DNA from: Candidatus Parcubacteria bacterium | GTDB lineage: Bacteria > Patescibacteriota > Patescibacteriia > Patescibacteriales > UBA12465 | Assembly: GCA_023444045.1 (NCBI GenBank) | Contig: JAEZRQ010000006.1 | Span: 241,786-305,785 of the forward strand | Direction of reading: 5' to 3' | DNA length: 64,000 nt | Position numbers and translations under genes: made by a program | Notes under the pieces: generated by a model | Databases searched by the model: none | Told to the model about the DNA's origin: nothing | The model's input: the letters and a program-made list of their open reading frames with translations, nothing else | In this document: piece after piece, positions 1 through 64,000 of the stretch | Position numbering within the stretch: the stretch's first letter is position 1 | Layout of the letters: every line of letters starts with the position of its first letter

Positions 1-156
1 CGAAAAGGGAAGAAGGTTTTTCTGTCAGCCCCCATTCATCATCACTTTCAGGCGATTGGTTGGCCAGAGAGTAAGATTGTAATGCGTTTTTGGGTGGTTT
101 CCGGAGTCATGGCAGTAATTGGCTTAATGATTTTTTTATTAGATAAGAATTTTTAA
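1..156 (+). CDS. mraY: MraY (phospho-N-acetylmuramoyl-pentapeptide transferase), C-terminal fragment; 5' end lies outside the window
   Basis: Frame 1 is open from the window edge: ...[47 protein letters not shown], stop TAA 154-156. It resembles the conserved MraY C-terminus. Followed by ftsW-murG-murC. Confidence 0.8.
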
Positions 157-159
157 AAA

Positions 160-1305
160 ATGTTTTTTTCTCAAACAATCAAAAAAATATTAACTCCAAA
201 AAAAGGAGAGCATGAAGCGGATAAGAGTTTAATCTTTAGTATTGGGATTGTTCTTGTTTTTGGTTTGGTGATGTTATCTAGCGCCTCTTCGGTTGTTTCT
301 TATGCTAAGTTCGGTAATATTTATAATTATTTTTCCCGTCAGCTGGTGGCAGTAGTTATTAGCTTGGTGGCGATGTTTATTGTCTCTAAGATTGATTATC
401 ATATTTGGCGTAAATATGCTGGCGGTGCTTTAATTATTTCTATTATTTTATTGTTACTGGTTTTTATTCCTGGGATTAGGGCAGATTTTGGTACTTCCCG
501 TAGTTGGATTAGTATTTTTGGCTATTCCTTCCAACCATCAGAATTAGTAAAAATAACCTTTTTAATTTATCTGGCCACTTGGTTGGAGGCTAAAAAAGAG
601 CAGCTAAAAAGTTTCTCTATGGGGGTCTTTCCTTTTTTAGTCACTTTGGCAGTCATTTCTGGCTTAATGCTTCTACAGCCAGATTTAGGAACCCTGTTAA
701 TTATCATTGCTGCAGCGATGGCGGTTTTCTTTGTTGGTGGCGGAAACTTTAAACATATTATTATTTTAGGCGTGCTTGGTGTTTTGGCTCTATTTCTGAT
801 GGTTTCCCTTAGTTCTTCTTATCAAATGGATCGTTTAAAATGTTATCAAAATCCTGGATATGATACGCAAGATGAATGTTATCAAATCAACCAGTCTTTA
901 ATTGCCGTTGGCTCTGGCGGACTATTTGGTCGTGGTTTGGGCCAAAGTCGTCAGAAGTTTATGTATTTACCGGAAGTATGGGGCGACTCCATTTTCCCAA
1001 TTATTGCTGAAGAGGTCGGTTTTGTTTTTAGTTCAGCTATTTTATTAGTTTTCTTATTTTTATTTTATAGAATTTTAATGGTGGCTAAGAATGCGCCCGA
1101 TCAATATGGTATGGCTCTGGCAGTTGGTGTGGCTGCCTGGTTGGCGGTGCAATCATTTTTAAATATTGGTGGGCAGATGAACTTAATTCCGATGACCGGT
1201 GTGCCTTTGCCATTTATTTCTGCTGGCGGGTCTTCGGTGCTGTCATCCTTAATTGCCTTAGGAATTGTTATTAATATCAGTAAACAGACTAGAGGAGCTA
1301 AATAA
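160..1305 (+). CDS. ftsW: SEDS-family peptidoglycan glycosyltransferase FtsW/RodA
   Basis: 381 aa polytopic membrane protein with SEDS-like strings FQPSELVKI, GLGQSRQKFMYLPEVWGDSIF and PMTGVPLPFISAGGSS. Sits between mraY and murG. Confidence 0.9.
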   Translation: MFFSQTIKKILTPKKGEHEADKSLIFSIGIVLVFGLVMLSSASSVVSYAKFGNIYNYFSRQLVAVVISLVAMFIVSKIDYHIWRKYAGGALIISIILLLLVFIPGIRADFGTSRSWISIFGYSFQPSELVKITFLIYLATWLEAKKEQLKSFSMGVFPFLVTLAVISGLMLLQPDLGTLLIIIAAAMAVFFVGGGNFKHIIILGVLGVLALFLMVSLSSSYQMDRLKCYQNPGYDTQDECYQINQSLIAVGSGGLFGRGLGQSRQKFMYLPEVWGDSIFPIIAEEVGFVFSSAILLVFLFLFYRILMVAKNAPDQYGMALAVGVAAWLAVQSFLNIGGQMNLIPMTGVPLPFISAGGSSVLSSLIALGIVINISKQTRGAK

Positions 1306-1306
1306 T

Positions 1307-2386
1307 ATGTTGGATAAAAAGATAAAAATTATTCTTTCTGGCGGTGGAACTGGAGGGTCGGTGACTCCTTTATTAGCAGTGGCTCAAGAGTTCTATCTAG
1401 AACACCCAGAAACAAATTTTGTTTTTTTAGGCACTCACTTTGGTCCAGAGAGTAAATTAGTTTCTGAAGTCAGTTCAAAAATTCCTGTTGAGTTTAAGGC
1501 AATGCTGTCTGGAAAGTTGCGCCGTTATTTTTCCTTGAAAAATTTTTCTGACATTTTTAATATTGGTGGCGCTTTCTTTCAGTCAATCTATTTACTTAAA
1601 AAAGAAAAACCTAATTTAGTTATTTCTGCCGGTGCTTTTGTCAGCGTTCCTTTAGTTTGGGCGGCTAAATTATTAAAAATTCCTGTTTTAATTCACCAAC
1701 AAGATTTGCGTCCCGGACTGGCCAATCGTCTAATGGCAGGAGCGGCCAGTAAAATCACCGTTACTTTTACTGAATCTAAAAAAGCTTACGGCGAAAAAGC
1801 GATTGTAGTTGGTAACCCTTATTTTTTGCCAACACTAAATAATAGAGAAATAGTTTTAAGGGACTTAGGATTTAATAATCTAAAACCTTTGATATTAATT
1901 TATGGTGGCGGTACGGGGGCGGTCGCGCTTAATGAGGCGGTTGTTAATAATTTGGATTCTTTACTTAAGATCGCTCAAGTGGTGCATCTAACTGGAACTG
2001 GCAAGAAGACTCAAGACTCTAGCGATGGTTATTATGCCGCTGAATTTTTAGATCATCAAAAATTATTATCAGTGATGGCTATTAGTGATTTAGTGATTGC
2101 CCGTCCAGGACTAGGAACACTAACTGAACTAGCAGCTTTAAAAAAGGCTAGTATTTTGGTGCCAATGCCTGAGAGTCATCAAGAGGATAATGTTTTAGCA
2201 GCTTTTGAGTTGGGGGCAACGATTTATCTAAAACAAAATGAATTAGATACAAGCTTAGCTCAGAGAGTAAAAGAGGTAGTAAGTGATGAAAAATTAAGAA
2301 ATGATTTGGCGGCTAAGATGGCAGAATTTATTAAACCAGGAGCAGCTAAGGAAATTGTTAGTTTATGTGACTCTTTAATTAAATAG
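1307..2386 (+). CDS. murG: MurG, UDP-GlcNAc:lipid I GlcNAc transferase
   Basis: N-terminal glycine loop SGGGTGGSVTPLLAVA and dcw context. Start moved to ATG 1307 (MLDKKIKIIL), just after the ftsW stop and preceded by AGAGGAG. The track ORF starts at 1265. Confidence 0.85.
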   Translation: MLDKKIKIILSGGGTGGSVTPLLAVAQEFYLEHPETNFVFLGTHFGPESKLVSEVSSKIPVEFKAMLSGKLRRYFSLKNFSDIFNIGGAFFQSIYLLKKEKPNLVISAGAFVSVPLVWAAKLLKIPVLIHQQDLRPGLANRLMAGAASKITVTFTESKKAYGEKAIVVGNPYFLPTLNNREIVLRDLGFNNLKPLILIYGGGTGAVALNEAVVNNLDSLLKIAQVVHLTGTGKKTQDSSDGYYAAEFLDHQKLLSVMAISDLVIARPGLGTLTELAALKKASILVPMPESHQEDNVLAAFELGATIYLKQNELDTSLAQRVKEVVSDEKLRNDLAAKMAEFIKPGAAKEIVSLCDSLIK

Positions 2387-2389
2387 CAT

Positions 2390-3808
2390 ATGTCTAGTAT
2401 TTTAAATAAATACAAAAAAGTTTATTTTATCGGCATTAAAGGAGTGGGGATGACGATGCTCGCCCAGTTTTTAAAAGAACAAGGATCAAAAGTCTCTGGT
2501 TCTGATACAAATGAGACTTTTTTAACTGATAAGGTTCTTAAAAAAGAAAAAATTAAAGTTTCTCCTTTTGCTGTTAAAAATATTCCACCAGACGTTAACT
2601 TAGTGATTCATTCTTCAGCATACAACTCGGAAAATAATTTGGAGCTAGCTTACTTAGTCAAACAAAAAAAAATTAAAGTTTTAAATTATGCTTCAGCCTT
2701 AGGTGAAATTTTTAGTAATTATTCTGGAATCGCCGTTTGTGGTAGTCATGGTAAAACGACCACATCCGCTTGGCTGGGTTATGTTTTATGGAAAGCGGGG
2801 CTTAACCCTAATGTTTTGGTTGGTTCTAGTGTGCCGCAATTTAAAGGAGTTAGTAGTTTGGTTGGTAAATCTAAAATTTTTGTCGCTGAGACTGATGAAT
2901 ACCAGAATAAATTACAATACTTTTTCCCTTTGGGGGTAGTGCTTAACAACATTGATTATGATCATCCTGATTTTTTTAAGACAAAAGCCGCGTATTTTAA
3001 AGTTTTTGAAGATTTTGTTGCCAAAATTCCGCCGCATGGATTTTTAGTAGCTAATCATAATGATAAACAAGTAAGGAGTCTATATCAGAAGACTAAGGGT
3101 TGGCTTTTAAATTATGATTTAGTAAAAGATGAAAAAGAATATTTAAAGAAAAAAGAGGCGGTGAAATTTTTAGCCTATGATCATTACTTTAAAGATGGTC
3201 AGCAATTTTTTAAGGTCAATGATTTAGGTGAATTTAAAATTAAAATGCTAGGACGTCATAATGTCTATAATGCCTTAGCGGTTATTGCTGCTTCTTATGC
3301 TCTAGGGTTAGAAATTAAATTAATTAAAAAACACTTAGGAGATTTTTTAGGCACCACTCGCCGGGCGCAGTATTTAGGAGATTTTAAAGGAGTAAAAATA
3401 TTTGATGACTACGCTCATCACCCAACCGAAGTAAAGGCGACAATTGCAGCCTTTAAAGAGGCTTATCCTAATAAAAAATTATTAACCGTTTTTCACCCGC
3501 ACACCTTTACCAGAACTAAAGCCTTGTTTAATGATTTCAAAAAGAGTTTTAATGGCAGTGATAAATTAGTGATTATTGATATTTATGGTTCAGCTCGTGA
3601 AACTCAGGGCGGGACTTCTAGCCAGGAATTAATTCGGGCAATTAAAGATTGGAATAAGGCCCATAATGTTAAGCAACAGGTTGTTTATCAGAAAAATTTA
3701 GTGAGTGTTGAAAAGTATTTAAGAGAAAACACTAAAAAGAATGATTTAATACTTTTAATGGGGGCCGGAGATATTTTCCGGGTGGGAGAAAATTTACTTA
3801 AAAAATAA
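2390..3808 (+). CDS. murC: MurC, UDP-N-acetylmuramate--L-alanine ligase
   Basis: 472 aa with Mur ligase motifs GIKGVGMTMLAQFL (Rossmann N-domain) and GSHGKTTTSAW (P-loop). Adjacent to murG. Confidence 0.9.
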   Translation: MSSILNKYKKVYFIGIKGVGMTMLAQFLKEQGSKVSGSDTNETFLTDKVLKKEKIKVSPFAVKNIPPDVNLVIHSSAYNSENNLELAYLVKQKKIKVLNYASALGEIFSNYSGIAVCGSHGKTTTSAWLGYVLWKAGLNPNVLVGSSVPQFKGVSSLVGKSKIFVAETDEYQNKLQYFFPLGVVLNNIDYDHPDFFKTKAAYFKVFEDFVAKIPPHGFLVANHNDKQVRSLYQKTKGWLLNYDLVKDEKEYLKKKEAVKFLAYDHYFKDGQQFFKVNDLGEFKIKMLGRHNVYNALAVIAASYALGLEIKLIKKHLGDFLGTTRRAQYLGDFKGVKIFDDYAHHPTEVKATIAAFKEAYPNKKLLTVFHPHTFTRTKALFNDFKKSFNGSDKLVIIDIYGSARETQGGTSSQELIRAIKDWNKAHNVKQQVVYQKNLVSVEKYLRENTKKNDLILLMGAGDIFRVGENLLKK

Positions 3809-3818
3809 TAAAAAAAGT

Positions 3819-4457
3819 ATGAAGAAAACAATTAAGCTATTTTTAGCTGTTAGTGTTACACTGTCGTTTGCGGCCTGTTCCTCTAAAACGAACGAAGGAA
3901 CGTATAATCCAAGTAACGAAATTAATCAGGCCTTAGTTGAGGAGAGCATTTCAACTACTAACACCCTTGGAGAAAATTCTTTAGTGGTGGAGGCCGAAGC
4001 AGAAACTCCAGCCATTACTCAAAGTGAATTTAAGATTTATTCCAATCAGGAATTAGGGTTTTCTTTTAAGTATCCCAAGACTTGGCCAGAACCATCACTT
4101 ATAACAGATGGTAATATGAGTGGTGGTATTTTTGAGGAAGAAGGTCAGTGGCAAATAGGATTAGGGGAGTTGCACAAAGCTTCTTTAGAGGGAGCAGATA
4201 AATACTTTGCTACTATTAGTGGTTTTTATCTACAAAGCAAAGCTGATATGATTAAAAAAATAAAATCAGATGAAATAAACAAATTTGTTAAATTAATTAA
4301 AGAAACTGATTCTTATATTGTTTATAGTGAGGTTGGTATGGTTGGTGTAAAAAACATTATGATTTTTAATGGAGATAAGGCTGTTAGAATTAACAGTTTA
4401 GAGGGGACTATGGATTCAGAAATTGACTCAATTGCTGAGAGTTTAATCTTTAACTAG
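3819..4457 (+). CDS. Hypothetical lipoprotein
   Basis: 212 aa. N-terminus MKKTIKLFLAVSVTLSFAACSS looks like a signal peptide with a lipobox-like FAAC. No family recognised. Confidence 0.6.
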   Translation: MKKTIKLFLAVSVTLSFAACSSKTNEGTYNPSNEINQALVEESISTTNTLGENSLVVEAEAETPAITQSEFKIYSNQELGFSFKYPKTWPEPSLITDGNMSGGIFEEEGQWQIGLGELHKASLEGADKYFATISGFYLQSKADMIKKIKSDEINKFVKLIKETDSYIVYSEVGMVGVKNIMIFNGDKAVRINSLEGTMDSEIDSIAESLIFN

Positions 4458-4476
4458 CCCCTCTCTTGTCTCTATA

Positions 4477-4506
4477 AAAAAGCACAGCCTTGGTTGTGCT
4501 TTTTTG
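4477..4506 (+). terminator. Rho-independent terminator after the lipoprotein gene
   Basis: AAAAGCACA-gccttggt-TGTGCTTTTTT hairpin plus T-run, read directly. Confidence 0.7.
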
Positions 4507-4540
4507 ACATTTAGCCTTATTCTTGCTTTAATTTCTATAT

Positions 4541-5842
4541 ATGAAAGCTAAAATTGCTACAAAAACCTTACCTGGTTTTAATGAATATCTACCAAAAGAT
4601 CAACTCGCTTTTAATAAGATGAGGGATTTAATTGTGTCTGTTTACGAATCTTTTGGCTTTTTGCCAATAGATACTCCAGTTTTAGAAAGACAAGAGGTAT
4701 TACTGGCTAAAGCCGGCGGCGAGACCGAAAAGCAGATTTATTGCTTAGAAAAAGGCGACGAGAAGTTGGCCTTACGTTTTGATTTAACCGTTCCTTTTGC
4801 TCGTTACGTCAGTGAGCATTTTGCTAATCTAGTCTTTCCTTTTAGAAGATATCAAATTGCTAAAGTCTATCGCGGCGAAAGACCACAAAGAGGGCGTTTT
4901 AGGGAATTTTATCAGGCAGATATTGATATTGTTTCTGAGGGTGAGTTATCTTTACTAGCTGATGCTGAAGTTATTAAAGTAATTAACGAGGTATTTATTA
5001 AGTTAGAGGTTGGAGCTTTTAAGATTCGTTTAAATAATCGTAAATTACTGAGCGGATTTTTAGAAAGCCTTAATTTACAGGACAAAAGCAGTGAAATTTT
5101 AATTTTAATTGACAAGTTAGATAAGGTCGGCAGCGATAAGACTCGGGCTGCTTTAGAAGAAATTACCTCCAGAGAAAAAGCTAACGATATCATGCAATTT
5201 ATTGCTATTGGCGATGATGTGTTAAATAAATTAGCGGCTTTAAAAATAAATAATGAAACTTTCAAGGCTGGTTTAGCTGAATTGACAGAACTATTAGGTT
5301 ATCTAAAAGACTTTGCTGTTTCTGAAGAAAATTATCAAATTGATTTAACTATTGCTCGCGGTTTAGATTATTACACTGGCATGGTTTGCGAAACAACTTT
5401 AGCTGATTTTCCGCAAATTGGTTCAGTTTGTTCAGGTGGCCGCTATAATAACTTAACAGCTAATTATAGTGATAAAAAATTACCGGGAGTTGGCGTTTCT
5501 ATTGGTTTGTCTCGCCTGTTTTATCAATTAAAAGAAGCTGGTTTAATAAAAGACAGTCAAGAAAATAAGGCTGATATTTTACTAATTAGCGAGAATTTAA
5601 CGACAGCCGCTAAATTAGCTGATGATTTAAGAGTGAACGGCTTATCAGTAATTGGTGTTTATGGTGATGATAAATTCAAGAAGAAGTTGAGTTTTGCCAA
5701 TCGCTTAGGCGTTAAGTGGGTTTTGATTTTAGGAGAAGATGAAATTAGCGGGGCCTATTTTTCACTAAAGGACATGCTAAGCGGTGAACAATTTAAATTA
5801 ACTGCGCTCGCCGAGATAATAGAAAAAATAAATAAAAGTTAA
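4541..5842 (+). CDS. hisS: Histidine--tRNA ligase
   Basis: 433 aa class II aaRS with RYQIAKVYRGERPQRGRFREFYQADIDI and CSGGRYNNL, both typical of HisRS. Confidence 0.9.
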   Translation: MKAKIATKTLPGFNEYLPKDQLAFNKMRDLIVSVYESFGFLPIDTPVLERQEVLLAKAGGETEKQIYCLEKGDEKLALRFDLTVPFARYVSEHFANLVFPFRRYQIAKVYRGERPQRGRFREFYQADIDIVSEGELSLLADAEVIKVINEVFIKLEVGAFKIRLNNRKLLSGFLESLNLQDKSSEILILIDKLDKVGSDKTRAALEEITSREKANDIMQFIAIGDDVLNKLAALKINNETFKAGLAELTELLGYLKDFAVSEENYQIDLTIARGLDYYTGMVCETTLADFPQIGSVCSGGRYNNLTANYSDKKLPGVGVSIGLSRLFYQLKEAGLIKDSQENKADILLISENLTTAAKLADDLRVNGLSVIGVYGDDKFKKKLSFANRLGVKWVLILGEDEISGAYFSLKDMLSGEQFKLTALAEIIEKINKS

Positions 5843-5863
5843 AATAAAATCATTCTTTTTAAC

Positions 5864-5886
5864 AAAAGGGGATTACCCCTTTTTTC
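5864..5886 (+). terminator. Rho-independent terminator after hisS
   Basis: AAAAGGGG-atta-CCCCTTTTTT. Confidence 0.75.
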
Positions 5887-5901
5887 TTGCTTAAAAATAA
5901 T

Positions 5902-7704
5902 ATGTCTTCTAAAAAATTATTGGATAAAAAAGAGGAAGAAATAAAAAACATTTCCGGCCGTGAATTTTGGTCAAAACTTTGGGAGCTACTTGCCGAAAGC
6001 CGTCGTTTAATGTTGGTGATTTTAGGTCTGACAATTTTGGCGGCTGCTTTTGATTTGCTTAAACCATATATTGTTAAGTTACTGGTTGACTCTCTCATTA
6101 ATTTTAAAAAAGAAGATTTATCAGCACTCTTAATGTTGATCGTGTTATTTTTTGCCAGTGATCAGTTTCGTTCAGTTATTTCTTATTTTAACAATTTAAG
6201 AATCTTGCAGCTTTCGGTAGATATTGAATATTACTTAGCGCTTAAAGCGCAAAATAAATTAATGTTTCTGCCGCTGGGCTATCATGAGACTGAGAATACG
6301 GGCAATAAAATTGTTAAGATTGAGCGCGGTATTAATCGTATTATGAGTTTAATGGAAAATATTTTTTGGGAAGTGGTGCCTATTTTTATTCAAATTATTT
6401 TTTCTATTTCCGCTTTATTTGTCGCTGACTATCGCTTAGGGTTGTCGTTGTTAATATTGGTACCAATATTTCTTTATCTGACGAAAAAAACTAATGAGAG
6501 GATGAGGCCATATCGCAAAGAAATGTATAAACAGTATGAGGAAGCCTCTGGAAAAATGACTCAGGGTATTATTAATATTAATGCGGTTCAATCTTTCGTT
6601 CAGGAGAATCAGGAGCTTCATGGTTTTGAAAAAATAAAACAGAAGATTAAAACCAATGAACTTTTTCAATGGTCTAAGGTGATGAAATCAGCTTTAGGGA
6701 GAAACATTTTAACTAGTTTTGGTAACACAGCTATTTTATTAATTGGTGTTTATTTGGTTTATCAAGGGGAAATTAGTGTTGGTACCCTCGTATTTGCTTT
6801 TACTATGTCAGTTAACTCATACAACGCTCTTTTTAGATTGTCTCGTTTTTATGATCGTATGGAAGAGGGGAAAGAGGGCGTTAAACGATTAATAGATTTA
6901 TTTGTTACGGAAAGTGATTTGAAAAACAAAGAAAACGCTATCGTTCCGGAAAATATTTTAGGTAATTTGGAGTTTAAAGGAGTAAGTTTTAATTATAATA
7001 ATACTGATAAGGCAGCCTTAAATAATATTAATATTAAAATACCAGCCGGACAGACGGTTGCTTTAGTTGGTCCTTCTGGATCCGGAAAAACGACTATTGC
7101 TCGTCTAATTTATCGCCATTATGATCCGATCAGTGGTGAAGTTTTATTAGACGGTATTGATCTAAGGGATTATGATCTCTATGGTTTTAGAAAATTCCTA
7201 GCAATTGTTCCTCAAGAGGTGGAGATTTTTGATGTTTCAGTTTTTGAAAATATTGCTTATGCTAAGCCAGGGGCTACTTTGGATGAAGTTGAGGCGGCGG
7301 CTAAAATTGCTAATGCCCATGAATTTATTGTGAAGCTTGATCAGGGGTATGATACTTTGGTTGGCGAGAGAGGAATTAAATTATCTGGCGGTCAAAGGCA
7401 GCGTTTAGGAATTGCGAGGGCGTTATTAGCTGATCCCAAAGTTTTAATTTTTGATGAAGCGACTTCTAGTCTTGATAGTCAAAGTGAGGCTTTAATTCAG
7501 GGGGCAATGGATAAAATTTCTCAGAACAGAACGACTATCATTATCGCTCATCGTTTAAGCACTATTAAAAAAGCGGATAAGATTATTGTTTTAGAAGAAG
7601 GAAAAGTAGTTGAGGAGGGAAGTCATCAGGAATTGTCTCATTTAGAGGGCGGTTTGTATAACAAGTTACTTAAATTACAGGAACTTGGGGAAATTAAGGA
7701 ATAA
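5902..7704 (+). CDS. ABC transporter, fused permease/ATPase (MsbA-like exporter family)
   Basis: N-terminal six-helix TMD. Walker A GPSGSGKTT, signature LSGGQRQR, Walker B LIFDEATSSLD. ATG 5902 is preferred over the TTG at 5887 used by the track. Confidence 0.9.
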   Translation: MSSKKLLDKKEEEIKNISGREFWSKLWELLAESRRLMLVILGLTILAAAFDLLKPYIVKLLVDSLINFKKEDLSALLMLIVLFFASDQFRSVISYFNNLRILQLSVDIEYYLALKAQNKLMFLPLGYHETENTGNKIVKIERGINRIMSLMENIFWEVVPIFIQIIFSISALFVADYRLGLSLLILVPIFLYLTKKTNERMRPYRKEMYKQYEEASGKMTQGIININAVQSFVQENQELHGFEKIKQKIKTNELFQWSKVMKSALGRNILTSFGNTAILLIGVYLVYQGEISVGTLVFAFTMSVNSYNALFRLSRFYDRMEEGKEGVKRLIDLFVTESDLKNKENAIVPENILGNLEFKGVSFNYNNTDKAALNNINIKIPAGQTVALVGPSGSGKTTIARLIYRHYDPISGEVLLDGIDLRDYDLYGFRKFLAIVPQEVEIFDVSVFENIAYAKPGATLDEVEAAAKIANAHEFIVKLDQGYDTLVGERGIKLSGGQRQRLGIARALLADPKVLIFDEATSSLDSQSEALIQGAMDKISQNRTTIIIAHRLSTIKKADKIIVLEEGKVVEEGSHQELSHLEGGLYNKLLKLQELGEIKE

Positions 7705-7743
7705 CAGTAGACCTAAGGCTAATTTTTATAGTATAATAAACAC

Positions 7744-8754
7744 ATGCTTAAAATTATAAGAAACGTTAAATTAGCTCAGTATACCACCTTAAAAATAGGT
7801 CAAACAGCCGAATTTTTTGCTATTATTAAAGATAAAGATTCACTCCTTGAAGCGATTTCTTGGGCTAAATTGAATAAAAAGGCTATTACTATTCTAGGAG
7901 GCGGCTCTAATGTTTTAATTACTGGCAAAATTAAAGGCTTGGTTATTAAAAATGAAATTATAGGAACTCAAATTACCGCTGAAACTAAAGACGAAGCTTG
8001 GTTGACTGCTAATTCGGGCGAAGCTTGGTCTTCTTTTGTGCATCAGGCGGTTAGCAATAAGCTCTATGGTCTGGAAAACCTCTATTTGATTTATGGTACC
8101 GTTGGGGCGGCCCCAATTCAGAATATTGGTGCTTATGGTGTAGAGCTAAAAGATGTTTTTGATTCTTTGGTGGCTATTGATTTACAAACTGGTAAGGAAA
8201 AGGTCTTTAAGTTAGCTGAGTGTAAATTTGGCTATCGTGACAGCGTCTTTAAGAATAAGTTGAAAGGGAAATATTTTATTTATCAGGTAACGGTGAAACT
8301 TTCTAAGAAAGCAAATTTTAAGATTGATTATGCTGATATTAAATTAGAGCTGGGCAGAAAAAAACCAGATTTAAAAAAAGTTATTGCCGCCATTTTTAAA
8401 ATTAGAAATGCTAAATTGCCGAATCCTTTTGTTTTGCATAATGCTGGTTCTTTCTTTAAAAATCCAGAAATTACTTTAACTCAGTTTAAAAAACTAAGAC
8501 TTAAGTATCCTGATATTAAAAGTTTTTCATCGGGCAAAAAAATAAAAATTCCTGCTGGCTGGTTAATTGAAAGAGCGGGATTAAAAGGGAAGAGATTTGG
8601 CCAAGTTAGTATGTATGAAAAACAGGCTTTAATTTTAGTTAATCATGGCGGAGCAACTGCTAAACAAATACTTACTCATATTGACCGGGTCCAAAAAAGC
8701 GTGCTACAAATGTTTAATGTTAAATTAGAACCCGAGGTTAATATAATAAGATAA
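7744..8754 (+). CDS. murB: MurB, UDP-N-acetylenolpyruvoylglucosamine reductase
   Basis: 336 aa with YTTLKIGQTAEFF, LGGGSNVLI and FGYRDSVFK, typical of MurB FAD-binding and C-terminal domains. Confidence 0.85.
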   Translation: MLKIIRNVKLAQYTTLKIGQTAEFFAIIKDKDSLLEAISWAKLNKKAITILGGGSNVLITGKIKGLVIKNEIIGTQITAETKDEAWLTANSGEAWSSFVHQAVSNKLYGLENLYLIYGTVGAAPIQNIGAYGVELKDVFDSLVAIDLQTGKEKVFKLAECKFGYRDSVFKNKLKGKYFIYQVTVKLSKKANFKIDYADIKLELGRKKPDLKKVIAAIFKIRNAKLPNPFVLHNAGSFFKNPEITLTQFKKLRLKYPDIKSFSSGKKIKIPAGWLIERAGLKGKRFGQVSMYEKQALILVNHGGATAKQILTHIDRVQKSVLQMFNVKLEPEVNIIR

Positions 8755-8765
8755 TATAAATATGT

Positions 8766-10613
8766 ATGACTATAACTGCTAACGAACTACGACAAAAATA
8801 TTTAGATTTTTTTAGAAGCAAGAATCATGCCATTATTGCTAGTGCTTCTTTAATTCCCGAAAATGATTCTACCTTACTTTTTACTAATTCCGGGATGTTT
8901 CCATTGGTCCCATATCTTCTAGGAGAAACTCATCCAGCTGGAGTTCGTTTAGTAGATAGTCAAAAATCTTTTAGAACTGAAGACATTGATGAGGTCGGTG
9001 ATTCTCGCCATAATACTTTTTTTGAAATGCTTGGTAACTGGTCGTTCGGTGATTATTTTAAAAAAGAACAATTAAATTGGTGGTATGAGTTTTTAGTTGA
9101 AGAATTAAAAATGGACCCTAGCCGACTATATCAAAGTGTTTATGCTGGTAGTGAAGATGCTAGGATCTCTAAAGACGAAGAGTCTATTGCTATCTTGAAG
9201 GAAATTTTTAATAAATATAGCGTTTCTTCTGAAGAAGGGCCAATTACCACCGGTAAAGGTGAGTTAGGTTCGGGCGAGGCTTGCGATTTTACTAAACAAA
9301 GAATTTTTGCGTATCGTGATAAAAATTGGTGGAAAAGGGGCGATGCTGTTGGCGAGCTTGGTGGTCCAGACAGTGAAACTTTTTATGATACTGGCAAAGA
9401 GCATGATTCTAAATTTGGCGCTCATTGCCATCCAAATTGTGATTGTGGTCGTTTTATAGAAATTGGTAATTCAGTATTTATGCAGTATCAGAAGACAGTA
9501 GATGGTTGGTCTGAATTAAAAAATAAAAATGTTGATTTTGGTGGCGGACTGGAAAGAATTTTAATGATTATCTCTGGTGAAAACAGTATCTTTAAAACGG
9601 ATTTATTTACTAGAATTATTACAAAAATTGAAGAACTCTCTGGGAAGAAATATGCTGATGACTTAAAATCATTTGAAGTTATTGCTGATCATCTTAAATC
9701 GGCTACTTTTATTATCGGTGATGACAAAGGGGTGGCACCTTCAAACACTGACCAGGGCTATATTGTGCGTCGTTTACTGCGTCGCGCCATCCGTTTTGGC
9801 CGCGGTTTAGGAATTACTAAAGAAATGTGGACCAAGGAAGTGGCTCAAGTAGTTATTGCTGATTATCAGTCTGTCTACCCAGAATTAGTTCGTAATCAAA
9901 AATTTATTGAAGATAATTTTGACAAAGAAGAGGATAAGTTTAACAGAACTTTAGAGAATGGTTTAAAAGAGTTTAATAAGATTTCTGGTGATATTGATGG
10001 CGTGTCTGCTTTTAACTTATATCAAAGCTATGGCTTCCCAGTAGAAATAACTGAAGAACTAGCCAAAGAGAAGGGCGCTAAAGTAGATTTAGATGGTTTT
10101 AAAGTTGAGCTTACTAAACATCAAGAATTATCCCGGACTGCTTCGGCTGGTAAATTTAAGGGAGGTTTAGCTGATTCCAGTGAAGCAACAACCAGATTGC
10201 ACACGGCCGCTCACTTACTGCTAGCCGCTTTAAGAATAGTCTTAGGTAATCATGTGACTCAAAAGGGAAGCAATATTACTGCCGAACGTCTACGCTTTGA
10301 CTTTTCGCATTCTGAGAAGATGACACCAGAACAGATTATTGAAGTAGAAAGATTGGTTAATGAGGCTATTAATGCCAAGATGGATGTTAGTTGCGAAGAA
10401 ATGACCTTAGGTCAGGCCAGGGAAGTTGGTGCTATGGGGGTTTTTGATTCAAAATATGAGGAGAGAGTTAAGGTTTACACTGCTGGTGACTTTTCTAAGG
10501 AGATTTGTGGTGGGCCGCATGTTAAAAATACTGGAGAATTAGGTAATTTTAAGATTAGTAAGGAAGAATCATCTAGTGCTGGGGTGCGAAGAATAAAAGC
10601 GGTTCTGTCTTAA
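8766..10613 (+). CDS. alaS: Alanine--tRNA ligase, short form (catalytic, tRNA-recognition and editing domains; no C-Ala domain)
   Basis: N-terminus ELRQKYLDFFRSKNHAIIASASLIP...LLFTNSGM. Editing-domain metal ligands HTAAHLL and CGGPHV. The protein ends about 25 aa after CGGPHV, at 615 aa. Confidence 0.9.
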   Translation: MTITANELRQKYLDFFRSKNHAIIASASLIPENDSTLLFTNSGMFPLVPYLLGETHPAGVRLVDSQKSFRTEDIDEVGDSRHNTFFEMLGNWSFGDYFKKEQLNWWYEFLVEELKMDPSRLYQSVYAGSEDARISKDEESIAILKEIFNKYSVSSEEGPITTGKGELGSGEACDFTKQRIFAYRDKNWWKRGDAVGELGGPDSETFYDTGKEHDSKFGAHCHPNCDCGRFIEIGNSVFMQYQKTVDGWSELKNKNVDFGGGLERILMIISGENSIFKTDLFTRIITKIEELSGKKYADDLKSFEVIADHLKSATFIIGDDKGVAPSNTDQGYIVRRLLRRAIRFGRGLGITKEMWTKEVAQVVIADYQSVYPELVRNQKFIEDNFDKEEDKFNRTLENGLKEFNKISGDIDGVSAFNLYQSYGFPVEITEELAKEKGAKVDLDGFKVELTKHQELSRTASAGKFKGGLADSSEATTRLHTAAHLLLAALRIVLGNHVTQKGSNITAERLRFDFSHSEKMTPEQIIEVERLVNEAINAKMDVSCEEMTLGQAREVGAMGVFDSKYEERVKVYTAGDFSKEICGGPHVKNTGELGNFKISKEESSSAGVRRIKAVLS

Positions 10614-10635
10614 GCCTTTTAGCTAATCATCGCTA

Positions 10636-10664
10636 TTGACAAGCTTTCAACTTCTCTCTATAAT
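10636..10664 (+). promoter_or_regulatory. Sigma-70-type promoter upstream of infA
   Basis: TTGACA (10636-10641), 17 nt spacer, TATAAT (10659-10664). Confidence 0.6.
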
Positions 10665-10756
10665 AATTTCATATTCAAGATGTCAAAATATAAGTTAATA
10701 TTTTTACCAAGAATTGATAAGGCTTAAAAGGTCTATATCAAATTTTTTTTGTCTTA

Positions 10757-11017
10757 ATGTCAAAACGTACCAAAGATAAAACCAAAAGCGAGGCCGAAAC
10801 AATGAATGCTAAGGATTTCATTGAGATTCAAGGTGAAGTTGAAGAACTTATGCCAGCGGCCACTTTTAAAGTTGTGCTTGAAAACGGTCATGAAATTTTA
10901 GCCCACTTATCAGGGAAAATGAGAATGAATAAAATCAGACTCCTGCCTGGTGACCGGGTTAAGGTCCAGATTAGCCCCTACGACCTTACAAAGGGAAGAA
11001 TCGTGTACCGTATGTAA
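10757..11017 (+). CDS. infA: Translation initiation factor IF-1
   Basis: S1-like core [64 protein letters not shown]. The alternative start at ATG 10802 would give the canonical ~71 aa length. Confidence 0.9.
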
Positions 11018-11076
11018 TATAGCAAGGAAGTTCCCCGACTTCTGAAAAAAAAGATTAATAAATTTAAAAAAGCATT

Positions 11077-11190
11077 ATGAAAGTAAGAGCTAGTGCAAAA
11101 CCAATTTGTAAGGATTGCAAAGTTGTCCGCCGTGATGGCCGAGTACACGTTATTTGCAAGAACCCTAAACATAAACAAAGACAAGGATAA
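11077..11190 (+). CDS. rpmJ: 50S ribosomal protein L36 (bL36), zinc-binding form
   Basis: Not in the ORF track because it is under 60 aa. My translation is [37 protein letters not shown], 37 aa with stop TAA 11188-11190. Canonical infA-rpmJ-rpsM order. Confidence 0.9.
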
Positions 11191-11247
11191 ATAAGGAAAG
11201 CAAATCGGCTGGTTTTTTATAATCCGACCGGTTAAGCTTAAAAAATT

Positions 11248-11640
11248 ATGGCTATTAGAATCGCAGGTGTAAACATTCCCATGGAGAAAAAAGCAACAAT
11301 CGCTTTAACTTATATTTATGGAATTGGTGACACTCGTTCCAGAAAAATTTTAAACGATGCTAAGGTTAACCCAGAGGCTCGCATGAAAGATTTGAAAGAA
11401 GCTGAGGTTAATGCTCTTCGTGAAATTATTGAAAAGAAATTTACTGTTGAAGGTGATCTTCGCCGTGAGGTTTCTAGCAATATTAAACGTTTAAAAGAAA
11501 TAAATTGTTACCGAGGTTCTCGTCACACTAAACATTTACCTTTACGTGGACAAAGAACTAAGACTAACAGTCGCACCGTTCGTGGTAACAAACGTGTCAC
11601 TGCTGTTAGCGGTAAAGCTAAAGCTGGTCTTAAGACTTAA
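11248..11640 (+). CDS. rpsM: 30S ribosomal protein S13 (uS13)
   Basis: [11 protein letters not shown]...[10 protein letters not shown] is a typical uS13 N-terminus. Operon context. Confidence 0.95.
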
Positions 11641-11684
11641 TGATTAGTTTTTATCTCTGATAAAATGATCTAATTTTATAAACT

Positions 11685-12299
11685 ATGTCTGATGAAAAGA
11701 AACAATTGGAAGAAGAAATTACTCCAGTTAAAAAAGAAAATAATTCAAATGAAGCTCAGTTAACTGAGGAAGTTGTTGAAATTAAAACTGACCTTGATAA
11801 AGAAGACCGCGAAGAACTTGATCGTGGTTTTTCCATGGATTCAGTTGATGAAGAACTACCTGAAGAAATTAAACAGAAGCTAGAGAAGAATAAACAGGCT
11901 AGAGCTAAGAAGAAATTGGTTAAGAAACGCAAAAAGAAAACTGATAAGGTAGTTAAAATCGGTCGTGCTTATATCAACGCTACTTACAACAATACCATGA
12001 TCTCTTTAACTGATAATAATGGTGATGTTATTTCTTGGGCTAGTGCTGGTATGGCTGGTTTTAAGGGGGCTAAAAAAGCAACTCCTTATGCGGCTCAAAT
12101 CATTACTAAAATTGCTTGCCAAAAAGCTAAAGAAGAATATGGACTGGAAGAGGTAAGCGTGTTCGTTTCTGGCGTTGGCACTGGTCGCGAAGCGGCTATC
12201 CGCGCTCTAAATGCTAATGGTTTAAATGTTACTGCTATTAAAGATACTACTTCAGTACCACACAATGGTTGTCGCCCTAAGAAACCAAGACGCGTTTAA
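11685..12299 (+). CDS. rpsK: 30S ribosomal protein S11 (uS11) with a ~75 aa charged N-terminal extension
   Basis: The core [18 protein letters not shown]...[13 protein letters not shown] is canonical uS11. The ORF is continuous from ATG 11685, only 44 nt after rpsM. Confidence 0.9.
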
Positions 12300-12324
12300 T
12301 AATTAAGTAATCCACGAAATAAAT

Positions 12325-12954
12325 ATGGCAAAAAATTTAGAATCACAATGCAAACAATGTCGCCGTGCCGGTGAGAAACTATTTCTTAAAGGAGATCGCT
12401 GTCTTTCGGCTAAGTGTGGTTTAGTAAAACGCAATACCGTTCCTGGTTTTCATGGCCCTAAAGGACGTAAGCGTTTATCTGGTTATGGTTTACAGTTAGC
12501 TGAAAAACAAAAAGCCAGAAAATACTATAATTTAATGGAAAAGCAGTTCCGCTTAACCTTTGATAAGGCTAAAAAGAAAGCTGGTGATGCCGGTAAGAAC
12601 TTCTTAAGAATGTTAGAATCTCGCTTGGATAATACTGTTTTCCGTTTAGGTCTAGCAACTTCTCGTTATGAATCACGCCAAGTTGTTGGTCATGGACACA
12701 TTACTGTTAATGGTAAGAAAGTAGACATTCCTTCATATCTTGTAAAATCCGGTGACGTAATTGCTATTCGCAAACAAAGCGCTAATAATGGTTACTTCAA
12801 GAGAATTTTAGAAGAAAGAAAAAATGTTGAAAGACCAAGTTGGTTAAATTGGGACGCTGCTTCTAAGAGCGCTAAAGTGTTACACGAACCAGCTGACACT
12901 GATTTACCAGCAGATATCAACGTTCAAGTTATTATTGAGTTTTATTCTAAATAA
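12325..12954 (+). CDS. rpsD: 30S ribosomal protein S4 (uS4)
   Basis: Cys-rich N-terminus CKQCRRAGEKLFLKGDRCLSAKC and S4 domain LDNTVFRLGLATSRYESRQVVGHGHITVNG. Confidence 0.95.
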   Translation: MAKNLESQCKQCRRAGEKLFLKGDRCLSAKCGLVKRNTVPGFHGPKGRKRLSGYGLQLAEKQKARKYYNLMEKQFRLTFDKAKKKAGDAGKNFLRMLESRLDNTVFRLGLATSRYESRQVVGHGHITVNGKKVDIPSYLVKSGDVIAIRKQSANNGYFKRILEERKNVERPSWLNWDAASKSAKVLHEPADTDLPADINVQVIIEFYSK

Positions 12955-13001
12955 TTTATTGGTCACCTGTTCTTTCGCTGGTATTTAAAACCGGCAGCAA
13001 T

Positions 13002-13811
13002 GTGACAATACAATATATGCAAAACATCGCTTTACCTAAAAAAATAGACTTTAAAGCTGGTAGTGAAGCCGGAGAGGGTCAAATTATTGTTGAACCTTTA
13101 TATTCCGGTTATGGAATGACTTTAGGAAATTCATTGCGCCGAGTTTTACTTTCTTCTTTACCTGGAGCTGCGGTTATTGGTGTCAAAATCAAAGGAGTTA
13201 GTCATGAATTTATGGCTCTTCCTGGTGTTAAAGAGGATGTTTTAGAAATAATTCTTAATTTAAAGCAGTTACGTCTTAAGATGTTTACTGAAGATGAAGT
13301 AACTTTAGTGTTAAAAGCTAAAGGACAAGGTGAAGTTACAGCTGCTAATATTGAAAAGAATAGTGACGTTGAAATTAAAAATCCAGAACTTGTTATCGCC
13401 CACTTAACTGAAGCCAGCGCTTCTTTAGAAATGGAAATTCTTGTTAAAGAAGGACGCGGCTATAAAATGTCAGAAGGCGGAAAACGTGATAATGAGATTG
13501 GTTACATTGAAATTGATTCGATTTTCTCTCCAGTATTGTCAGTGAGCATTGATGTTGAAAATGCTCGTGTTGGTAAAATGACTAACTGGGATAAACTCGT
13601 TTTAAATATTAAAACTGATAAAACAATTACTCCAGAAGAAGCTTTTGAACAATCGGTCAAAATTTTAGTTGATCAATTTTCAGCCTTACTCCCAGGATCT
13701 TTAGCTGCATCAGCCCCGATCGCAGATGAGGAGACTATTTCTGAAGATGATTCAGAAGAAGAGGAAGTTGCTTTAGAAGAAGTAAAGCCTAAAAAGAAGG
13801 CTAAAAAATAA
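13002..13811 (+). CDS. rpoA: DNA-directed RNA polymerase alpha subunit, N-terminal domain only plus an acidic tail (no recognisable alpha-CTD)
   Basis: NTD strings EPLYSGYGMTLGNSLRRVLLSSLPGAAV and IDSIFSPV. The protein ends at 269 aa with ...ADEETISEDDSEEEEVALEEVKPKKKAKK. The GTG start at 13002 is uncertain; ATG 13017 is possible. Confidence 0.85.
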   Translation: MTIQYMQNIALPKKIDFKAGSEAGEGQIIVEPLYSGYGMTLGNSLRRVLLSSLPGAAVIGVKIKGVSHEFMALPGVKEDVLEIILNLKQLRLKMFTEDEVTLVLKAKGQGEVTAANIEKNSDVEIKNPELVIAHLTEASASLEMEILVKEGRGYKMSEGGKRDNEIGYIEIDSIFSPVLSVSIDVENARVGKMTNWDKLVLNIKTDKTITPEEAFEQSVKILVDQFSALLPGSLAASAPIADEETISEDDSEEEEVALEEVKPKKKAKK

Positions 13812-13832
13812 ATTAAGCTTCAGTAGATTTAT

Positions 13833-14183
13833 ATGAGACACAGAAATAAAAATAAAATTTTAGACAGACAAAAGGGACCACGTGAGCTTATGCTACGCAA
13901 CCTTGCTTCCAGTATTATTCTTTATGAAAAAGTAAAGACTACTGCCGCTAAAGCCGCTGCCGTCAGACCATTAGTAGAAAAAGTGATTACTATTTCTAAA
14001 GTTGGTGATTTGGCTGCTAGACGAAGTTTACTTGAAGTATTACTTCAAAAAAACGCTGTTTTGAAGGCAATGGAAGTTTTAGGTGTTCGCTACAAAGAAC
14101 GCAATGGTGGTTATACCAGAACTATTAAATTAGGAGCTCGTCAAGGCGATGGCGCCTCAATGGTTCAAATTGAGTTGGTTTAG
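13833..14183 (+). CDS. rplQ: 50S ribosomal protein L17 (bL17)
   Basis: MRHRNKNKILDRQKGPRELMLRNLASSII... is typical of bL17. Follows rpoA. Confidence 0.95.
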   Translation: MRHRNKNKILDRQKGPRELMLRNLASSIILYEKVKTTAAKAAAVRPLVEKVITISKVGDLAARRSLLEVLLQKNAVLKAMEVLGVRYKERNGGYTRTIKLGARQGDGASMVQIELV

Positions 14184-14205
14184 TTTAATAAATTCGTTTA
14201 GACTT

Positions 14206-14562
14206 ATGAAAAACATTGAAAGAAAATTACATAAAATCGACGCCACTGAACAAGCTATCGGCAGAATGGCTAGCGAAATCGCTATTTTGCTTAGGGGTAA
14301 AAATAAACCTGAATATCAGCCACATTTAGACTTAGGAGACATGGTAGAAGTTTCAAACATTGATAAAGCAAAATTCACTGGTCGTAAATTTGAACAAAAA
14401 AATTATTTTTCCTTTACCGGATACATTGGTGGTCTAAAGACCAGAAAAATGTCAGAAGTATTTTCTAAAAATCCAGGGGAGGTTTTATTTAGAGCCGTTA
14501 AGCAGATGTTGCCAGCCACTAGATTGCGCAATGATATGCTAAAGCGTCTTGTTATCAAATAA
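14206..14562 (+). CDS. rplM: 50S ribosomal protein L13 (uL13)
   Basis: IDATEQAIGRMASEIAILLRGKNKPEYQPHLDLGD is typical of uL13. Start set to ATG 14206 (MKNIERK) because the track ORF start at 14149 overlaps rplQ. Confidence 0.9.
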   Translation: MKNIERKLHKIDATEQAIGRMASEIAILLRGKNKPEYQPHLDLGDMVEVSNIDKAKFTGRKFEQKNYFSFTGYIGGLKTRKMSEVFSKNPGEVLFRAVKQMLPATRLRNDMLKRLVIK

Positions 14563-14573
14563 TTTTGAAAATT

Positions 14574-15038
14574 ATGTCTGAGAAAAAAACTGTTAAAGAA
14601 AAGGAAATTAAGCCGGAAGTTGAAAAAACTGAAAGTGTTGAATTTACCGGTAAATATATTAAGGCAATTGGTCGTCGCAAGACTTCAGTTGCTCAGGTCC
14701 GCCTTTACACTGAAGATGCTAAAGGGGCGGTAGTAGCTAATGGTGTGAAACTTAATAAATACTTCAATAATGATTTAGCGGCCGTTGCTATGCAACCAAT
14801 GAAAGCTACTGGTCATGTTCGTGATATTAATGTTTCTATTATTGTTAAAGGCGGTGGTACTATTGGTCAGGTAGAGGCAATTCGTCACGGTATTGCTCGC
14901 GCAATTTTAGCTCTTGACCCTGAATCAAAAGAAGCTTTGAAGGTTAATGGCTTCTTAACTCGCGACCCTCGTGCCAAAGAAAGAAAGAAACCTGGACTTA
15001 AGGCTGCCCGTAAGGCTCCACAATGGTCAAAACGTTAA
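14574..15038 (+). CDS. rpsI: 30S ribosomal protein S9 (uS9)
   Basis: GRRKTSVAQVRL...GGGTIGQVEAIRHGIARAIL...RKKPGLKAARKAPQWSKR is canonical uS9. rplM-rpsI pair. Confidence 0.95.
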   Translation: MSEKKTVKEKEIKPEVEKTESVEFTGKYIKAIGRRKTSVAQVRLYTEDAKGAVVANGVKLNKYFNNDLAAVAMQPMKATGHVRDINVSIIVKGGGTIGQVEAIRHGIARAILALDPESKEALKVNGFLTRDPRAKERKKPGLKAARKAPQWSKR

Positions 15039-15063
15039 TTTTTACCTCATCAAATACATCGAG

Positions 15064-15090
15064 AAAGTCCCTTTATCGGGGGCTTTTTTG
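15064..15090 (+). terminator. Rho-independent terminator after rpsI
   Basis: AAAGTCCC-tttatc-GGGGGCTTTTTT. Confidence 0.7.
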
Positions 15091-15125
15091 TTTATAAAAA
15101 CAAAGAATGTTATAATAACCATACT

Positions 15126-16232
15126 ATGAGTGATAAATCCAAAATAATTGAAGACTTGGCAGTAAAGTTAGCGGATCTGGAGACAATTTTAGATTTACCC
15201 GCTAAACGATTATTAATTGACCGCAATAAAGCTTTGCAAAATAAGCCTGATTTTTGGACTAATCAAGAGAAGGCCGTGGAAGTTGGTCAAGAAACAGAAA
15301 GATTAAATGCTCAAATTGCCCCTTTTGATAAGATGGCTAAAGATTTAAATGACACTGCTAGTTTATTAACTATGGCGGAATCAGAAAATGAGGCAGACCT
15401 ACTTTTAGAATTGGATCAAAAAATTATTGATCTTCAGGCAGAATTTAAAGATCTAGAGTTTTATTCGCTGCTTTCTGGTACTTATGATAATGGTCCGGCA
15501 ATCGTTTCTATTCATGCCGGCACTGGCGGCGTTGATGCACAGGATTTCGCCCAGATGCTTGAGCGCATGTATCTTCGTTTCTGTGAGGCTAATAATTTTA
15601 AGGTGGAAATTCTAGAGAGAACTATTGCCAATGAAGCGGGAATAAAGAGTATGATGATGCGTATTTCCGGTCCTTTTGCTTATGGCTATCTCCAAAGTGA
15701 AAATGGGGTTCACCGTTTAGTGCGTATTTCACCCTTTGACGGCGAATCACTGCGCCAAACCTCCTTTGCTTTAGTTGAGGTGATGCCGGAGTTACCAGAT
15801 AGTGCTGGGATTGAAGTGCGCGATGAAGATTTAAAAGTCGATGTCTATCGTTCTAGTGGACCTGGTGGTCAAAATGTGAATAAAACCGAATCGGCGATTA
15901 GGATTACTCACATACCATCTGGAATCGTAGTTGCTTGTCAGACAGAACGTTCGCAACACCAGAACCGGGAAATTGCCATGAAAATTTTATATGCCAAGTT
16001 ATATCAATTAGCACTAGAGGAGAGAAGTGGTGAGCTACAAAAAATCAAGGGAGCAACACAAATAGCTGCTTGGGGTCGTCAAATTCGTTCCTATGTCTTA
16101 CAACCGTATCAAATGGTTAAAGATCATCGCACTGAATATGAAACTTCTAATGTCAGCGGTGTTTTTGACGGTGATTTAAAAGCTTTTATGGAAGAGTATT
16201 TACGCTTTAAGAAAAATAAAGAAAAAATTTAA
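15126..16232 (+). CDS. prfB: Peptide chain release factor 2, encoded as one uninterrupted ORF
   Basis: SPF tripeptide (RISPFDGE) and GGQ motif (SGPGGQNVNKTESAIRITH). 368 aa in a single frame with no internal UGA frameshift site. Confidence 0.9.
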   Translation: MSDKSKIIEDLAVKLADLETILDLPAKRLLIDRNKALQNKPDFWTNQEKAVEVGQETERLNAQIAPFDKMAKDLNDTASLLTMAESENEADLLLELDQKIIDLQAEFKDLEFYSLLSGTYDNGPAIVSIHAGTGGVDAQDFAQMLERMYLRFCEANNFKVEILERTIANEAGIKSMMMRISGPFAYGYLQSENGVHRLVRISPFDGESLRQTSFALVEVMPELPDSAGIEVRDEDLKVDVYRSSGPGGQNVNKTESAIRITHIPSGIVVACQTERSQHQNREIAMKILYAKLYQLALEERSGELQKIKGATQIAAWGRQIRSYVLQPYQMVKDHRTEYETSNVSGVFDGDLKAFMEEYLRFKKNKEKI

Positions 16233-16258
16233 ATAGTTATCATTTTCGCTTTGTTATA

Positions 16259-17692
16259 TTGAGGTCTATGTGGGCCTCATTTTTTTTATTTTTTAACCTG
16301 GGAATAATTGGCGGTGTGGCGGTAGCTTCCTTTGGAATATCGCCGCTTATTTTTAATTACTTGTTTCTAATTATTCCTTTTCAGTTTAAAAAAATAAAGA
16401 TTATTTTACTTTTTATTTTAGCCCTTTATTTAGGTTATTTTCGCTATGAAAATTATTATGCCGTTCATAGTGTCGTTGACTTAACTAAGTACAACAATCA
16501 AAAAGTAGTACTAGAAGGAGTTATTAATGAAGAGGTTGATCCAGGCGGCAATTATCAAAAATTAATTGTTAAAGTTTCTAAGGTTAATGATGAAAATAGT
16601 GATGGCTTGGTACTTGTTAGTCTAGCTAAATACCCTGAATACCGCTATGGTGATGTTTTAAAAATAAGTGGCAAGTTAGAAAGTCCCGAGAATTGGTCGG
16701 CTTTTCGTTATGACAGATATCTAGCTAGATATGATATTTATTCCACGATGTCTTGGCCGCAGATAGAGAAGTTGGGTTATCAAAATGATTTTTACCGCAA
16801 ACTAATGAGCTTTAAGGAGAAGATTTATCGCACTATTAATAAAGCCTTGCCGGAACCAGAGGCAGGATTGGCTAATGCTTTACTTCTAGGATATAAAGGA
16901 ACACTTGATGGTGAAGAAAAAAATAACTTTGCTTGTTGTGGCTTGAGCCATGTGATTGCTATTTCTGGGTCCCATTTAACATTATTAGCCGGATTGCTAA
17001 TTGCTATTCTTTCTAAGATTGGTTTATCTGGTAAAAAAGGATTTTTACTGGTACTGGCATTTGTTTGGTTTTACACTTTTTTTACAGGACTACAAACTTC
17101 TGCTTGGCGTTCGGCAATTATGATTACCGTTACTTTGTGGGAAACGATTAATGGCCGCAAAAACAACGGCGGCTCTTTACTGTTTTTTGCCGCTGCTTTA
17201 ATGCTTTTAATTAACCCATTACTTTTAAGGGATGATCTTGGTTTTCAGTTGTCTTTTTTGGCGATGATTGCTCTAATCTATTTTCAACCTTTAGGTGAGA
17301 GAATATTGGGTCAGGGAAGTGTTAAAAGTATTCTCAGCTTAACAATTTTTTCTCAACTGTTAACCTGGCCAATTTCCGCTTTCAACTTTGGCACCTTTTC
17401 GGTTATTGCGCCACTAGCTAATTTAGTAGTTGTTTGGCTCTTTACTTGGCTGCTACCAGCTCTGTTGTTTGCTTCAGTGTTATCTTTAATTATTCCAAGT
17501 TTTAAATTACTATTATTTGCGCCGTCATATTTAATGCTGGTTTATGTTACTAAGGCCGGTGATTATTTAGCAAAATGGCCCCATGCTTGTCTTAATTGGC
17601 AAATTACCTGGCAATTTATGGTTTTTTATTATTTAGTTTTAGGGGTGGTTTATTTTTTAACTAACCGGCTTATCAACAAAAAAACACCCTGA
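16259..17692 (+). CDS. comEC: ComEC/Rec2-family DNA-uptake channel protein, short form without a C-terminal metallo-beta-lactamase domain
   Basis: 477 aa polytopic protein. An OB-like N-terminal segment is followed by the competence-domain string CCGLSHVIAISGSHLTLLAGL. The ORF ends after the transmembrane region. The start may be TTG 16259 or ATG 16268. Confidence 0.8.
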   Translation: MRSMWASFFLFFNLGIIGGVAVASFGISPLIFNYLFLIIPFQFKKIKIILLFILALYLGYFRYENYYAVHSVVDLTKYNNQKVVLEGVINEEVDPGGNYQKLIVKVSKVNDENSDGLVLVSLAKYPEYRYGDVLKISGKLESPENWSAFRYDRYLARYDIYSTMSWPQIEKLGYQNDFYRKLMSFKEKIYRTINKALPEPEAGLANALLLGYKGTLDGEEKNNFACCGLSHVIAISGSHLTLLAGLLIAILSKIGLSGKKGFLLVLAFVWFYTFFTGLQTSAWRSAIMITVTLWETINGRKNNGGSLLFFAAALMLLINPLLLRDDLGFQLSFLAMIALIYFQPLGERILGQGSVKSILSLTIFSQLLTWPISAFNFGTFSVIAPLANLVVVWLFTWLLPALLFASVLSLIIPSFKLLLFAPSYLMLVYVTKAGDYLAKWPHACLNWQITWQFMVFYYLVLGVVYFLTNRLINKKTP

Positions 17693-17711
17693 AAACTCCA
17701 GGGTGCTTTTT
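17685..17711. terminator. Bidirectional terminator between convergent comEC and rpmB
   Basis: CACCCTG-aaaactc-CAGGGTG with flanking A/T runs. Overlaps the comEC stop codon. Confidence 0.7.
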
Positions 17712-17725
17712 ATAATTTTAAAAAA

Positions 17726-17911
17726 TTATTTAACTGCCTTAGCGTCTTTAGCCGCTGTTCTTAAACAAGAAGTACAAACCTTAACCTTCATACCATCAAT
17801 ATTTTTGGTTTGTAAATTAATTTCTTGTCTTTTTAGAGTTTTAATTTTGGAATGAGAACGGGTAGCTCCTTTCATAGAACCACGTCCACATAAATCACAG
17901 GTTTTTCCCAT
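17726..17911 (-). CDS. rpmB: 50S ribosomal protein L28 (bL28)
   Basis: MGKTCDLCGRGSMKGATRSHSKIKTLKRQEINLQ... is typical of bL28. Start trimmed to the MGKTC methionine. Confidence 0.85.
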   Translation of the reverse strand: MGKTCDLCGRGSMKGATRSHSKIKTLKRQEINLQTKNIDGMKVKVCTSCLRTAAKDAKAVK

Positions 17912-18070
17912 ATTTGTTGATATTATCACGCTCGCTCACCTAATTTATTAAGACGGGTTTTGCGTAAACTATGATAGCTTTTTATTTCTAATATTTCAGA
18001 GCTAATTCTAACAGAGTTTTAAAAATTAATCAAGATATGCTAGAATTATTAAATAATTTATTATTTTTTT

Positions 18071-18676
18071 ATGCTTGATATCTTTTTAATTATCGTTTTA
18101 GTATTTTCAGCCGCCATTCACGAGTACATGCATGGTTTTATGGCTAATCAGCTGGGTGATCCGACTGCTAAAAACGCTGGCCGTTTAACCTTAAATCCGA
18201 TTAAACATTTAGATATATTTGGTTCTGTTTTACTGCCGCTTTTTCTATTGTTTTCGGGTTCCTCCTTTTTATTCGGTTGGGCTAAGCCGGTACCATATAA
18301 TCCTAATAATCTTAGGGATAGTAAATATGGCGACGCCAAAGTAGCGGCTGCTGGCCCATTGGCTAATTTACTAGTGGCAACTCTATTTGCCGTCCTTTTT
18401 CGCTTTTTAGATCACAGCACAATTTTTTCTTACTTAATCAGCCAGATTATCTTTATTAATCTTATTTTAATGATATTTAATCTAATTCCTATTCCACCAC
18501 TTGATGGCTCTAAAATATTAGCTTGTTTTCTGCCTACTAAATGGCGTTTAAAGATTCTGTATATGGACGGTAGAACGAGTATCATTGTCCTTTTGCTTTT
18601 TGTCTTTTTTGGCTTCAAATTATTATACCCTATTATTTTTGGCTTATTTAGATTACTGACCGGAGTAATGCTTTAG
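18071..18676 (+). CDS. Site-2 protease family (M50) membrane zinc metalloprotease
   Basis: HExxH motif in a transmembrane helix (AAIHEYMHGFMA) and a second conserved segment NLIPIPPLDGSKIL. Confidence 0.8.
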   Translation: MLDIFLIIVLVFSAAIHEYMHGFMANQLGDPTAKNAGRLTLNPIKHLDIFGSVLLPLFLLFSGSSFLFGWAKPVPYNPNNLRDSKYGDAKVAAAGPLANLLVATLFAVLFRFLDHSTIFSYLISQIIFINLILMIFNLIPIPPLDGSKILACFLPTKWRLKILYMDGRTSIIVLLLFVFFGFKLLYPIIFGLFRLLTGVML

Positions 18677-18687
18677 ACAACAAAAAA

Positions 18688-18718
18688 ACAGCTCCTTCAT
18701 TGTGAATGAGCTGTTTTT
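18688..18718. terminator. Bidirectional terminator between convergent genes
   Basis: ACAGCTCCTTCA-ttg-TGAATGAGCTGT hairpin with one mismatch, flanked by an A-run and a T-run. Confidence 0.7.
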
Positions 18719-18729
18719 ATTATAGAGAT

Positions 18730-19680
18730 CTAAATTACTTTAAAAACAATTTGACCATTCTTTTCCCAATTTGATATGTCAACGGCCGGAAAACCCCAGT
18801 AGTTGTAACCATAATGTCCAGAATAGAACTTAACACTATACTCTCCATTATAGGAATGGCAGTCTGCTTCTAAAAAAGAAAAACAAACGTAATCCTTTGA
18901 ATAGAGACATTTTCTCAGCTGGAATTCTTTGGCGGATGTCTTAAATCCATCTTTAGTGGTGAATGTGTGATTGTCGCAAAAAACTAGTGCCTTCCAGTTT
19001 TGTTCTAAAGCTGGATTCATTTCACTACTTTCATCATAAGGAAAAGGGGAATAGTCAATCCTCAAATTCTGGTATTTTACATATAGGGTATAACCAGTAT
19101 ACATATCATTGACTACTTGGTATTTAACTTTGTCTAACCTGAATGCTCTGTCGTTTTCCCAATCATCACCAAGGCTTCCCGGTGTTCCAGTGTGTCGGAT
19201 ATAGAACATTACTTGTTCAGAAATTCCTTTTGGCCAAAAGTAAACAGCATATAGCCCTAATTGAGCCAGTTTAATAGACATACTTGAGCCAGAAGTGCCA
19301 CCACCAGAACGGTTAACAACAGGAATCATGGGGTCATATTGCAAATCATTTTTAATATTCATTATACCCCACTGACCGTTTACCGGCAGACCATATTCAT
19401 TTTCGGCTATCATAATAATATTAATATCTTTGACGTTATACACGTCAACCGTATCACCGTTAGCAATAGCTTTCCTTTCGCTCTGATTTTCATCAGTTGC
19501 AGAAGGAGCTTTCATAGGGGCATCCGAGGTAGAAACTCCGGACATAAAGATTTGTACCTGTTCAGTTGAAGCGATATCTTCAATTGAAGATTCACAGCTG
19601 CAGAACAAAAAAATAGCGAAGATTGCTACTGCTATAGCGGTAGCAAGAACTCGGAACGCGAATTGCTTCATCTTTTTCAT
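18730..19680 (-). CDS. Hypothetical secreted or lipid-anchored protein, aromatic- and Cys-rich
   Basis: 316 aa. N-terminus MKKMKQFAFRVLATAIAVAIFAIFLFCSCESS is signal-like with Cys after the hydrophobic core. No family recognised. One of only two substantial minus-strand genes in the window. Confidence 0.6.
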   Translation of the reverse strand: MKKMKQFAFRVLATAIAVAIFAIFLFCSCESSIEDIASTEQVQIFMSGVSTSDAPMKAPSATDENQSERKAIANGDTVDVYNVKDINIIMIAENEYGLPVNGQWGIMNIKNDLQYDPMIPVVNRSGGGTSGSSMSIKLAQLGLYAVYFWPKGISEQVMFYIRHTGTPGSLGDDWENDRAFRLDKVKYQVVNDMYTGYTLYVKYQNLRIDYSPFPYDESSEMNPALEQNWKALVFCDNHTFTTKDGFKTSAKEFQLRKCLYSKDYVCFSFLEADCHSYNGEYSVKFYSGHYGYNYWGFPAVDISNWEKNGQIVFKVI

Positions 19681-19880
19681 TTTTATAATATTTAGTTGTT
19701 AAAAAATACAAAATTTACTCCCCATAATTGTATCATAAATATGAATATGTGTCAATACTATGACCTTAGGTTAAAATATGGGGTAGAGTGGTCTTAAGAA
19801 AGTAAGTTTTTAGGCCTCTTTTCTATTGACTTATTTCTCATCTTTTGCTAAATTTATTTAGCAGTTTAATAAAAAGTGAT

Positions 19881-19898
19881 GTCCTGATTTTTCAGGAC
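19881..19898 (+). promoter_or_regulatory. Hairpin in the rpsL leader (possible attenuator or protein-binding site)
   Basis: GTCCTGA-tttt-TCAGGAC followed by TGTTTTATTGTTT. It lies about 40 nt upstream of the rpsL ATG and downstream of a TTGACT/17 nt/TAAATT promoter-like pair at about 19827-19855. Confidence 0.35.
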
Positions 19899-19938
19899 TG
19901 TTTTATTGTTTAAATATAATTATTTTTTAAGAAAAATT

Positions 19939-20364
19939 ATGCCCACCATGAATCAACTAGTCCGCAAAGGCCGCAATTCTAAAGTAGGACGTCAAAAGTC
20001 TTTAGCTTTACATGTCGGTTTGGACACTCTTCATCGTAAGAAGAAAGAAACCGCTAAAGGCGCTCCTTTTAAACAAGGTGTTTGCTTAAAGGTAACTACT
20101 ACCACTCCTAAAAAACCAAACTCAGCTCTGCGTAAAATCGCTCGTGTGAGATTATCAAATGGCATGGAAGTTACCGCTTATATCCCAGGCATGGGACATA
20201 ACTTACAGGAACACTCCATTGTTTTAGTTAAAGGCGGAAAGACCAAAGATCTTCCAGGTGTAAGATATAAAGTTGTTCGCGGTGTTTATGACGCGTCTGG
20301 GGTTGAAGCTAGACGTAAGAGTCGCAGTAGTTATGGCGCTAAAAAGCCAAAAGCGGCTAAATAA
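19939..20364 (+). CDS. rpsL: 30S ribosomal protein S12 (uS12)
   Basis: [12 protein letters not shown]... and [19 protein letters not shown] are canonical. Start set at ATG 19939. Confidence 0.95.
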
Positions 20365-20441
20365 AGTTATTATTTAATTAATTATAAATTAGAGTTGCTC
20401 TAATCTTTTCTCACTATAGCTGGTGAGAATCAGTTAAAACT

Positions 20442-20909
20442 ATGAGAGGTAAACAAGCTCCAAAAAGAGATATTGAAGGAGACGTAAAATACAGTGATAA
20501 AAACATCACTAAGTTTATTAATTACGTGATGGAAAGCGGCAAAAAGTCAGTCGCTCAAAAGATCGTTTACGGTTCCTTTGAAATTATTAAAGAAAAAACT
20601 AAACAAGATCCTCGCCACGTATTTAATAAGGCGATTAAAAAAGTGTCTCCACTAGTGGAGGTCCGTGGTAAACGCGTTGGTGGCGCAAACTACCAGGTTC
20701 CTTTCCAAGTTCGTGGCGAAAGACGTTTTTATTTAGGTTGCAATTGGATTATTAATTCAGCTGATGCTAGAAAAGGTCGTTCTATGGCTGAAAAATTAGC
20801 CGCTGAGATTTTAGATGCTAGTAACGGCGAAGGCGCTGCAGTTAGAAAACGTGATATGGTTCATAAGATGGCCGAAGCTAATAAAGCTTTTGCTCATTTT
20901 TCTCGTTAA
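20442..20909 (+). CDS. rpsG: 30S ribosomal protein S7 (uS7)
   Basis: VEVRGKRVGGANYQVPFQVRGERR and AFAHF are typical of uS7. Confidence 0.95.
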   Translation: MRGKQAPKRDIEGDVKYSDKNITKFINYVMESGKKSVAQKIVYGSFEIIKEKTKQDPRHVFNKAIKKVSPLVEVRGKRVGGANYQVPFQVRGERRFYLGCNWIINSADARKGRSMAEKLAAEILDASNGEGAAVRKRDMVHKMAEANKAFAHFSR

Positions 20910-20941
20910 TTATAAATATAAATAAACCTTAATATACATTT

Positions 20942-23026
20942 ATGCCTAGGGATTATTCTTTGGACAAAATCAGAAACATCGGTATCATGGCTCACATTGA
21001 TGCTGGTAAGACAACTTTTACCGAACGTGTTTTATTTTACACTGGTAAAAAACATAAAATTGGTGAGACTCATGATGGTAGTGCTGATATGGACTGGATG
21101 GAACAAGAAAAAGAAAGAGGTATTACCATTACTTCAGCCGCTACTACTTGTTTTTGGAAGGGAAATAAAATTAATATTATTGACACCCCAGGGCACGTAG
21201 ACTTTACCGTTGAGGTAGAACGTTCACTACGTGTTTTAGATGGAGCAATTGCTGTTTTTGATGGTCAAGCTGGTGTAGAGCCACAATCTGAAACCGTTTG
21301 GCGCCAAGCTGATAAATATCACGTACCACGTCTTTGTTTTGTCAACAAAATGGATAAAATGGGGGCTGATTTCTACATGAGCTTAAAATCGATTCGTGAT
21401 CGTCTTAATCCTAATGCGGTGGCTATCCAGTTACCAATCGGAGCAGAGAGCGATTTGTCTGGTGTAGTCGATTTACTAGAGAAAAAAGCTTATAAATTTG
21501 AGGGTAGTAATGGAGAAAATATTGTTGAAATTCCAGTGCCTGAAGATATGAAAGATAAGGTAGATCAGTTTCATGCCGAATTAGTTGAAAAAGCGGTTGA
21601 ATGTGATGAGGGTACTATGGAAAAATATTTGGGTGGGGAAGAAATCTCTCTAGCTGAGCTTAAAAAAGCTATTCACAAAGGGGTAATTTCTAACCAAATT
21701 TATCCAGTTTTATGTGGTACTGCCCTACAGAACATCGGTGTTCAATTAGCCCTTGATGCGGTTAACGAATATCTGCCGTCACCGCTTGAAATTCCAGAAA
21801 TTGAGGGCGTTGATGTTGATGATGAGAGTAAAACCTATAAAGTAATTGCTGATGATGGCGAACCTTTTGTTGGCTTAGCTTTCAAAATTGCGACCGATCC
21901 ATTTGTTGGTAAATTATGTTTTGTCCGCGTTTACAGTGGTGTTTTACAGGCTGGTTCTTATATCGTTAACACTAAGACTGGCAACAAAGAACGTGTTGGC
22001 CGTTTGGTTCGTATGCACGCTAATCACCGTGAGGAAATTAAAGAAATTTATGCCGGTGACATTGCTGCCATTATTGGTCTAAAAAATACTACTACCGGTA
22101 ATACTTTATGTGACGAATCACGTCAGATGCATCTGGAAAATATTGTTTTCCCAGAGCCAGTTATTAAAATTGCGGTTGAACCAAAAACTAAGGCTGACCA
22201 AGAAAAAATGGGTGTAGCTCTGCAACGTCTAGCTGAAGAAGATCCAACTTTCCGTGTTGAAACTGATGAGGAAACTAATCAAGTCTTAATCTCTGGTATG
22301 GGTGAACTTCATCTTGATATTATCGTTGATCGTATGCGCCGTGAATTCGGGGTTGAAGCTAACGTTGGTAATCCTCAAGTATCATATCGTGAAACTATTA
22401 CCAAAACCGCTGAAGCAGAACATAAATATGCTAAGCAGTCCGGTGGTCGCGGTCAATATGGTCATTGTACTTTACGTATTATGCCTCAAGAGGACCCAGC
22501 TAAAGGGTTTGAATTCATTGACGAAATTAAGGGTGGTGTTATTCCTAAAGAATATATTCCAGCAATTGAAAAAGGTGTTAAGGAAGCTTTACTTTCTGGA
22601 GGCGTGGCTGGTTACCCAATGGTTAATGTAAAGGTAGCTGTTACTGACGGTTCTTATCATGAAGTTGACTCTTCAGAAATTGCCTTTAAAATGGCCGCTA
22701 TTTTCGCCTTCCGTGATGCTTGTGTTAAAGCGGGTGCCGTTTTACTTGAACCAATTATGAAGGTGGAAGTATCTACTCCGGAAGATTATATGGGTAGTGT
22801 TATTGGTGATTTGAATGCTAAGCGTGGTCAAATTGAGGAAATGACTGATAGACCAAATAATATTAAAGTGGTTCGCGCTAAAGTCCCACTCGCTGAAATG
22901 TTTGGTTATTCCACTTCACTAAGATCAATGTCTCAGGGAAGAGCTAATTATGTGATGGAATTTTCTCATTACAATGAGGTTCCAAGAAACATCTTAGAAC
23001 AGATTAAGACTAAAAGCGGAAAATAA
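20942..23026 (+). CDS. fusA: Elongation factor G
   Basis: G1 motif AHIDAGKTT, then DTPGHVDF and NKMD. 694 aa in str operon position. Confidence 0.95.
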
Positions 23027-23066
23027 GGATTGTTAGTGGTTCCATATTGATAATTAATTTAAAAAT

Positions 23067-23396
23067 ATGTTTCCAAAACAGCTGCAGAAAATTTTAGAAT
23101 TAATTAAGAAGACCGGTGATCGGGTAATCCTTTATGACGAAAATAAACCTGATAATTCCTATGTTCTGATGGACTTTGAGGCCTATAATTCTTTAGCAGA
23201 CTGCCAAGAGGGAAAAACCTTGAAAACAGAAGGTAATCGTGATTTGACAATGAATGATTTAACTGATAAAATAAATTGCGATATCTCGTCTTGGAAAAAT
23301 CAAGAGAACGGGAATTATTTGGCTGAAGAAAGTAAGTCTAGGAATCCTTGGGCAATTCCTAGTAAGATAAAAAATGGGGCCCAAAAAATAGAGTAA
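23067..23396 (+). CDS. Hypothetical protein with a Phd/YefM-like N-terminal segment
   Basis: 109 aa inserted between fusA and tuf. GDRVILYDENKPDNSYVLMDFEAYNSL resembles the YefM stretch [24 protein letters not shown] as I recall it. No adjacent toxin ORF. Confidence 0.5.
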   Translation: MFPKQLQKILELIKKTGDRVILYDENKPDNSYVLMDFEAYNSLADCQEGKTLKTEGNRDLTMNDLTDKINCDISSWKNQENGNYLAEESKSRNPWAIPSKIKNGAQKIE

Positions 23397-23486
23397 TTTT
23401 ATTAAAATTTATAAAATAATTAATTTAAGACGGCTGGTGTCCTCTTTGAAGGAGAAAACCCCTAGCGGGGGCCGTATACAAACAAA

Positions 23487-24674
23487 ATGGCAGAAAAATT
23501 TGACCGTTCCAAACCACACGTCAACATTGGTACTATTGGCCACGTTGACCACGGAAAAACTACCTTAACTGCTGCAATGTTGGCAGTGTTCGGTGCTCAT
23601 GGTATGAGTGCTTCTAAAAAGGGTGTTAAAGAAATTGACTCCGCTCCTGAAGAAAAGGAACGCGGTATCACTATTGCCACCGCTCACGTTGAATACGAAT
23701 CAGCAACTAGACACTATGCTCACGTTGATTGTCCAGGACACGCTGACTATGTAAAAAACATGATCACTGGTGCTGCTCAGATGGATGGTGCTATTTTAGT
23801 AGTATCTGCTACTGATGGTCCTATGCCTCAGACCCGCGAACACATCTTACTTGCTCGTCAGGTTGGTGTTCCTTATATCATTGTTTTCTTAAACAAATGC
23901 GATATGGTTGAAGACAAGGAATTAATTGACCTTGTTGAAGAGGAAATTCGTGATTTACTTAAAAAATATGAATTCCCTGGAGACGAAACTCCAATCATCC
24001 GCGGTTCCGCTCTAAAGGCTTTAGAGAACCCAGATGGGGCTGATGCTGAACCAGTCATGAAACTGATGGAAGCTATTGATTCTTACATTCCAACTCCAGT
24101 TCGTGATGTTGATCACCCATTCTTAATGCCAATTGAAGATATCTTCTCAATTGAAGGCCGTGGTACTGTAGTTACTGGTAGAATTGAACGCGGTGTTATC
24201 AAGGTTGGTGAAGAAGTTGAAATCGTTGGTTTAATGGATACTAAGAAAACTGTTGTTACCGGTGTTGAAATGTTTAATAAATCACTTGACCAAGGTCAAG
24301 CTGGTGATAATGCTGGTTTACTGCTTCGCGGTACTAAGAAAAATGAAGTTGAACGCGGTCAAGTTCTTTGTAAGACTGGCTCTATTACTCCTCACACCGA
24401 ATTTGAAGCTCAAGTCTTCATCTTATCTAAAGAAGAAGGTGGACGTCATAAACCATTCTTTAAAGGTTACAAACCTCAATTCTATATCAGAACAACTGAT
24501 GTAACTGGTGAAGTAGAATTACCAGAAGGAACTGAAATGGTTATGCCTGGAGATACTGTTAACTTTAAAGTTAAATTAATCTCTCCAGTTGCTCTAGAAG
24601 AAAAACAGAAATTTGCTATTCGCGAAGGTGGCCGCACAGTTGGCGCTGGAGTTGTAGTAAAAATCATCAAATAA
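23487..24674 (+). CDS. tuf: Elongation factor Tu
   Basis: [18 protein letters not shown] and NKCD. 395 aa. Confidence 0.97.
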
Positions 24675-24851
24675 GTACTCAGGCCTACTCTCTTCGCCCC
24701 TCTGGAGGAAGAGGGTGGGCCGATTGTGTTTATTTTAAAACAGAGCTGAAGTGTTAAAGTCTTCAAAGCTAAAAGCTATTTAGGAGGGATTACGTCTGAC
24801 TCTCGTAATTTAAATTAGTCCGCTTTTGACTTTACATCTAGGCAAGAAATT

Positions 24852-25184
24852 ATGTCTGAAAACAAAAAAGAAGAGTTCAAGCAAAGAATTCGCATTAAAA
24901 TCAAAGCGTTTGATCACAAGATCATTGATCAGTCTACTAAGACTATCGTTGAAACTATTGAACGTAGCGACGCCCAATTTTTTGGTCCGATTCCACTTCC
25001 AACCGAGAAGAGGAAGTACACAGTTAATCGTTCCACTTTTGTGCACAAAGACGCTCGTGATCAATACGAGATGAGAATTCACAAACGCATTATTGACATT
25101 GTTGAACCAAGCGCTAAAACGATTGAAGACTTAACTAGCTTAAATCTGCCAGCGGGTGTTGACGTGGAGATAAAAATGCAGTAA
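24852..25184 (+). CDS. rpsJ: 30S ribosomal protein S10 (uS10)
   Basis: [40 protein letters not shown] is canonical uS10. Confidence 0.95.
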
Positions 25185-25389
25185 ACTAAAGTAGTAATTT
25201 TATACAAGAATAGGGTTTGGATGAAGTTTAGATAACTCTTGGCGATTTGCCAGGAAAGTGTCTAAGTGTTAGTTCGCCCGAAAAAACGGAGGTAGACAGC
25301 CAAATAAAAACAAAAACCACTTTTATTAACAAAAGATTGTTTTATTTTTATGGCTGGTCTAAACACCAGTTTTTTTGTTAAAAAACAAT

Positions 25390-26184
25390 ATGAAATTTAT
25401 TCTAGGAAAAAAATTGCAGATGACCCAAGTTTGGGTAAACGACAAGGTGGTAGCCGTCACTCCGGTTTTGGCTGGACCTTGCACCGTTACACAGGTTAAA
25501 ACTAAAGAGAACGATAGTTATGATGCTCTTCAGGTAGCCTTTGGTAATAGGAAAGAAAAAAACATTAATAAACCACAGCTTGGTCATTTTAAAGCTGCTG
25601 GGGTTAAACCAACTAAAGTTCGTGAACTTCGTGCTGAAGTTGGCGGTGCTAAGGTTGGTGATGTTATTACAGTTACTACTTTTGAGGCTGGCGACATTAT
25701 TGATGTAACCGGTACTTCTAAGGGTAAAGGTTTTCAGGGTGTAGTTAAAAGACACGGCTTTGCTGGTGGTCGCAAAACACACGGTAATAAAGATCAATTA
25801 CGTATGGGTGGTTCAGTTGGTGCTAAAGGGCCGGCTCATATCTTTAAAAACACTCGTATGCCTGGCCGCATGGGTAATGAGCAGGTAACTGTTAAAAATT
25901 TAGAAATTGTTAAAATTGATGCGGAAAATAACTTATTATTTGTTAAAGGGGCAGTTCCTGGTGCTATTAATGGTTTTTTAATCATTAAAGGACAAGGTGA
26001 ACTGAAATTTAATGTTACTCCAGTAGTTGAGGAAATCAAGGAAGAAGTTCCAGAAATAGTCACTGAAGAAACAAACAACGAGGCTCCGGTCGAGGCAGCG
26101 CTTGAAGAAGAAAAAAATGAAGAAGTAGCAGCAGCAGAAGAGATTCCTGTTGAAGAACCGGTTACCACCGAAGAAGCTAAATAA
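25390..26184 (+). CDS. rplC: 50S ribosomal protein L3 (uL3) with a ~59 aa acidic C-terminal extension
   Basis: The core GKKLQMTQVW...GTSKGKGFQGVVKRHGF is canonical. The tail is ...EEIKEEVPEIVTEETNNEAPVEAALEEEKNEEVAAAEEIPVEEPVTTEEAK. Confidence 0.9.
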   Translation: MKFILGKKLQMTQVWVNDKVVAVTPVLAGPCTVTQVKTKENDSYDALQVAFGNRKEKNINKPQLGHFKAAGVKPTKVRELRAEVGGAKVGDVITVTTFEAGDIIDVTGTSKGKGFQGVVKRHGFAGGRKTHGNKDQLRMGGSVGAKGPAHIFKNTRMPGRMGNEQVTVKNLEIVKIDAENNLLFVKGAVPGAINGFLIIKGQGELKFNVTPVVEEIKEEVPEIVTEETNNEAPVEAALEEEKNEEVAAAEEIPVEEPVTTEEAK

Positions 26185-26210
26185 AATATTAGTGTATAAT
26201 TGCAATATTT

Positions 26211-26852
26211 ATGAAAATTAAAGTTTACAATCAAACAGCCGAGTTCGTTCATGATTTAGAATTATCTGATAAAATATTTGGCGTTAAAGTTAACTCAGAG
26301 TTATTACACCAAGCCCTTATCACTCAAATGTCTAATGAGCGTCAGGTTTTAGCTGATACTAAGGATCGCAGTGAGGTTCGTGGTGGTGGTAAGAAACCTT
26401 GGAAACAAAAAGGTACTGGTCGTGCTCGTGTGGGTTCCTCACGTTCTCCAATCTGGAGGGCTGGTGGTGTCACCTTTGGTCCAACCAGTGATCGTGATTT
26501 TTCTAAGAAAATCAATAAAAAGATGAAACAAAAAGCAATTTTTATGGCCCTATCTGATAAAATTGCTAATGATAATTTAGTAGTACTTGATTCTTTAAAG
26601 TTAGAAGAGTTTAAGACTAAGAAATTTAATGATATCCTGAGCGCTGTAGAAAAAAATATTTTAAAAACCGAGCGTCGCAACGTCTTAATCATTAATGACA
26701 CTAAGGATGATAAAGTTAAATATTCTGCTCGTAATTTAGCGGGAACTGAAATCATTAACTTAGAAAATATCAATATCGTTGATCTTCTAAAGTATAAAAA
26801 TCTTTTGCTGACTGAAACAGCAGTTAAAACTTTAGAGGAAAGATATAAATAA
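26211..26852 (+). CDS. rplD: 50S ribosomal protein L4 (uL4)
   Basis: GGGKKPWKQKGTGRARVGSSRSPIWRAGGVTFGP is canonical. Confidence 0.95.
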   Translation: MKIKVYNQTAEFVHDLELSDKIFGVKVNSELLHQALITQMSNERQVLADTKDRSEVRGGGKKPWKQKGTGRARVGSSRSPIWRAGGVTFGPTSDRDFSKKINKKMKQKAIFMALSDKIANDNLVVLDSLKLEEFKTKKFNDILSAVEKNILKTERRNVLIINDTKDDKVKYSARNLAGTEIINLENINIVDLLKYKNLLLTETAVKTLEERYK

Positions 26853-26863
26853 TAGAAATTAAT

Positions 26864-27307
26864 ATGGCTATACTTGGAACTAAAAAAACTAAAGAAGCTA
26901 AAGAGACTAAGAAAGTGACCGTTAAGAAGGAAGCTTCAAAAAAGGAAGTTAAGGCAGAGAGCATGCAAGAACTTTACGCTGCTAAAGAAGGTGCTTCTAA
27001 AAAAGTAGCTACCTCTAAATTTGTGGGTGCTCATCGCGTTTTAATTCGTCCTCTGATTACCGAAAAAGCAGCTAACTTAGGCACTTTAAATAAATATGCT
27101 TTTGTTGTTTCTGACAAAGCTAATAAAATTGAAGTTTCTAAAGCAGTGGCTGCTGTTTATGGTGTTAAACCAATTAACGTCAATATTGTGTGCGTTAAAG
27201 GTAAAGTGGTTACTCGTGGCCGCTTAAAAGGTCGCCGCAGTGATCTTAAAAAGGCAATTGTTACCTTGAAGAAGGGTGAAACAATTCAGATTTACGAAGG
27301 CGTTTAA
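26864..27307 (+). CDS. rplW: 50S ribosomal protein L23 (uL23) with a ~55 aa Lys/Glu-rich N-terminal extension
   Basis: The core RVLIRPLITEKA...YAFVVSDKANKIEVSKAV is typical. 147 aa against the usual ~100. Confidence 0.9.
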   Translation: MAILGTKKTKEAKETKKVTVKKEASKKEVKAESMQELYAAKEGASKKVATSKFVGAHRVLIRPLITEKAANLGTLNKYAFVVSDKANKIEVSKAVAAVYGVKPINVNIVCVKGKVVTRGRLKGRRSDLKKAIVTLKKGETIQIYEGV

Positions 27308-27337
27308 AAATAATTTTGAAATTTTAGTAACATACCT

Positions 27338-28174
27338 ATGGGAATTAAAAAAGTAAAACCAACCACTCCTGGCCGCAGACAAGCAACGTTTGATGATTTT
27401 TCTGATATCACCAAAAAGAAACCAGAGAAGTCTTTAATCGTTATTAAAAAACAAAGAGGCGGTCGCAATAGCAGTGGTAAAATCACAATCAGACATCAAG
27501 GTGGTGGCGTTAAGCGCTACTTAAGAATCATTGACTTTAAAAGAGATAAATTCAACATTCCCGCTACAGTGGCTTCTATTGAATATGATCCAGGGCGCGG
27601 AGCCAGAATTGCCTTACTTAATTATGTTGATGGCGAAAAAAGATATATTGTTGCTCCAATTGACTTAAAGGTTGGCGACAAAATCATTAGCTCCAAGGAG
27701 TTAATTGAGATTAAGACTGGTAATGCTATGCCGGTTCAATTCATTCCAGCTGGTGTAGTTATTCATAACATTGAATTAATTGCTGGACGCGGCGCTAAAG
27801 TTGCTCGTGGTGCGGGTAATGGTGCTTATGTCATGGGTGTTGAGGGTAAATATGCCCAAGTTAAAATGCCATCTGGTGAAATTAGATTAATCAAGAAAGA
27901 TTGTTTATGTACTATTGGTCGCGCCAGTAATCCTGATAAACGTCATATGACTTTAGGAAAAGCTGGTCGCAGTCGTTTACTTGGTATTCGTCCAACTGTT
28001 CGTGGTACCGCGATGAATCCAAATGATCACCCACATGGTGGTGGTGAAGGTAAACAATCTATCGGTTTAAGATATCCAAAGACTAAATGGGGTAAACCAG
28101 CTCTTGGTATTAAAACTAGAAGAAAAAGCTCTACTGATAAACTGATTATCAAAAGAAGAGCTAAAAGAAAATAA
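27338..28174 (+). CDS. rplB: 50S ribosomal protein L2 (uL2)
   Basis: VRGTAMNPNDHPHGGGEGK is canonical. Confidence 0.97.
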   Translation: MGIKKVKPTTPGRRQATFDDFSDITKKKPEKSLIVIKKQRGGRNSSGKITIRHQGGGVKRYLRIIDFKRDKFNIPATVASIEYDPGRGARIALLNYVDGEKRYIVAPIDLKVGDKIISSKELIEIKTGNAMPVQFIPAGVVIHNIELIAGRGAKVARGAGNGAYVMGVEGKYAQVKMPSGEIRLIKKDCLCTIGRASNPDKRHMTLGKAGRSRLLGIRPTVRGTAMNPNDHPHGGGEGKQSIGLRYPKTKWGKPALGIKTRRKSSTDKLIIKRRAKRK

Positions 28175-28193
28175 TTTAAATAAGTAAAATATT

Positions 28194-28478
28194 ATGTCGA
28201 GAAGTTTGAAAAAAGGACCATACGTCAATCCTCGCATCCTGAAAAAAGTTCAGGCTCTTAGCCCTGAAAATAAAACTGTTATTAAAGTTTGGGATAGAGC
28301 TTGTTCTATTACTCCAGAAATGGTTGGTCATACTTTAGGAGTTCATAACGGAAAGACTCATGTTCCAGTTTACGTGGTGGAAAATATGGTCGGCCACAAC
28401 TTAGGTGAATTTGCGCCTACTCGTAAGTTTATCTCACATGGTGGTAAAGCTGCTAAAGCTCAAGCTAAAGGTAAATAA
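28194..28478 (+). CDS. rpsS: 30S ribosomal protein S19 (uS19)
   Basis: [11 protein letters not shown]...[17 protein letters not shown]...[13 protein letters not shown]. Confidence 0.97.
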
Positions 28479-28501
28479 GAAGTATTTAAGTTCAAAAATT
28501 T

Positions 28502-29035
28502 ATGGAAATTAAAGCTAGTTTAAATGATTTAAGGATGTCTCCGCGTAAAGTGCGTTTAGTGATTGATTTAATTCGCAAAATGCCGGTTGACGCTGCCTTG
28601 GCTCAACTTAAATTTACAAATAAAAAAGCCACTGAACCAATAGCTAAAATGATTGAGTCAGCCATTGCTAACGGAGTTAATACTTACGGTTTAGATCGCA
28701 GTAATTTATTTATTAAAGAAATTAGATCAGATGAGGGAACAACTTTAAAACGTTGGATGCCTAAGGCTCATGGTCGTGCCACTGTGATTCGTAAACGCGG
28801 GGCTCATGTTAAAGTAGTTCTTGGTGAAATCGTTGATTCCGGTAAGCACGAGAAAAAAATTGTTAAAGTTGAAGCACCAGTAAAATTAGAAGATTTGGCT
28901 AAAGAAGCTGATAAAACCAGTAAAACAACTGTTAAAAAAGAGGCCGAAGAAAAAAAGGTTAGCAAGGCTAAAACTAAAGGAGCTGCTCCAGAAAAAGGTT
29001 TTGCCGCTAAGATGTTCAACCGTAAAGTCGGTTAA
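28502..29035 (+). CDS. rplV: 50S ribosomal protein L22 (uL22) with a ~60 aa Lys-rich C-terminal extension
   Basis: The core [16 protein letters not shown]...[19 protein letters not shown] is followed by a charged tail. 177 aa. Confidence 0.9.
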
Positions 29036-29076
29036 TCATTAACTTTCATATACTTAAATTTGTAACAAGTCATACT

Positions 29077-29748
29077 ATGGGTAAAAAAGTAAATCCAAAA
29101 ATATTCAGAATGGGAATCACAAAAAGCTGGGATTCGGTTTGGTTTGAAAGTGGCAAAAATTATATTAAAAACGTTGCCCAAGATATCTCAGTTAGACGCT
29201 TTCTCATTAAAGAATTCAAGGAGGCTGGTGTTGATAAAGTTGAAATTACTCGCAGCTTAAACCGCATTCAAATTGATTTATGGACCGGTAAACCTGGTCT
29301 ACTGATTGGTCGCGGCGGCAATGGAGTTGAAGAGCTTAAGAAAAAAATACACACCAAATTTTTAAAGAACTTCCGTTTAGGTGATATCACTTTAAACATT
29401 AAAGAAGTTAGCCGTCCGGGGCTATCTGCTCAAATTGCCGTGCAGACTATGAGTCTAGAGATTGAGAAGAGAGTTCCTTTTCGTAAAGTTATGAAACAGG
29501 CTATTTCTCGTATTGAACGCTCCGGTGCTCAAGGTGCTAAGGTAATTATTGGTGGCCGTTTAAACGGAGCAGAAATTGCTCGTAGCGAAAAATTAGTTTG
29601 GGGTAAAGTACCACTTAACACTTTAAGAGCTGATATTGATTATGCCAGAGGCGCTGCTCATACTACTTACGGAGCAATCGGTATTAAAGTTTGGATTTAT
29701 AAGGGTGAAGTTTTTGAAAAAGAAGATTCTTTAAGCAAAAGCCTTTAA
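29077..29748 (+). CDS. rpsC: 30S ribosomal protein S3 (uS3)
   Basis: [14 protein letters not shown]...PGLLIGRGG (KH domain)...[12 protein letters not shown]. Confidence 0.97.
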
Positions 29749-29788
29749 TTTATTAATCCTATTGAATAATTAATATTCCACGATATAT

Positions 29789-30202
29789 ATGTTAATGCCA
29801 AAAAAAACTAAATTCCGTAAAGATCACAAGAGACGTCGCGGCGGTAAAGCTAGTCGCATGTTAACAGTCGCTTTTGGTAGCTATGGTTTAAAAGCCACCA
29901 CCGAACACTGGGTAACCGCTCGTCAGATTGAATCAGCTAGACGTGTTATGACTAAATACGTTAAAAAAGGTGGTAAGATCTGGATTCGTATTTTCCCAGA
30001 TAAGCCAGTAACTTCTCATGGTGGTGAACTGCCAATGGGTAAAGGTAAGGGGTCAGTTGATTATTACGTTGCGATTGTTAAGCCGGGTACTGTTATGTTT
30101 GAAATGGACGGTATTGATGAAGCAACTGCTCAAAAAGCAATGCTCCTTGCCGGTCATAAATTACCAGTTAAATGTGCTTTTGTTACTAAAACTAACGTTT
30201 AA
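29789..30202 (+). CDS. rplP: 50S ribosomal protein L16 (uL16)
   Basis: MLMPKKTKFRK...ARQIESARRVMTKY...IWIRIFPDKPVT. Confidence 0.97.
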   Translation: MLMPKKTKFRKDHKRRRGGKASRMLTVAFGSYGLKATTEHWVTARQIESARRVMTKYVKKGGKIWIRIFPDKPVTSHGGELPMGKGKGSVDYYVAIVKPGTVMFEMDGIDEATAQKAMLLAGHKLPVKCAFVTKTNV

Positions 30203-30216
30203 TCAGTTTTAAAAAT

Positions 30217-30402
30217 ATGGATATCAAAGAACTTAAAACCAAAACCCCTCTAGAACTTGCTAAATTGTTAGTTGAGTCTCAAGAGAAATTACGAGAGCTT
30301 CGCTTTAAAGATTCTAATAAACAACTGAAAAATGTTCGTTCTATCAGAGTTTTAAAACAGGAAATTGCTCGTATTAACACTTTGTTAAATAAGAAAGATT
30401 AA
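30217..30402 (+). CDS. rpmC: 50S ribosomal protein L29 (uL29)
   Basis: 61 aa helical protein with ELRFKDSNKQLKN..IRVLKQEIARI. Sits between rplP and rpsQ. Confidence 0.9.
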   Translation: MDIKELKTKTPLELAKLLVESQEKLRELRFKDSNKQLKNVRSIRVLKQEIARINTLLNKKD

Positions 30403-30413
30403 TTTTAATAAAT

Positions 30414-30743
30414 ATGGCCGAAAAAAAACAAGCTAAAAAAGCGCCTGCTAGCCCTAAAAAGCCTGCTGTCAAAGTGAAGCCGGTAGCTGCTCCTGAAGTA
30501 ATAGTTAAAAAGGAAATTATTCGTAAGAAATTTTCTGGTGTTGTAGTTTCTGATAAGAGCGATAAAACTATTATTGTCAGAGTAGATAGCGTTAAAATTC
30601 ATCCGAAGTATAAAAAAAGATACACCATTAGTCGTAAGTACAAAGTTCATGATGAAAAGAATGAATTTAAGGTTGACGACAAAGTTGTTTTTGTGGAGTG
30701 TCGCCCTCTAAGCCGTGATAAGCGCTGGAGAGTTGTTAAATAA
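30414..30743 (+). CDS. rpsQ: 30S ribosomal protein S17 (uS17) with a ~30 aa Lys/Ala/Pro-rich N-terminal extension
   Basis: The core GVVVSDKSDKTIIVRVDSVKIHPKYKKR...YKVHDE...V.FVECRPLS is canonical. Confidence 0.9.
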   Translation: MAEKKQAKKAPASPKKPAVKVKPVAAPEVIVKKEIIRKKFSGVVVSDKSDKTIIVRVDSVKIHPKYKKRYTISRKYKVHDEKNEFKVDDKVVFVECRPLSRDKRWRVVK

Positions 30744-30789
30744 TAAATTTTTTACTTCAAATTTGAAGTTTATAAAATAGATTAAAAGT

Positions 30790-31164
30790 ATGATTCAAGT
30801 TCAAAGCAGAATGAAAGTGGCCGACAACTCTGGGGCTAAAGAAGTAATGTGTATCAGAGTTCTAGGTGGTTACAAAAAAAGATATGCACACGTTGGCGAT
30901 GTTATTATTGCTTCCGTTAAATCAGCTGCTCCTCATGCTCCAATTAAAAAAGGAGACGTGATTAAGGCCGTTATTGTTCGCACCAAAAAAGAGATTCGCC
31001 GTGCCGATGGTTCTTATTTACGTTTTGACGATAATGCTTGTGTGGTTATTAATGACAAAGAGAAAAAAGAACCAAAAGGTACTAGAATTTTTGGTCCAGT
31101 AGCCCGTGAAATACGTCGTGCTGGTTGCACCAAAATCGCTTCTTTAGCTCCTGAGGTGCTTTAA
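30790..31164 (+). CDS. rplN: 50S ribosomal protein L14 (uL14)
   Basis: [27 protein letters not shown] is canonical. Confidence 0.97.
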
Positions 31165-31189
31165 TATTTTTAAGTAAATCAAACATTTT

Positions 31190-31510
31190 ATGAATATTAA
31201 GAAAAATGACAAAGTGCAGATCCTTACCGGAAAAGATAAGGGTAAAAGCGGCAAAGTTTTGCAATCCCTGCCTCGTGAAGGCAAGATTAGTGTTGAGGGC
31301 TTAAATCTATTAATTAAGCACCTACGCCCACGCCGTGATGGAGAAAAAGGTCAAAGACTTGAATTTCCTGCTTTTATTAATGCTTCTAACGTAGCTCTTG
31401 TTTGTCCAAAATGCGGTAAAGCTACTAGAGTAGCCCATAAAGTGGTGGAGCAAAATGGTAAAAATAAAAAATACCGTGTTTGTAAAAAATGTCAGGAAGT
31501 TATTGAATAA
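31190..31510 (+). CDS. rplX: 50S ribosomal protein L24 (uL24) carrying CxxC...CxxC in its C-terminal half
   Basis: KOW N-terminus IKKNDKVQILTGKDKGKSGKV. The C-terminal part contains CPKC (aa 72-75) and CKKC (aa 98-101). Confidence 0.9.
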   Translation: MNIKKNDKVQILTGKDKGKSGKVLQSLPREGKISVEGLNLLIKHLRPRRDGEKGQRLEFPAFINASNVALVCPKCGKATRVAHKVVEQNGKNKKYRVCKKCQEVIE

Positions 31511-31534
31511 TCAATCTAAAAAAGATTAAATAAT

Positions 31535-32071
31535 ATGAGATTAAAAGAAAAATATCAGAAAGAAATCATTCCTCAACTAAAAGAGAAATTTGGCTACAAA
31601 AATGAACGCAACGTGCCTCATTTACAAAAAGTAGTTTTAAATGTTGGTTGTGGTAAATTTTCTAAAGAAAAAGAATACTTAGCTGATGTTGAAAGAGGAT
31701 TAACTAAAATTGTCGGACAAAAGGTTGTCTTTACTAAAGCTAAAAAATCCATTTCCGCTTTCAAGATTCGTGAAGGAATGACAGTCGGTGCTATGGCTAC
31801 TTTACGCGGGCAAAGAATGTTTGATTTTCTTGAAAAACTAATCAACATTTCTTTCCCAAGAGTCCGCGACTTTCGTGGTATTAGTGATAAGGCTATGGAT
31901 CAGAAAGGTAACATTACCATTGGCATTAAAGATTATTCTTGTTTTCCTGAAATAAAGGTTGAAGATATTGATAAAATTTACGGTTTAGAGATTTGTATTG
32001 CTACTTCCGCCAAAAACCGTGAAGAAGGCTTAGAACTGTTTAAATTAATGGGTTTTCCTTTTAAAAAATAA
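31535..32071 (+). CDS. rplE: 50S ribosomal protein L5 (uL5)
   Basis: MRLKEKYQKEIIPQLKEKFGYKN...PRVRDFRGIS. Confidence 0.97.
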   Translation: MRLKEKYQKEIIPQLKEKFGYKNERNVPHLQKVVLNVGCGKFSKEKEYLADVERGLTKIVGQKVVFTKAKKSISAFKIREGMTVGAMATLRGQRMFDFLEKLINISFPRVRDFRGISDKAMDQKGNITIGIKDYSCFPEIKVEDIDKIYGLEICIATSAKNREEGLELFKLMGFPFKK

Positions 32072-32127
32072 TGATAATTTAGATAATTAATTATTACTCT
32101 CAAGTGAGTAAATAAGATAAAGAATAT

Positions 32128-32313
32128 ATGGCTAGAAAAGCATTAATTGCCAAGGCAAAATTAAAACCGAAGTTTACTACCAGAAAAATAAATCGTTGTT
32201 GGCGTTGTGGCCGTAATCATGGCTATATCCGCGATTTCGGTTTATGCCGTATTTGCTTTAAAGAATTAGCGGATAATGGAGATTTACCGGGTATCAAGAA
32301 ATCAAGTTGGTAA
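32128..32313 (+). CDS. rpsN: 30S ribosomal protein S14 type Z (zinc-binding short form)
   Basis: 61 aa with [21 protein letters not shown], i.e. two CxxC pairs. Confidence 0.95.
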
Positions 32314-32362
32314 TTCTTAAATCCTAATTATTTAGAAAAAAAGTAATAAAGAAATAAATTTT

Positions 32363-32773
32363 ATGACAGATCCAATCGCAGACATGTTTACACGCATCCG
32401 GAACGCTGCTGCCGTTAAAAAATCCGACACTTCAATGCCAATGAGCAAACTCAAATATGAAATTGCTAAAATTTTGGAAAGAGAAGGCTGGATTAAGGGA
32501 GTAGAAATTGTAAGCGGCGGCTTAAATGCCAGACGCAGCAGTTTTGATGAACTTAAAATCTCTTTAAAGTATCAGAAGAGTGGTAAGTCACACATCAGCG
32601 TTATTAATCGCGTTAGTAAACCAGGCTTACGTGTTTATGTCGACAAGGATAATATCCCGACAGTTTTAAATAACTTTGGTATCGCTATTATTTCCACCTC
32701 TAAGGGTTTAATGACCAATAGAGAAGCAAAAATGCAGAAAATTGGCGGCGAAGTTATTGGTGAAATTTATTAA
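32363..32773 (+). CDS. rpsH: 30S ribosomal protein S8 (uS8)
   Basis: MTDPIADMFTRIRNA is a canonical N-terminus. Confidence 0.97.
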   Translation: MTDPIADMFTRIRNAAAVKKSDTSMPMSKLKYEIAKILEREGWIKGVEIVSGGLNARRSSFDELKISLKYQKSGKSHISVINRVSKPGLRVYVDKDNIPTVLNNFGIAIISTSKGLMTNREAKMQKIGGEVIGEIY

Positions 32774-32792
32774 TTAGTCATTTAAACCTTAT

Positions 32793-33338
32793 ATGTCACG
32801 TTTAGGAAAATTACCAATCATTTTGCCAGCCGGCGTTACTACTACTTTAAGTGGTAATGTTTTGACGGTTAAAGGGGCAAAAGGAGAATTAAAACAAGAT
32901 TTTAATAGCGATATCGTAGTTAAAATTGAGGAGGGAAGCATTTTAGTTTCTAAGAATGAAAATGGATCTAAAAAGGCTGGAGCAATGTGGGGTTTATATC
33001 GCACTTTGTTTGCTAATATGGTTGAAGGAGTTTCTGCCGGTTTTACTAAAAAATTAGAAATAAATGGTGTTGGTTATCGCGCCAATGTCAGCGGCAGTAA
33101 ATTAAATATGGCTTTAGGCTTTTCACATCCGATTGAATTTCAATTACCAGCAGGGATTACTGCTTCAGTTGAAGGTAATGTAATTTCTATTAGCGGTTAT
33201 GATAAAAAATTAGTTGGTGAAACCGCTGCTAAAATTCGTAAAATCAGAAAACCAGAACCTTATAAAGGTAAAGGTGTTAAATATACTGATGAAGTTATTA
33301 GAAGAAAAGCTGGTAAATCAGCTGCTAAAGCTAAATAA
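32793..33338 (+). CDS. rplF: 50S ribosomal protein L6 (uL6)
   Basis: MSRLGKLPIILPAGV...EINGVGYRA...PEPYKGKGVKY. Confidence 0.97.
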   Translation: MSRLGKLPIILPAGVTTTLSGNVLTVKGAKGELKQDFNSDIVVKIEEGSILVSKNENGSKKAGAMWGLYRTLFANMVEGVSAGFTKKLEINGVGYRANVSGSKLNMALGFSHPIEFQLPAGITASVEGNVISISGYDKKLVGETAAKIRKIRKPEPYKGKGVKYTDEVIRRKAGKSAAKAK

Positions 33339-33352
33339 TTTTAAATATACAT

Positions 33353-33706
33353 ATGGATAAGAATAAAATGAAAAATGAACGCCAAGAAAGAAGACACGGC
33401 AGAGTACGTGCTAAAGTTAGTGGCAGCGCGGCTCGTCCAAGATTGTCAGTCTTCCGCTCTAATCGTGGTATGTTCTTGCAGTTAATTAACGATGAGAATG
33501 GCCAAACTTTAGTAAGCGCCAAGACTCAGGAAATTAAAAGTGCTGGAGCAAAAACTGATAAAGCTTTAGAGCTTGGTAAACTACTAGCAGAGAAGGCTAA
33601 AGCTAAGAACATTACTTCAGTAGTCTTTGATCGTGGTTGTTATAAATATCATGGTCGCGTGAAGGCCGTTGCTGACGGAGCGCGCGAAGGTGGTCTTCAG
33701 TTTTAA
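33353..33706 (+). CDS. rplR: 50S ribosomal protein L18 (uL18)
   Basis: RPRLSVFRSNRGMFLQLINDENGQTLVSA...FDRGCYKYHGRVKAVADGAREGGLQF. Confidence 0.97.
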   Translation: MDKNKMKNERQERRHGRVRAKVSGSAARPRLSVFRSNRGMFLQLINDENGQTLVSAKTQEIKSAGAKTDKALELGKLLAEKAKAKNITSVVFDRGCYKYHGRVKAVADGAREGGLQF

Positions 33707-33729
33707 TTTAGTTTAATGCTTTAATAAAT

Positions 33730-34386
33730 ATGTCTGACGAAAAAAAGGTTCAAAACAGCAAACAAGCAACAAAGCCAGAATCTTCAGCTGCTCATACTGC
33801 CGCTAAAGATATTTATGGCGCTAATAAAGGAAAACGCCAAGATGGTCGTGGACGTGGTCCTCGCCGTGGTGGTGACAGAAACCGTGAAGCTAATCGCGAT
33901 GAATTTGAGCAACGTATTTTAGATATTGCTCGTGTTACTCGTGTGATGGCTGGTGGAAAGAGAATGAATTTTAGAGCTTGTGTGGCTATTGGCGATAAGA
34001 AAGGTAAGGTTGGTGTTGGCCTTGGAAAAGGGGCTGATGTTACTATGGCTGTTAATAAAGCGGTTAATAAGGCTAAAAAAGATTTAATTTCTGTTGTTAC
34101 TGTTAACGAAAGCATTCCTCACACCATTCACTGTAATGTTGGGGCAGCAAAATTATTATTTAAACCAGCTAATAGCGGTAAAGGTGTTATTGCTGGTGGT
34201 GTAGCTCGTGTTATTTTAGAACTAGCTGGTATTAAAAATGTTACTAGCAAACAAATGGGCACCAATAATAAGATTAATAATGCTCGTTGTACTATTGAAG
34301 CCCTGCGTTCTTTAAGAGCTTCTGACAGAAAGATTAAAAATGACAAAGTTTCCAAAGAAGCTGTTTTACCGAAGACTAAAAAATAA
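33730..34386 (+). CDS. rpsE: 30S ribosomal protein S5 (uS5) with a ~55 aa N-terminal extension (Arg/Gly-rich)
   Basis: The core RVTRVMAGGKRMNFRACVAIGDKKGKVGVGLGKG is canonical. 218 aa against the usual ~165. Confidence 0.9.
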   Translation: MSDEKKVQNSKQATKPESSAAHTAAKDIYGANKGKRQDGRGRGPRRGGDRNREANRDEFEQRILDIARVTRVMAGGKRMNFRACVAIGDKKGKVGVGLGKGADVTMAVNKAVNKAKKDLISVVTVNESIPHTIHCNVGAAKLLFKPANSGKGVIAGGVARVILELAGIKNVTSKQMGTNNKINNARCTIEALRSLRASDRKIKNDKVSKEAVLPKTKK

Positions 34387-34447
34387 AAGCGAAGGTTTGG
34401 AATATCTTATTCCAAGCTAGCATATATTATAAAGTAATTTTTTGCTT

Positions 34448-34861
34448 ATGTTATCACTTAATGAAATAAAAAAAGCTAAAGGAAGTTCTAAAACTAAAAA
34501 AAGAGTTGGTCGCGGTAATTCATCTGGTCATGGTACTTATAGTACCCGCGGTCTTAAAGGACAAAAATCTCGTTCTGGTGTTTCCGGTTTAAAGAGACTT
34601 GGTATGAGAATGCAACTCTTACAAACCCCTAAAGCTCGTGGCTTTAAATCAATCAAACCAAAAAATCAGGTTATTTCTATTAAAGCAATTAATAACAATT
34701 TTAAAGATGGTGAAGTAGTTAACAAGGATTCTCTTTTTGAAAAAGGACTAATCTTGAAAAAAGGAGTCTCAGTTAAAATTTTAGGCAAAGAAGCTTTAAC
34801 GGTTAAAGTTAAGGTTGAAGGTTTAAAAATGAGTGCTTCAGTGGCCGCTCAATTAAAATAA
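34448..34861 (+). CDS. rplO: 50S ribosomal protein L15 (uL15)
   Basis: KKRVGRGNSSGHGTYSTRGLKGQKSRSG is canonical. It follows rpsE directly with no rpmD between. ATG 34448 is preferred over the TTG at 34442. Confidence 0.95.
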   Translation: MLSLNEIKKAKGSSKTKKRVGRGNSSGHGTYSTRGLKGQKSRSGVSGLKRLGMRMQLLQTPKARGFKSIKPKNQVISIKAINNNFKDGEVVNKDSLFEKGLILKKGVSVKILGKEALTVKVKVEGLKMSASVAAQLK

Positions 34862-34912
34862 GATTAAAGACAAATGGCGGTCTTTATGACTTACTCTTTA
34901 GTATAAACTTAT

Positions 34913-36184
34913 ATGTTTGATAAAATTGTTCAAATTTGGAAAGTTAAAGAATTACGTAATAGCATCTTTTTTGTCTTGGCCATGTTAGTAATCTTTAGAC
35001 TAGCGGCCCATATTCCGATTCCTGGAGTAGATACTACCGACCTTAAAATCTTCTTTGAAAATAATCCAATTTTAGGTTTTGTTAACGTCTTTGCTGGCGG
35101 TGGCATGGAAAGCTTTTCCATTGTAATGATGGGTATTGCTCCTTATATTACTGCTTCTATTATCTTCCAGTTACTAGCTATGATTATTCCTAAATTAGAA
35201 GAGATGCAAAAGGAAGAAGCTGGACGTCAGAAGATTAATATGTGGACTCGTTATGCCACTGTTCCTTTAGCGGCTATTCAAGCTTTTGGAATGATTTCTA
35301 TGCTACGTCAATCAAGGGCGATTTCATTGGATTCATTTTCCAGTTTTGATCTGGTTTCCATTATTATTACGATTACTGCTGGTACTGTCTTCTTAATGTG
35401 GATCGGTGAGCTTATTAGTGAGAAGAAGATTGGTAACGGCATTTCTTTATTAATCTTTGCTGGTATCGTTTCTTCGCTACCACAACAGCTTAGCCAAGCA
35501 GTATTAACCTTTGATCAGAGTAACTTCGTTTCTATTATTGCCTTTGTTATTGTAGCCCTACTAACCGTTATTGGTGTTGTTATTATTAACGAGGGGCAGA
35601 GAAATATTCCAGTGCAATATGCTCGTCAGATTAGAGGCAACCGGGCTTACGGTGGCACTAATTCCCACTTACCGCTAAGAGTTAATATGGCTGGCGTTAT
35701 TCCAATTATCTTTGCTATTTCGGTAGTAATGTTTCCCCCAATGATTGCTCAGTATTTCCAACACGCTAAAACAGTTTGGATTGCTAATTTCTCACAGTGG
35801 ATTATTCAAGTCTTCAATGATCAGTTAATCTACGCTATCGTTTATTTTGTCTTAGTATTTGCTTTTACCTATTTCTATACCGAAGTTATCTTCCACCCAG
35901 AGAGAATCGCAGAAAATCTGCAAAAACAAGGTGGTTTTATTCCTGGTATTCGCCCAGGAAAACACACTAGTGATTATTTAGCGGGGACAACTTATAAGAT
36001 TATTTTAGTCGGTGCTTTGTTCTTAGCTGTTATTGCGGTATTACCTTTAATTGTCCAAGCTTTAACCGGAATTCAATCAATGATTATTGGTGGTACTAGT
36101 ATCTTAATCGTCGTATCAGTGGTTATTGAAACAGTGAAGCAAATTCAAGCTCAACTAACAATGCGTGAATATGATGGGCTCTAG
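34913..36184 (+). CDS. secY: Preprotein translocase subunit SecY
   Basis: 423 aa, 10-TM architecture, with GIAPYITASIIFQLL and GISLLIFAGIVS. Sits at the end of the spc operon. Confidence 0.95.
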   Translation: MFDKIVQIWKVKELRNSIFFVLAMLVIFRLAAHIPIPGVDTTDLKIFFENNPILGFVNVFAGGGMESFSIVMMGIAPYITASIIFQLLAMIIPKLEEMQKEEAGRQKINMWTRYATVPLAAIQAFGMISMLRQSRAISLDSFSSFDLVSIIITITAGTVFLMWIGELISEKKIGNGISLLIFAGIVSSLPQQLSQAVLTFDQSNFVSIIAFVIVALLTVIGVVIINEGQRNIPVQYARQIRGNRAYGGTNSHLPLRVNMAGVIPIIFAISVVMFPPMIAQYFQHAKTVWIANFSQWIIQVFNDQLIYAIVYFVLVFAFTYFYTEVIFHPERIAENLQKQGGFIPGIRPGKHTSDYLAGTTYKIILVGALFLAVIAVLPLIVQALTGIQSMIIGGTSILIVVSVVIETVKQIQAQLTMREYDGL

Positions 36185-36210
36185 AATTTAAAATTTTATC
36201 ACTTCTTTAA

Positions 36211-36244
36211 AATCCGCTTTCTTCTTTGAGAGCGGATTTTTGTT
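36211..36244 (+). terminator. Rho-independent terminator after secY
   Basis: AATCCGCT-ttcttctttgag-AGCGGATTTTTGTTT. Confidence 0.75.
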
Positions 36245-36295
36245 TGACGGCCCTAGGTAATCTAAGCTAAACTTAAAAAGTAATACTTAAAATAT

Positions 36296-36598
36296 ATGGA
36301 TTTAAAAGATTTTTTAGAGAAAGTTCGTGATCGTAGTCTGAGTGAGAGTTTGCTTAGTCGCTACTATCGGGAAATGATGTATCGTAATTTAAAGTATGAT
36401 AACTTAGATGAATCAGAAAAGAATCTGCTTTTAGAAATAATTTTAAAATATCGCCGCAAGCTGCTTAAAGGTGAAAAACAGTCCTTAGTTGATTTAGAAA
36501 GAGACTATTACCGAATTTGGGAGAAAAGACATGCCTTGGGTTTAGAATATAATGATTTACAAATGATTAAAGAATTAATTTATTCCTTTAAAAGTTAG
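36296..36598 (+). CDS. Hypothetical protein (100 aa, Lys/Glu/Leu-rich) sitting where adk usually lies
   Basis: ORF only. No P-loop or adenylate-kinase motifs. Positioned between the secY terminator and map. Confidence 0.5.
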   Translation: MDLKDFLEKVRDRSLSESLLSRYYREMMYRNLKYDNLDESEKNLLLEIILKYRRKLLKGEKQSLVDLERDYYRIWEKRHALGLEYNDLQMIKELIYSFKS

Positions 36599-36602
36599 TT
36601 AT

Positions 36603-37433
36603 ATGGTTTATAAAAAAAGTATAGAAGAAATAAGAATTATCCGTGAAGGAGGTTTTATTTTAGCTCAGATTTTAAGAGAATTAGCGGCTGAAGTAAAGCC
36701 GGGGGTTTCCACCTTAGCTTTGGAAAATATTTTAGTTAAAAGAATTGTCGCTGCTGGCGGTCGTCCGGCTTTTAAAGATTATGATATGGGTGGCGGCGTA
36801 CTTTTTCCCTCAGCTTTATGTGCTTCAATTAATAATGAAGTAGTTCATGGCACCGCTATTCCGGGTCGGCTTTTAAAGTCCGGTGATATTATTGATTTAG
36901 ATATTGGTATGGAATGGCCGGTTGATCCTAAAATCAGAGAAAAAGTAAAGGCGCCAATTAATAGTCTTTCTAAATTAGGGGGCTTTTATACTGATACTTG
37001 TGTGACGGTTGCGGTTGGCAAAGTAAGTCAGGAGGCTAAAAAATTAATTAAAGTAACTAGAGAATGCTTAGAAGCGGGAATATCTGAGGCGAAGCCAGGA
37101 AATACTTTAAGAGATATTGGTATAGCTGTCTCTAAAATTGCCAAGCGTCATGGTTATGGCGTAGTGCGTGATTTAGTGGGTCATGGTGTGGGTTATTTTG
37201 CTCATGAAGAACCTGATGTTTTTAACTACGAAATTCCTGAGAGATCTAGGGAGAATATGGTTTTAGAAGAAGGAATGGTTATTGCCATTGAGCCGATGAT
37301 TAATGCCGGTACTTGGAAAATAAAAGTGGCTGATAATGACTACACCATTTTGACGGCTGATGATTCTTTAAGCGCTCATTTTGAGCACACAGTAGCGATT
37401 ACTAAGGATGGGCCAGTAATTATGACTCAATAA
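36603..37433 (+). CDS. map: Type I methionine aminopeptidase
   Basis: 276 aa with VHGTAIPGR, IIDLDIG, GHGVGYFAHEEP and IEPMI, giving the pita-bread metal ligand pattern. Confidence 0.9.
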   Translation: MVYKKSIEEIRIIREGGFILAQILRELAAEVKPGVSTLALENILVKRIVAAGGRPAFKDYDMGGGVLFPSALCASINNEVVHGTAIPGRLLKSGDIIDLDIGMEWPVDPKIREKVKAPINSLSKLGGFYTDTCVTVAVGKVSQEAKKLIKVTRECLEAGISEAKPGNTLRDIGIAVSKIAKRHGYGVVRDLVGHGVGYFAHEEPDVFNYEIPERSRENMVLEEGMVIAIEPMINAGTWKIKVADNDYTILTADDSLSAHFEHTVAITKDGPVIMTQ

Positions 37434-37434
37434 T

Positions 37435-37812
37435 ATGGAAAAATATTTAGGAATTGATTGGGGAGAAAAACGGATTGGTTTAGCTTGTGCTGATGAAGAA
37501 ACTAAATTAGCCCTGCCACTAGGAACGGTTAGTAATCTAGCTGGTGTTTTACAGACAATTGATGAAGAAGAAATAACCCAGATTGTTATTGGTTTGCCAT
37601 ATCAGATGGCTGGACTTGACCATAAAATTAATGACAGTTTCTTAAAATTTATTAGTGCCTTGAAACTAAAAACTAATCTTCCAGTTATTCAAATAGATGA
37701 AAGACTAAGCAGTCAGGCGGCTGACGCTTTAGGCGGTCCTAAAAAAATGCGAGCCGGCCGAGATGAAATTGCCGCCGCTCTAATTTTACAAACTTATTTA
37801 GATAGGAAGTAG
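37435..37812 (+). CDS. ruvX: YqgF/RuvX-family putative Holliday-junction resolvase / pre-16S rRNA nuclease
   Basis: YLGIDWGEKRIGLACAD...VIGLPYQMAG...DERLSS is the typical YqgF pattern. Confidence 0.85.
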   Translation: MEKYLGIDWGEKRIGLACADEETKLALPLGTVSNLAGVLQTIDEEEITQIVIGLPYQMAGLDHKINDSFLKFISALKLKTNLPVIQIDERLSSQAADALGGPKKMRAGRDEIAAALILQTYLDRK

Positions 37813-37813
37813 T

Positions 37814-38548
37814 ATGGCAGAGAGCCAAAATACCCAAGCTTTAATTCTAAAACGTCACGACTGGCGTGAGCATGACAGTCGTGTTGTTTTATATACCAAA
37901 AGATTTGGTAAAGTATCGTTAGTGGCTCGCGGTGTCAAGAAAATAAAATCAAAAATCGCTGCTCATGTTGAACCACTTTCATTAGCTGATATTATGATCT
38001 TAAAGGGGAAGGTTTTTGATTATTTAGGCAGCTCCCTAATCACAAAATCCCACCTAAACATTAAAAGTGACTTAAATGCTCTATATTTTGCCGGCCGCTC
38101 TTTGGGAGTCTTTGATAATTTGGTAAAAGAAGGGGTTCCAGATGAAGAGTTGTTTGATTTTTTAATTTATTATTTTGATTTCCTAGATAATTTGGCGTCT
38201 GGTGGCTTAAAAAAAGAAGCTGGAGAGGATTTATTTAATTATTTTATTTTTCAACTCTTGGTTATTTTAGGGTACCGCCCAGAGCTTTACCATTGTCTTA
38301 GCTGTAAAAGAAAGATAGAACCGACAGGGAATTCCTTTAATTTTCGACTGGGAGGCTTGATTTGTCCCCATTGTCTTGGGGATAATAAACAACGCTTTAA
38401 CCCCAATGAGATAAGCGCTATTTCCGCGGACTGTATTAAAATTATTCGTATTTTTAGCGAAAAAAAAGCTTATCAAAATATTAGAATAAGCCATAATTTA
38501 GCTAAAGAAATATCTCGTCTGGCCAAAGTTTACCTGGATTTTATCTAA
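37814..38548 (+). CDS. recO: DNA repair protein RecO
   Basis: N-terminal OB-like ALILKRHDWREHDSRVVLYTKRFGKVSLVARGVKK and zinc finger CLSCKRK...CPHC. Confidence 0.85.
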   Translation: MAESQNTQALILKRHDWREHDSRVVLYTKRFGKVSLVARGVKKIKSKIAAHVEPLSLADIMILKGKVFDYLGSSLITKSHLNIKSDLNALYFAGRSLGVFDNLVKEGVPDEELFDFLIYYFDFLDNLASGGLKKEAGEDLFNYFIFQLLVILGYRPELYHCLSCKRKIEPTGNSFNFRLGGLICPHCLGDNKQRFNPNEISAISADCIKIIRIFSEKKAYQNIRISHNLAKEISRLAKVYLDFI

Positions 38549-38551
38549 CTA

Positions 38552-38580
38552 TTGACTTATACATTGTATTATGTTATAGT
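38552..38580 (+). promoter_or_regulatory. Near-consensus sigma-70 promoter for the 95-aa orphan ORF
   Basis: TTGACT (38552-38557), 17 nt spacer, TATAGT (38575-38580). Confidence 0.6.
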
Positions 38581-38629
38581 TTTTTAGTTAGAATAGAATT
38601 ATTAACAACTAAAAATAGGAGGTTAGACT

Positions 38630-38917
38630 ATGACTTTTGAAAAAACCAGAGACCGAGCAGATTTTCTCATCTTTAGCTCAACGATCAGTATTTATATTCC
38701 AAAGAATACTTATCACGAGGCAAATGAAGAGGACAAGTGTCTTGAAAGAGCTCGGCGGCTTGATTCCGATCTATATCGTCGTAAAAATGGCGTTATTGTT
38801 CGGGTAGTTGAACCGGGAAAATATTCCGCGATTGATGTGCGCCGAACTAAGGCACAAATGTCGCCGGAGATGTTGGGTAATGATCCCCTGGTGCCGGGGA
38901 TAAAGGTCAACTATTAA
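38630..38917 (+). CDS. Hypothetical protein (95 aa), monocistronic, with a canonical Shine-Dalgarno
   Basis: The ATG is preceded by ATAGGAGGTTAGACT (GGAGG, ~8 nt spacing). It has its own promoter and terminator. No family recognised. Confidence 0.55.
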   Translation: MTFEKTRDRADFLIFSSTISIYIPKNTYHEANEEDKCLERARRLDSDLYRRKNGVIVRVVEPGKYSAIDVRRTKAQMSPEMLGNDPLVPGIKVNY

Positions 38918-38935
38918 AAAAACAAAATAAAGGAG

Positions 38936-38964
38936 AAGGAGCTTCACAATGGAGCTCTTTTTTT
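38936..38964 (+). terminator. Rho-independent terminator after the 95-aa ORF
   Basis: AAGGAGCT-tcacaatgg-AGCTCTTTTTTT. Confidence 0.7.
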
Positions 38965-39013
38965 CTTGCTAAAAAATTGAAATAAGAGTAAAATTAGGTG
39001 GTAAAATAATGAA

Positions 39014-39039
39014 AAAAGGGAGTATTTCCTTTTATTTTT
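39014..39039 (+). promoter_or_regulatory. Terminator-like hairpin in the aspS leader, overlapping a 10-codon mini-ORF (39009-39041)
   Basis: AAAAGGGA-gtat-TTCCTTTT then ATTTTT. Mini-ORF MKKGSISFYF is preceded by AGGTGG (38996-39001) with 7 nt spacing. A promoter-like TTGCTA/17 nt/TAAAAT lies at 38966-38994. Confidence 0.35.
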
Positions 39040-39065
39040 AAGCGATTTAATCATTTTTTAATTTT

Positions 39066-40367
39066 ATGTCAAGAATCATGATTGCCGAAGCGAAAAAACA
39101 AGGGCGGGGAGAAGTTTCTTTAGCTGGTTGGGTTAGAAATTTACGTATTCATAAAGGTTTAATTTTTATTGATTTAAGAGATTTGTCTGGGCAGATGCAG
39201 TTAGTTGTCTTAGAACAAAGTGATTGTTTTAGCGAAGCAGAAAAATTAACTCTTGAAAGCGTGGTCTCTGTTTCTGGCACGCTTCAGGAAAAACCCGCTA
39301 AGAAAGGGGATGACTCTGGAATTAAAGATTTTGAATTATTAGTTAACTCTTTAGAAATATTATCTTTGGCTAATGAGAATTTACCGATTCCAGTTCTAAA
39401 TAAAATTGATAATGAAGCGGATATTGACTTGCGTTTTGATTATCGTTGGCTTGATTTGCGTCACGAAGATCGTCAGTTGATCTTTAAGACCTGGAGTAAG
39501 TTAGAGGAAGGTTTCCGTGAAGAATTTGCGAAACTTGGTTTCATGCAGATTTATACTCCATGTTTTATGAGCACCTCTTCAGAGACAGGGGCTGACGTTT
39601 TTGAGGTTAAATATTTTGACCGTAAAGCTTATCTTTCCCAATCCCCACAATTTTATAAACAAATGGCGATTGCTTCCGGGTTGGAAAAAGTATTTATGGT
39701 TGGTCCGGTTTTTAGAGCCGAGAAATCTTTTACCACCCGTCATGTGACCGAATTTACCGGTTGGGATTTTGAATTTGCCTTTCTTAATTCCCATCATGAC
39801 ATCATGGATGTTGAAGAAAAACTTTTAGTTACAGGGTTTAAAAAATTAAAAGAAGAGTTAAATTTAGATATTGAGGTTCCAGTGCAACCATTTCCACGTT
39901 TAACCTTGGCTGAAGTAAAAAAGAAATTAAAAGCAATTGGCGTAGAAAGTGAAAAAGAAGGCGATTTATCGCCAGAAGAAGAAAGAGAAATCTGTCGCTT
40001 AATTAAGGAAGAAAATGGTCACGACTTTATTTTTGTAACCGACTATCCAGCTGAAACTAGAGCTTTTTACCACATGCGCTATCCAGGAACTGATATTACA
40101 AAAAGTTTTGACTTGCTATATCGTGGTGTTGAGGTAACCACTGGTGCTCAACGAGAACACCGAGTAGAAGTTTTAGAAAAACAAGCTCTAGAAAAAGGAA
40201 TGAATTTAGATGAATTAAAAGATTATCTTAATTTCTTCCGCTTTGGCTGTCCACCTCATGGCGGTGTCGGTATTGGTCCGGCTCGTTTGATTATGAAAAT
40301 TTTAGATTTAAATAGCGTTAAAGAAGCTTGTTTCTTGCCCCGTGATGTTAGACGTCTAACTCCATAA
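39066..40367 (+). CDS. aspS: Aspartate--tRNA ligase, short archaeal/eukaryal type (no GAD insertion domain)
   Basis: 433 aa class IIb aaRS with YLSQSPQFYKQ, GPVFRAE, GAQREH, FGCPPHGGVGIGPARL and C-terminus FLPRDVRRLTP. Confidence 0.85.
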   Translation: MSRIMIAEAKKQGRGEVSLAGWVRNLRIHKGLIFIDLRDLSGQMQLVVLEQSDCFSEAEKLTLESVVSVSGTLQEKPAKKGDDSGIKDFELLVNSLEILSLANENLPIPVLNKIDNEADIDLRFDYRWLDLRHEDRQLIFKTWSKLEEGFREEFAKLGFMQIYTPCFMSTSSETGADVFEVKYFDRKAYLSQSPQFYKQMAIASGLEKVFMVGPVFRAEKSFTTRHVTEFTGWDFEFAFLNSHHDIMDVEEKLLVTGFKKLKEELNLDIEVPVQPFPRLTLAEVKKKLKAIGVESEKEGDLSPEEEREICRLIKEENGHDFIFVTDYPAETRAFYHMRYPGTDITKSFDLLYRGVEVTTGAQREHRVEVLEKQALEKGMNLDELKDYLNFFRFGCPPHGGVGIGPARLIMKILDLNSVKEACFLPRDVRRLTP

Positions 40368-40390
40368 ATTATTAATTTAAATTTTTAAAT

Positions 40391-41782
40391 ATGTCTTATA
40401 CCTCAATTAAACAATTACACCGTGAAACGAGCAAATATTTAAATAATAATATTACCCTTGGTGCTTGGGTAAGAACTGTCAGATCATCAAAAGAATTTGG
40501 TTTTATGGAATTAAATGACGGTACTTTCTTTAAAGGAGTCCAAGTCGTTTTTGATAATACTTTGGCAAATTTTGCTGAGGTGGAAAAATTATCAGTCGGT
40601 TCTTCAATTGAAGTTGATGGCCTTTTAGTAGAATCACCAGCTGCCGGACAAGCTTTTGAATTAAAAGCTAAGCGGATTGTTATAATTAACCAAGCACCAG
40701 AAGATTATCCACTGCAAAAAAAGAAACATAGCTTTGAGTTCTTGCGCGAGATTGCTCACCTTCGTGGCCGATCAAACACTTTTTCAGCTGTCTACCGTCT
40801 AAGATCAACTTTGAGTTACGCTATTCATAAGTTTTTTCAAGAAGAAGGTTTTTCTTATGTTCATACCCCAATTATTTCCACTTCAGACTGTGAGGGGGCC
40901 GGGGAAATGTTTAACGTTACCACTTTAGACTTGGATAATATTTCTAAGACAGAAAAAGGTGAGGTTGATTATACTAAAGACTTCTTTGGGCAAAGAGCGG
41001 GTCTAACCGTGAGTGGGCAATTAAACGCCGAGGCTTTAGTTATGGGCTTAAATAAGGTTTATACTTTTGGTCCAACTTTTAGAGCGGAAAATTCCAATAC
41101 CACTAGACACGCTAGTGAGTTCTGGATGATGGAACCAGAGATGGCTTTTGCTGTTTTAGAAGACGACATGAATTTGGCGGAGAAAATGCTTAAATATTTA
41201 ATTAATTATGTTTTAAGCGAACTGCCTGAAGAGATGGAATTTTTTGATAAATTTATTGAACCAGGATTAATTGAACGCCTAAAAGCAGTGGCTAGTGCTG
41301 ATTTTGCGAGAGTAACTTATACTGAGGCGGTTGATTTGTTAATTAAATCTGGCGAGAAATTTTCCTATCCTGTGGAGTGGGGGATTGATTTACAAACCGA
41401 GCATGAACGCTATATTACTGAGAAAATTTTTAATAAGCCAGTTTTCTTAATTGACTACCCAAAAGACATCAAAGCTTTTTACATGAAATTAAATGATGAT
41501 GGTAAAACGGTTCGGGCGATGGATTTACTCGTTCCAGGAATTGGCGAAATTATTGGCGGCAGTCAGCGTGAAGATGATTATGATAAGCTAGTTAAAAGAA
41601 TGACGGAAATGGGCCTTAAGGTGGAAGATTATTCTTGGTATCTTGATTTAAGAAAATATGGTTCTGTGTCACACGCTGGTTTTGGTCTAGGTTTTGAAAG
41701 AGCAATTATGTACTTAAGTGGCATGGCTAATATTCGTGATGTGATTCCTTTTCCACGAACTCCTAGAAACGCTAAGTTTTAA
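40391..41782 (+). CDS. asnS: Asparagine--tRNA ligase
   Basis: 463 aa class IIb aaRS with [53 protein letters not shown] and C-terminus [11 protein letters not shown]. Confidence 0.9.
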
Positions 41783-41787
41783 AAATT

Positions 41788-42795
41788 ATGGCTTTTGTTT
41801 TTGTGTTTGTCATTTGCTCTTTAATTTTTTTAGGATTTTTAATCCTAGCCAGTGCTCTTAATAAAAATAACTCTAACAATATGAACAACAATGCTAAGTA
41901 TGCTTTTTACTACCTGTTGTCGCTAGTGGCTTTAATCTTTACGGCCTTATCGGTCGGGATTATTGCTTTTGGCATCATTGACCAGACAGTAATTGATGCC
42001 TTAAATTTTAGAAGGGGAATTAATGATTCTCTGAAATTTGCCATCTCTTCTTTAATTATTGCGACGCCAATTTTTTTCTTCATGCAACACTTGATTGTTA
42101 AAGGTTTAAAAAATGGGGAACTCAGTAAAGATTCTGGAGTTAGACGTTGGCTAACTTACTTTATTTTACTAGTTTCTTCGGTCACTATTTTAGGGGTGTT
42201 TATTAGTGTTATTAATAATTTTCTATCAGGGCAATTCACTTGGAATTTTATCTTAAAAGCCCTGAGTATGATTATAATTTCAGCCGTTGTTTTCTCTTTC
42301 TATTTTTATGATATTAAAAGAGAAGATATTACTTCAAAAAATGTTATTTTAAAAATATTTTTTAGTGGCTCTTTAATTATAATTATTGCCGCTTTTGTCG
42401 CTGCCTGGTTTTTTGTAGAATCACCAAAAGTGACTCGAGCCAAAAGACTTGATCAAAACATCATTAACAATATATCTTCTTTAGAAAATGCAGTGAATTC
42501 TTATTACCAGAAGTATGATAAATTGCCGGACACTTTAGAGGATGTAAAAAATAATCGTGATATTTATTTAGATCCGTTAGCATTAATTGACCGGGAAACT
42601 GGTGAATCAATTGTCTACCAGAAAACTGGCGACGAATCTTTTGAGTTCTGTGCTACTTTTAGAACTGATAACAAGAATATTGATCCTTTAAAAGACTTTT
42701 CTTATCTTGATATGACTAAGTCCCACGAGGCTGGCTATCAGTGTCTTAGCGCGGAATTATGGCCTAAAGCTGAGGCGACAAAAAGAATTGACTAA
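41788..42795 (+). CDS. Membrane protein (DUF5671-like multi-TM N-terminal part) fused to a pseudopilin-like C-terminal domain
   Basis: Five to six TM helices are followed by ISSLENAVNSYYQKYDKLPDTLEDV...DPL...YQKTGDESFEFCATF, reminiscent of type IV pilin/pseudopilin globular domains. Confidence 0.6.
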   Translation: MAFVFVFVICSLIFLGFLILASALNKNNSNNMNNNAKYAFYYLLSLVALIFTALSVGIIAFGIIDQTVIDALNFRRGINDSLKFAISSLIIATPIFFFMQHLIVKGLKNGELSKDSGVRRWLTYFILLVSSVTILGVFISVINNFLSGQFTWNFILKALSMIIISAVVFSFYFYDIKREDITSKNVILKIFFSGSLIIIIAAFVAAWFFVESPKVTRAKRLDQNIINNISSLENAVNSYYQKYDKLPDTLEDVKNNRDIYLDPLALIDRETGESIVYQKTGDESFEFCATFRTDNKNIDPLKDFSYLDMTKSHEAGYQCLSAELWPKAEATKRID

Positions 42796-42797
42796 TT

Positions 42798-43535
42798 ATG
42801 ATGGAATTAAACCTGGAAAAATTTCAAGGACCGCTGGGACTACTACTTAAATTAATTGAGCAGGAGGAGTTAGATATTACCGAAATTGCTTTAGCTAAAA
42901 TTGCCGATGAATATCTAGAGTATGTTAAAAGTTCTAGTCAGATTGACCCTGAAGAAATGGCTGATTTTTTAGTGATGGCAGCTCGTTTACTCTATATTAA
43001 GTCTAAGGCTTTGCTGCCATATTTAGTGAGTGCTGAGGAGGAAGAAGACATTAACGAGCTAGAGAAACAGCTCAAGATGTATAAGGAGTTTGTGGAGGCA
43101 AGCGTTAAAATATCGACCTTAATTGGGAAAAAGAAATTTCTTTTTTCACCGCTTATAATCAATAAAAATTTTAGACGTCCAAAAAAAGAAAAAACCTCTT
43201 TTGTTCCACCTAAGGGCCTAACAGCGATGTTACTAGCTGATCGGTTTAAAGAACTTTTAGAACGCTTTGCTGCTAAAGAAGAGCCATTAGCTGAAAAAAG
43301 CTTAGGAATTAAAATTAGTATTGAAGAACGGATTGATTATATTAGGGACATGTTATCTAAAAAAATTAGATTTAGTTTTTCTCAGTTTCTTAAAACGGCC
43401 AATAGTCGCACGGAAGTAATTGTTAATTTTTTAGCAGTACTTGAGTTAGCTAAACAAAGAGAATTAGTTTTTGAGCAAGATGAGCTTTTTAGCGAAATCC
43501 ATATTTTGTCTTATCACGATAATTTAAGTAATTAA
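42798..43535 (+). CDS. scpA: Segregation and condensation protein A
   Basis: FQGPLGLLLKLIEQEELDITEIALAKIADEYLEY is a typical ScpA N-terminus. Paired with scpB. Confidence 0.9.
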   Translation: MMELNLEKFQGPLGLLLKLIEQEELDITEIALAKIADEYLEYVKSSSQIDPEEMADFLVMAARLLYIKSKALLPYLVSAEEEEDINELEKQLKMYKEFVEASVKISTLIGKKKFLFSPLIINKNFRRPKKEKTSFVPPKGLTAMLLADRFKELLERFAAKEEPLAEKSLGIKISIEERIDYIRDMLSKKIRFSFSQFLKTANSRTEVIVNFLAVLELAKQRELVFEQDELFSEIHILSYHDNLSN

Positions 43536-43538
43536 TTT

Positions 43539-44084
43539 ATGAATTTATCTTCACAACTTGAGTCATTGTTATTTATTTCCAGTAAGCCTTTATCACTTAG
43601 AGAGATGGGGGAGTTAACTGGTGCTAAAGTTAAAGATATTGAGGCCACTTTGGATGAACTGGCTCATAGTTACAAAGAAGCGGCTCGCGGTTTCATCTTA
43701 ATTAAAAATAATAGCCAATATCAACTGACCACTGCACCGGAAAATTCAGACCTGGTTAGTAAGTTTTTAAAAGATGAAATTAGTGGTGAGTTATCGCAAC
43801 CAAGTTTAGAAGCTTTGACGATTATTGCTTATCGCGGACCAATCACTAAATTAGAACTGGAAAGAATTAGGGGTGTAAATTGTAGTTTAATTTTAAGGAA
43901 CCTACTAATCAGAGGATTAGTTGAAGAGAAAATTGATAAACAAAAGAACGAAAACTTTTATTCAGTTACCTTAGATTTTATTAAATTTTTAGGCATTTCT
44001 TCATTAGATGAATTGCCTGATTACGAGAAGTTACACCAAGAGGAGTCACTTGAGCAAGTGATTGCTCAGGATCTTAATGTTTAA
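43539..44084 (+). CDS. scpB: Segregation and condensation protein B
   Basis: LESLLFISSKPLSLREM...LSQPSLEALTIIAYRGPITKLELERIRGV is typical ScpB (winged helix). Confidence 0.9.
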   Translation: MNLSSQLESLLFISSKPLSLREMGELTGAKVKDIEATLDELAHSYKEAARGFILIKNNSQYQLTTAPENSDLVSKFLKDEISGELSQPSLEALTIIAYRGPITKLELERIRGVNCSLILRNLLIRGLVEEKIDKQKNENFYSVTLDFIKFLGISSLDELPDYEKLHQEESLEQVIAQDLNV

Positions 44085-44093
44085 TTTGCCTAA

Positions 44094-45020
44094 ATGATGT
44101 ATTTATCTTTGTTACTTAATTGTTTAACGGCTTTATTATTTTCTGACCTAGATTTAAAACCAAGTGATGTACTAGTCTTCTATGGGCAGTGTCGTCCGGC
44201 TATTGTTAAAAGGTTGCCAGGAAGCCAGAATCTAACGCCAGTAATAAAAAATCCGAGCGCTAGCGAGTTTAGCTTAACCGCTTCCAGTGCAGCGGTACTG
44301 TTACTGAAAAACAATTCTTTTTTATTTGAAAAAAATTCTGATTCACCGCAATCAATCGCTAGCCTAACTAAACTAATGACCGCTTTAGTGTTCTTAGAAA
44401 ATAATCCTGGTTTTGAGAAAGAGTATACTATTAAACGCGAAGACATTGTGCTTGGTGGTAAAAATAATTTATTTACCGGTGATACTTTAACACTAGAAAA
44501 TTTATTTCATACCAGCTTGGTGGCTTCTGATAATGTAGCTACTTTAGCTCTGGCTCGGTCAACTGGTTTAAGCGATGCTGATTTTGTTAAACTAATGAAT
44601 GATAAAGCCCTTAAGTTAGGTCTATTTAAAACTAAGTTTGTAGAGCCGACCGGATTATCTGACCGTAACGTTTCTACCGCTCGTGAAGTCGCTCGGTTAG
44701 CGAAAGAGGCTTTAGGACATCCGGAAGTTAAGGAGGCAACTATTAAGAAAGATTATGTTTTTACCACTAAGGAGGGGCGGGAAAAGAAAATTGATTCTAC
44801 TGACTACTTATTATATTCCGAGGTAGGCCCAGAAATTAACATTTTGGGCGGTAAAACGGGATATACCGAGAGTGCTGGTTATTGTTTTGTTGGCAAATTT
44901 TCTGATGATAGACAAGATGAGATTATTTCGGTAGTCTTAAATAGTAGCGGTAGAAATGACCGTTTTAAGGAAACCAAGTCATTGGTTGATTGGATATTTG
45001 CTAATTTTAAGTGGAATTAA
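44094..45020 (+). CDS. D-alanyl-D-alanine carboxypeptidase (S11 family, PBP5/6-like)
   Basis: SxxK (SIASLTKLMT), SxN (VASDNVA) and KTG (GGKTGYT) motifs in the right order. Confidence 0.85.
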   Translation: MMYLSLLLNCLTALLFSDLDLKPSDVLVFYGQCRPAIVKRLPGSQNLTPVIKNPSASEFSLTASSAAVLLLKNNSFLFEKNSDSPQSIASLTKLMTALVFLENNPGFEKEYTIKREDIVLGGKNNLFTGDTLTLENLFHTSLVASDNVATLALARSTGLSDADFVKLMNDKALKLGLFKTKFVEPTGLSDRNVSTAREVARLAKEALGHPEVKEATIKKDYVFTTKEGREKKIDSTDYLLYSEVGPEINILGGKTGYTESAGYCFVGKFSDDRQDEIISVVLNSSGRNDRFKETKSLVDWIFANFKWN

Positions 45021-45024
45021 TCTT

Positions 45025-45516
45025 ATGGCCCTGCTTGATAACTTTTATCAAAAACTAGCAACTTTCTTTAGTAAAAATTTTCCCAAAATTTATCAGCGTT
45101 TTTTTAAGGAAAGTTCTTTTGTCAGGTTTTTAATTTGCGGTTTAATTTCCGGTGGTATGGATTTGGTCTTCTTATTTATTTTTCACGATCTTTTTAATCT
45201 GGTAATTCTACTGTCCACTTCAATCGCTTTTATTCTGTCATTTTTAGTCAGTTTCTATTTGCAAAAAAAATGGACTTTCAATAATCAAGAGAAAAAAGTG
45301 CCACGCCAGTTAGTTCTTTATATGCTTAATGTTTTCTTAAGCCTTAACCTCAACGGATTGGCAATGCATTTATTGGTAACAGAGTTGAATATCTGGTACT
45401 TACTATCACAGTTAATTGTTAATATTGCTTTAGGAATTTTAAACTTCTATATTTATCAATTTATAATTTTCCGCCAAGAAGATGAAATTAATTATCAACA
45501 AAAACAAGCTTCCTAA
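45025..45516 (+). CDS. GtrA-family membrane protein
   Basis: About 160 aa with four TM helices. RFLICGLISGGMDLVFLFIF and WTFNN are typical of GtrA-like proteins. Start moved to ATG 45025 just after the upstream stop. Confidence 0.7.
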   Translation: MALLDNFYQKLATFFSKNFPKIYQRFFKESSFVRFLICGLISGGMDLVFLFIFHDLFNLVILLSTSIAFILSFLVSFYLQKKWTFNNQEKKVPRQLVLYMLNVFLSLNLNGLAMHLLVTELNIWYLLSQLIVNIALGILNFYIYQFIIFRQEDEINYQQKQAS

Positions 45517-45808
45517 TTTTAGCGCCGACGAATTTTTAAGGCGAGCGGGTTTTGCTTATATTTTTGATAATTTAAAGAATCATGGTTCTTATGTTAAACG
45601 CCTCAGCCGGGGGCACTATCCTAGGCTTCATGTTTATGTGATGGAAAAAAAAGATCAAGCGGGGCGAGAACTGATAGTGATTGAAATGCACCTTGATCAG
45701 AAAAAAGCTAGTTATGAAGGGGTTAAAATGCATAGTGCGGAATACGACGGTGAAGTGGTAGAAGCCGAGATTAATAATTTGAAGAATTTAATGCGTTTTT
45801 ACGTATAA
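45482..45808 (+). CDS. Hypothetical protein (108 aa) immediately upstream of dnaG
   Basis: ORF only. Overlaps the gtrA-like 3' end by 35 nt. Not S21-like. Confidence 0.5.
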   Translation: MKLIINKNKLPNFSADEFLRRAGFAYIFDNLKNHGSYVKRLSRGHYPRLHVYVMEKKDQAGRELIVIEMHLDQKKASYEGVKMHSAEYDGEVVEAEINNLKNLMRFYV

Positions 45809-45814
45809 AAAGAT

Positions 45815-47617
45815 ATGAATCCATCAGATGAAATAAAACAGAAGCTGGATATTGTGGATTTTATCAGGGAGTATATTCCGGTCAAGGCCGTGGGGGCTAA
45901 CTTTCAAGCTCTCTGTCCTTTTCATGGGGAAAAAACTCCTTCTTTTGTGATTTCGCCGGAGAAACAAATTTGGCACTGTTTTGGTTGCGGCAAAGGCGGT
46001 GATGTTTTCTCTTTTTTAATGGAGATGGAAAGCCTGTCTTTTCCGGAAGCGGTGCGTCAATTAGCCCCTAAAGTAGGAGTGGTGTTAAAAAGTGATAACC
46101 CAGAACTGCGCAGTCGTCGTAACCGCGTACTTGATATTTTAGCTCTTAGTACCAAATATTATCATCACCTACTTAAAACCTCAGTTGGAGCGGAAGCCTT
46201 AGCCTATCTTAAAAAACGCGGTTTAACTGACGAAGTAATTAGTGAGTGGCAAATCGGTTATAGTCAGAACTCTTGGGATGGTTTATTAAAATTTTTAAGT
46301 GCCCGTCCACTGGAAGGTCAAAAATATTCTTGGGCGGAAATATTTGAAGCCGGTTTATCAGTTAAAAAAGAAGGTACAACGGGTCGCTATTATGATCGTT
46401 TCCGCGACCGGATTATGTTTCCGATTAATGATTTAAGCGGCAATCCAATTGCTTATTCCGCGAGAATTAATCCCGCTTCAGTTGATGATAAAACAGGGAA
46501 GTATATAAATAGCGCCCAAAACAGTGTCTATGACAAAAGCCGGGTGCTCTTTGCTTTAGACAAGGCGAAAAATTATATTAAGAGTGAAGATTTAGTGATT
46601 GTCGTTGAGGGGCAGATGGATGCTATTACTTGTCACCAGTTTGGTTTTAAAAATACGGTTGCTTCTTCGGGAACGGCACTAACCGCTGAGCAAGTAGCCC
46701 TGCTTAAAAGATATACTAATAATATTGCTTTGTGCTTTGATGCCGATGCGGCCGGACAATTAGCGGCTGACCGAGGAATTAAGGAGGCGATGGCGGCACA
46801 GATGGATATTAAGGTAATTATTATTCCTAGCGGCAAGGACCCCGATGAAGCTTTGCGCAGTGATCCTGATTCTTTTGCTCGGGCGGTTAAAGAAGCGAAG
46901 CCAATGATGGAATATTATTTTGAGAAAGTTTGCCAGGGTTTAGATTTAACAATTGTCAAAAACAAAAAAGAAGTGGCCGCGAAAATGCTCGCCATGATTG
47001 CTAAATTGGCCAATAAGATTGAGGCTAATCACTGGTTGAAAGTCTTAGCTCAAGCTTTGGAAATTGACGAGAATGTTTTGCGTGAAACTTTACCTCAAGA
47101 GAAAATTAGTAATTTAGTAAGTAATGTAAAGGAAGAGAATGAGGTGACGGTTCGCCCTAGAGAAGCCCAGCTTAGTGAACTACTTATCGCTATTATGCTG
47201 CGCTTTCCGGAACTAACTAACTTAATTAGTAATAAAATTGAGCTGGAGTGGTTAAGTGATGAGGATTTACGCTCGTTTTACAAAAACCTGATTATTTATT
47301 ATAATAAAAATGCGGCTTTAAACTACGAAGAATTTAAAGACTACTTACAACAGGAGGCACCTAACTCCTTAAGTATTTTAGACCGTTTGATCCTTCTGGG
47401 AGAGAAGGATTTTTATGCGTATGAGGCTAGTGACGTTCAAGCGGAAATAATTAAAACTATTACTGAGCTCAAGAAATATTTTATTCAAAAAAAGATTGCT
47501 CAGGCGCAACGGGAAATGGCAGTAGCGGAAAAAGCTGGTGATGAGGAAAAGATCAATGAAATTTTGTCACAACTTAAGGCGCTTAATGATAGTCAGCGCG
47601 ATAATCAAATAAGTTAA
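45815..47617 (+). CDS. dnaG: DNA primase
   Basis: Zinc finger [34 protein letters not shown] and TOPRIM VVEGQMD / FDADAAG. Confidence 0.95.
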
Positions 47618-47627
47618 TTCTTTAAAT

Positions 47628-49064
47628 ATGCCAAAAACCATCAAAAAAGCTCCGGCTAAGAAAATGGTTAAAAAAACTAAAGCAGTCGTCAAGAAAAAAG
47701 AAAACATTAAGAAAAAAACAGCCCCTAAAAAAATGCCCTCAAAAAAAACTAAATTAGTCAAAAAACCAGTTAAATTAAAGGCGCCTCTTAAAAAAGCGTC
47801 TCTTAAAGCTACCCCTAAAAAAATTACTAAGAAAGCCACTCCTAAAAAAGCGGTCAAGAAAGTAGTGGCAAAAAAAGTTGTTAAAAAAGTAGCCCCCAAG
47901 AAAGTCGTTAAAAAACCAGTAGCTAAAGTAAAGAAAGTTATCGCTAAACCAAAGGAAGTAAAAAAAGAATTACCGCCAAGAGAGATTATTTATCCCAGTG
48001 AGGATAAAATGAGAAAACTAATTGAGAAGGGGCGTATGCGTGGTTTTGTGACTGAAACTGAGTTGCTATATCTTTTTCCGGAAGTGGAGGAGTATGTTTA
48101 TGAGTATGATGTTTTTTTAGGAGATCTGCAGCGCAGTGGTATTAGAATTATAGAAGACTCTGGTCGGATTTTAGGAGCGGCGGAAAATCGTGAAGAGATT
48201 GATAAGCCCACTTCACTTAACTTTGATTTATCCAAATTATCAGCTGATTCAATTCAGATGTATCTGAAAGAAATTGGTAAAGTACCACTACTTAATTCAG
48301 CTGAGGAGGTGGAGCTCGCCAAACGAAAAGAAAAGGGGGATAAAGAGGCAGAAAAGAAGATTATTGAGGCTAACTTACGTTTAGTAGTTTCAATTGCCAA
48401 AAAATTTGCCGGAGCTAAGGGTTTGTCGCTACTTGACCTAATTCAGGAGGGCAATATCGGCCTATTTAGGGCCGTAGAGAAGTTTGAATACCGTAAAGGG
48501 TTTAAGTTCTCAACCTACGCCACTTGGTGGATTAGACAGGCAATTACCCGTGCTTTAGCTGATCAATCTCGCACTATCCGCATCCCAGTTCATATGGTGG
48601 AAACTATTAATAAGTTTCAACAGGTGCAGCGCTTTTTAGTCCAAGAATTAGGCCGTGAACCAATGGCCGAAGAAGCGGCCGCCGAAATGGGCGAAGATAT
48701 TGATAAGGTGAGATATATTATTAAGATTTCTCAGGATACTATTTCACTTCAAGCCGCTATCGGTGATGACGAAGAAGATTCTACTTTAGAGGACTTTATT
48801 GAAGATGTAAAAACGATGGCGCCAGATAGAGCCGCTGCCTTACAACTTCTTAAGGATTACGTTAAGGAGATTGTGGCTCAATTATCTCCTCGTGAGCAGA
48901 AGATTTTAGAAATGCGCTTTGGCTTAGTTGATGGCGTGGCTCATACTTTAGAAGAAGTGGGCCAAGAGTTTGAAGTTACTCGTGAGCGTATTCGCCAGAT
49001 TGAATCTAAGGCGCTAGAAAAAATTAGAAAGTTTAAAGGTTTAGAAAAACTAAGAGATTATTAA
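47628..49064 (+). CDS. rpoD: Primary sigma-70 factor RpoD with a ~110 aa Lys/Ala/Pro/Val-rich N-terminal repeat extension
   Basis: Regions 1.1 to 4 are recognisable: [49 protein letters not shown] and [20 protein letters not shown]. They are preceded by PKK/VKK repeats. Confidence 0.95.
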
Positions 49065-49075
49065 GAAAGTTTATA

Positions 49076-49099
49076 AAAACCCCTTTTTGTGGGGTTTTT
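49076..49099 (+). terminator. Rho-independent terminator after rpoD
   Basis: AAAACCCC-tttttgt-GGGGTTTTT. Confidence 0.8.
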
Positions 49100-49107
49100 G
49101 TTTATTA

Positions 49108-49135
49108 TTGACATAAGCTCTTTATTTGCTAAAAT
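49108..49135 (+). promoter_or_regulatory. Sigma-70-type promoter upstream of the tRNA gene
   Basis: TTGACA (49108-49113), 16 nt spacer, TAAAAT (49130-49135). Confidence 0.5.
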
Positions 49136-49224
49136 AGGTATGTAAAATGTTGATTCAACATTTTTGTTTTTTGAAGAAAAACTTAATAATTCCCGGGTAG
49201 CGCAGCGGTAGCGCAGTTGGCTGT

Positions 49225-49463
49225 GAACACGTAAAAGTTCTACGCAGCTTTCTCAAGTGATTGAGATTGAAAAACAAGGTGAATTGTCTGGAAGTCTAAG
49301 TCCGAAAGGATATGGTAATCAGCAGCCAAGCCCTGAAAGTTTCAGGGAAGGTTCAGAGACTATCCCGAAAGGGAGTAGGTCCATCCTAGGATGGCCCGAA
49401 GCGCCTTGCATCTCTCTGAGATGATGATATAGTCCACCCCTTTAGGAAACTATTGGATAAGTG
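49225..49463 (+). ncRNA. Group I self-splicing intron (no ORF), ~239 nt
   Basis: Core-like strings match remembered Tetrahymena/Azoarcus/Anabaena introns: GAUAUGGUAAUCAGCAGCCAAGCCC, GGAAGGUUCAGAGACUA and GAUAUAGUCC. GNRA-capped hairpins are UCUCAA-GUGA-UUGAGA, GUCC-GAAA-GGAU and UCCC-GAAA-GGGA. P1 pairs exon GGCUGU with GCAGCU (49244-49249), giving a U.G pair at the splice site. The intron ends in G (49463). Confidence 0.8.
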
Positions 49464-49479
49464 TAACCAATTGGTCGTC

Positions 49480-49495
49480 GGTTCGAATCCGACCC
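49480..49495 (+). repeat. Direct repeat copy 1 (inside the tRNA-Asn T-arm/acceptor 3' half)
   Basis: GGTTCGAATCCGACCC, identical to 49635-49650. Confidence 0.9.
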
Positions 49496-49562
49496 CGGGA
49501 GCCAACAACTTTTTTGTGCTGTGGACAGGCATATTTGCCCATAAAATAGCCAAAAATCAAAG

Positions 49563-49588
49563 AAACTCAGTTTATGCTGAGTTTTTTT
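49563..49588 (+). terminator. Rho-independent terminator downstream of the tRNA
   Basis: AAACTCAG-tttatg-CTGAGTTTTTTT. Confidence 0.7.
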
Positions 49589-49634
49589 GTTGCAGTCAAA
49601 CGAGTGAAAATAAGCGTAAATAAAGGAGATTTCT

Positions 49635-49650
49635 GGTTCGAATCCGACCC
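49635..49650 (+). repeat. Direct repeat copy 2: orphan tRNA 3' fragment (att-like remnant)
   Basis: GGTTCGAATCCGACCC with no upstream cloverleaf and no CCA. It lies 155 nt downstream of copy 1 and about 85 nt upstream of the R-M cassette. Confidence 0.8.
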
Positions 49651-49734
49651 ACGTCAAACAGTATTTTTAACTTTTAAATATAACAAAACTAAGCTACAAT
49701 AGAACTATATTAATAACGAAAATTCTGATTGCTT

Positions 49735-50571
49735 ATGTTGAAAAATATTTCTAAAAAAAGAGTCGAACCATTTTTGAAATGGGCTGGCGGTAAATCTCAA
49801 TTATTAGAACAATTTAAACCATTATTTCCAAAAGAAGGAACTTATAAAAGATATATTGAACCGTTTATTGGCGGAGGGGCAGTCTTTTTTTATTTAGAAC
49901 CGAAAGAGGCTATTATTTCTGATTTAAATAAAGACTTAATTGAGGCTTATAAGATTGTTAAAAGCCACCCAAAAGAGTTGATTGCCTTGTTAAAAAAATA
50001 CGAAAAAAAACATAGCAAAGAGTTTTATTTGAAAATCAGAGAAGAATATAATGCCAATAAATTAGATAAGATAAATAAGGCGGCTCATTTAATCTACTTA
50101 AATAAAACCTGTTTCAATGGTTTATATAGAGTTAATAGCAAGGGCGGATTTAATGTTCCTTTTGGACAACATAAGAAATTTTCAGTTAATGAAGAAGGAA
50201 TATTGTCAGCTAGTAAAATATTAAAAAAAACTAAAATAGAACACACCGATTTTACACAGGTTTTGAAAAATGCTAAAAAAGGAGACTTTGTTTACTTCGA
50301 TCCACCATACTATCCGTTAAATACTGGCTCAAATTTTACCACGTATACCAAGGAAAACTTTTTAGAAAAAGAACAGGAAAAACTCAAAAAAACTTTTAAG
50401 AAACTTGATGCTCGAGGGTGTATACTTATGTTAAGCAATTCAGATACTCCTTATATTAGAAAGCTATATAAAGAATGGAATATTACAAAAGTAAGTGCCA
50501 AGCGTTTCATTAATTGTATGGCGGAAAAAAGAGGTGATGTATCTGAGGTTGTGGTAAGAAACTATAAGTAA
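49735..50571 (+). CDS. Dam-family (alpha-class, D12) N6-adenine DNA methyltransferase, DpnM-like; probable GATC specificity
   Basis: N-terminal PFLKWAGGKSQLL, then PFIGGGAVFF (AdoMet motif) and FVYFDPPYYP (catalytic DPPY). Order and size match Dam/DpnM. ATG 49735 is preferred over the TTG at 49729. Confidence 0.85.
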   Translation: MLKNISKKRVEPFLKWAGGKSQLLEQFKPLFPKEGTYKRYIEPFIGGGAVFFYLEPKEAIISDLNKDLIEAYKIVKSHPKELIALLKKYEKKHSKEFYLKIREEYNANKLDKINKAAHLIYLNKTCFNGLYRVNSKGGFNVPFGQHKKFSVNEEGILSASKILKKTKIEHTDFTQVLKNAKKGDFVYFDPPYYPLNTGSNFTTYTKENFLEKEQEKLKKTFKKLDARGCILMLSNSDTPYIRKLYKEWNITKVSAKRFINCMAEKRGDVSEVVVRNYK

Positions 50572-50574
50572 GAT

Positions 50575-51354
50575 ATGTGTTTGTATAAAAAGCATAAAAA
50601 CTTTGCTCTTTATCACGGTGACTGTCTGGAAGAATTAAAAAGATTTCCAGAAAATTACTTTGATATGATCTTTGCTGACCCGCCATACTTTTTGTCGAGC
50701 GGTAGTTTTAGTTGCCAAAATGGAAAAATGGTTAGTGTCAAAAAGGGTGACTGGGATTTAAGCAAAGGATTTCAGGATGATTTTAATTTCCATTTAAATT
50801 GGATTAAAGAATGTCGCAGGGTGTTAAAACCTCATGGCACAATCTGGGTTAGCGGAACTTATCATTCTATATATCAGTGTGGTTTTATTTTACAAAACAC
50901 TAAATATCATATTTTAAATGACATTTCTTGGTTTAAACCAAATGCGGCTCCTAATCTAAGTTGTCGTTTTTTTACTGCTAGCCATGAGACTTTAATTTGG
51001 GCGAGAAAAGAAAAGAAAGCTAAGCACACTTTTAATTATCAAGACATTAAAAATGGTGATTGGTCTGAAGATGAATTTAAAAAACCATATTTACAAATGC
51101 GTTCCGTTTGGTCCATGGGCACACCGAAGAAAGAAGAGAAGCGATTCGGTAAACACCCAACTCAAAAACCTTTAGATTTATTAAAAAGAATAATACTAGC
51201 TAGCACTAAAGAAGGTGACATCGTTCTCGATCCTTTTACAGGCAGCTCAACTACTGGTGTGGCCGCTAATTTACATAAAAGAAAATTTGTTGGGATTGAT
51301 TCTGATAAAAATTATTTAGATCTTTCTTTGCAAAGATTAAATGCTCTAGTTTAA
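50575..51354 (+). CDS. Beta-class N6-adenine DNA methyltransferase, DpnA-like
   Basis: DMIFADPPYFLSSG...VSVKKGDWD, NAAPNLSCRFFTASHETLIWARK, GKHPTQKPLDLLKRIILASTKEGDIVLDPFTGSSTTGVAA. These are near-colinear with the S. pneumoniae DpnA sequence as I recall it. Confidence 0.85.
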   Translation: MCLYKKHKNFALYHGDCLEELKRFPENYFDMIFADPPYFLSSGSFSCQNGKMVSVKKGDWDLSKGFQDDFNFHLNWIKECRRVLKPHGTIWVSGTYHSIYQCGFILQNTKYHILNDISWFKPNAAPNLSCRFFTASHETLIWARKEKKAKHTFNYQDIKNGDWSEDEFKKPYLQMRSVWSMGTPKKEEKRFGKHPTQKPLDLLKRIILASTKEGDIVLDPFTGSSTTGVAANLHKRKFVGIDSDKNYLDLSLQRLNALV

Positions 51355-51359
51355 AACAT

Positions 51360-52124
51360 ATGGCTAAAAATGAATCCTGGGAACAAATATTTAAAGATTA
51401 TAAAATATTAAAACACGATTTTAATAAATCACCTTTTTGTTTATCAGCTGAACAAATAAAAGAGTCTTGTCAGAAATTTAAAAAAACTACAGAAAAAGAG
51501 GTGCGGATATTGTGTAAACAGGATAGCAGAAAGAGTCGTCCAGATATTTTTGTTTCAAATAATTTATTTATTTTACCAGTAAAAAATGGTTTTTATAACA
51601 TAATAAAAGGGGAGGGGTATGTTGATATACCAGAAATTACATCAGATATTAATGAGTACGAAACCCAATTAGATTTTTCTTTGGACTCGTCTGTAGTTGG
51701 AAATTCGGAAATGCAACATCTTGATTTTGCCTATGCATCTAGTTTAATCAGGACATTTATGGGTGATAAATCATTGGTACTGACAATAAGAGGAAGAAAA
51801 TTTACACCAGAATTCAATTTTTTTATTGGAAAGCAGAAAATAAATGTAAATAGCGTACAAACAGAAGTTGATGCTGGTTACGAAGGAAGAGAACAAATAG
51901 TTTTAATAGAGGCTAAAAATAAAAAGACAAAAGATACCGTTATACGTCAATTGTATTATCCATTTAGACAGTGGCAATCAATAACAAAGAAAAAAGTTTT
52001 AACTCTATTTTTCGAGAAAGATAAAAAAACTGGCATATATTCATTTTGGCAGTTTGGTTTTAGAAATGCAAAAGACTACAACAGTATAAAATTATTAAAA
52101 TCTGCTAGATATATAATCAAATAA
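51360..52124 (+). CDS. Uncharacterised protein with a PD-(D/E)XK-like motif, inserted between the DpnA-like and DpnII-like genes
   Basis: 254 aa. A candidate nuclease motif sits in VQTEVDAGYEGREQIVLIEAKNKK (D-x12-E-x-K). No resemblance to DpnI, DpnII or MutH by eye. Gaps of 5 nt on both sides. Confidence 0.5.
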   Translation: MAKNESWEQIFKDYKILKHDFNKSPFCLSAEQIKESCQKFKKTTEKEVRILCKQDSRKSRPDIFVSNNLFILPVKNGFYNIIKGEGYVDIPEITSDINEYETQLDFSLDSSVVGNSEMQHLDFAYASSLIRTFMGDKSLVLTIRGRKFTPEFNFFIGKQKINVNSVQTEVDAGYEGREQIVLIEAKNKKTKDTVIRQLYYPFRQWQSITKKKVLTLFFEKDKKTGIYSFWQFGFRNAKDYNSIKLLKSARYIIK

Positions 52125-52129
52125 GTTAT

Positions 52130-53047
52130 ATGAAGTTTATTAAATTCTATCAAGAAGTTTTAGGGTGTAAAAATGAAGATGAAGTCTTTACTTATTTTCT
52201 GAATAATTTAAAGCCAAGTAATATGCTTTGGTCTTATTTTGTTAATTGGGAAAAGGTATTTGAAAATACTAGTAAAATAGAATTAGCATTAAATAATTTA
52301 AATTATTTAATAGGCAAAGAAGATTTTGATAAAGCTTTTAGATTTTTAGTTAAAGAAAATCAAGAAATAATAAAAGTAATTCCTGCATTAGTCGTTCGTG
52401 ATGGAAAAAATAATACTAAGTTCAAGATTCTAGTTGATTATTCAAAGAAAAAATTGGTATATGAAGACTATGATTTTTCTAAAAAAGAAATAACCGATAA
52501 AGATATTGAAAACTATTTGTTGTTTGTAAAAGAAACAGGACTCAAAGATTTAATAGTTTCGCAAAGAATTAAAAACCTTGTTGATTACATGATTGGAGTT
52601 GAGGCTGGGTTGGATAGTAATGGGCGAAAAAATAGAGGAGGTCATTCAATGGAAGATATCGTCGGATTTTTTGTTGCAGACATTTGTAAAACCAAAAAAT
52701 TTAAATATCTAAAAGAGGCTACTGCTGAAAAAATAAAAGCCGAATGGGGCTATGACGTCCCAGTTGATAAATCTTCTCGTCGTTATGATTATGTTATTAA
52801 TACTGGCAAAGAGCTAATTATTTTTGAGACAAATTTTTATGGCGGTGGTGGCTCAAAATTAAAATCAACAGCAGGAGAATATAGAGATTTATTTAATGTT
52901 TTAAATGGACAATATAAGTTTATTTGGATTACTGACGGTAAAGGATGGGTCGGTACATCTAGACCATTAAGAGAAACTTTTAATCATAATGATTATATTT
53001 TTAGCTTAGGGATGATTGAGAAAGGGGTATTAAATTATATTATTTAA
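52130..53047 (+). CDS. DpnII/MboI-family type II restriction endonuclease (probable GATC)
   Basis: NLVDYMIGVEAGLDSNGRKNRGGHSMEDIV and LIIFETNFYGGGGSKLKSTAGEY...FIWITDGKGW parallel remembered R.DpnII strings (NLVDYVTGVEVGMDTNGRKNRTG; EVNFYSGSGSKLNE; WITDGQGW). Confidence 0.85.
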   Translation: MKFIKFYQEVLGCKNEDEVFTYFLNNLKPSNMLWSYFVNWEKVFENTSKIELALNNLNYLIGKEDFDKAFRFLVKENQEIIKVIPALVVRDGKNNTKFKILVDYSKKKLVYEDYDFSKKEITDKDIENYLLFVKETGLKDLIVSQRIKNLVDYMIGVEAGLDSNGRKNRGGHSMEDIVGFFVADICKTKKFKYLKEATAEKIKAEWGYDVPVDKSSRRYDYVINTGKELIIFETNFYGGGGSKLKSTAGEYRDLFNVLNGQYKFIWITDGKGWVGTSRPLRETFNHNDYIFSLGMIEKGVLNYII

Positions 53048-53050
53048 TTT

Positions 53051-53212
53051 ATGCCTCTCGAAATCGCTACCACTACGTTAGAGCGAGCTTCGCAGGTGTC
53101 TGGAATAGCCAGCGCATTTTTTGCCTTACTATCTTTGATCAGTTTAGGTTATGTAGTTAAATTTACGTATATTATTAAAAAAAATAATACGCAAAATATT
53201 AATAATTTTACA
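53051..53212 (+). pseudogene. 5' part (54 codons) of a small single-TM ORF interrupted by the IS element
   Basis: MPLEIATTTLERASQVSGIASAFFALLSLISLGYVVKFTYIIKKNNTQNINNFT. The track ORF 53051-53275 continues into the IS left end. The IS boundary falls exactly between codons. Confidence 0.5.
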
Positions 53213-53238
53213 TGGCATGACCCCCGAAATTCGGACAC
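53213..53238 (+). repeat. IS left inverted repeat
   Basis: TGGCATGACCCCCGAAATTCGGACAC. The first 12 nt are perfect with the reverse complement of the right end, and TTC.GACAC matches further in. Confidence 0.75.
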
Positions 53239-53310
53239 GATATTCCATATAAAGCGGTTAGGGATTAATATATAAGTAGAGATATTAATAAACTAATAAG
53301 ACCGCTAAAT

Positions 53311-53559
53311 ATGGCTAGAAAGATAAGCTAAGATATTAGGGATAAAATAGTCGATAAAATAAAAAATGACGGCATGTCCGCCATTAAAGCCGCTCAAGAA
53401 TTTGGGATCTCGACTAATACGATATATAACTGGCTGGGACGAGGAAAAATTGGCTCCGATACTCTGGAGATAGGCAAGCTCAAACGAGAAAACCAACAGC
53501 TAAAACTAATCATTGCCGAACTAATGCTCGATTCGAGTAAGGGGAAAAAAAATCGCTAA
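53311..53559 (+). pseudogene. IS3 OrfA (HTH) with an in-frame TAA at codon 7
   Basis: MARKIS*DIRDKIVDKIKNDGMSAIKAAQEFGISTNTIYNWL...LKRENQQLKLIIAEL. The TAA at 53329-53331 is in the same frame as track ORF 53374-53559. Confidence 0.8.
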
Positions 53560-54379
53560 GGCCAGAAAGTTAGCGGTTGCTAATAACGGGATGATTGATA
53601 AGAAAAAACTGGCCATTAAACTAGGCATAGCCAGATCAACTCTGTATTATCGGTCAAAGAAAAAAGCTAAGGATGATGAGATTAAAAAAGAGATTATTGA
53701 GGTAATGGAATCTAATCCCGCCTATGGTTATAGACGAGTGGCTATTGCTCTAGATATGAACGAGAAGCCGGTAGCGAGGATAATGAAAATTAATGAGCTA
53801 AAACCACGGCTATGTAGGCGTAAATGGCAAAAGAAGGGCGATATTGGCCTGCCGGTGGCTCAATATGTCAATGAGATTAAGAAAATTGAAATACTAGAAC
53901 CAAATACTGTCTGGATAGCTGATTTCACCTATATTAAATACCGGACATCCTGGCTCTATCTGGCGACAGTGATGGATAGTTACACCGGAGAAGTAATCGG
54001 CGCGGCGATATCAAACAGGCATAATAGATTTTTAGTTAAATCGGCTGCGCTTGATGCCATTAAAAAAAGAGGTCTCTTGCTTCAATACTTCCACAGCGAT
54101 CAGGGCTCTAAATACCAGAGCGAAGAGCATGCCGACTTTCTAGCTAGATTAGGGGTAGTGGTTTCCATGAGCCGGAAAGGCTCTCCTTGGGAAAACGGTG
54201 GTCAAGAGTCATTCTTCTCGCACTATAAACTGGAACTGGGAAATGTTAATAGATTTGAAAGCGAAGGAGAACTGATTGCTAATATTTATAATTAGATATA
54301 TTATTTTAATAACGTGAGAATCAAGACGAAACTCAGAATGGCTCCAGCTAAGTTTTACGAACTGACCGCCAAAGGTTGA
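53525..54379 (+). pseudogene. IS3 OrfB (DDE transposase) with an in-frame TAG
   Basis: DDE residues lie in WIADFTY, HSDQGSKY and WENGGQESFF. After the TAG at 54293-54295 the frame continues IYYFNNVRIKTKLRMAPAKFYELTAKG to TGA 54377-54379. OrfB is in the +1 frame relative to OrfA across an A8 run (53545-53552). Confidence 0.8.
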
Positions 54380-54394
54380 TTTATGTGGACATCT

Positions 54395-54420
54395 GTGTCT
54401 GAAGAAATGGGGTCATGCCA
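54395..54420 (-). repeat. IS right inverted repeat
   Basis: The reverse complement reads TGGCATGACCCCATTTCTTCAGACAC. Confidence 0.75.
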
Positions 54421-54486
54421 GAGATTATTAAAGAATTTAATATAAAGTTGGTAGAACCTGAAAAGAGGTTTTATAAATCTTATTAA
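54421..54486 (+). pseudogene. 3' part (21 codons plus stop) of the IS-interrupted small ORF
   Basis: EIIKEFNIKLVEPEKRFYKSY*, in phase with 53051-53212 once the 1208-bp IS is removed. Its stop lies 5 nt before the NERD gene ATG. Confidence 0.45.
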
Positions 54487-54491
54487 TTAAA

Positions 54492-55244
54492 ATGTTTAAA
54501 GAGCTTTTTAAATATGGATCCGGCCCAACTCAAGTAAAGAGAGAGTACAATAGAAGATATAATTTATATGTAACACCACTTTATCTTTTGATGTTTTTTA
54601 TTTTTTTAAGTTGCGCCTTAGCTCTTTATTCAATAGTGTTTAGCGACCACTATTACTTTATTATTATCTTTTTATTTATTTTAGGACTAACCTATATTTT
54701 TGTAAATTTTTTTGGCAGAAAAATATTAAAAAATGAATATAGTTATGGGATTGGAAATATGGCGGAAGAATCAACAGTGGCGAAGTTAACATTATTAGGT
54801 GATGAGTTTAAAGTTATAAATGACATTTCTAAAGGGGAAGATAAAGAGAATATTGATCATGTAGTTGTTGGTCCGACTGGGGTATTCGTAATTGAAACCA
54901 AAAGTAATATTAAAAGTAGTATTTTTTATTATAAAAATGGATTAAGAAAAACAAGTAATTTTGGTTATAAGGCAATAAAGCAAGTATCTAGAAATGCGGT
55001 TTGGATAGGTAAAAAAATTAATGAATATTTAAATACAGGTATTTGGGTTCAAGGATTAGTAGTAAGACCATTAAAAGAGAATAATGTGCTCCAATGTTAT
55101 TTTAATAATAAAGTTTGTGTTCTAAGTGGTGACGAAATCTTTAAATATATAAAAGACTATAAATATAAGTTAAGCGCGAGAGAAATTGGTGAGATTTATA
55201 CTTTATTAGTAAAAATAAAAAAAACATCTAATATAAAGATATAG
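54492..55244 (+). CDS. Membrane-anchored NERD (nuclease-related domain) protein
   Basis: Two N-terminal TM helices are followed by GNMAEESTVAKLTLLGDEFKVINDISKGEDKENIDHVVVGPTGVFVIETKS, the typical NERD pattern (IDH..v...G.f.IE.K). Confidence 0.75.
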   Translation: MFKELFKYGSGPTQVKREYNRRYNLYVTPLYLLMFFIFLSCALALYSIVFSDHYYFIIIFLFILGLTYIFVNFFGRKILKNEYSYGIGNMAEESTVAKLTLLGDEFKVINDISKGEDKENIDHVVVGPTGVFVIETKSNIKSSIFYYKNGLRKTSNFGYKAIKQVSRNAVWIGKKINEYLNTGIWVQGLVVRPLKENNVLQCYFNNKVCVLSGDEIFKYIKDYKYKLSAREIGEIYTLLVKIKKTSNIKI

Positions 55245-55267
55245 TAGTAATAATAAGTAGCTTATTT

Positions 55268-55295
55268 TTGACAAAATAATATTTTAGGATATAAT
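55268..55295 (+). promoter_or_regulatory. Consensus sigma-70 promoter for the 61-aa ORF
   Basis: TTGACA (55268-55273), 16 nt spacer, TATAAT (55290-55295). Confidence 0.6.
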
Positions 55296-55342
55296 TTTAT
55301 TCTATATAAATAGTAAATTAAAAATAAAAAGGAGGATAGCGT

Positions 55343-55528
55343 ATGGAGAAAAAAGACTGTTTTTCTGCTTTGGATGGAGCGTGTCCGCCCATAGAAGAGA
55401 GTGATTCTAATGTGGTAACATTACCTCAAGAGTCACCTCCAAAAAAAGGAAATCACAGTTCACTGATTGATGATCTTAATGTTGGTGAGCTGATTGATGA
55501 GATAATGGAATTAAAGGAGGGTTCATAA
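55343..55528 (+). CDS. Hypothetical small acidic protein (61 aa) with a canonical Shine-Dalgarno
   Basis: The ATG is preceded by AAAAGGAGGATAGCGT. It has its own promoter and terminator. No family recognised. Confidence 0.5.
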   Translation: MEKKDCFSALDGACPPIEESDSNVVTLPQESPPKKGNHSSLIDDLNVGELIDEIMELKEGS

Positions 55529-55543
55529 GGACCTTCTTTTTTT
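55514..55543 (+). terminator. Rho-independent terminator overlapping the 61-aa ORF stop
   Basis: AAGGAGG-gttcataagga-CCTTCTT followed by TTTTT. Confidence 0.55.
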
Positions 55544-55602
55544 ATTTATTATTTAACCTTTTTAAGGTATAATTACCTTTATAATTAATATAACTGTTAT
55601 TT

Positions 55603-56001
55603 ATGATTATTCGCGAAAGTAGTGTATTTCATGGGCGCTCAGCTGAAGAGCAAAAATTACAAATTAATCCAGAGACTGGTATTTCTCTTGATTATATGAA
55701 TCGCTTTCATCCAATAATTAGTTGGTATAATTTTGGCGGTTTAAGCGCTCTGAAAAATCAGGCTCTTAAAAAACCTTTTAGAGCAGAAAAATATAGTGAT
55801 CTTTACTCTCAATATAAAGAGGCGGTTAATGAATTAAATAAGGATAGGGTAGTGGCTTTAGATGCTTTGGCTGACCGTATTAATGAAATTTTATCCAACC
55901 CTGATAATATAGATGAAGATTCATTAGAAGAAGCAATTGAGGAATTATCATACCTTGTTTATAACGACAATCGGGCTTCTTTGAAGAAGTTTGCGGCTTA
56001 A
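55603..56001 (+). CDS. Hypothetical protein (132 aa)
   Basis: ORF only. No family recognised. Confidence 0.5.
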   Translation: MIIRESSVFHGRSAEEQKLQINPETGISLDYMNRFHPIISWYNFGGLSALKNQALKKPFRAEKYSDLYSQYKEAVNELNKDRVVALDALADRINEILSNPDNIDEDSLEEAIEELSYLVYNDNRASLKKFAA

Positions 56002-56011
56002 TTTAATTTTT

Positions 56012-56578
56012 ATGAAAAATGCAATTATAATTCATGGCACCTGCGGAGAAGAAGAATATTTTAGTGATAAGTACCCCTCTCTTTCAAATAGTCATTGGCT
56101 ACCTTGGTTACAGAAACAACTTTTGATTAAGAATATTTTTACTCAAACACCAGAGATGCCTGAGGCTTATGCTCCTGACTATGAAAAGTGGAGCAGGGAA
56201 TTTTCTAAGTTTGAGGTTAACGAAAGCTCTGTTTTAATTGGGCATAGTTGTGGAGGAGGGTTTTTACTAAGATGGTTATCAGAAAATAAAATAAAAATAG
56301 ATAAATTAATTTTAGTCGCCCCTTGGCTTGATCCAGAGAGAGAAAAAACAACAGATTTCTTTGATTTTGAATTAGATAGTAAGATTATTGATAGGATTAA
56401 TGAGTTTTATTTACTTGTCTCAACTGATGATGAAGCAGATATTTTACAATCAGTTAGTTTTATAAAAAATAAGCTGCCCGATATTATTTATCACGAATTT
56501 AAAGATTGTGGACATTTTTGTTTTAGTGATTTAAAAAGTGAAAAGTTTCCTGAGATTTTGGAATTGATAATAAAATAA
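56012..56578 (+). CDS. Alpha/beta serine hydrolase, YdeN/RBBP9-like family
   Basis: AIIIHG...SHWLPWL, nucleophile elbow GHSCGG, LVSTDDE and CGHF give the Ser-Asp-His order and ~190 aa size typical of this family. Start set at ATG 56012. Confidence 0.7.
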   Translation: MKNAIIIHGTCGEEEYFSDKYPSLSNSHWLPWLQKQLLIKNIFTQTPEMPEAYAPDYEKWSREFSKFEVNESSVLIGHSCGGGFLLRWLSENKIKIDKLILVAPWLDPEREKTTDFFDFELDSKIIDRINEFYLLVSTDDEADILQSVSFIKNKLPDIIYHEFKDCGHFCFSDLKSEKFPEILELIIK

Positions 56579-56586
56579 GCTGTTCA

Positions 56587-56916
56587 ATGAAAAATAATCA
56601 TCAAGTAAAAATTTCATCTTTTGCAAATCAGGTTTACCAGGCGACTGCGATGATCCCGGTTGGTAAAGTCTCCACCTATGGCGCTATCGCCCGTTTCTTA
56701 GGTAGACCACAAGCCGCTAGAGCGGTTGGCGGTGCTTTGCATGTTAATCCTTTTGCCCCTAAGGTTCCCTGCCATCGGGTAGTTAAAGGTGATGGTTCTT
56801 TAGGTGGTTTTGCTGGCGGTTCTAAAAATAAAATAGCCCTACTTAAGAAAGAAGGGGTTGTCTGTAAGAATAATCGCCTGGTTAATTGGGTGGATATTTT
56901 TTTTAATTATGAATAA
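56587..56916 (+). CDS. MGMT-family DNA-binding/alkyltransferase domain protein (C-terminal domain only)
   Basis: IPVGKVSTYGAIARFLGRPQAARAVGGAL...VPCHRVV, with the PCHR active-site motif present. Confidence 0.8.
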   Translation: MKNNHQVKISSFANQVYQATAMIPVGKVSTYGAIARFLGRPQAARAVGGALHVNPFAPKVPCHRVVKGDGSLGGFAGGSKNKIALLKKEGVVCKNNRLVNWVDIFFNYE

Positions 56917-57067
56917 ATATTATTTTAAATTAGCTACCTGTATTCTTTTAGTTGTCATTGGTTTTTTTATTTTTATTTATGGAGGCTATGATGATAGTCC
57001 AGGCGCTCAACTATTGGGATTAGTAATCTTTCTATTTGGGTTTTTTTTGATTATCAAAAAACATTGA
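56909..57067 (+). CDS. Small membrane protein (52 aa, two TM helices)
   Basis: MNKYYFKLATCILLVVIGFFIFIYGG...LLGLVIFLFGFFLIIKKH. The ATG overlaps the upstream stop codon. Confidence 0.45.
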   Translation: MNKYYFKLATCILLVVIGFFIFIYGGYDDSPGAQLLGLVIFLFGFFLIIKKH

Positions 57068-57150
57068 AAAAACTAGGACTAATAAAACTTTTTTAAGTAC
57101 CTAAAATCTGATATAATTAAACTTCTGATTTTTTATTTTTATTTTTAAGT

Positions 57151-58404
57151 ATGAAAAGAATATTCAACCTATTTAAGCAAAAGAAAAAATTTAAATTAAG
57201 CAAAAGGAGTATAATTATAGTAGGTGGCGTGGCAATACTTTTTGTTGCTAGCGCCTTTTTTTATTTGAAGACTAATTCTCCTGTAATTATAGATAATACA
57301 AATAAGGTCGACCAGGAAATAGAGGAAGTTCCGCAGGAAAAAATAGAATTAATTGAAATTCAGACTGGCGACACTTATAGCCAGGCAATGTCGCGTAGTA
57401 ATTTAGATACTCAAACGATTAATAAGATATATGAAGCTGCTCAAGACGTTTATGATCTGGCAAAAATCAGGGCCGGCTATAATTTAGAATTAATTTATGG
57501 TTACTCTAATAATATTTTTAGGGGTTTGGTTTATAAGATAGACACTGAGAAACAGTTAAGCGTTACCCTTGAAGAAGATAATTTTAGGGCAGAGATTAAA
57601 CCAATACCTTATGAAACAAAAATAGTAACTAGTGAAGGTGAGATTACTAGTTCACTTTATGAGGCGGCTTTAGCACAAGATATTGATGAGAGAGCTATTA
57701 TTGCTTTAGCAGATACCTTTCAGTGGACGATTGATTTTGCGATGGATCCACGTGTTGGCGATACCTTTAAATTCATCTATGAAAAAAGATATTTAAACGG
57801 CGAGTATGTTATGCCAGGAAAAATACTGGCCGGTAAGTATGTAAATAGTGGGAAGGAATATTTTGTTTATTATTTTACTGGTGAGGAGGATAATCAGGGT
57901 TATTTTGATGAAGAAGGCAATTCTGTCCAAAAACTATTTTTAAAAGCACCAGTAGCCTTTAAATATATTTCCTCTGGCTTTACCACTGGATTACGTTATG
58001 TTGAAGCTTTTAATGTTTCCACTGGTCATCGGGCTATTGATTACGCCGCGCCAGCTGGAACTCCTATTCGTTCGGTTGGCGATGGAACGGTTGTATTTGC
58101 CGGCTGGAATGGTTCCTACGGTAATATGGTTAGTGTGCGTCATAACGGCACCTATTCCACTAATTACGCTCACATGTCAAAAATGGCCGTTAAAAAAGGC
58201 GCTAAAGTAAAACAGGGTGATATTATTGGTTATGTTGGTTCAACGGGTTTTTCTACTGGTCCACACTTACACTATGAGATGGTTAAAAACGGCGTTAAAA
58301 TAAACCCTTTAACAGAAGTTCTGCCGCCAGGTAAATCATTGTCAGTTGAGAGTAAAGAATTATTTAAAGAGGCGATTAAAGTTTGGCAGAAAGAATTAAA
58401 TTAA
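57151..58404 (+). CDS. M23-family peptidoglycan endopeptidase with an N-terminal TM anchor and an OapA/LysM-like segment
   Basis: HRAIDYAAPAGTPIRSVGDGTVVFAG...GNMVSVRH...GSTGFSTGPHLHYE are the canonical M23 metal-ligand motifs. Confidence 0.9.
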   Translation: MKRIFNLFKQKKKFKLSKRSIIIVGGVAILFVASAFFYLKTNSPVIIDNTNKVDQEIEEVPQEKIELIEIQTGDTYSQAMSRSNLDTQTINKIYEAAQDVYDLAKIRAGYNLELIYGYSNNIFRGLVYKIDTEKQLSVTLEEDNFRAEIKPIPYETKIVTSEGEITSSLYEAALAQDIDERAIIALADTFQWTIDFAMDPRVGDTFKFIYEKRYLNGEYVMPGKILAGKYVNSGKEYFVYYFTGEEDNQGYFDEEGNSVQKLFLKAPVAFKYISSGFTTGLRYVEAFNVSTGHRAIDYAAPAGTPIRSVGDGTVVFAGWNGSYGNMVSVRHNGTYSTNYAHMSKMAVKKGAKVKQGDIIGYVGSTGFSTGPHLHYEMVKNGVKINPLTEVLPPGKSLSVESKELFKEAIKVWQKELN

Positions 58405-58471
58405 AATTGTTAAAAATCACTTTTTTTAGTATAATCTAAATTAGATTAATAAAATAATTAAGATAAAATTT

Positions 58472-59164
58472 ATGCCGTTTAAAAAACTTTTTAAGAAAAA
58501 ATTTGATGAAAAATTTGTGGCTTCTTTGATTGACCACACTAACATTGAATTGTCCGCCACTAAAGATGATATTAAAAAACTTTGTCAGGAAGCAATTCAA
58601 TATAATTTTCGTGGGGTTGATGTTCGCCCTAAATATGTTAGCCTGGTAAAAAAACAACTAGCTGGTACTAAAATTAAAGTAGTGGTTTTAATTGACCCAC
58701 CGATTGGGCTCAGTACCACCGCCCTAAGAGTTAAAGCTTGTAAAAAAGCGAAAGCTGATGGTGCTGATGAGCTTGATGTGGTGATGAATTTAGTTGATGT
58801 AAAATATGAACGCTGGAATAAAATTTTGAAAGATTTACAAAAAATTAGCGGTATTTTACCAACTAAGGTAATTATTGGCTCCGGCTATTTAACTGATGAG
58901 GAAGTTGTTAAGGCTTCTGAGATTGTTAAAAAATCAGGCGCAATTTGCGTAAAGACTGCCACTGAAAAAGACCCGCTAGAGAGAAGGGAACTAACAGAAA
59001 AAGCGCATCATTTAACCTTAATGAAAAAGGGTGCTCCAAAGCTTTTAATTAAAGCCTCAGCTCGTATTAGTAGTTTAGAAGATGTTAAATTAATGGTTGA
59101 AAACGGAGCCGATATTATTGGCACTAGTTCCGGTGTTAAGATTATGGCTGGTTTTAAAAAGTAA
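58472..59164 (+). CDS. deoC: DeoC/LacD-family aldolase (probable deoxyribose-phosphate aldolase)
   Basis: LIDHTNIELSATKDDIKKLCQEAIQYNF..VDVRPKYV, DVVMN and ICVKTAT (Schiff-base Lys context). Confidence 0.7.
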   Translation: MPFKKLFKKKFDEKFVASLIDHTNIELSATKDDIKKLCQEAIQYNFRGVDVRPKYVSLVKKQLAGTKIKVVVLIDPPIGLSTTALRVKACKKAKADGADELDVVMNLVDVKYERWNKILKDLQKISGILPTKVIIGSGYLTDEEVVKASEIVKKSGAICVKTATEKDPLERRELTEKAHHLTLMKKGAPKLLIKASARISSLEDVKLMVENGADIIGTSSGVKIMAGFKK

Positions 59165-59175
59165 TTTTTATCAAC

Positions 59176-59871
59176 ATGAAAAATAATTCAAAGAAGAAAA
59201 CCCTTCTTACTCCAGAAATACCTTTGGCAAAGGAAGATTTTAGAAAAACTTTTGAATGGCGTATTTTTAAGATTATGGCTGAGTTTATTGAGGGATTTCA
59301 ATTTATTGTTGATTTTAAAAAATCAGTCACTGTTTTTGGTTCAGCGGTCTTAAAAGAAGATAGTTTTCATTATAAAGCGGCCAGGAAGTTTGGTGAGTTA
59401 GTAGCTAAAAAGGGGTATGCGATGGTTACTGGCGGCGGTCCTGGTATTATGGAAGCAGCTAGTCGTGGTGCCTTTGAAAATGGTGGGGAGTCAGTGGGCA
59501 TTAATATTCAGTTGCCACACGAACAAGTGGTTAATCCTTATGTAACCAGGTCAATTAATTTTAATTATTTCTTTACTCGCAAGGTAATGCTTTCTTTTTC
59601 ATCTGAGGCTTTTGTTTTCTTTCCTGGTGGTTTTGGAACTTTAGATGAGCTTTTTGAAATGGTCACTTTAATCCAAACTAAAAAAATTATTCGTAGGGTG
59701 CCGATTGTTTTGGTGGGGCGGGCTTATTGGAGCCCACTGCTTAAGTGGATTAAAGAAGATTTATTTGAAAGACATGGAGCGATTAAGAAAGACCATTTAG
59801 AAATTATTAATATTGTGGATACCCCCGAAGAGGCCCTGAAATTAATTCTCAAACTGAATAAGAAGAAATAG
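59176..59871 (+). CDS. LOG-family (TIGR00730) nucleotide phosphoribohydrolase
   Basis: VTGGGPGIMEAASRGA and FPGGFGTLDELFE motifs. Confidence 0.85.
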   Translation: MKNNSKKKTLLTPEIPLAKEDFRKTFEWRIFKIMAEFIEGFQFIVDFKKSVTVFGSAVLKEDSFHYKAARKFGELVAKKGYAMVTGGGPGIMEAASRGAFENGGESVGINIQLPHEQVVNPYVTRSINFNYFFTRKVMLSFSSEAFVFFPGGFGTLDELFEMVTLIQTKKIIRRVPIVLVGRAYWSPLLKWIKEDLFERHGAIKKDHLEIINIVDTPEEALKLILKLNKKK

Positions 59872-59884
59872 GACTTGATTTAAA

Positions 59885-59914
59885 AAGAGCTGGAATTCTG
59901 ATTCAGCTCTTTTT
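59885..59914 (+). terminator. Rho-independent terminator after the LOG-family gene
   Basis: AAGAGCTG-gaattctgatt-CAGCTCTTTTT. Confidence 0.75.
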
Positions 59915-59983
59915 GTTTTGGTATTTTTTATTTATGCTATAATAAAAATGAGCCTTTAGGCCCTTTTTTAATGTTTTATAAAT

Positions 59984-61222
59984 ATGCTAAGCAAATTTTA
60001 TAATTTTGTTTTATATAAGCTAATTTTTCGCAATTTAACGCAAAATTTTCGCTACTTATTTTTTAGTCGCATAACAATTAACTCAGCTACTCAATTGATG
60101 GGTCTGTTTTTGCCAATTTTCCTTTATCAATTCATGGGGATGAGTATTTTAATGGTTTTGGTTTATTATTTAATTATTGATGTTCTTTACGCCTCTTTTG
60201 TGGTTACATCTTGTAAGCAGGTCATGAATCGTTTTGGCATTAAACGCTCTTTGCAAGTCAGTGTTCTTTTTGGAGCGACTTATTATTTAATTCTTTTTAC
60301 TATTAACCACTATTTACCGCTTAATGATGATATTTTTAAATTAGAAAAAGCTTTATTTCTGTTACCAGCTTTATTTTTCTCCCTATCTTTTCGTCTAACA
60401 CACTGGATTCCTTTTCATACTAATTTAGCTAAATTAACAGATAGAGGAATAAGAGCCAGACAACTTAGTTTAATGGAAGCGACCATGATGGCTCTTGGGG
60501 CGGTAATGCCAATCGTTGCTGGCATAATTTTAGAAAATCTTGGTTACGGCTATTTATTTATTATTGCCATCAGTGTCTATATTTTATCTTTATTGCCATT
60601 TAGTCTTTTGCCTAAAGTGGAAGAAAAGTTTTCCTGGGACTATAAAAAAACTTTTAAAACTTTATTTTCTAAAAAAATGCGCCCTAGTGTTATTGCTTAT
60701 ATGGGGGACGGTGCTGAAAGTGTTGTTGGTACAATAATCTGGCCAATATTTATTTGGCAACTTTTAGAAGGAAATTATTTTCAAGTGGGTTTAATTTCTT
60801 CGTTAATTATTGCAGTGACTATTTTGATGCAGTTCTTAATTGGTAGACCGCTAGATAAGATGGAAAACAAACAAAAGGTTTTGCGTTACGGAACTTTGTT
60901 TTATTCCTTCGGTTGGGTTTTGAAAGCTTTAATTGGCAGTGCGTTCCAGGTTTTTCTATTTTCCACTTATCATAATTTAAGCCGTGTTTTCTCAAGAACC
61001 TCATTTGATGCTTTAAATTACGACATTGCTGCTGATCAGGGTCAGTATGTTGATGAATACACTGTGGTCAGAGAAACAGCTATTCTTTTTGGAAAGATTT
61101 TGATGGCAATTTTTGTAATAATAATTTTACCTTATTTTGCCTTACGTCACGTTTTTTTACTGGCCGCCTTAGCTTCTTTAATGATGTCTTTCTTAAAAAA
61201 AGTAGATTCTTTTGAGCAGTAG
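59984..61222 (+). CDS. MFS-type transporter (12-TM-like)
   Basis: 412 aa polytopic protein with general MFS-like topology. Substrate unknown. Confidence 0.65.
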   Translation: MLSKFYNFVLYKLIFRNLTQNFRYLFFSRITINSATQLMGLFLPIFLYQFMGMSILMVLVYYLIIDVLYASFVVTSCKQVMNRFGIKRSLQVSVLFGATYYLILFTINHYLPLNDDIFKLEKALFLLPALFFSLSFRLTHWIPFHTNLAKLTDRGIRARQLSLMEATMMALGAVMPIVAGIILENLGYGYLFIIAISVYILSLLPFSLLPKVEEKFSWDYKKTFKTLFSKKMRPSVIAYMGDGAESVVGTIIWPIFIWQLLEGNYFQVGLISSLIIAVTILMQFLIGRPLDKMENKQKVLRYGTLFYSFGWVLKALIGSAFQVFLFSTYHNLSRVFSRTSFDALNYDIAADQGQYVDEYTVVRETAILFGKILMAIFVIIILPYFALRHVFLLAALASLMMSFLKKVDSFEQ

Positions 61223-61428
61223 TTTTGTGTAACAAAATGAGCTCATTTTCGTATACTAAAGTGAGGTCAAAATATATGATTTTACAAATTTGCAAAATTA
61301 ATCGCAACAACTTAAATGTCACTAGTGGCACTTATTTTGTTGATCCTATTTTTTGGATTAACTGCTATGAAAATGATTTTTGCAAATATTACTAAATACT
61401 AAAAATACATCAAAAAGCTAATGTTTAT

Positions 61429-61460
61429 AAGAACCATTTTCACATCAGGAAATGGTTCTT
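61429..61460 (+). promoter_or_regulatory. Perfect 11-bp-stem hairpin just upstream of the second MFS gene
   Basis: AAGAACCATTT-tcacatcagg-AAATGGTTCTT. It lies 30 nt before ATG 61490. Confidence 0.4.
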
Positions 61461-61489
61461 CGTTATTTAACAACTTAAAACAAGTAATC

Positions 61490-62665
61490 ATGAAAAAGAT
61501 TATTAGAAATTATCAGATCTTTATGTTATTTCAAGGTCTAGCCATTAGCTTTTTTTTCGGGACTTACCAATTATTTTTGGTTCAAAAAGGATTAAGCCTC
61601 TTAGAGATTAATCTGCTTAATTGTGGTTTTATGGTGGCAAATTTCATCTTTGAAATTCCTACTGGGGCAATTGCCGACTTCTTTGGTCGTAAAAAATCCG
61701 TTATTATTGGGCTCTCTATTTATGCTTTTTCCTTTTTAGTTTATTTTTTCGCCAGTTCTTTTTGGTACTTTTTAATAGCGGAAATTCTGGGGGCCTTAGC
61801 AGCCACCTGTGTTTCTGGGGCCTTAGAGTCCTTAGCAGTTGACGAGATTTATGAAAAAGGAGCGCAACATGATGCTGATGCTTTGTTTAGAAAGGCAGAG
61901 ATCAGAAATATTGGTGTTCTAATTGGTGTAATTATTGGCTCTTATCTTGGTCAATTCAATCTAGCTTTACCCTGGATTCTTAGTTCCATTACTTTTGCCT
62001 TTTTAGCAGTACTAACAAATTTTCTTTTTAAAGAGCAAAGGAATACTGTAATAACCGAGAAAGATGTTACTTCTACGAGAATTAAACAAATTGCCAAAGA
62101 TAGTGTTATCTATGGCTTGAAAAATAGGCGTTTAATGTTAGGTGTTTCTTTTGCAGCGATTCTTGCTTTTAGTTTTCAAGCGGTGAACATGTATTGGCCT
62201 ATTGTTTTTAAAGAAAACTTTGATCTTCCGGTAAAGTATATGGGGTTTATCTTCGCTGGAGTTGTTCTAAGCACTTACGGAGCCTCTCAGTTATCAAAGT
62301 GGTGGCAGAGTAGAATTAGTTGCGAGAAAAAAGCAATTTTCTTTTCTCAGATTTTTACCTTATTAGGGCTTATTGGTTGTTATTTTTTTCTTGATTTATC
62401 CTCGTTTCTCGTCTTCTTCTTACTACACGAAGCTGGGCGCGGTCTGTTTAATCCGCTTTATCGCTCCTATGTAAACAAAAGTATAGATGATAAGAATCGG
62501 GCAACCGTTTTATCTTTTGAATCAATGATTGTCAAAGGTGGCGCAGGGTTAGGATTAATTGTCAGTGGTTTTTTAGCTGATAGTCTTGGTATCTTAAACA
62601 CGTGGCTTATTGTCTCCTTAATCCTTGCTCTGGGAATTATCTGTTTTTGGTTCAAAAATAAATAA
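61490..62665 (+). CDS. MFS transporter
   Basis: GAIADFFGRKKS is an MFS motif-A-like loop between TM2 and TM3. 12 TM helices. Start set at ATG 61490 (MKKIIRNYQ). Confidence 0.75.
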   Translation: MKKIIRNYQIFMLFQGLAISFFFGTYQLFLVQKGLSLLEINLLNCGFMVANFIFEIPTGAIADFFGRKKSVIIGLSIYAFSFLVYFFASSFWYFLIAEILGALAATCVSGALESLAVDEIYEKGAQHDADALFRKAEIRNIGVLIGVIIGSYLGQFNLALPWILSSITFAFLAVLTNFLFKEQRNTVITEKDVTSTRIKQIAKDSVIYGLKNRRLMLGVSFAAILAFSFQAVNMYWPIVFKENFDLPVKYMGFIFAGVVLSTYGASQLSKWWQSRISCEKKAIFFSQIFTLLGLIGCYFFLDLSSFLVFFLLHEAGRGLFNPLYRSYVNKSIDDKNRATVLSFESMIVKGGAGLGLIVSGFLADSLGILNTWLIVSLILALGIICFWFKNK

Positions 62666-62769
62666 GAAATTTGTTTTTAAAAGGGTTATTTTAAAAATAA
62701 CTCTTTTTAATTTGACGGAAAACGTTTTTATTAGTAATATGAAAATAAGTTATTTTAAAACTTAATATT

Positions 62770-63156
62770 ATGAAAGCATTTAAAAAAGTAAAAATTTTCG
62801 GCTTTGATTTTTTAGAAGCTGAAAAGGGATTCAAGATTGATGAGGCAGAAATTAAAACCGCCAAAGAAGTCTTAAAAAATGTGGGCACAGCGATTAATAA
62901 GACCACTGATCTGATTAATGAAAAAAAGTTAGTTAAGCCGATCTTTGATGTTGTTTATGGTTTTGGCAAAAAAATCATCATCTATTCATTTGTTGTATTT
63001 ATTCTTTCTGTCTTAGCAATTTTTATTATTAATAATTTTGCAGCTGAGGCGGCGATTTTTCTATTTCTTCTGGTTATTCTTAGGTTATTATCCACCATCT
63101 TTTTAATTTTAGGTGGAGTTTTGATTCTAATAGCCTACGCTTTTTTGAAATCATAA
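62770..63156 (+). CDS. Hypothetical membrane protein (128 aa)
   Basis: A soluble N-terminal half is followed by two TM helices. No family recognised. Confidence 0.45.
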   Translation: MKAFKKVKIFGFDFLEAEKGFKIDEAEIKTAKEVLKNVGTAINKTTDLINEKKLVKPIFDVVYGFGKKIIIYSFVVFILSVLAIFIINNFAAEAAIFLFLLVILRLLSTIFLILGGVLILIAYAFLKS

Positions 63157-63174
63157 GTAATTTGTGATTATAGT

Positions 63175-63206
63175 AAGACCTTCTTTTGGTAGTTGGTCTT
63201 TTTTAT
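63175..63206 (+). terminator. Rho-independent terminator
   Basis: AAGACC-ttcttttggtagtt-GGTCTTTTTTATTTTT. Confidence 0.6.
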
Positions 63207-63276
63207 TTTTAGAATTATTTCCTTAAAAATAAGCAAAAATACTAAACTTTTGGGGGCTTTATTTTTTTTTGATTTT

Positions 63277-63303
63277 AAACTATAATATATCCGCTTATAG
63301 TTT
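63277..63303. promoter_or_regulatory. Inverted repeat (candidate Rrf2 operator) overlapping a TATAAT box
   Basis: AAACTATAA-tatatccgc-TTATAGTTT is a perfect 9-bp inverted repeat. TATAAT lies at 63281-63286, 13 nt before the regulator ATG region. Confidence 0.45.
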
Positions 63304-63315
63304 AACTACAATAAT

Positions 63316-63708
63316 ATGTTTAAAGTCGACAGTCGGGTAGACTACGGTCTGCTAATTATGTTAGAGCTCGCCGCTAAAGAAAAAGAGCTAACCCCTCTAT
63401 CTAAGATTAGCAAGAGACTAAAAATCTCCTCTGTTTATCTTACTCAAATCTCTAAACTCTTGTCTCAGGCTGATTTGATAGAGAGTCGGGAAGGAATTTT
63501 GGGTGGCTATAAGTTAAAAAGAAGTGCTAAAAAAATTAACCTTTTAGAAATCATTGAAGCTTTAGAGGGGCCAGTAGAAAAAAGATGTCTTAATCATTCT
63601 AAGATGTGTCCCAATGGACCAGTTTGTCCAGCTAAGTCAGCTTGGGATATTATTTTACCCAACATTAAAACGGTGTTAAAGAAACAAAGCTTGTTTGATT
63701 TGCTGTGA
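63316..63708 (+). CDS. Rrf2-family transcriptional regulator (IscR/SufR-like, three-Cys cluster-ligand pattern)
   Basis: w[22 protein letters not shown]. Cys91-x6-Cys98-x5-Cys104 is similar to the IscR C92/C98/C104 spacing. Located directly upstream of sufC. Confidence 0.85.
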
Positions 63709-63725
63709 TAAATTTAGATAACAAT

Positions 63726-64000
63726 ATGACAAATATTTTAGAAGTAAAAAATTTAAGTGTTTCCATTTCCGGTAAAAAAATTCTTAAAAATATTAGCTTT
63801 GAGGTTAAAGAAGGGGAAACTGTTTTGATTATGGGGCCTAATGGTTCTGGTAAAAGTACCATTGCTTATGTGTTAATGGGGCACCCAGCTTATCAGATAG
63901 ACTCAGGTAATATTTTCTTCAATGGTCAAGATATTACCGAGTTAAAACCAGAATTAAGAGCGGCACTAGGAATCTTTTTAGCTTGGCAACAACCAAGAGA
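63726..64000 (+). CDS. sufC: Fe-S cluster assembly ATPase SufC, N-terminal fragment (3' end outside the window)
   Basis: My translation is [73 protein letters not shown]. The Walker A and HPAY context are typical of SufC. Confidence 0.85.

Follow-up and report, generated by a model that had tools for sequence, protein, structure and literature searches.

A Patescibacteria tRNA-Asn(GUU) gene with an ORF-less IA-type group I intron at position 35/36, a new example of a published class

Run with default settings, ARAGORN makes zero tRNA calls in the whole stretch of DNA analysed here (the window, 64 kb of a 542-kb contig). The preliminary description had nevertheless pointed to two tRNA halves separated by an insert of about 239 nt. 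Which tRNA do these halves encode, where exactly are they joined, and is the insert removed by splicing? The proposed coordinates proved exact: the split gene occupies 49191-49504 on the + strand, with exon 1 at 49191-49224, an ORF-less intron of 239 nt at 49225-49463 and exon 2 at 49464-49504 (all features below are on this strand). We read the locus, with a probability of about 0.93, as the gene for a tRNA-Asn(GUU) precursor of a Patescibacteria (CPR) bacterium, carrying an ORF-less IA-type group I intron between U35 and U36 that would be spliced by the pathway proposed below.

In exon 1 (34 nt, tRNA-Asn positions 1-35), UCCCGGG forms the 5' strand of the acceptor stem and GUUGG that of the anticodon stem; the D arm lies between them, and the loop nucleotides C32, U33, G34 and U35 come last. 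Exon 2 (41 nt, positions 36-76) continues with U36, A37 and A38; CCAAU then supplies the 3' strand of the anticodon stem and, beyond the variable loop and the T arm, CCCGGGA that of the acceptor stem, before G73 and an encoded CCA at the end. Joined at 49224|49464, as had been suggested, the exons give a 75-nt cloverleaf that ARAGORN calls tRNA-Asn(gtt). The host belongs to the Patescibacteria: among the matches listed, the closest loci come from MAGs of this phylum, among them Candidatus Falkowbacteria (L030) and a Patescibacteria group bacterium (L061). The tRNA of both is identical to that of the window, and the RpoD protein of L061 is about 84% identical. The gene lies directly downstream of dnaG-rpoD, and the dnaG-rpoD-tRNA synteny is common to seven other related loci.

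The insert had been taken for a group I intron, and an Rfam search bears this out. RF00028 matches 49215-49456 along its full length (83.3 bits, E 1e-19, gathering score 50, model positions 1-253 of 253), which is the sole Rfam hit in the 64-kb window. The minimum free energy fold of 49191-49504 (-106.9 kcal/mol, z = -3.74) yields the tRNA arms together with P1, P2, P3, P5, P6a, P7.1, P7.2, P8 and P9. The core-like strings noticed earlier are present at 49311-49332, 49350-49362 and 49426-49435, whereas the GNRA-capped helices number four rather than three: P2 (GUGA), P5 (GAAA), P7.1 (GAAA) and P9 (GAAA).

One restrictive pattern search of the GTDB species genomes returned at least 120 homologous loci, mostly from Patescibacteria, and the arrangement ...CTGT|intron|TAA... 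was mapped in 84 unique loci. The pattern imposed omegaG, the TAA following it, the P7 3' strand ATATAGTC and the T-loop; therefore, their invariance among the homologues is no independent evidence, and for P7 the invariance of the 5' strand alone (AGAGACUA, 54/54 homologues) is informative. In a hand-derived fold over 54 ORF-less homologues, 89.4% of cells are paired, as against 35-42% in slid controls, and compensatory (double) changes occur in 54 of the 75 pairs. The covariation score is 0.480 versus 0.164 for shuffles, none of which (0/500) reaches it. P3, P4, P5, P6, P6a and P8 all display compensatory changes, while P7 does not vary and is hence uninformative in this respect. The covariation supports the whole fold, whose core helices P3-P8 include the P3/P7 pseudoknot.

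Within this fold, P2 is a hairpin at 49251-49266 (UCUCAA/UUGAGA with a GUGA tetraloop), in which compensatory changes affect 6/6 pairs and the paired share of cells is 94.6%. P3 (49275-49408) joins CAAGGUG at 49275-49281 to CGCCUUG at 49402-49408 and encloses P4 (49285-86 and 49288-91 with 49319-24; 98-99.5% paired), P5 with its GAAA loop (49296-98 and 49300-03 with 49308-11 and 49313-15), P6 (49325-26 with 49351-52; 100% paired, G-C standing in place of C-G in 10 sequences) and P6a (49331-37 with 49341-47; 7/7 pairs covary). The same span also holds the P7 5' strand, P7.1 and P7.2. J6/7 with the P7 5' strand (UCAGAGACUA, 49353-49362) faces J8/7 with the P7 3' strand (GAUAUAGUCC, 49426-49435): with A49357 bulged out, G49356 and G49358-A49362 form pairs with U49430-C49435. 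The pair G49358-C49434 is presumably the one that binds guanosine, by analogy with G264-C311 of the Tetrahymena group I intron. Between P7 and P3' stand P7.1 (UCCC-GAAA-GGGA, 49363-49374; 96.9% paired where present) and P7.2 (49378-79 and 49381-85 with 49390-96; 7/7 pairs covary), both missing from one sub-lineage, which makes up about 12 of the 54 homologues. The P8 hairpin (CAUCUC/GAGAUG, 49409-49423; 4/5 pairs covary, 88.8% of cells paired) and P9 (CCuuUAG-GAAA-CUAuuGG, 49439-49456; 5/7 pairs covary) complete the core, and the tail AUAAGUG runs from P9 to the final base, omegaG49463. A tail motif GGRUnAnGUG is found repeatedly across the homologues. An endonuclease ORF was sought in the window intron and none was found; the ORFs there are short and cross the structured core, the longest on the sense strand (55 aa, GTG start) running through conserved core helices. 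Relatives with introns of 510-630 nt possess an HNH-like ORF in L1, which in the L076 intron is 102 aa long.

The classical tRNA introns of bacteria and plastids belong to subgroup IC3. They interrupt cyanobacterial and plastid tRNA-Leu(UAA) at 34/35 and tRNA-fMet at 33/34, and, at 36/37, Agrobacterium tRNA-Arg(CCU) and Azoarcus tRNA-Ile(CAU). The window intron resembles them as a small and, in its own case putatively, self-splicing group I intron of a bacterial tRNA anticodon loop, with P1 built from loop bases and, as in most of them, without an ORF. However, it differs by P7.1 and P7.2, by core strings of the GGUUCAGAGACUA / GAUAUAGUCC type, and by its position, tRNA and host phylum. The presence of P7.1 and P7.2 led us to reject IC3 membership, and the site of insertion is 35/36. 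These extra helices mark subgroup IA, and the window intron is of IA type. Helices P7.1 and P7.2 also stand between P7 and P3' in IA introns such as that of the phage T4 td gene, whose P7 and J8/7 consensus sequences are similar to those of the window intron (cf. Michel and Westhof 1990). Unlike the window intron, those of the T4 td type reside in protein-coding or rRNA genes and often contain endonuclease ORFs.

The 5' splice site is indicated by P1 (49219-49249), formed by exon GGCUGU (49219-49224) and intron G49225 with the internal guide CGCAGCU (49243-49249); L1 of the window intron has a small AAC/GUU extension (49226-49242). The guide GCAGCU that had been recognised earlier is indeed located at 49244-49249, and the wobble U49224.G49244 marks the splice site. 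In 54/54 homologues, the pairs C32-G, U33-A, G34-C and U35.G are invariant. The pair of intron position +1 with the base preceding GCAG varies between GC (19), CG (18), AU (10), GU (2), UG (1) and others (4), and the P1 register is fixed because this pair, which adjoins the U35.G wobble, covaries. The outermost pairs, with G30 and G31, form in the window and are not kept in the family. Judged by eye, no convincing P10 pairing of UAA... with bases 5' of the guide is present.

The insertion site can be read directly from alleles that have no intron. Across the 120 loci fetched, ARAGORN made 112 tRNA-Asn calls. Ten metagenome contigs contain an intron-less gene that agrees with the joined exons at 72/72 positions, and all of these are called tRNA-Asn. 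Exon 1 shows 100% identity with uninterrupted tRNA-Asn genes of L126, L130, L135, L138 and others. The sister contig L138, whose RpoD is 93% identical, has dnaG-rpoD upstream and a restriction-modification (R-M) cassette downstream as in the window; its empty site GGCTGT|TAACC is without exactly the bases 49225-49463. This syntenic empty site is a DNA-level proof of the 35/36 junction, obtained without experiment. It places the insert end precisely at G49463, the terminal G named in the preliminary description, and together with the P1 register the uninterrupted alleles back the junction CUGU|UAA and the restored loop CUGUUAA proposed there. The window/L138 pair may mean that the endonuclease-less intron either moved recently or was precisely lost, and it represents a natural intron-plus/intron-minus system for studying intron turnover in CPR bacteria.

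The identity of the tRNA has to be weighed against the output of ARAGORN itself. It had been expected that the unspliced gene could be mis-called as tRNA-His; instead, it is uncalled by default and, with introns allowed, called exactly tRNA-Thr (tgt) i(33,239). Such a tRNA-Thr(UGU) would have its intron at 33/34, with cuts after U49222 and G49461 and a loop CUUGUAA. U33 precedes this site, G49461 could act as omegaG, and a G is found at the same position in 66/84 homologues. However, this base (intron position -3) is A or U in the other 18/84 loci, U33 is paired with the A of the invariant GCAG in P1, the wobble is at U35, and it is the pair just 3' of U35 that covaries. The acceptor end is equally at variance with tRNA-Thr. 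U1-A72 and G73 are features of tRNA-Asn known from E. coli and B. subtilis. The window has U49191, A49500 and G49501 at these positions, and the match to tRNA-Asn claimed on this basis extends to the homologues, with U1-A72 in 83/84 and G73 in 84/84, whereas true tRNA-Thr genes among the fetched loci carry G1-C72 and U73 and agree at only 41-51 of 72 positions. The uninterrupted alleles read GGCTGTTAACC, not GGCTTGTAACC, and the tRNA-Thr reading is refuted at the DNA level because of the empty site. In addition, this mis-call was analysed and experimentally refuted in a homologue (PMC13011429). With the P1 register, the variable -3 base, the acceptor and discriminator bases and the empty-site alleles all ruling it out, the probability of a tRNA-Thr gene is practically negligible. 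A "best helix at each candidate splice site" heuristic favoured Asn at 44 loci and Thr at 16, with 24 equal; it is weakly discriminating and is superseded by the alignment-based count.

As to novelty, the preliminary description is outdated: no intron in tRNA-Asn and none at 35/36 had been known to it, and both have been reported. Nakagawa, Amikura, Omae and Suzuki (mSystems 2026, PMC13011429; preprint bioRxiv 10.1101/2025.07.03.662931) described group IA introns at 35/36 within tRNA-Asn as well as tRNA-Asp of Patescibacteria, 25 of the 28 introns at this site being classed IA. They also described the Thr mis-call and demonstrated self-splicing in vitro with a sequenced junction; two homologous 35/36 introns were spliced with GTP and buffer only, with an omegaG-to-C mutant as control. 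Earlier, a preprint by Williams (bioRxiv 2020, 10.1101/2020.01.27.920355) presented 21 types of group-I-split bacterial tRNA genes. Genes of the same kind as that of the window were obtained there computationally only, using RF00028, exon mapping and a U(-1)/omegaG rule; as cited by Nakagawa et al. (PMC13011429), the class is named "Asn.4Ug" and its ambiguity with "Thr.2Ug" was noted.

The window gene and the class of Nakagawa et al. (PMC13011429) share the host gene, the insertion site, the CUGU|...G|UAA junction and the IA-type architecture, and both are missed by default tRNA finders and mis-called by ARAGORN as tRNA-Thr(UGU) at 33/34. The published introns are mostly ORF-less, with HNH-endonuclease-bearing relatives, and so are the relatives of the window intron. 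The window intron, whose core blocks are collinear with theirs, is 56-68% identical to six of the published introns, including 68% to the intron of GCA_016699245.1 (Paceibacteria) and 64% to the spliced intron of GCA_016700035.1. The tRNA of GCA_016700035.1 is 68/75 (91%) identical to that of the window, and its pre-tRNA-Asn has the same GTTGGCTGT|...GTG|TAACCAATTG junction. This validated intron comes from another class (Saccharimonadia) and, by eye, has a single hairpin in place of the P7.1 and P7.2 of the window intron. The exact window sequence was not found in the accessible supplementary tables of PMC13011429; the window is a metagenome contig, whereas Nakagawa et al. used complete genomes only. 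Since the class was catalogued in 2020 and its splicing was shown in 2025-2026, the window gene is a new example of an already published class and not a new discovery.

By homology with the validated introns, the window intron would be self-splicing. We suppose that it folds into the P3-P9 catalytic core and that its guide (C)GCAG(CU) pairs with C32-U35 of the anticodon loop, forming P1, in which U35.G marks the point of cleavage. Exogenous guanosine, docked in P7, would attack after U49224; omegaG49463 would enter the guanosine site, and the freed 3'-OH of U35 would attack after G49463. As a result, ...CUGU would be ligated to UAA..., restoring the loop CUGUUAA. The anticodon stem (27-31 with 39-43) would hold the exons together and probably replaces the weak or absent P10.

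We consider it highly unlikely that the intron is decayed and splicing-dead, the gene being a tRNA pseudogene and a functional tRNA-Asn being encoded elsewhere in the genome. The lack of a homing endonuclease, the restriction of the analysis to a 64-kb window of the genome and the sister genome L138, which manages without the intron, would fit this explanation. Nevertheless, the core helices are all intact; P7 and J8/7 are present, and so are omegaG, the U.G wobble and the adenines of J4/5. The predicted promoter and terminator are conserved, and the exon sequence is the same as that of uninterrupted genes that look functional. In the complete Patescibacteria genomes surveyed by Nakagawa et al. 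(PMC13011429), the split gene is usually the sole tRNA-Asn gene, and the window gene is probably the only one of its cell as well. Moreover, in L030, L061, L041, L106 and L059 the exons are 72/72 identical (100%) to those of the window, while the introns match at 80-84% of positions and diverge with compensatory changes; identical exons next to diverging introns point to selection on the spliced product.

Many group I introns require protein cofactors in vivo, and the window intron might likewise depend on a cofactor or chaperone and be incapable of autonomous self-splicing. Its short P1, with 4-5 conserved pairs, and the lack of an evident P10 would fit this explanation. However, stabilising GNRA tetraloops and the peripheral helices P7.1 and P7.2 are present, and the homologous 35/36 introns studied by Nakagawa et al. 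(PMC13011429) needed no protein, which makes a cofactor requirement extremely improbable.

If the split gene is the sole tRNA-Asn gene, every Asn codon hangs on a ribozyme reaction dependent on guanosine and Mg2+, and the translation capacity of a nucleotide-scavenging, genome-reduced symbiont would be coupled to its guanine-nucleotide supply. One can suggest that the intron is a regulatory checkpoint and not merely a tolerated parasite, although we regard this as rather unlikely; a related idea of RNA-level control was raised by Nakagawa et al. (PMC13011429). The practical consequence concerns annotation: default finders report no tRNA and intron-aware ones tRNA-Thr(UGU), so that a genome bin would seem to be without tRNA-Asn, and estimates of completeness as well as inferences on codon capacity are distorted by this apparent absence. 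Already published are the class itself, the unusual 35/36 site, the IA architecture, the annotation pitfall and self-splicing. The present analysis adds an allele of a sister genome in which the empty site is syntenic and exact, a covariation-backed secondary structure of the intron family, and the finding that the class is far commoner than the 15 genes of complete genomes, as one restrictive pattern recovered it from at least 120 species-level genomes.

The tRNA gene has its own predicted sigma-70-type promoter at 49108-49135 (TTGACA, a 16-nt spacer and TG-TAAAAT; 11/12 consensus matches, with the extended -10 TG), separated from tRNA position 1 by a leader of about 48 nt and kept in L138. 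In related loci, "unit 2" elements beside tRNA-Asn matched no Rfam family, and no conserved neighbour genes or integrase adjoining them were found. Between the tRNA and the R-M cassette of the window, a 16-nt copy of the T-arm is located at 49635-49650; it fits a classical island att site poorly because of this position, of its end 2 nt into the acceptor strand and of the lack of an integrase nearby. Upstream of this copy, the hairpin AAACUCAG-UUUAUG-CUGAGUUU followed by a T-run (49563-49590; the listed hairpin was scored on the minus strand) is likely the terminator of the tRNA transcript, and it is also kept in L138.

The gene at 49191-49504 (+ strand) is confirmed as a tRNA gene split by a group I intron, since the reading of the sequence, the Rfam match, the joined-exon call and the thermodynamic fold agree. 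Its 5′ part (49191-49224) comprises the acceptor strand UCCCGGG, the D arm, the anticodon-stem strand GUUGG and the loop bases CUGU; its 3′ part (49464-49504) comprises UAA, CCAAU, the variable loop, the T arm, CCCGGGA, G73 and an encoded CCA; and an insert of 239 nt (49225-49463) separates the two. Default ARAGORN calls no tRNA across the whole 64-kb window, while the exons joined 49224 to 49464 form a 75-nt cloverleaf that it calls tRNA-Asn(gtt). RF00028 (group I intron) matches 49215-49456 over the full model with 83.3 bits (gathering score 50, E 1e-19) and is the sole Rfam family above threshold within the window. The thermodynamic fold of 49191-49504 (-106.9 kcal/mol, z = -3.74) is equalled by 0/100 shuffles and arrives independently at the acceptor, D and T arms together with the majority of the intron helices. 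The region is therefore as the preliminary description had it, and two of the checks proposed there, RF00028 and a tRNA call on the joined exons, gave positive results.

Each GTDB species was represented by one genome in a search for homologues with the pattern ATATAGTC-N(12-42)-GTAA-N13-GGTTCRANTCC, which returned at least 120 loci, overwhelmingly from Patescibacteria MAGs. Among the matches listed, 84 unique loci map by script as ...CTGT|intron|TAA..., with introns of 185-345 nt and 511-630 nt. The pattern itself imposed the P7 3′ strand, omegaG, the TAA after it and the T-loop, so that no evidence can be drawn from their being invariant; it placed no constraint on the P7 5′ strand, on P1, on the identity of the acceptor or on any covarying helix. 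The nearest introns among the matches listed (L061 and L030, the latter annotated as Candidatus Falkowbacteria) agree with the window's at ~84% of positions, and their mature tRNA is identical. Also matching the intron/exon-2 pattern are ten IMG/VR contigs filed as viral (L244-L253), of which five map as split tRNA genes of the same type; L251 (1217-1527) holds a 239-nt intron closely resembling the window's, and the source of L245 (3113-3420) is a “UViG” of 543 kb. Rather than phage tRNAs, these probably represent CPR DNA or the flanks of proviruses.

The single real ambiguity of the split gene is whether it encodes tRNA-Asn or tRNA-Thr. If both splice sites are moved two bases upstream (49222|49462), the loop becomes CUUGUAA and the product tRNA-Thr(UGU) with an intron at 33/34, which is the exact call of ARAGORN once introns are allowed: tRNA-Thr (tgt) i(33,239). 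However, among the matches listed, the omegaG required by this register is A or U in 18/84 loci, and the homologues have G73 (84/84) and U1-A72 (83/84), which are tRNA-Asn features, whereas in true tRNA-Thr genes of the fetched DNA these positions are G1-C72 and U73, and agreement with the window's tRNA is limited to 41-51 of 72 positions. The P1 helix argues in the same direction. A U.G wobble defines the group I 5′ splice site, and in the alignment of 54 ORF-less homologous introns the invariant guide GCAG pairs with C32 U33 G34 U35, so that U33 stands in a Watson-Crick pair with A and the wobble falls at U35, opposite G. The next pair, between the first intron base and the base preceding GCAG, covaries freely (GC 19, CG 18, AU 10, GU 2, UG 1, other 4), and the register is therefore fixed.

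Uninterrupted alleles also speak for tRNA-Asn. Searching metagenome contigs for the anticodon arm in its spliced form, CAGTTGGCTGTTAACCAATTGGTC, gave at least 120 loci; among the matches listed, ten contigs have a gene that agrees with the joined exons of the window at 72/72 positions and that ARAGORN calls tRNA-Asn. One of the ten, L138, is a 130-kb contig of a sister genome (RpoD 93% and DnaG 68% identical to the window's), which has in common with the window a small upstream ORF and a downstream DpnII-type restriction-modification cassette at 87-95% identity. In the alignment of L138 with the window, promoter, leader, the two exons and terminator are all preserved, and its one clean gap is exactly 49225-49463; its empty site therefore reads GGCTGT|TAACC, where splicing to tRNA-Thr would need GGCTTGTAACC. 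The tRNA-Thr(UGU) reading is thus rejected by four independent lines (homologues, P1 register, uninterrupted alleles and the syntenic empty site), which all support tRNA-Asn with the CUGU|UAA junction; the CUUGUAA junction, named in the preliminary description as the outcome that would contradict it, was not borne out at the DNA level.

The intron structure (+ strand), derived by hand starting from the Rfam alignment, pairs 49219-49225 with 49243-49249 (P1), 49251-56 with 49261-66 (P2, GUGA loop), 49275-81 with 49402-08 (P3), 49285-86 and 49288-91 with 49319-24 (P4), 49296-98 and 49300-03 with 49308-11 and 49313-15 (P5, GAAA loop), 49325-26 with 49351-52 (P6), 49331-37 with 49341-47 (P6a), 49356 and 49358-62 with 49430-35 (P7, A49357 bulged), 49363-66 with 49371-74 (P7.1, GAAA loop), 49378-79 and 49381-85 with 49390-96 (P7.2), 49409-14 with 49418-23 (P8) and 49439-45 with 49450-56 (P9, GAAA loop); the tail AUAAGUG ends in omegaG49463. 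GNRA-capped helices thus number four (P2, P5, P7.1 and P9) and not three as first counted. Over the 54 aligned introns, standard pairs fill 89.4% of cells, against 35-42% with partners slid by 1-3 columns; both sides change in 54/75 pairs, and the covariation score is 0.480 versus 0.164 for shuffles, 0/500 of which reach it.

P7.1 and P7.2 lie between P7 and P3′, a hallmark of subgroup IA, and are absent from a sub-lineage of ~12 of the 54 introns. A second intron lineage at the same 35/36 site (alignment rows L012, L018, L037, L044, L080, L081, L087, L109, L113 and L119) is without P7.1/P7.2, differs in its P3, P4 and P6 sequences (e.g., GGGATAAC, TAATACCGTGGGAAC, GCGCCGTAGAGACTAGATACC) and shows a C-G to G-C switch in P6 relative to the main lineage. 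No endonuclease ORF was found in the window's intron (49225-49463); longer relatives bear an HNH-like ORF in the P1 loop, at the position where the window has its small AAC/GUU L1 extension. In one of them, L076 (138-986, +, and 1169-1477, -), the intron is 546 nt long with a 102-aa ORF (CxxC...HH...CxxCH), and an ORF of 282 aa on the opposite strand, whose zinc-ribbon motif resembles that of recombinases, terminates within the 3′ end of the tRNA-Asn gene, which suggests a mobile element integrated at this tRNA.

With the ribozyme fold, splice-site register, product identity and DNA insertion site observed here, established group I chemistry would have a guanosine bound at P7 attack after U49224; omegaG49463 would then take its place, and the 3′-OH of U35 would attack after G49463, restoring the loop CUGUUAA. 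No P10 is evident, so the exons are probably aligned by the anticodon stem.

The tRNA introns listed in the preliminary description (Leu, fMet, Arg and Ile) represent the state of knowledge before 2020, and its suggestion that the tRNA-Asn host and the 35/36 site were new is not supported. Williams (bioRxiv 2020, 10.1101/2020.01.27.920355) extended the classes to 21; Nakagawa et al. (bioRxiv July 2025; mSystems January 2026; PMC13011429) state that these include Asn.4Ug, confusable with Thr.2Ug. In 95 complete Patescibacteria genomes, Nakagawa et al. counted 15 tRNA-Asn genes that are split; they established insertion at 35/36, membership of subgroup IA and the mis-call as Thr, and found HNH endonucleases in four of the introns. 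With GCA_016700035.1, they showed that splicing in vitro depends on GTP, sequenced the 35/36 junction and blocked the reaction by changing omegaG to C. The junction of that precursor, GTTGGCTGT|...GTG|TAACCAATTG, is the same as the window's; the tRNAs are identical at 68/75 positions and the introns at 64%. The interpretation as a group I intron at 35/36 of tRNA-Asn is supported, and by homology the window's intron is probably self-splicing. The gene belongs to an already known, experimentally validated class, of which it is a new example, because its exact sequence is not found in the tables of Nakagawa et al. as far as these were available.

Upstream of the gene lie dnaG (45815-47617) and rpoD (47628-49064), an order kept in seven related Patescibacteria loci among the matches listed, followed by a predicted rpoD terminator (49073-49101) and the tRNA's own predicted promoter, TTGACA-16-TG-TAAAAT (49108-49135, +); a hairpin with a T-run (49563-49590) stands 3′ of the tRNA. 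Metagenome contigs in ENA and Logan match the window, and the longest of them measures 542,604 bp. The Lys-rich N-terminus of RpoD is a ~110-aa extension, extremely rich in Lys, Ala and Pro, and just ~360-375 of the 478 residues are covered by tblastn matches to relatives. Directly 3′ of the tRNA is a variable, lower-GC block (49729-55244) with the DpnII-type cassette, composed of a D12 MTase (49729-50571), an N6_N4 MTase (50575-51354), a DUF6996/6997 protein (51360-52124) and the DpnII endonuclease (52130-53047), and then an IS3-type rve transposase (53591-54295) and a NERD nuclease (54492-55244). The cassette, common to the window and the sister contig L138, is missing at 12 further related loci.

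The tRNA positions 52-67 (GGTTCGAATCCGACCC, 49480-49495) are repeated exactly, as a 16-nt direct copy, at 49635-49650. This copy lies 155 nt further downstream, past the terminator hairpin and with the cassette following closely; no such copy is expected by chance, and ARAGORN makes no tRNA call there. The fragment predates the split of the window and L138, since the latter has a diverged version (GGTTCTAATTCGAGGTC) at the same place. L138 also carries an extra 408-aa ORF (3926-5152, -) between the tRNA-fragment region and the cassette, where the window has ~95 nt. The 16-nt copy may be the scar of an old recombination event at the border of the variable block; a classical island att site does not fit it.

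A different, recurrent element, “unit 2” (~110-200 nt), absent from the window, lies ~50-220 nt downstream of tRNA-Asn in 11 of ~197 loci (L022, L033, L043, L049, L052, L055, L113, L118, L123, L164 and L236). In 5′-to-3′ order, the element consists of a repeated tRNA acceptor 5′ strand, a hairpin of 8-10 bp that covaries, a segment resembling a T-stem together with GGATTCGAA, a middle part of 55-135 nt with motifs in common (ACGAG...GGTGYHC), the tRNA 3′ end (T-loop to G73) copied in direct orientation, and another terminator. Its stems follow those of the adjacent tRNA-Asn genome by genome, and its two motifs occur together 9 times in 112 intron-scan loci among the matches listed (~1.5 expected). 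Neither an Rfam family in these elements nor an integrase near them was found; they could represent a small RNA derived from the tRNA, or a scar left by insertion of a miniature element into the T-loop. On the Saccharibacteria contig L055, a LOOT RNA (RF03000, 80.4 bits; 682-797, -) is located ~450 nt downstream of the split tRNA-Asn.

Follow-up and report, generated by a model that had tools for sequence, protein, structure and literature searches.

Organisation of the cassette and its surroundings

Four genes on the plus strand of the window, the 64,000-nucleotide stretch of DNA analysed here, form a tight operon with intergenic gaps of 3 to 5 bp. It is headed by M1 (49729-50571), which encodes a D12-class, Dam/DpnM-like N6-adenine DNA methyltransferase, and continues with M2 (50575-51354), which encodes a DpnA/LlaDCHI-B-like beta-class N6-adenine methyltransferase (N6_N4). 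The third gene, R2 (51360-52124), begins with an ATG 5 bp past the end of M2 and encodes a 254-aa protein of the DUF6996+DUF6997 family, predicted to be a PD-(D/E)XK Type II restriction endonuclease. The last gene, R1 (52130-53047), starts 5 bp past the end of R2 and encodes a DpnII-family restriction endonuclease. A preliminary description of this DNA had drawn attention to R2 as a reading frame lying inside a restriction-modification cassette. The frame exists as described there, with the same position and length and with the quoted peptide in its translation, and it is indeed embedded, with two methyltransferase genes upstream and the DpnII-family gene downstream. R1 matched the Pfam DpnII profile over positions 2-277 of 278 (2.7e-88) and PADLOC REase_II (1.1e-85), and it belongs to a 64-member cluster at 90% identity in which most named members carry the name type II restriction enzyme or endonuclease. 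A promoter and terminator scan over the cassette did no better than on shuffled sequence.

ARAGORN reported no tRNA beside the cassette. Rfam identified a group I intron (RF00028, 49215-49456, 83 bits, E 1e-20) in a tRNA gene at 49195-49506 (plus strand), and ARAGORN misses this tRNA because the intron interrupts the gene. The sequence of the tRNA 3′ end (ggttcgaatccgaccc) recurs at 49634-49650, ~80 bp upstream of the cassette, and this repeat resembles an att-site duplicate left by an integration event. Directly downstream of the cassette, at 53374-54295, lies a transposase consisting of an IS630-type HTH ORF and then an ORF with HTH_21 and an rve integrase core, and a membrane-anchored NERD-domain protein is encoded farther downstream at 54492-55244. 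Flanked by the tRNA upstream and by the transposase and NERD-domain protein downstream, the cassette has the appearance of a small islet, mobile or defensive.

R2 belongs to a separate family of predicted PD-(D/E)XK nucleases

R2 had been called unrecognised, which profile searches did not bear out. Its N-terminal domain (aa 4-81, 51369-51602) matched Pfam DUF6996 over the full profile (positions 1-71 of 71; 2.9e-22, 78.9 bits, cut-off 27), and its nuclease domain (aa 83-252, 51606-52115), which holds the predicted PD-(D/E)XK core, matched DUF6997 over positions 2-175 of 175 (2.2e-52, 178.1 bits, cut-off 27). The PADLOC REase_II model PDLC03513 ("Type II restriction enzyme") was matched over profile positions 10-248 of 426 (E 4.1e-34); the stretch left uncovered is the C-terminal part of longer family members (DUF7226, winged-helix), which R2 lacks. 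Nothing meaningful was returned from NCBIfam, PHROGs or the PDB sequence search. At E<=10, the latter gave a single chance-level match to a kelch protein (E 1.6) and no MutH chain, though the library contains MutH chains. No characterised member was found in NCBIfam (short and long forms), among PDB sequences or in the literature, although one may exist under another name, and a literature search retrieved no papers naming DUF6996, DUF6997, DUF7226 or PDLC03513.

The absence of any resemblance to DpnII, MutH or Sau3AI, previously judged by eye, was upheld by direct comparison. BLASTP against the neighbouring DpnII gave E 0.49, hhalign against a DpnII-family profile gave a probability of 0.35%, and there was no match to Pfam DpnII (PF04556); Pfam returned only the two DUF families, and the PDB search, as noted, no MutH chain. 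By sequence, R2 thus falls outside both the DpnII/MboI family (PF04556) and the MutH/Sau3AI family.

The D-x12-E-x-K motif that had been proposed as a PD-(D/E)XK core is real and is kept across the family beyond chance. It consists of D171 (codon GAT, 51870-51872), the 'D' of the motif, 12 intervening residues, and E184-A185-K186 (GAG GCT AAA, 51909-51917; E184 at 51909-51911, K186 at 51915-51917), the '(D/E)XK' part. E117 (GAA, 51708-51710), in a GNSEMQHLD motif, is the predicted first metal-binding acidic residue, and Q197 (CAA, 51948-51950), in an RQLYYP motif, lies in the helix after the ExK strand, a placement like that of the Q...Y motif of RecB/Cas4-type nucleases. Among 150 family representatives, taken as clusters at 50% identity, E117 is conserved in 96%, D171 in 96%, E184 in 94%, K186 in 98% and Q197 in 97%, and the copy in the window keeps all five. 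Degenerate catalytic residues were seen in 8 of ~135 scored members. In the DUF6996 domain, which is modelled with high confidence, W7, R49 and P61 are near-invariant; the domain possibly serves in DNA recognition.

An AlphaFold2 model of R2 built on 56 homologues reached a pLDDT of 86.8 and a pTM of 0.84, with E117 in a low-confidence loop (residues 116-118). Structure prediction followed by Foldseek, as had been suggested for this protein, returned a PD-(D/E)XK nuclease fold, with the alpha/beta core (alpha-beta-beta-beta-alpha-beta) of that superfamily predicted. The top match in the PDB was the Cas4-family protein ACE1 (E 6e-4, probability 1.0), followed by Cas4 SSO0001, Hjc, McrC and the AdnAB nuclease, and the viral library gave RecB-like exonucleases and PD-(D/E)XK proteins. 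All consistent partial matches from the PDB and viral libraries were PD-(D/E)XK nucleases, which together with the conserved residues argues for the proposed core as far as a predicted structure can. No solved structure in the PDB resembled R2 over its whole length. The only whole-length structural match was a 272-aa viral protein, BFVD A0A3Q8I661 (Foldseek E 1.8e-13, TM 0.77, 16% identity).

Relative to its counterparts in two closely related cassettes (L017 and L018, see below), R2 has a dN/dS of ~0.06, with dS near saturation, compared with ~0.07 for DpnII, and the value for R2 holds also in the lineage in which DpnII has decayed. Based on this ratio, the full-length Pfam matches, the conserved catalytic residues and the predicted fold, R2 is an intact gene under selection, and its product would be a PD-(D/E)XK nuclease belonging to a separate family.

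The R2 family is large and includes long and fused forms

An exhaustive HMMER search placed ~1000 clusters at 50% identity in the R2 family, with at least 445 loci in GTDB species-representative genomes. The short form, of ~255 aa, is 60-75% identical across phyla and is found in Patescibacteria, Gammaproteobacteria, Bacteroidota, Treponema, Planctomycetota, Thermodesulfobacteriota, Endomicrobia and Altiarchaeales, the archaeal occurrence being in an Altiarchaeales metagenome bin. The family is also present on plasmids of lactic acid bacteria. A tblastn search of phage genomes found no homologue.

A long form of ~425 aa consists of the short form with a C-terminal DUF7226/AAA_assoc_C extension; in a model with a pLDDT of 93.4, the extension matched winged-helix domains of the MarR, PadR and Sso10a types. 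Some long forms of lactic acid bacteria are named "type II restriction enzyme" in NCBI and UniRef and others "hypothetical protein". On the plasmids NZ_CP120149.1, CP118826.1 and NZ_CP046365.1 (Mammaliicoccus, Staphylococcus, Macrococcoides), long forms are called "translation elongation factor", apparently in error; one of these, from Mammaliicoccus, was examined and adjoins a DNA adenine methylase gene.

The family also includes fusions. An N-terminal D12 methyltransferase is joined to R2 in P0148, P0150 and P0204, and a Schlafen/AlbA_2 domain to an R2-family domain in P0245. In a single metagenomic representative of 517 aa, P0125, an R2-like domain is fused to a MutH-like domain. The latter has an intact D...ELK motif and matches E. 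coli MutH with E 1e-6, and the R2-like domain has lost catalytic residues, with K, S and V at positions 117, 171 and 184. This recalls the logic of Sau3AI, in which a catalytic domain is combined with a degenerate site-binding domain, and the residues of P0125 are consistent with its R2 module acting as a GATC-binding module.

R2 homologues are linked to adenine methyltransferase genes

We examined 80 loci from GTDB representatives, together with metagenomic and plasmid loci, and searched all ORFs with the four proteins of the window. In 78 of the 80 GTDB loci an adenine methyltransferase gene adjoins R2; the remaining two are contig fragments. The commonest arrangement is M2-R2 (42/80), and another N6_N4-like methylase precedes R2 in four loci. 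A D12-class M1-type gene lies directly before R2, with no M2 downstream, in 12 loci; ten of these are plain M1-R2 and two (L081 and L084) have additional methylase-like ORFs upstream. The order M1-R2-M2 occurs in ten loci and M1-M2-R2 in three, and R2-M2 stands at a contig start in two. DpnII is also present in five (L017, L023, L065, L086 and L087): L017 has the gene order of the window, L023, L065 and L086 have M1-DpnII-R2-M2, and L087 is a variant. Overall, the partner is DpnA-like in 46 loci and DpnM/Dam-like in 12, and other loci carry both. R2 thus takes the nuclease slot in cassettes of both DpnII and MboI order that have no DpnII gene. Five plasmid loci were examined. In four of them, from Megamonas, Stanieria, Lactiplantibacillus and Enterococcus, a gene named "DNA adenine methylase" immediately precedes the long form, and its stop codon often overlaps the start codon of the nuclease gene; in the fifth, from Mammaliicoccus, the two genes lie side by side but are divergent.

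Besides methyltransferases, no recurrent gene family was found near R2 in the 80 GTDB loci. In a Parachlamydiales contig (L001, positions 5563-5991; likewise L002 and L003), a 142-aa ORF with no Pfam match lies between the M2-like methylase and R2 and could be a controller or another small protein. In L007-L012, which have a Nealsonbacteria-type context, a 302-aa protein with no Pfam match follows R2 (for example, L007 5951-6859); it is close in size to DpnII (305 aa), and phmmer found no DpnII likeness.

The pairing of R2 with a methyltransferase gene is characteristic of restriction-modification systems made up of two genes. Taking profile matches, modelled fold and neighbourhood together, R2 would be classed with its own DUF family, with the PD-(D/E)XK superfamily and, by genomic definition, with Type II restriction genes. 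Several roles had been listed for it in the preliminary description, and methyltransferase linkage and nuclease fold favour that of a second restriction enzyme. A methyl-directed enzyme is excluded because of the linkage to adenine methyltransferase genes in 78 of 80 loci, and a subunit specific to the neighbouring DpnII, whether for specificity or regulation, because most R2 homologues occur without DpnII. The idea of a part of a new system found no support.

Two unrelated methyltransferases accompany R2

M1 matched Pfam MethyltransfD12 (3.4e-67) and the NCBIfam dam subfamily (305 bits), and its best PDB sequence match was DpnM (2DPM) over the full length (256 bits). Two elements equivalent to the residues with which E. 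coli Dam contacts GATC are intact in M1, namely the FNGLYR...FNVPFG hairpin and the K-W-xGGK motif. Of the 37 M1-type neighbours of R2, 32 have the [FY]NGL.R...FNVP.G hairpin and 36 have the K-W-xGGK lysine.

M2 matched Pfam N6_N4_Mtase (7.3e-59). On pSRQ700, the LlaDCHI cassette has the order methylase, methylase, restriction endonuclease; M2 shares 53% identity with the second of these methylases, and only ~43% with Sinorhizobium matches from the same search, which are presumably CcrM-type. By sequence, the best solved relative of M2 is the GANTC methylase CcrM (197 bits), and the NCBIfam CcrM model scored 242 bits, with a model cut-off of 830. The DpnII system, where the roles of DpnM, DpnA and DpnII have been described, is the known example of these two methylase families working together, and in it DpnM and DpnA both methylate GATC (PMC3812788).

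R2 proteins linked only to M2 and those linked only to M1 share ~65% identity (range 56-71%), no lower than within either class. Because identity between the classes is as high as within them, a single nuclease family would appear to be protectable by either of two unrelated methylase families.

R2 and DpnII substitute for each other

Cassettes closely related to that of the window differ in their nuclease content. In L103, M1, M2 and DpnII are 90%, 94% and 86% identical to those of the window and R2 is missing. L018 carries an intact R2 (87% identical) with M1 and M2 at 94% and 93%, and directly after R2, at L018 6781-6943, a DpnII pseudogene remnant that covers residues 1-57 and is broken by stops and a frameshift. 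L017 has all four genes, as does the window. Near-identical cassettes thus hold DpnII only, R2 with a DpnII remnant, or both, so that one nuclease takes the place of the other while the methylases stay the same. Direct adjacency of R2 and DpnII was seen in six independent loci and in two different gene orders.

In another locus (L101 1453-4918, JGI Ga0172379_10000122), the DpnII of which is 89% identical to that of the window, a GmrSD (Type IV) gene lies between the N6_N4 methylase and DpnII, and an Mrr-type gene follows. The junction between methylase and DpnII seems to tolerate insertions and to host other nuclease genes repeatedly.

Evidence for GATC as the probable target site

Motif depletion was surveyed across 22 motifs in 69 R2 loci (689 kb). 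GATC was the most depleted 4-bp palindrome, with an observed/expected ratio of 0.55 in this set, which includes no R2-less genomes as a control. It was the lowest of the 22 motifs in each class of locus, at 0.70 in M2-only, 0.51 in M1+M2 and 0.21 in M1-only loci, the margin in M2-only loci being small (0.70 versus 0.72 for the next motif). All ten NGATCN contexts were depleted (0.31-0.75). GANTC was not depleted, with ratios of 0.93, 0.80 and 0.82 in M2-only, M1+M2 and M1-only loci. In the 64-kb window alone, GATC depletion is mild (0.71) and would be expected from DpnII anyway.

The most depleted 4-bp palindrome in the window is TCGA, with 27 sites observed and 95 expected (ratio 0.28), a possible sign that another part of the genome encodes a TaqI-like restriction system for TCGA.

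For GATC as the site of R2, the support is indirect but convergent, and six independent lines point to it. Three come from sequence comparison, namely the DpnM-like M1, the LlaDCHI-like M2 and the identity of R2 proteins across methylase classes; the others suggesting the same site are the swap series with DpnII, the depletion of GATC and the MutH fusion in P0125. GANTC, a HinfI-type specificity, was also considered and was rejected on the comparison with LlaDCHI on pSRQ700, the L103 cassette and the motif-depletion test.

Interpretation

R2 is probably a Mg2+-dependent PD-(D/E)XK endonuclease for unmethylated GATC that is blocked by G6mATC and is redundant with the adjacent DpnII. It would act as a Type II restriction endonuclease in its own right, with no sequence relationship to DpnII/MboI or to MutH/Sau3AI and with E117, D171, E184 and K186 forming the active site for Mg2+-dependent cutting at unmethylated GATC. 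N6-methyladenine placed on GATC by the DpnM-like M1 and the DpnA-like M2 would block cutting. Co-transcription of R2 with R1 would mean that a single site is served by two methylases and by two nucleases of unrelated families, R2 working alongside the DpnII-family enzyme, whose gene starts 5 bp farther on, and duplicating its function. Computed support comprises an intact and selected gene, the predicted fold and catalytic residues, methyltransferase linkage, interchangeability with DpnII and avoidance of GATC by the hosts. Beyond these observations we infer the catalytic activity of R2, its GATC specificity and methylation sensitivity, the position of cleavage and the oligomeric state; methylation sensitivity is implied by the co-occurrence of R2 with N6-adenine methylases. 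Several points weigh against this reading: E117 lies in a low-confidence loop of the model, the depletion survey covered only loci with R2 and gave a small margin in M2-only loci, GATC depletion in the window is mild, and two isospecific nucleases in one operon bring no obvious benefit.

Two other readings keep the GATC target, and we consider both unlikely. In one, R2 and DpnII are non-redundant: R2 would cover substrates or conditions refractory to DpnII, or would cut GATC at another position or as a nickase. Its own targets may include otherwise-modified phage DNA, single-stranded or hemimethylated intermediates, and phages with a DpnII inhibitor. If this is so, the recurrent pairing of the two nucleases (six loci, two orders) would represent a selected two-layer GATC defence and not an accident of recombination.

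In the other, of similarly low probability, R2 is a GATC-directed nuclease with a non-classical role, as a MutH-like strand-specific nickase or as an accessory or effector partner of another nuclease. The MutH-like domain fused to one family member (P0125), the likeness of the winged-helix domains of long forms to effector domains of other enzymes, and the position of R2 directly beside DpnII in six independent loci all suit such a role. However, R2 and the methyltransferase are the only conserved genes in >90% of loci, and the family is spread patchily across phyla, including plasmids and mobile islets, as restriction-modification systems are. Moreover, stand-alone forms keep the catalytic residues whereas the R2 domain of the MutH fusion has lost them, and an intact R2 persists where DpnII has decayed (L018).

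Less probable still is that M2 and R2 make up a separate restriction-modification system of another specificity (for example, GANTC, of CcrM/HinfI type) that is nested by chance between the methylase and the nuclease of a DpnII system. That M2-R2 is the commonest arrangement (42/80) and that CcrM is the best solved relative of M2 (197 bits, and 242 bits with the NCBIfam model) speak for it, but the model score is far below its cut-off of 830, and M2 shares 53% identity with the second LlaDCHI methyltransferase and 94% with its counterpart in the canonical M1-M2-DpnII cassette of L103, which has no R2. In 12 loci and on plasmids, moreover, a Dam/DpnM-like methylase is the sole partner of R2, which is still ~65% identical there; in M2-only loci, GANTC stands at 0.93 and GATC is lowest. 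We give hardly any credence to R2 being an inactive relic or a DNA-binding protein without catalysis that is tolerated thanks to the methylases, for although 8 of ~135 scored members have degenerate residues, the window copy keeps E117, D171, E184, K186 and Q197, its dN/dS is ~0.06 and it is full length against both Pfam models.

With R2 as a probable second GATC enzyme, the kind of system is already known, and Pfam (as DUFs), PADLOC and some NCBI names already list the R2 family among putative restriction enzymes. What is new is the proposed assignment to GATC, the size and conservation of the family, and a double-nuclease cassette built from two families. If confirmed, R2 would represent a further sequence-unrelated GATC-restricting family alongside DpnII/MboI and Sau3AI, and one that is unusually abundant and, with 60-70% identity across phyla, unusually well conserved for a restriction enzyme. 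Many members are still labelled 'hypothetical protein', and the annotation of defence systems and methylomes in many genomes would improve. The cassettes with DpnII only, R2 only and both form a natural series for asking why cells keep two nucleases per site. The finding merits a bench test; it is unlikely to surprise a specialist and leaves the view of restriction-modification unchanged.

Comparison with known systems

The cassette has the same gene order and the same two methyltransferase classes as the GATC cassettes DpnII and LlaDCHI (dpnM-dpnA-dpnB), and its last gene is a true DpnII-family enzyme. It differs in having an extra nuclease gene, R2, between dpnA and dpnB, and neither sequence nor profile comparison revealed any likeness of R2 to DpnII. 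The MboI system, which also acts on GATC, has the order M-R-M, and in ten loci R2 occupies the position of R.MboI between a D12 methylase and an N6_N4 methylase. R.MboI belongs to the DpnII Pfam family, whose model R2 does not match. A GATC system of Prevotella intermedia uses an MboI homologue, and a methylome study of Campylobacter coli has no bearing on the R2 family.

MutH and Sau3AI are PD-(D/E)XK nucleases for GATC, the same target as proposed for R2, and P0125 carries a MutH-like domain; R2, in contrast, has no sequence match to them and consists of a single nuclease domain with a small N-terminal domain. The best structural matches to the R2 core are nucleases of the Cas4/RecB and Hjc types, with which it has the E...D...ExK...Q arrangement in common. 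These matches cover only ~100-140 residues (TM ~0.25), however, and R2 lacks the Fe-S cysteines and has a wholly different genomic context. DpnI combines a PD-(D/E)XK domain with a winged-helix domain (PMC4081073). This layout is common to the long forms of the R2 family (~425 aa), whereas the short form in the window has no winged helix. DpnI requires methylated GATC and is incompatible with Dam-type methylation, while R2 is almost always linked to an adenine methylase.

To our knowledge, the nearest precedent for two methylases and two nucleases is SsuDAT1I of Streptococcus suis, a GATC cassette in which two methyltransferases and two isoschizomeric restriction genes are encoded in one operon. 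Both of its nucleases are DpnII/LlaDCHI-like paralogues. The cassette described here is set apart from it by its two nucleases, which come from unrelated families.
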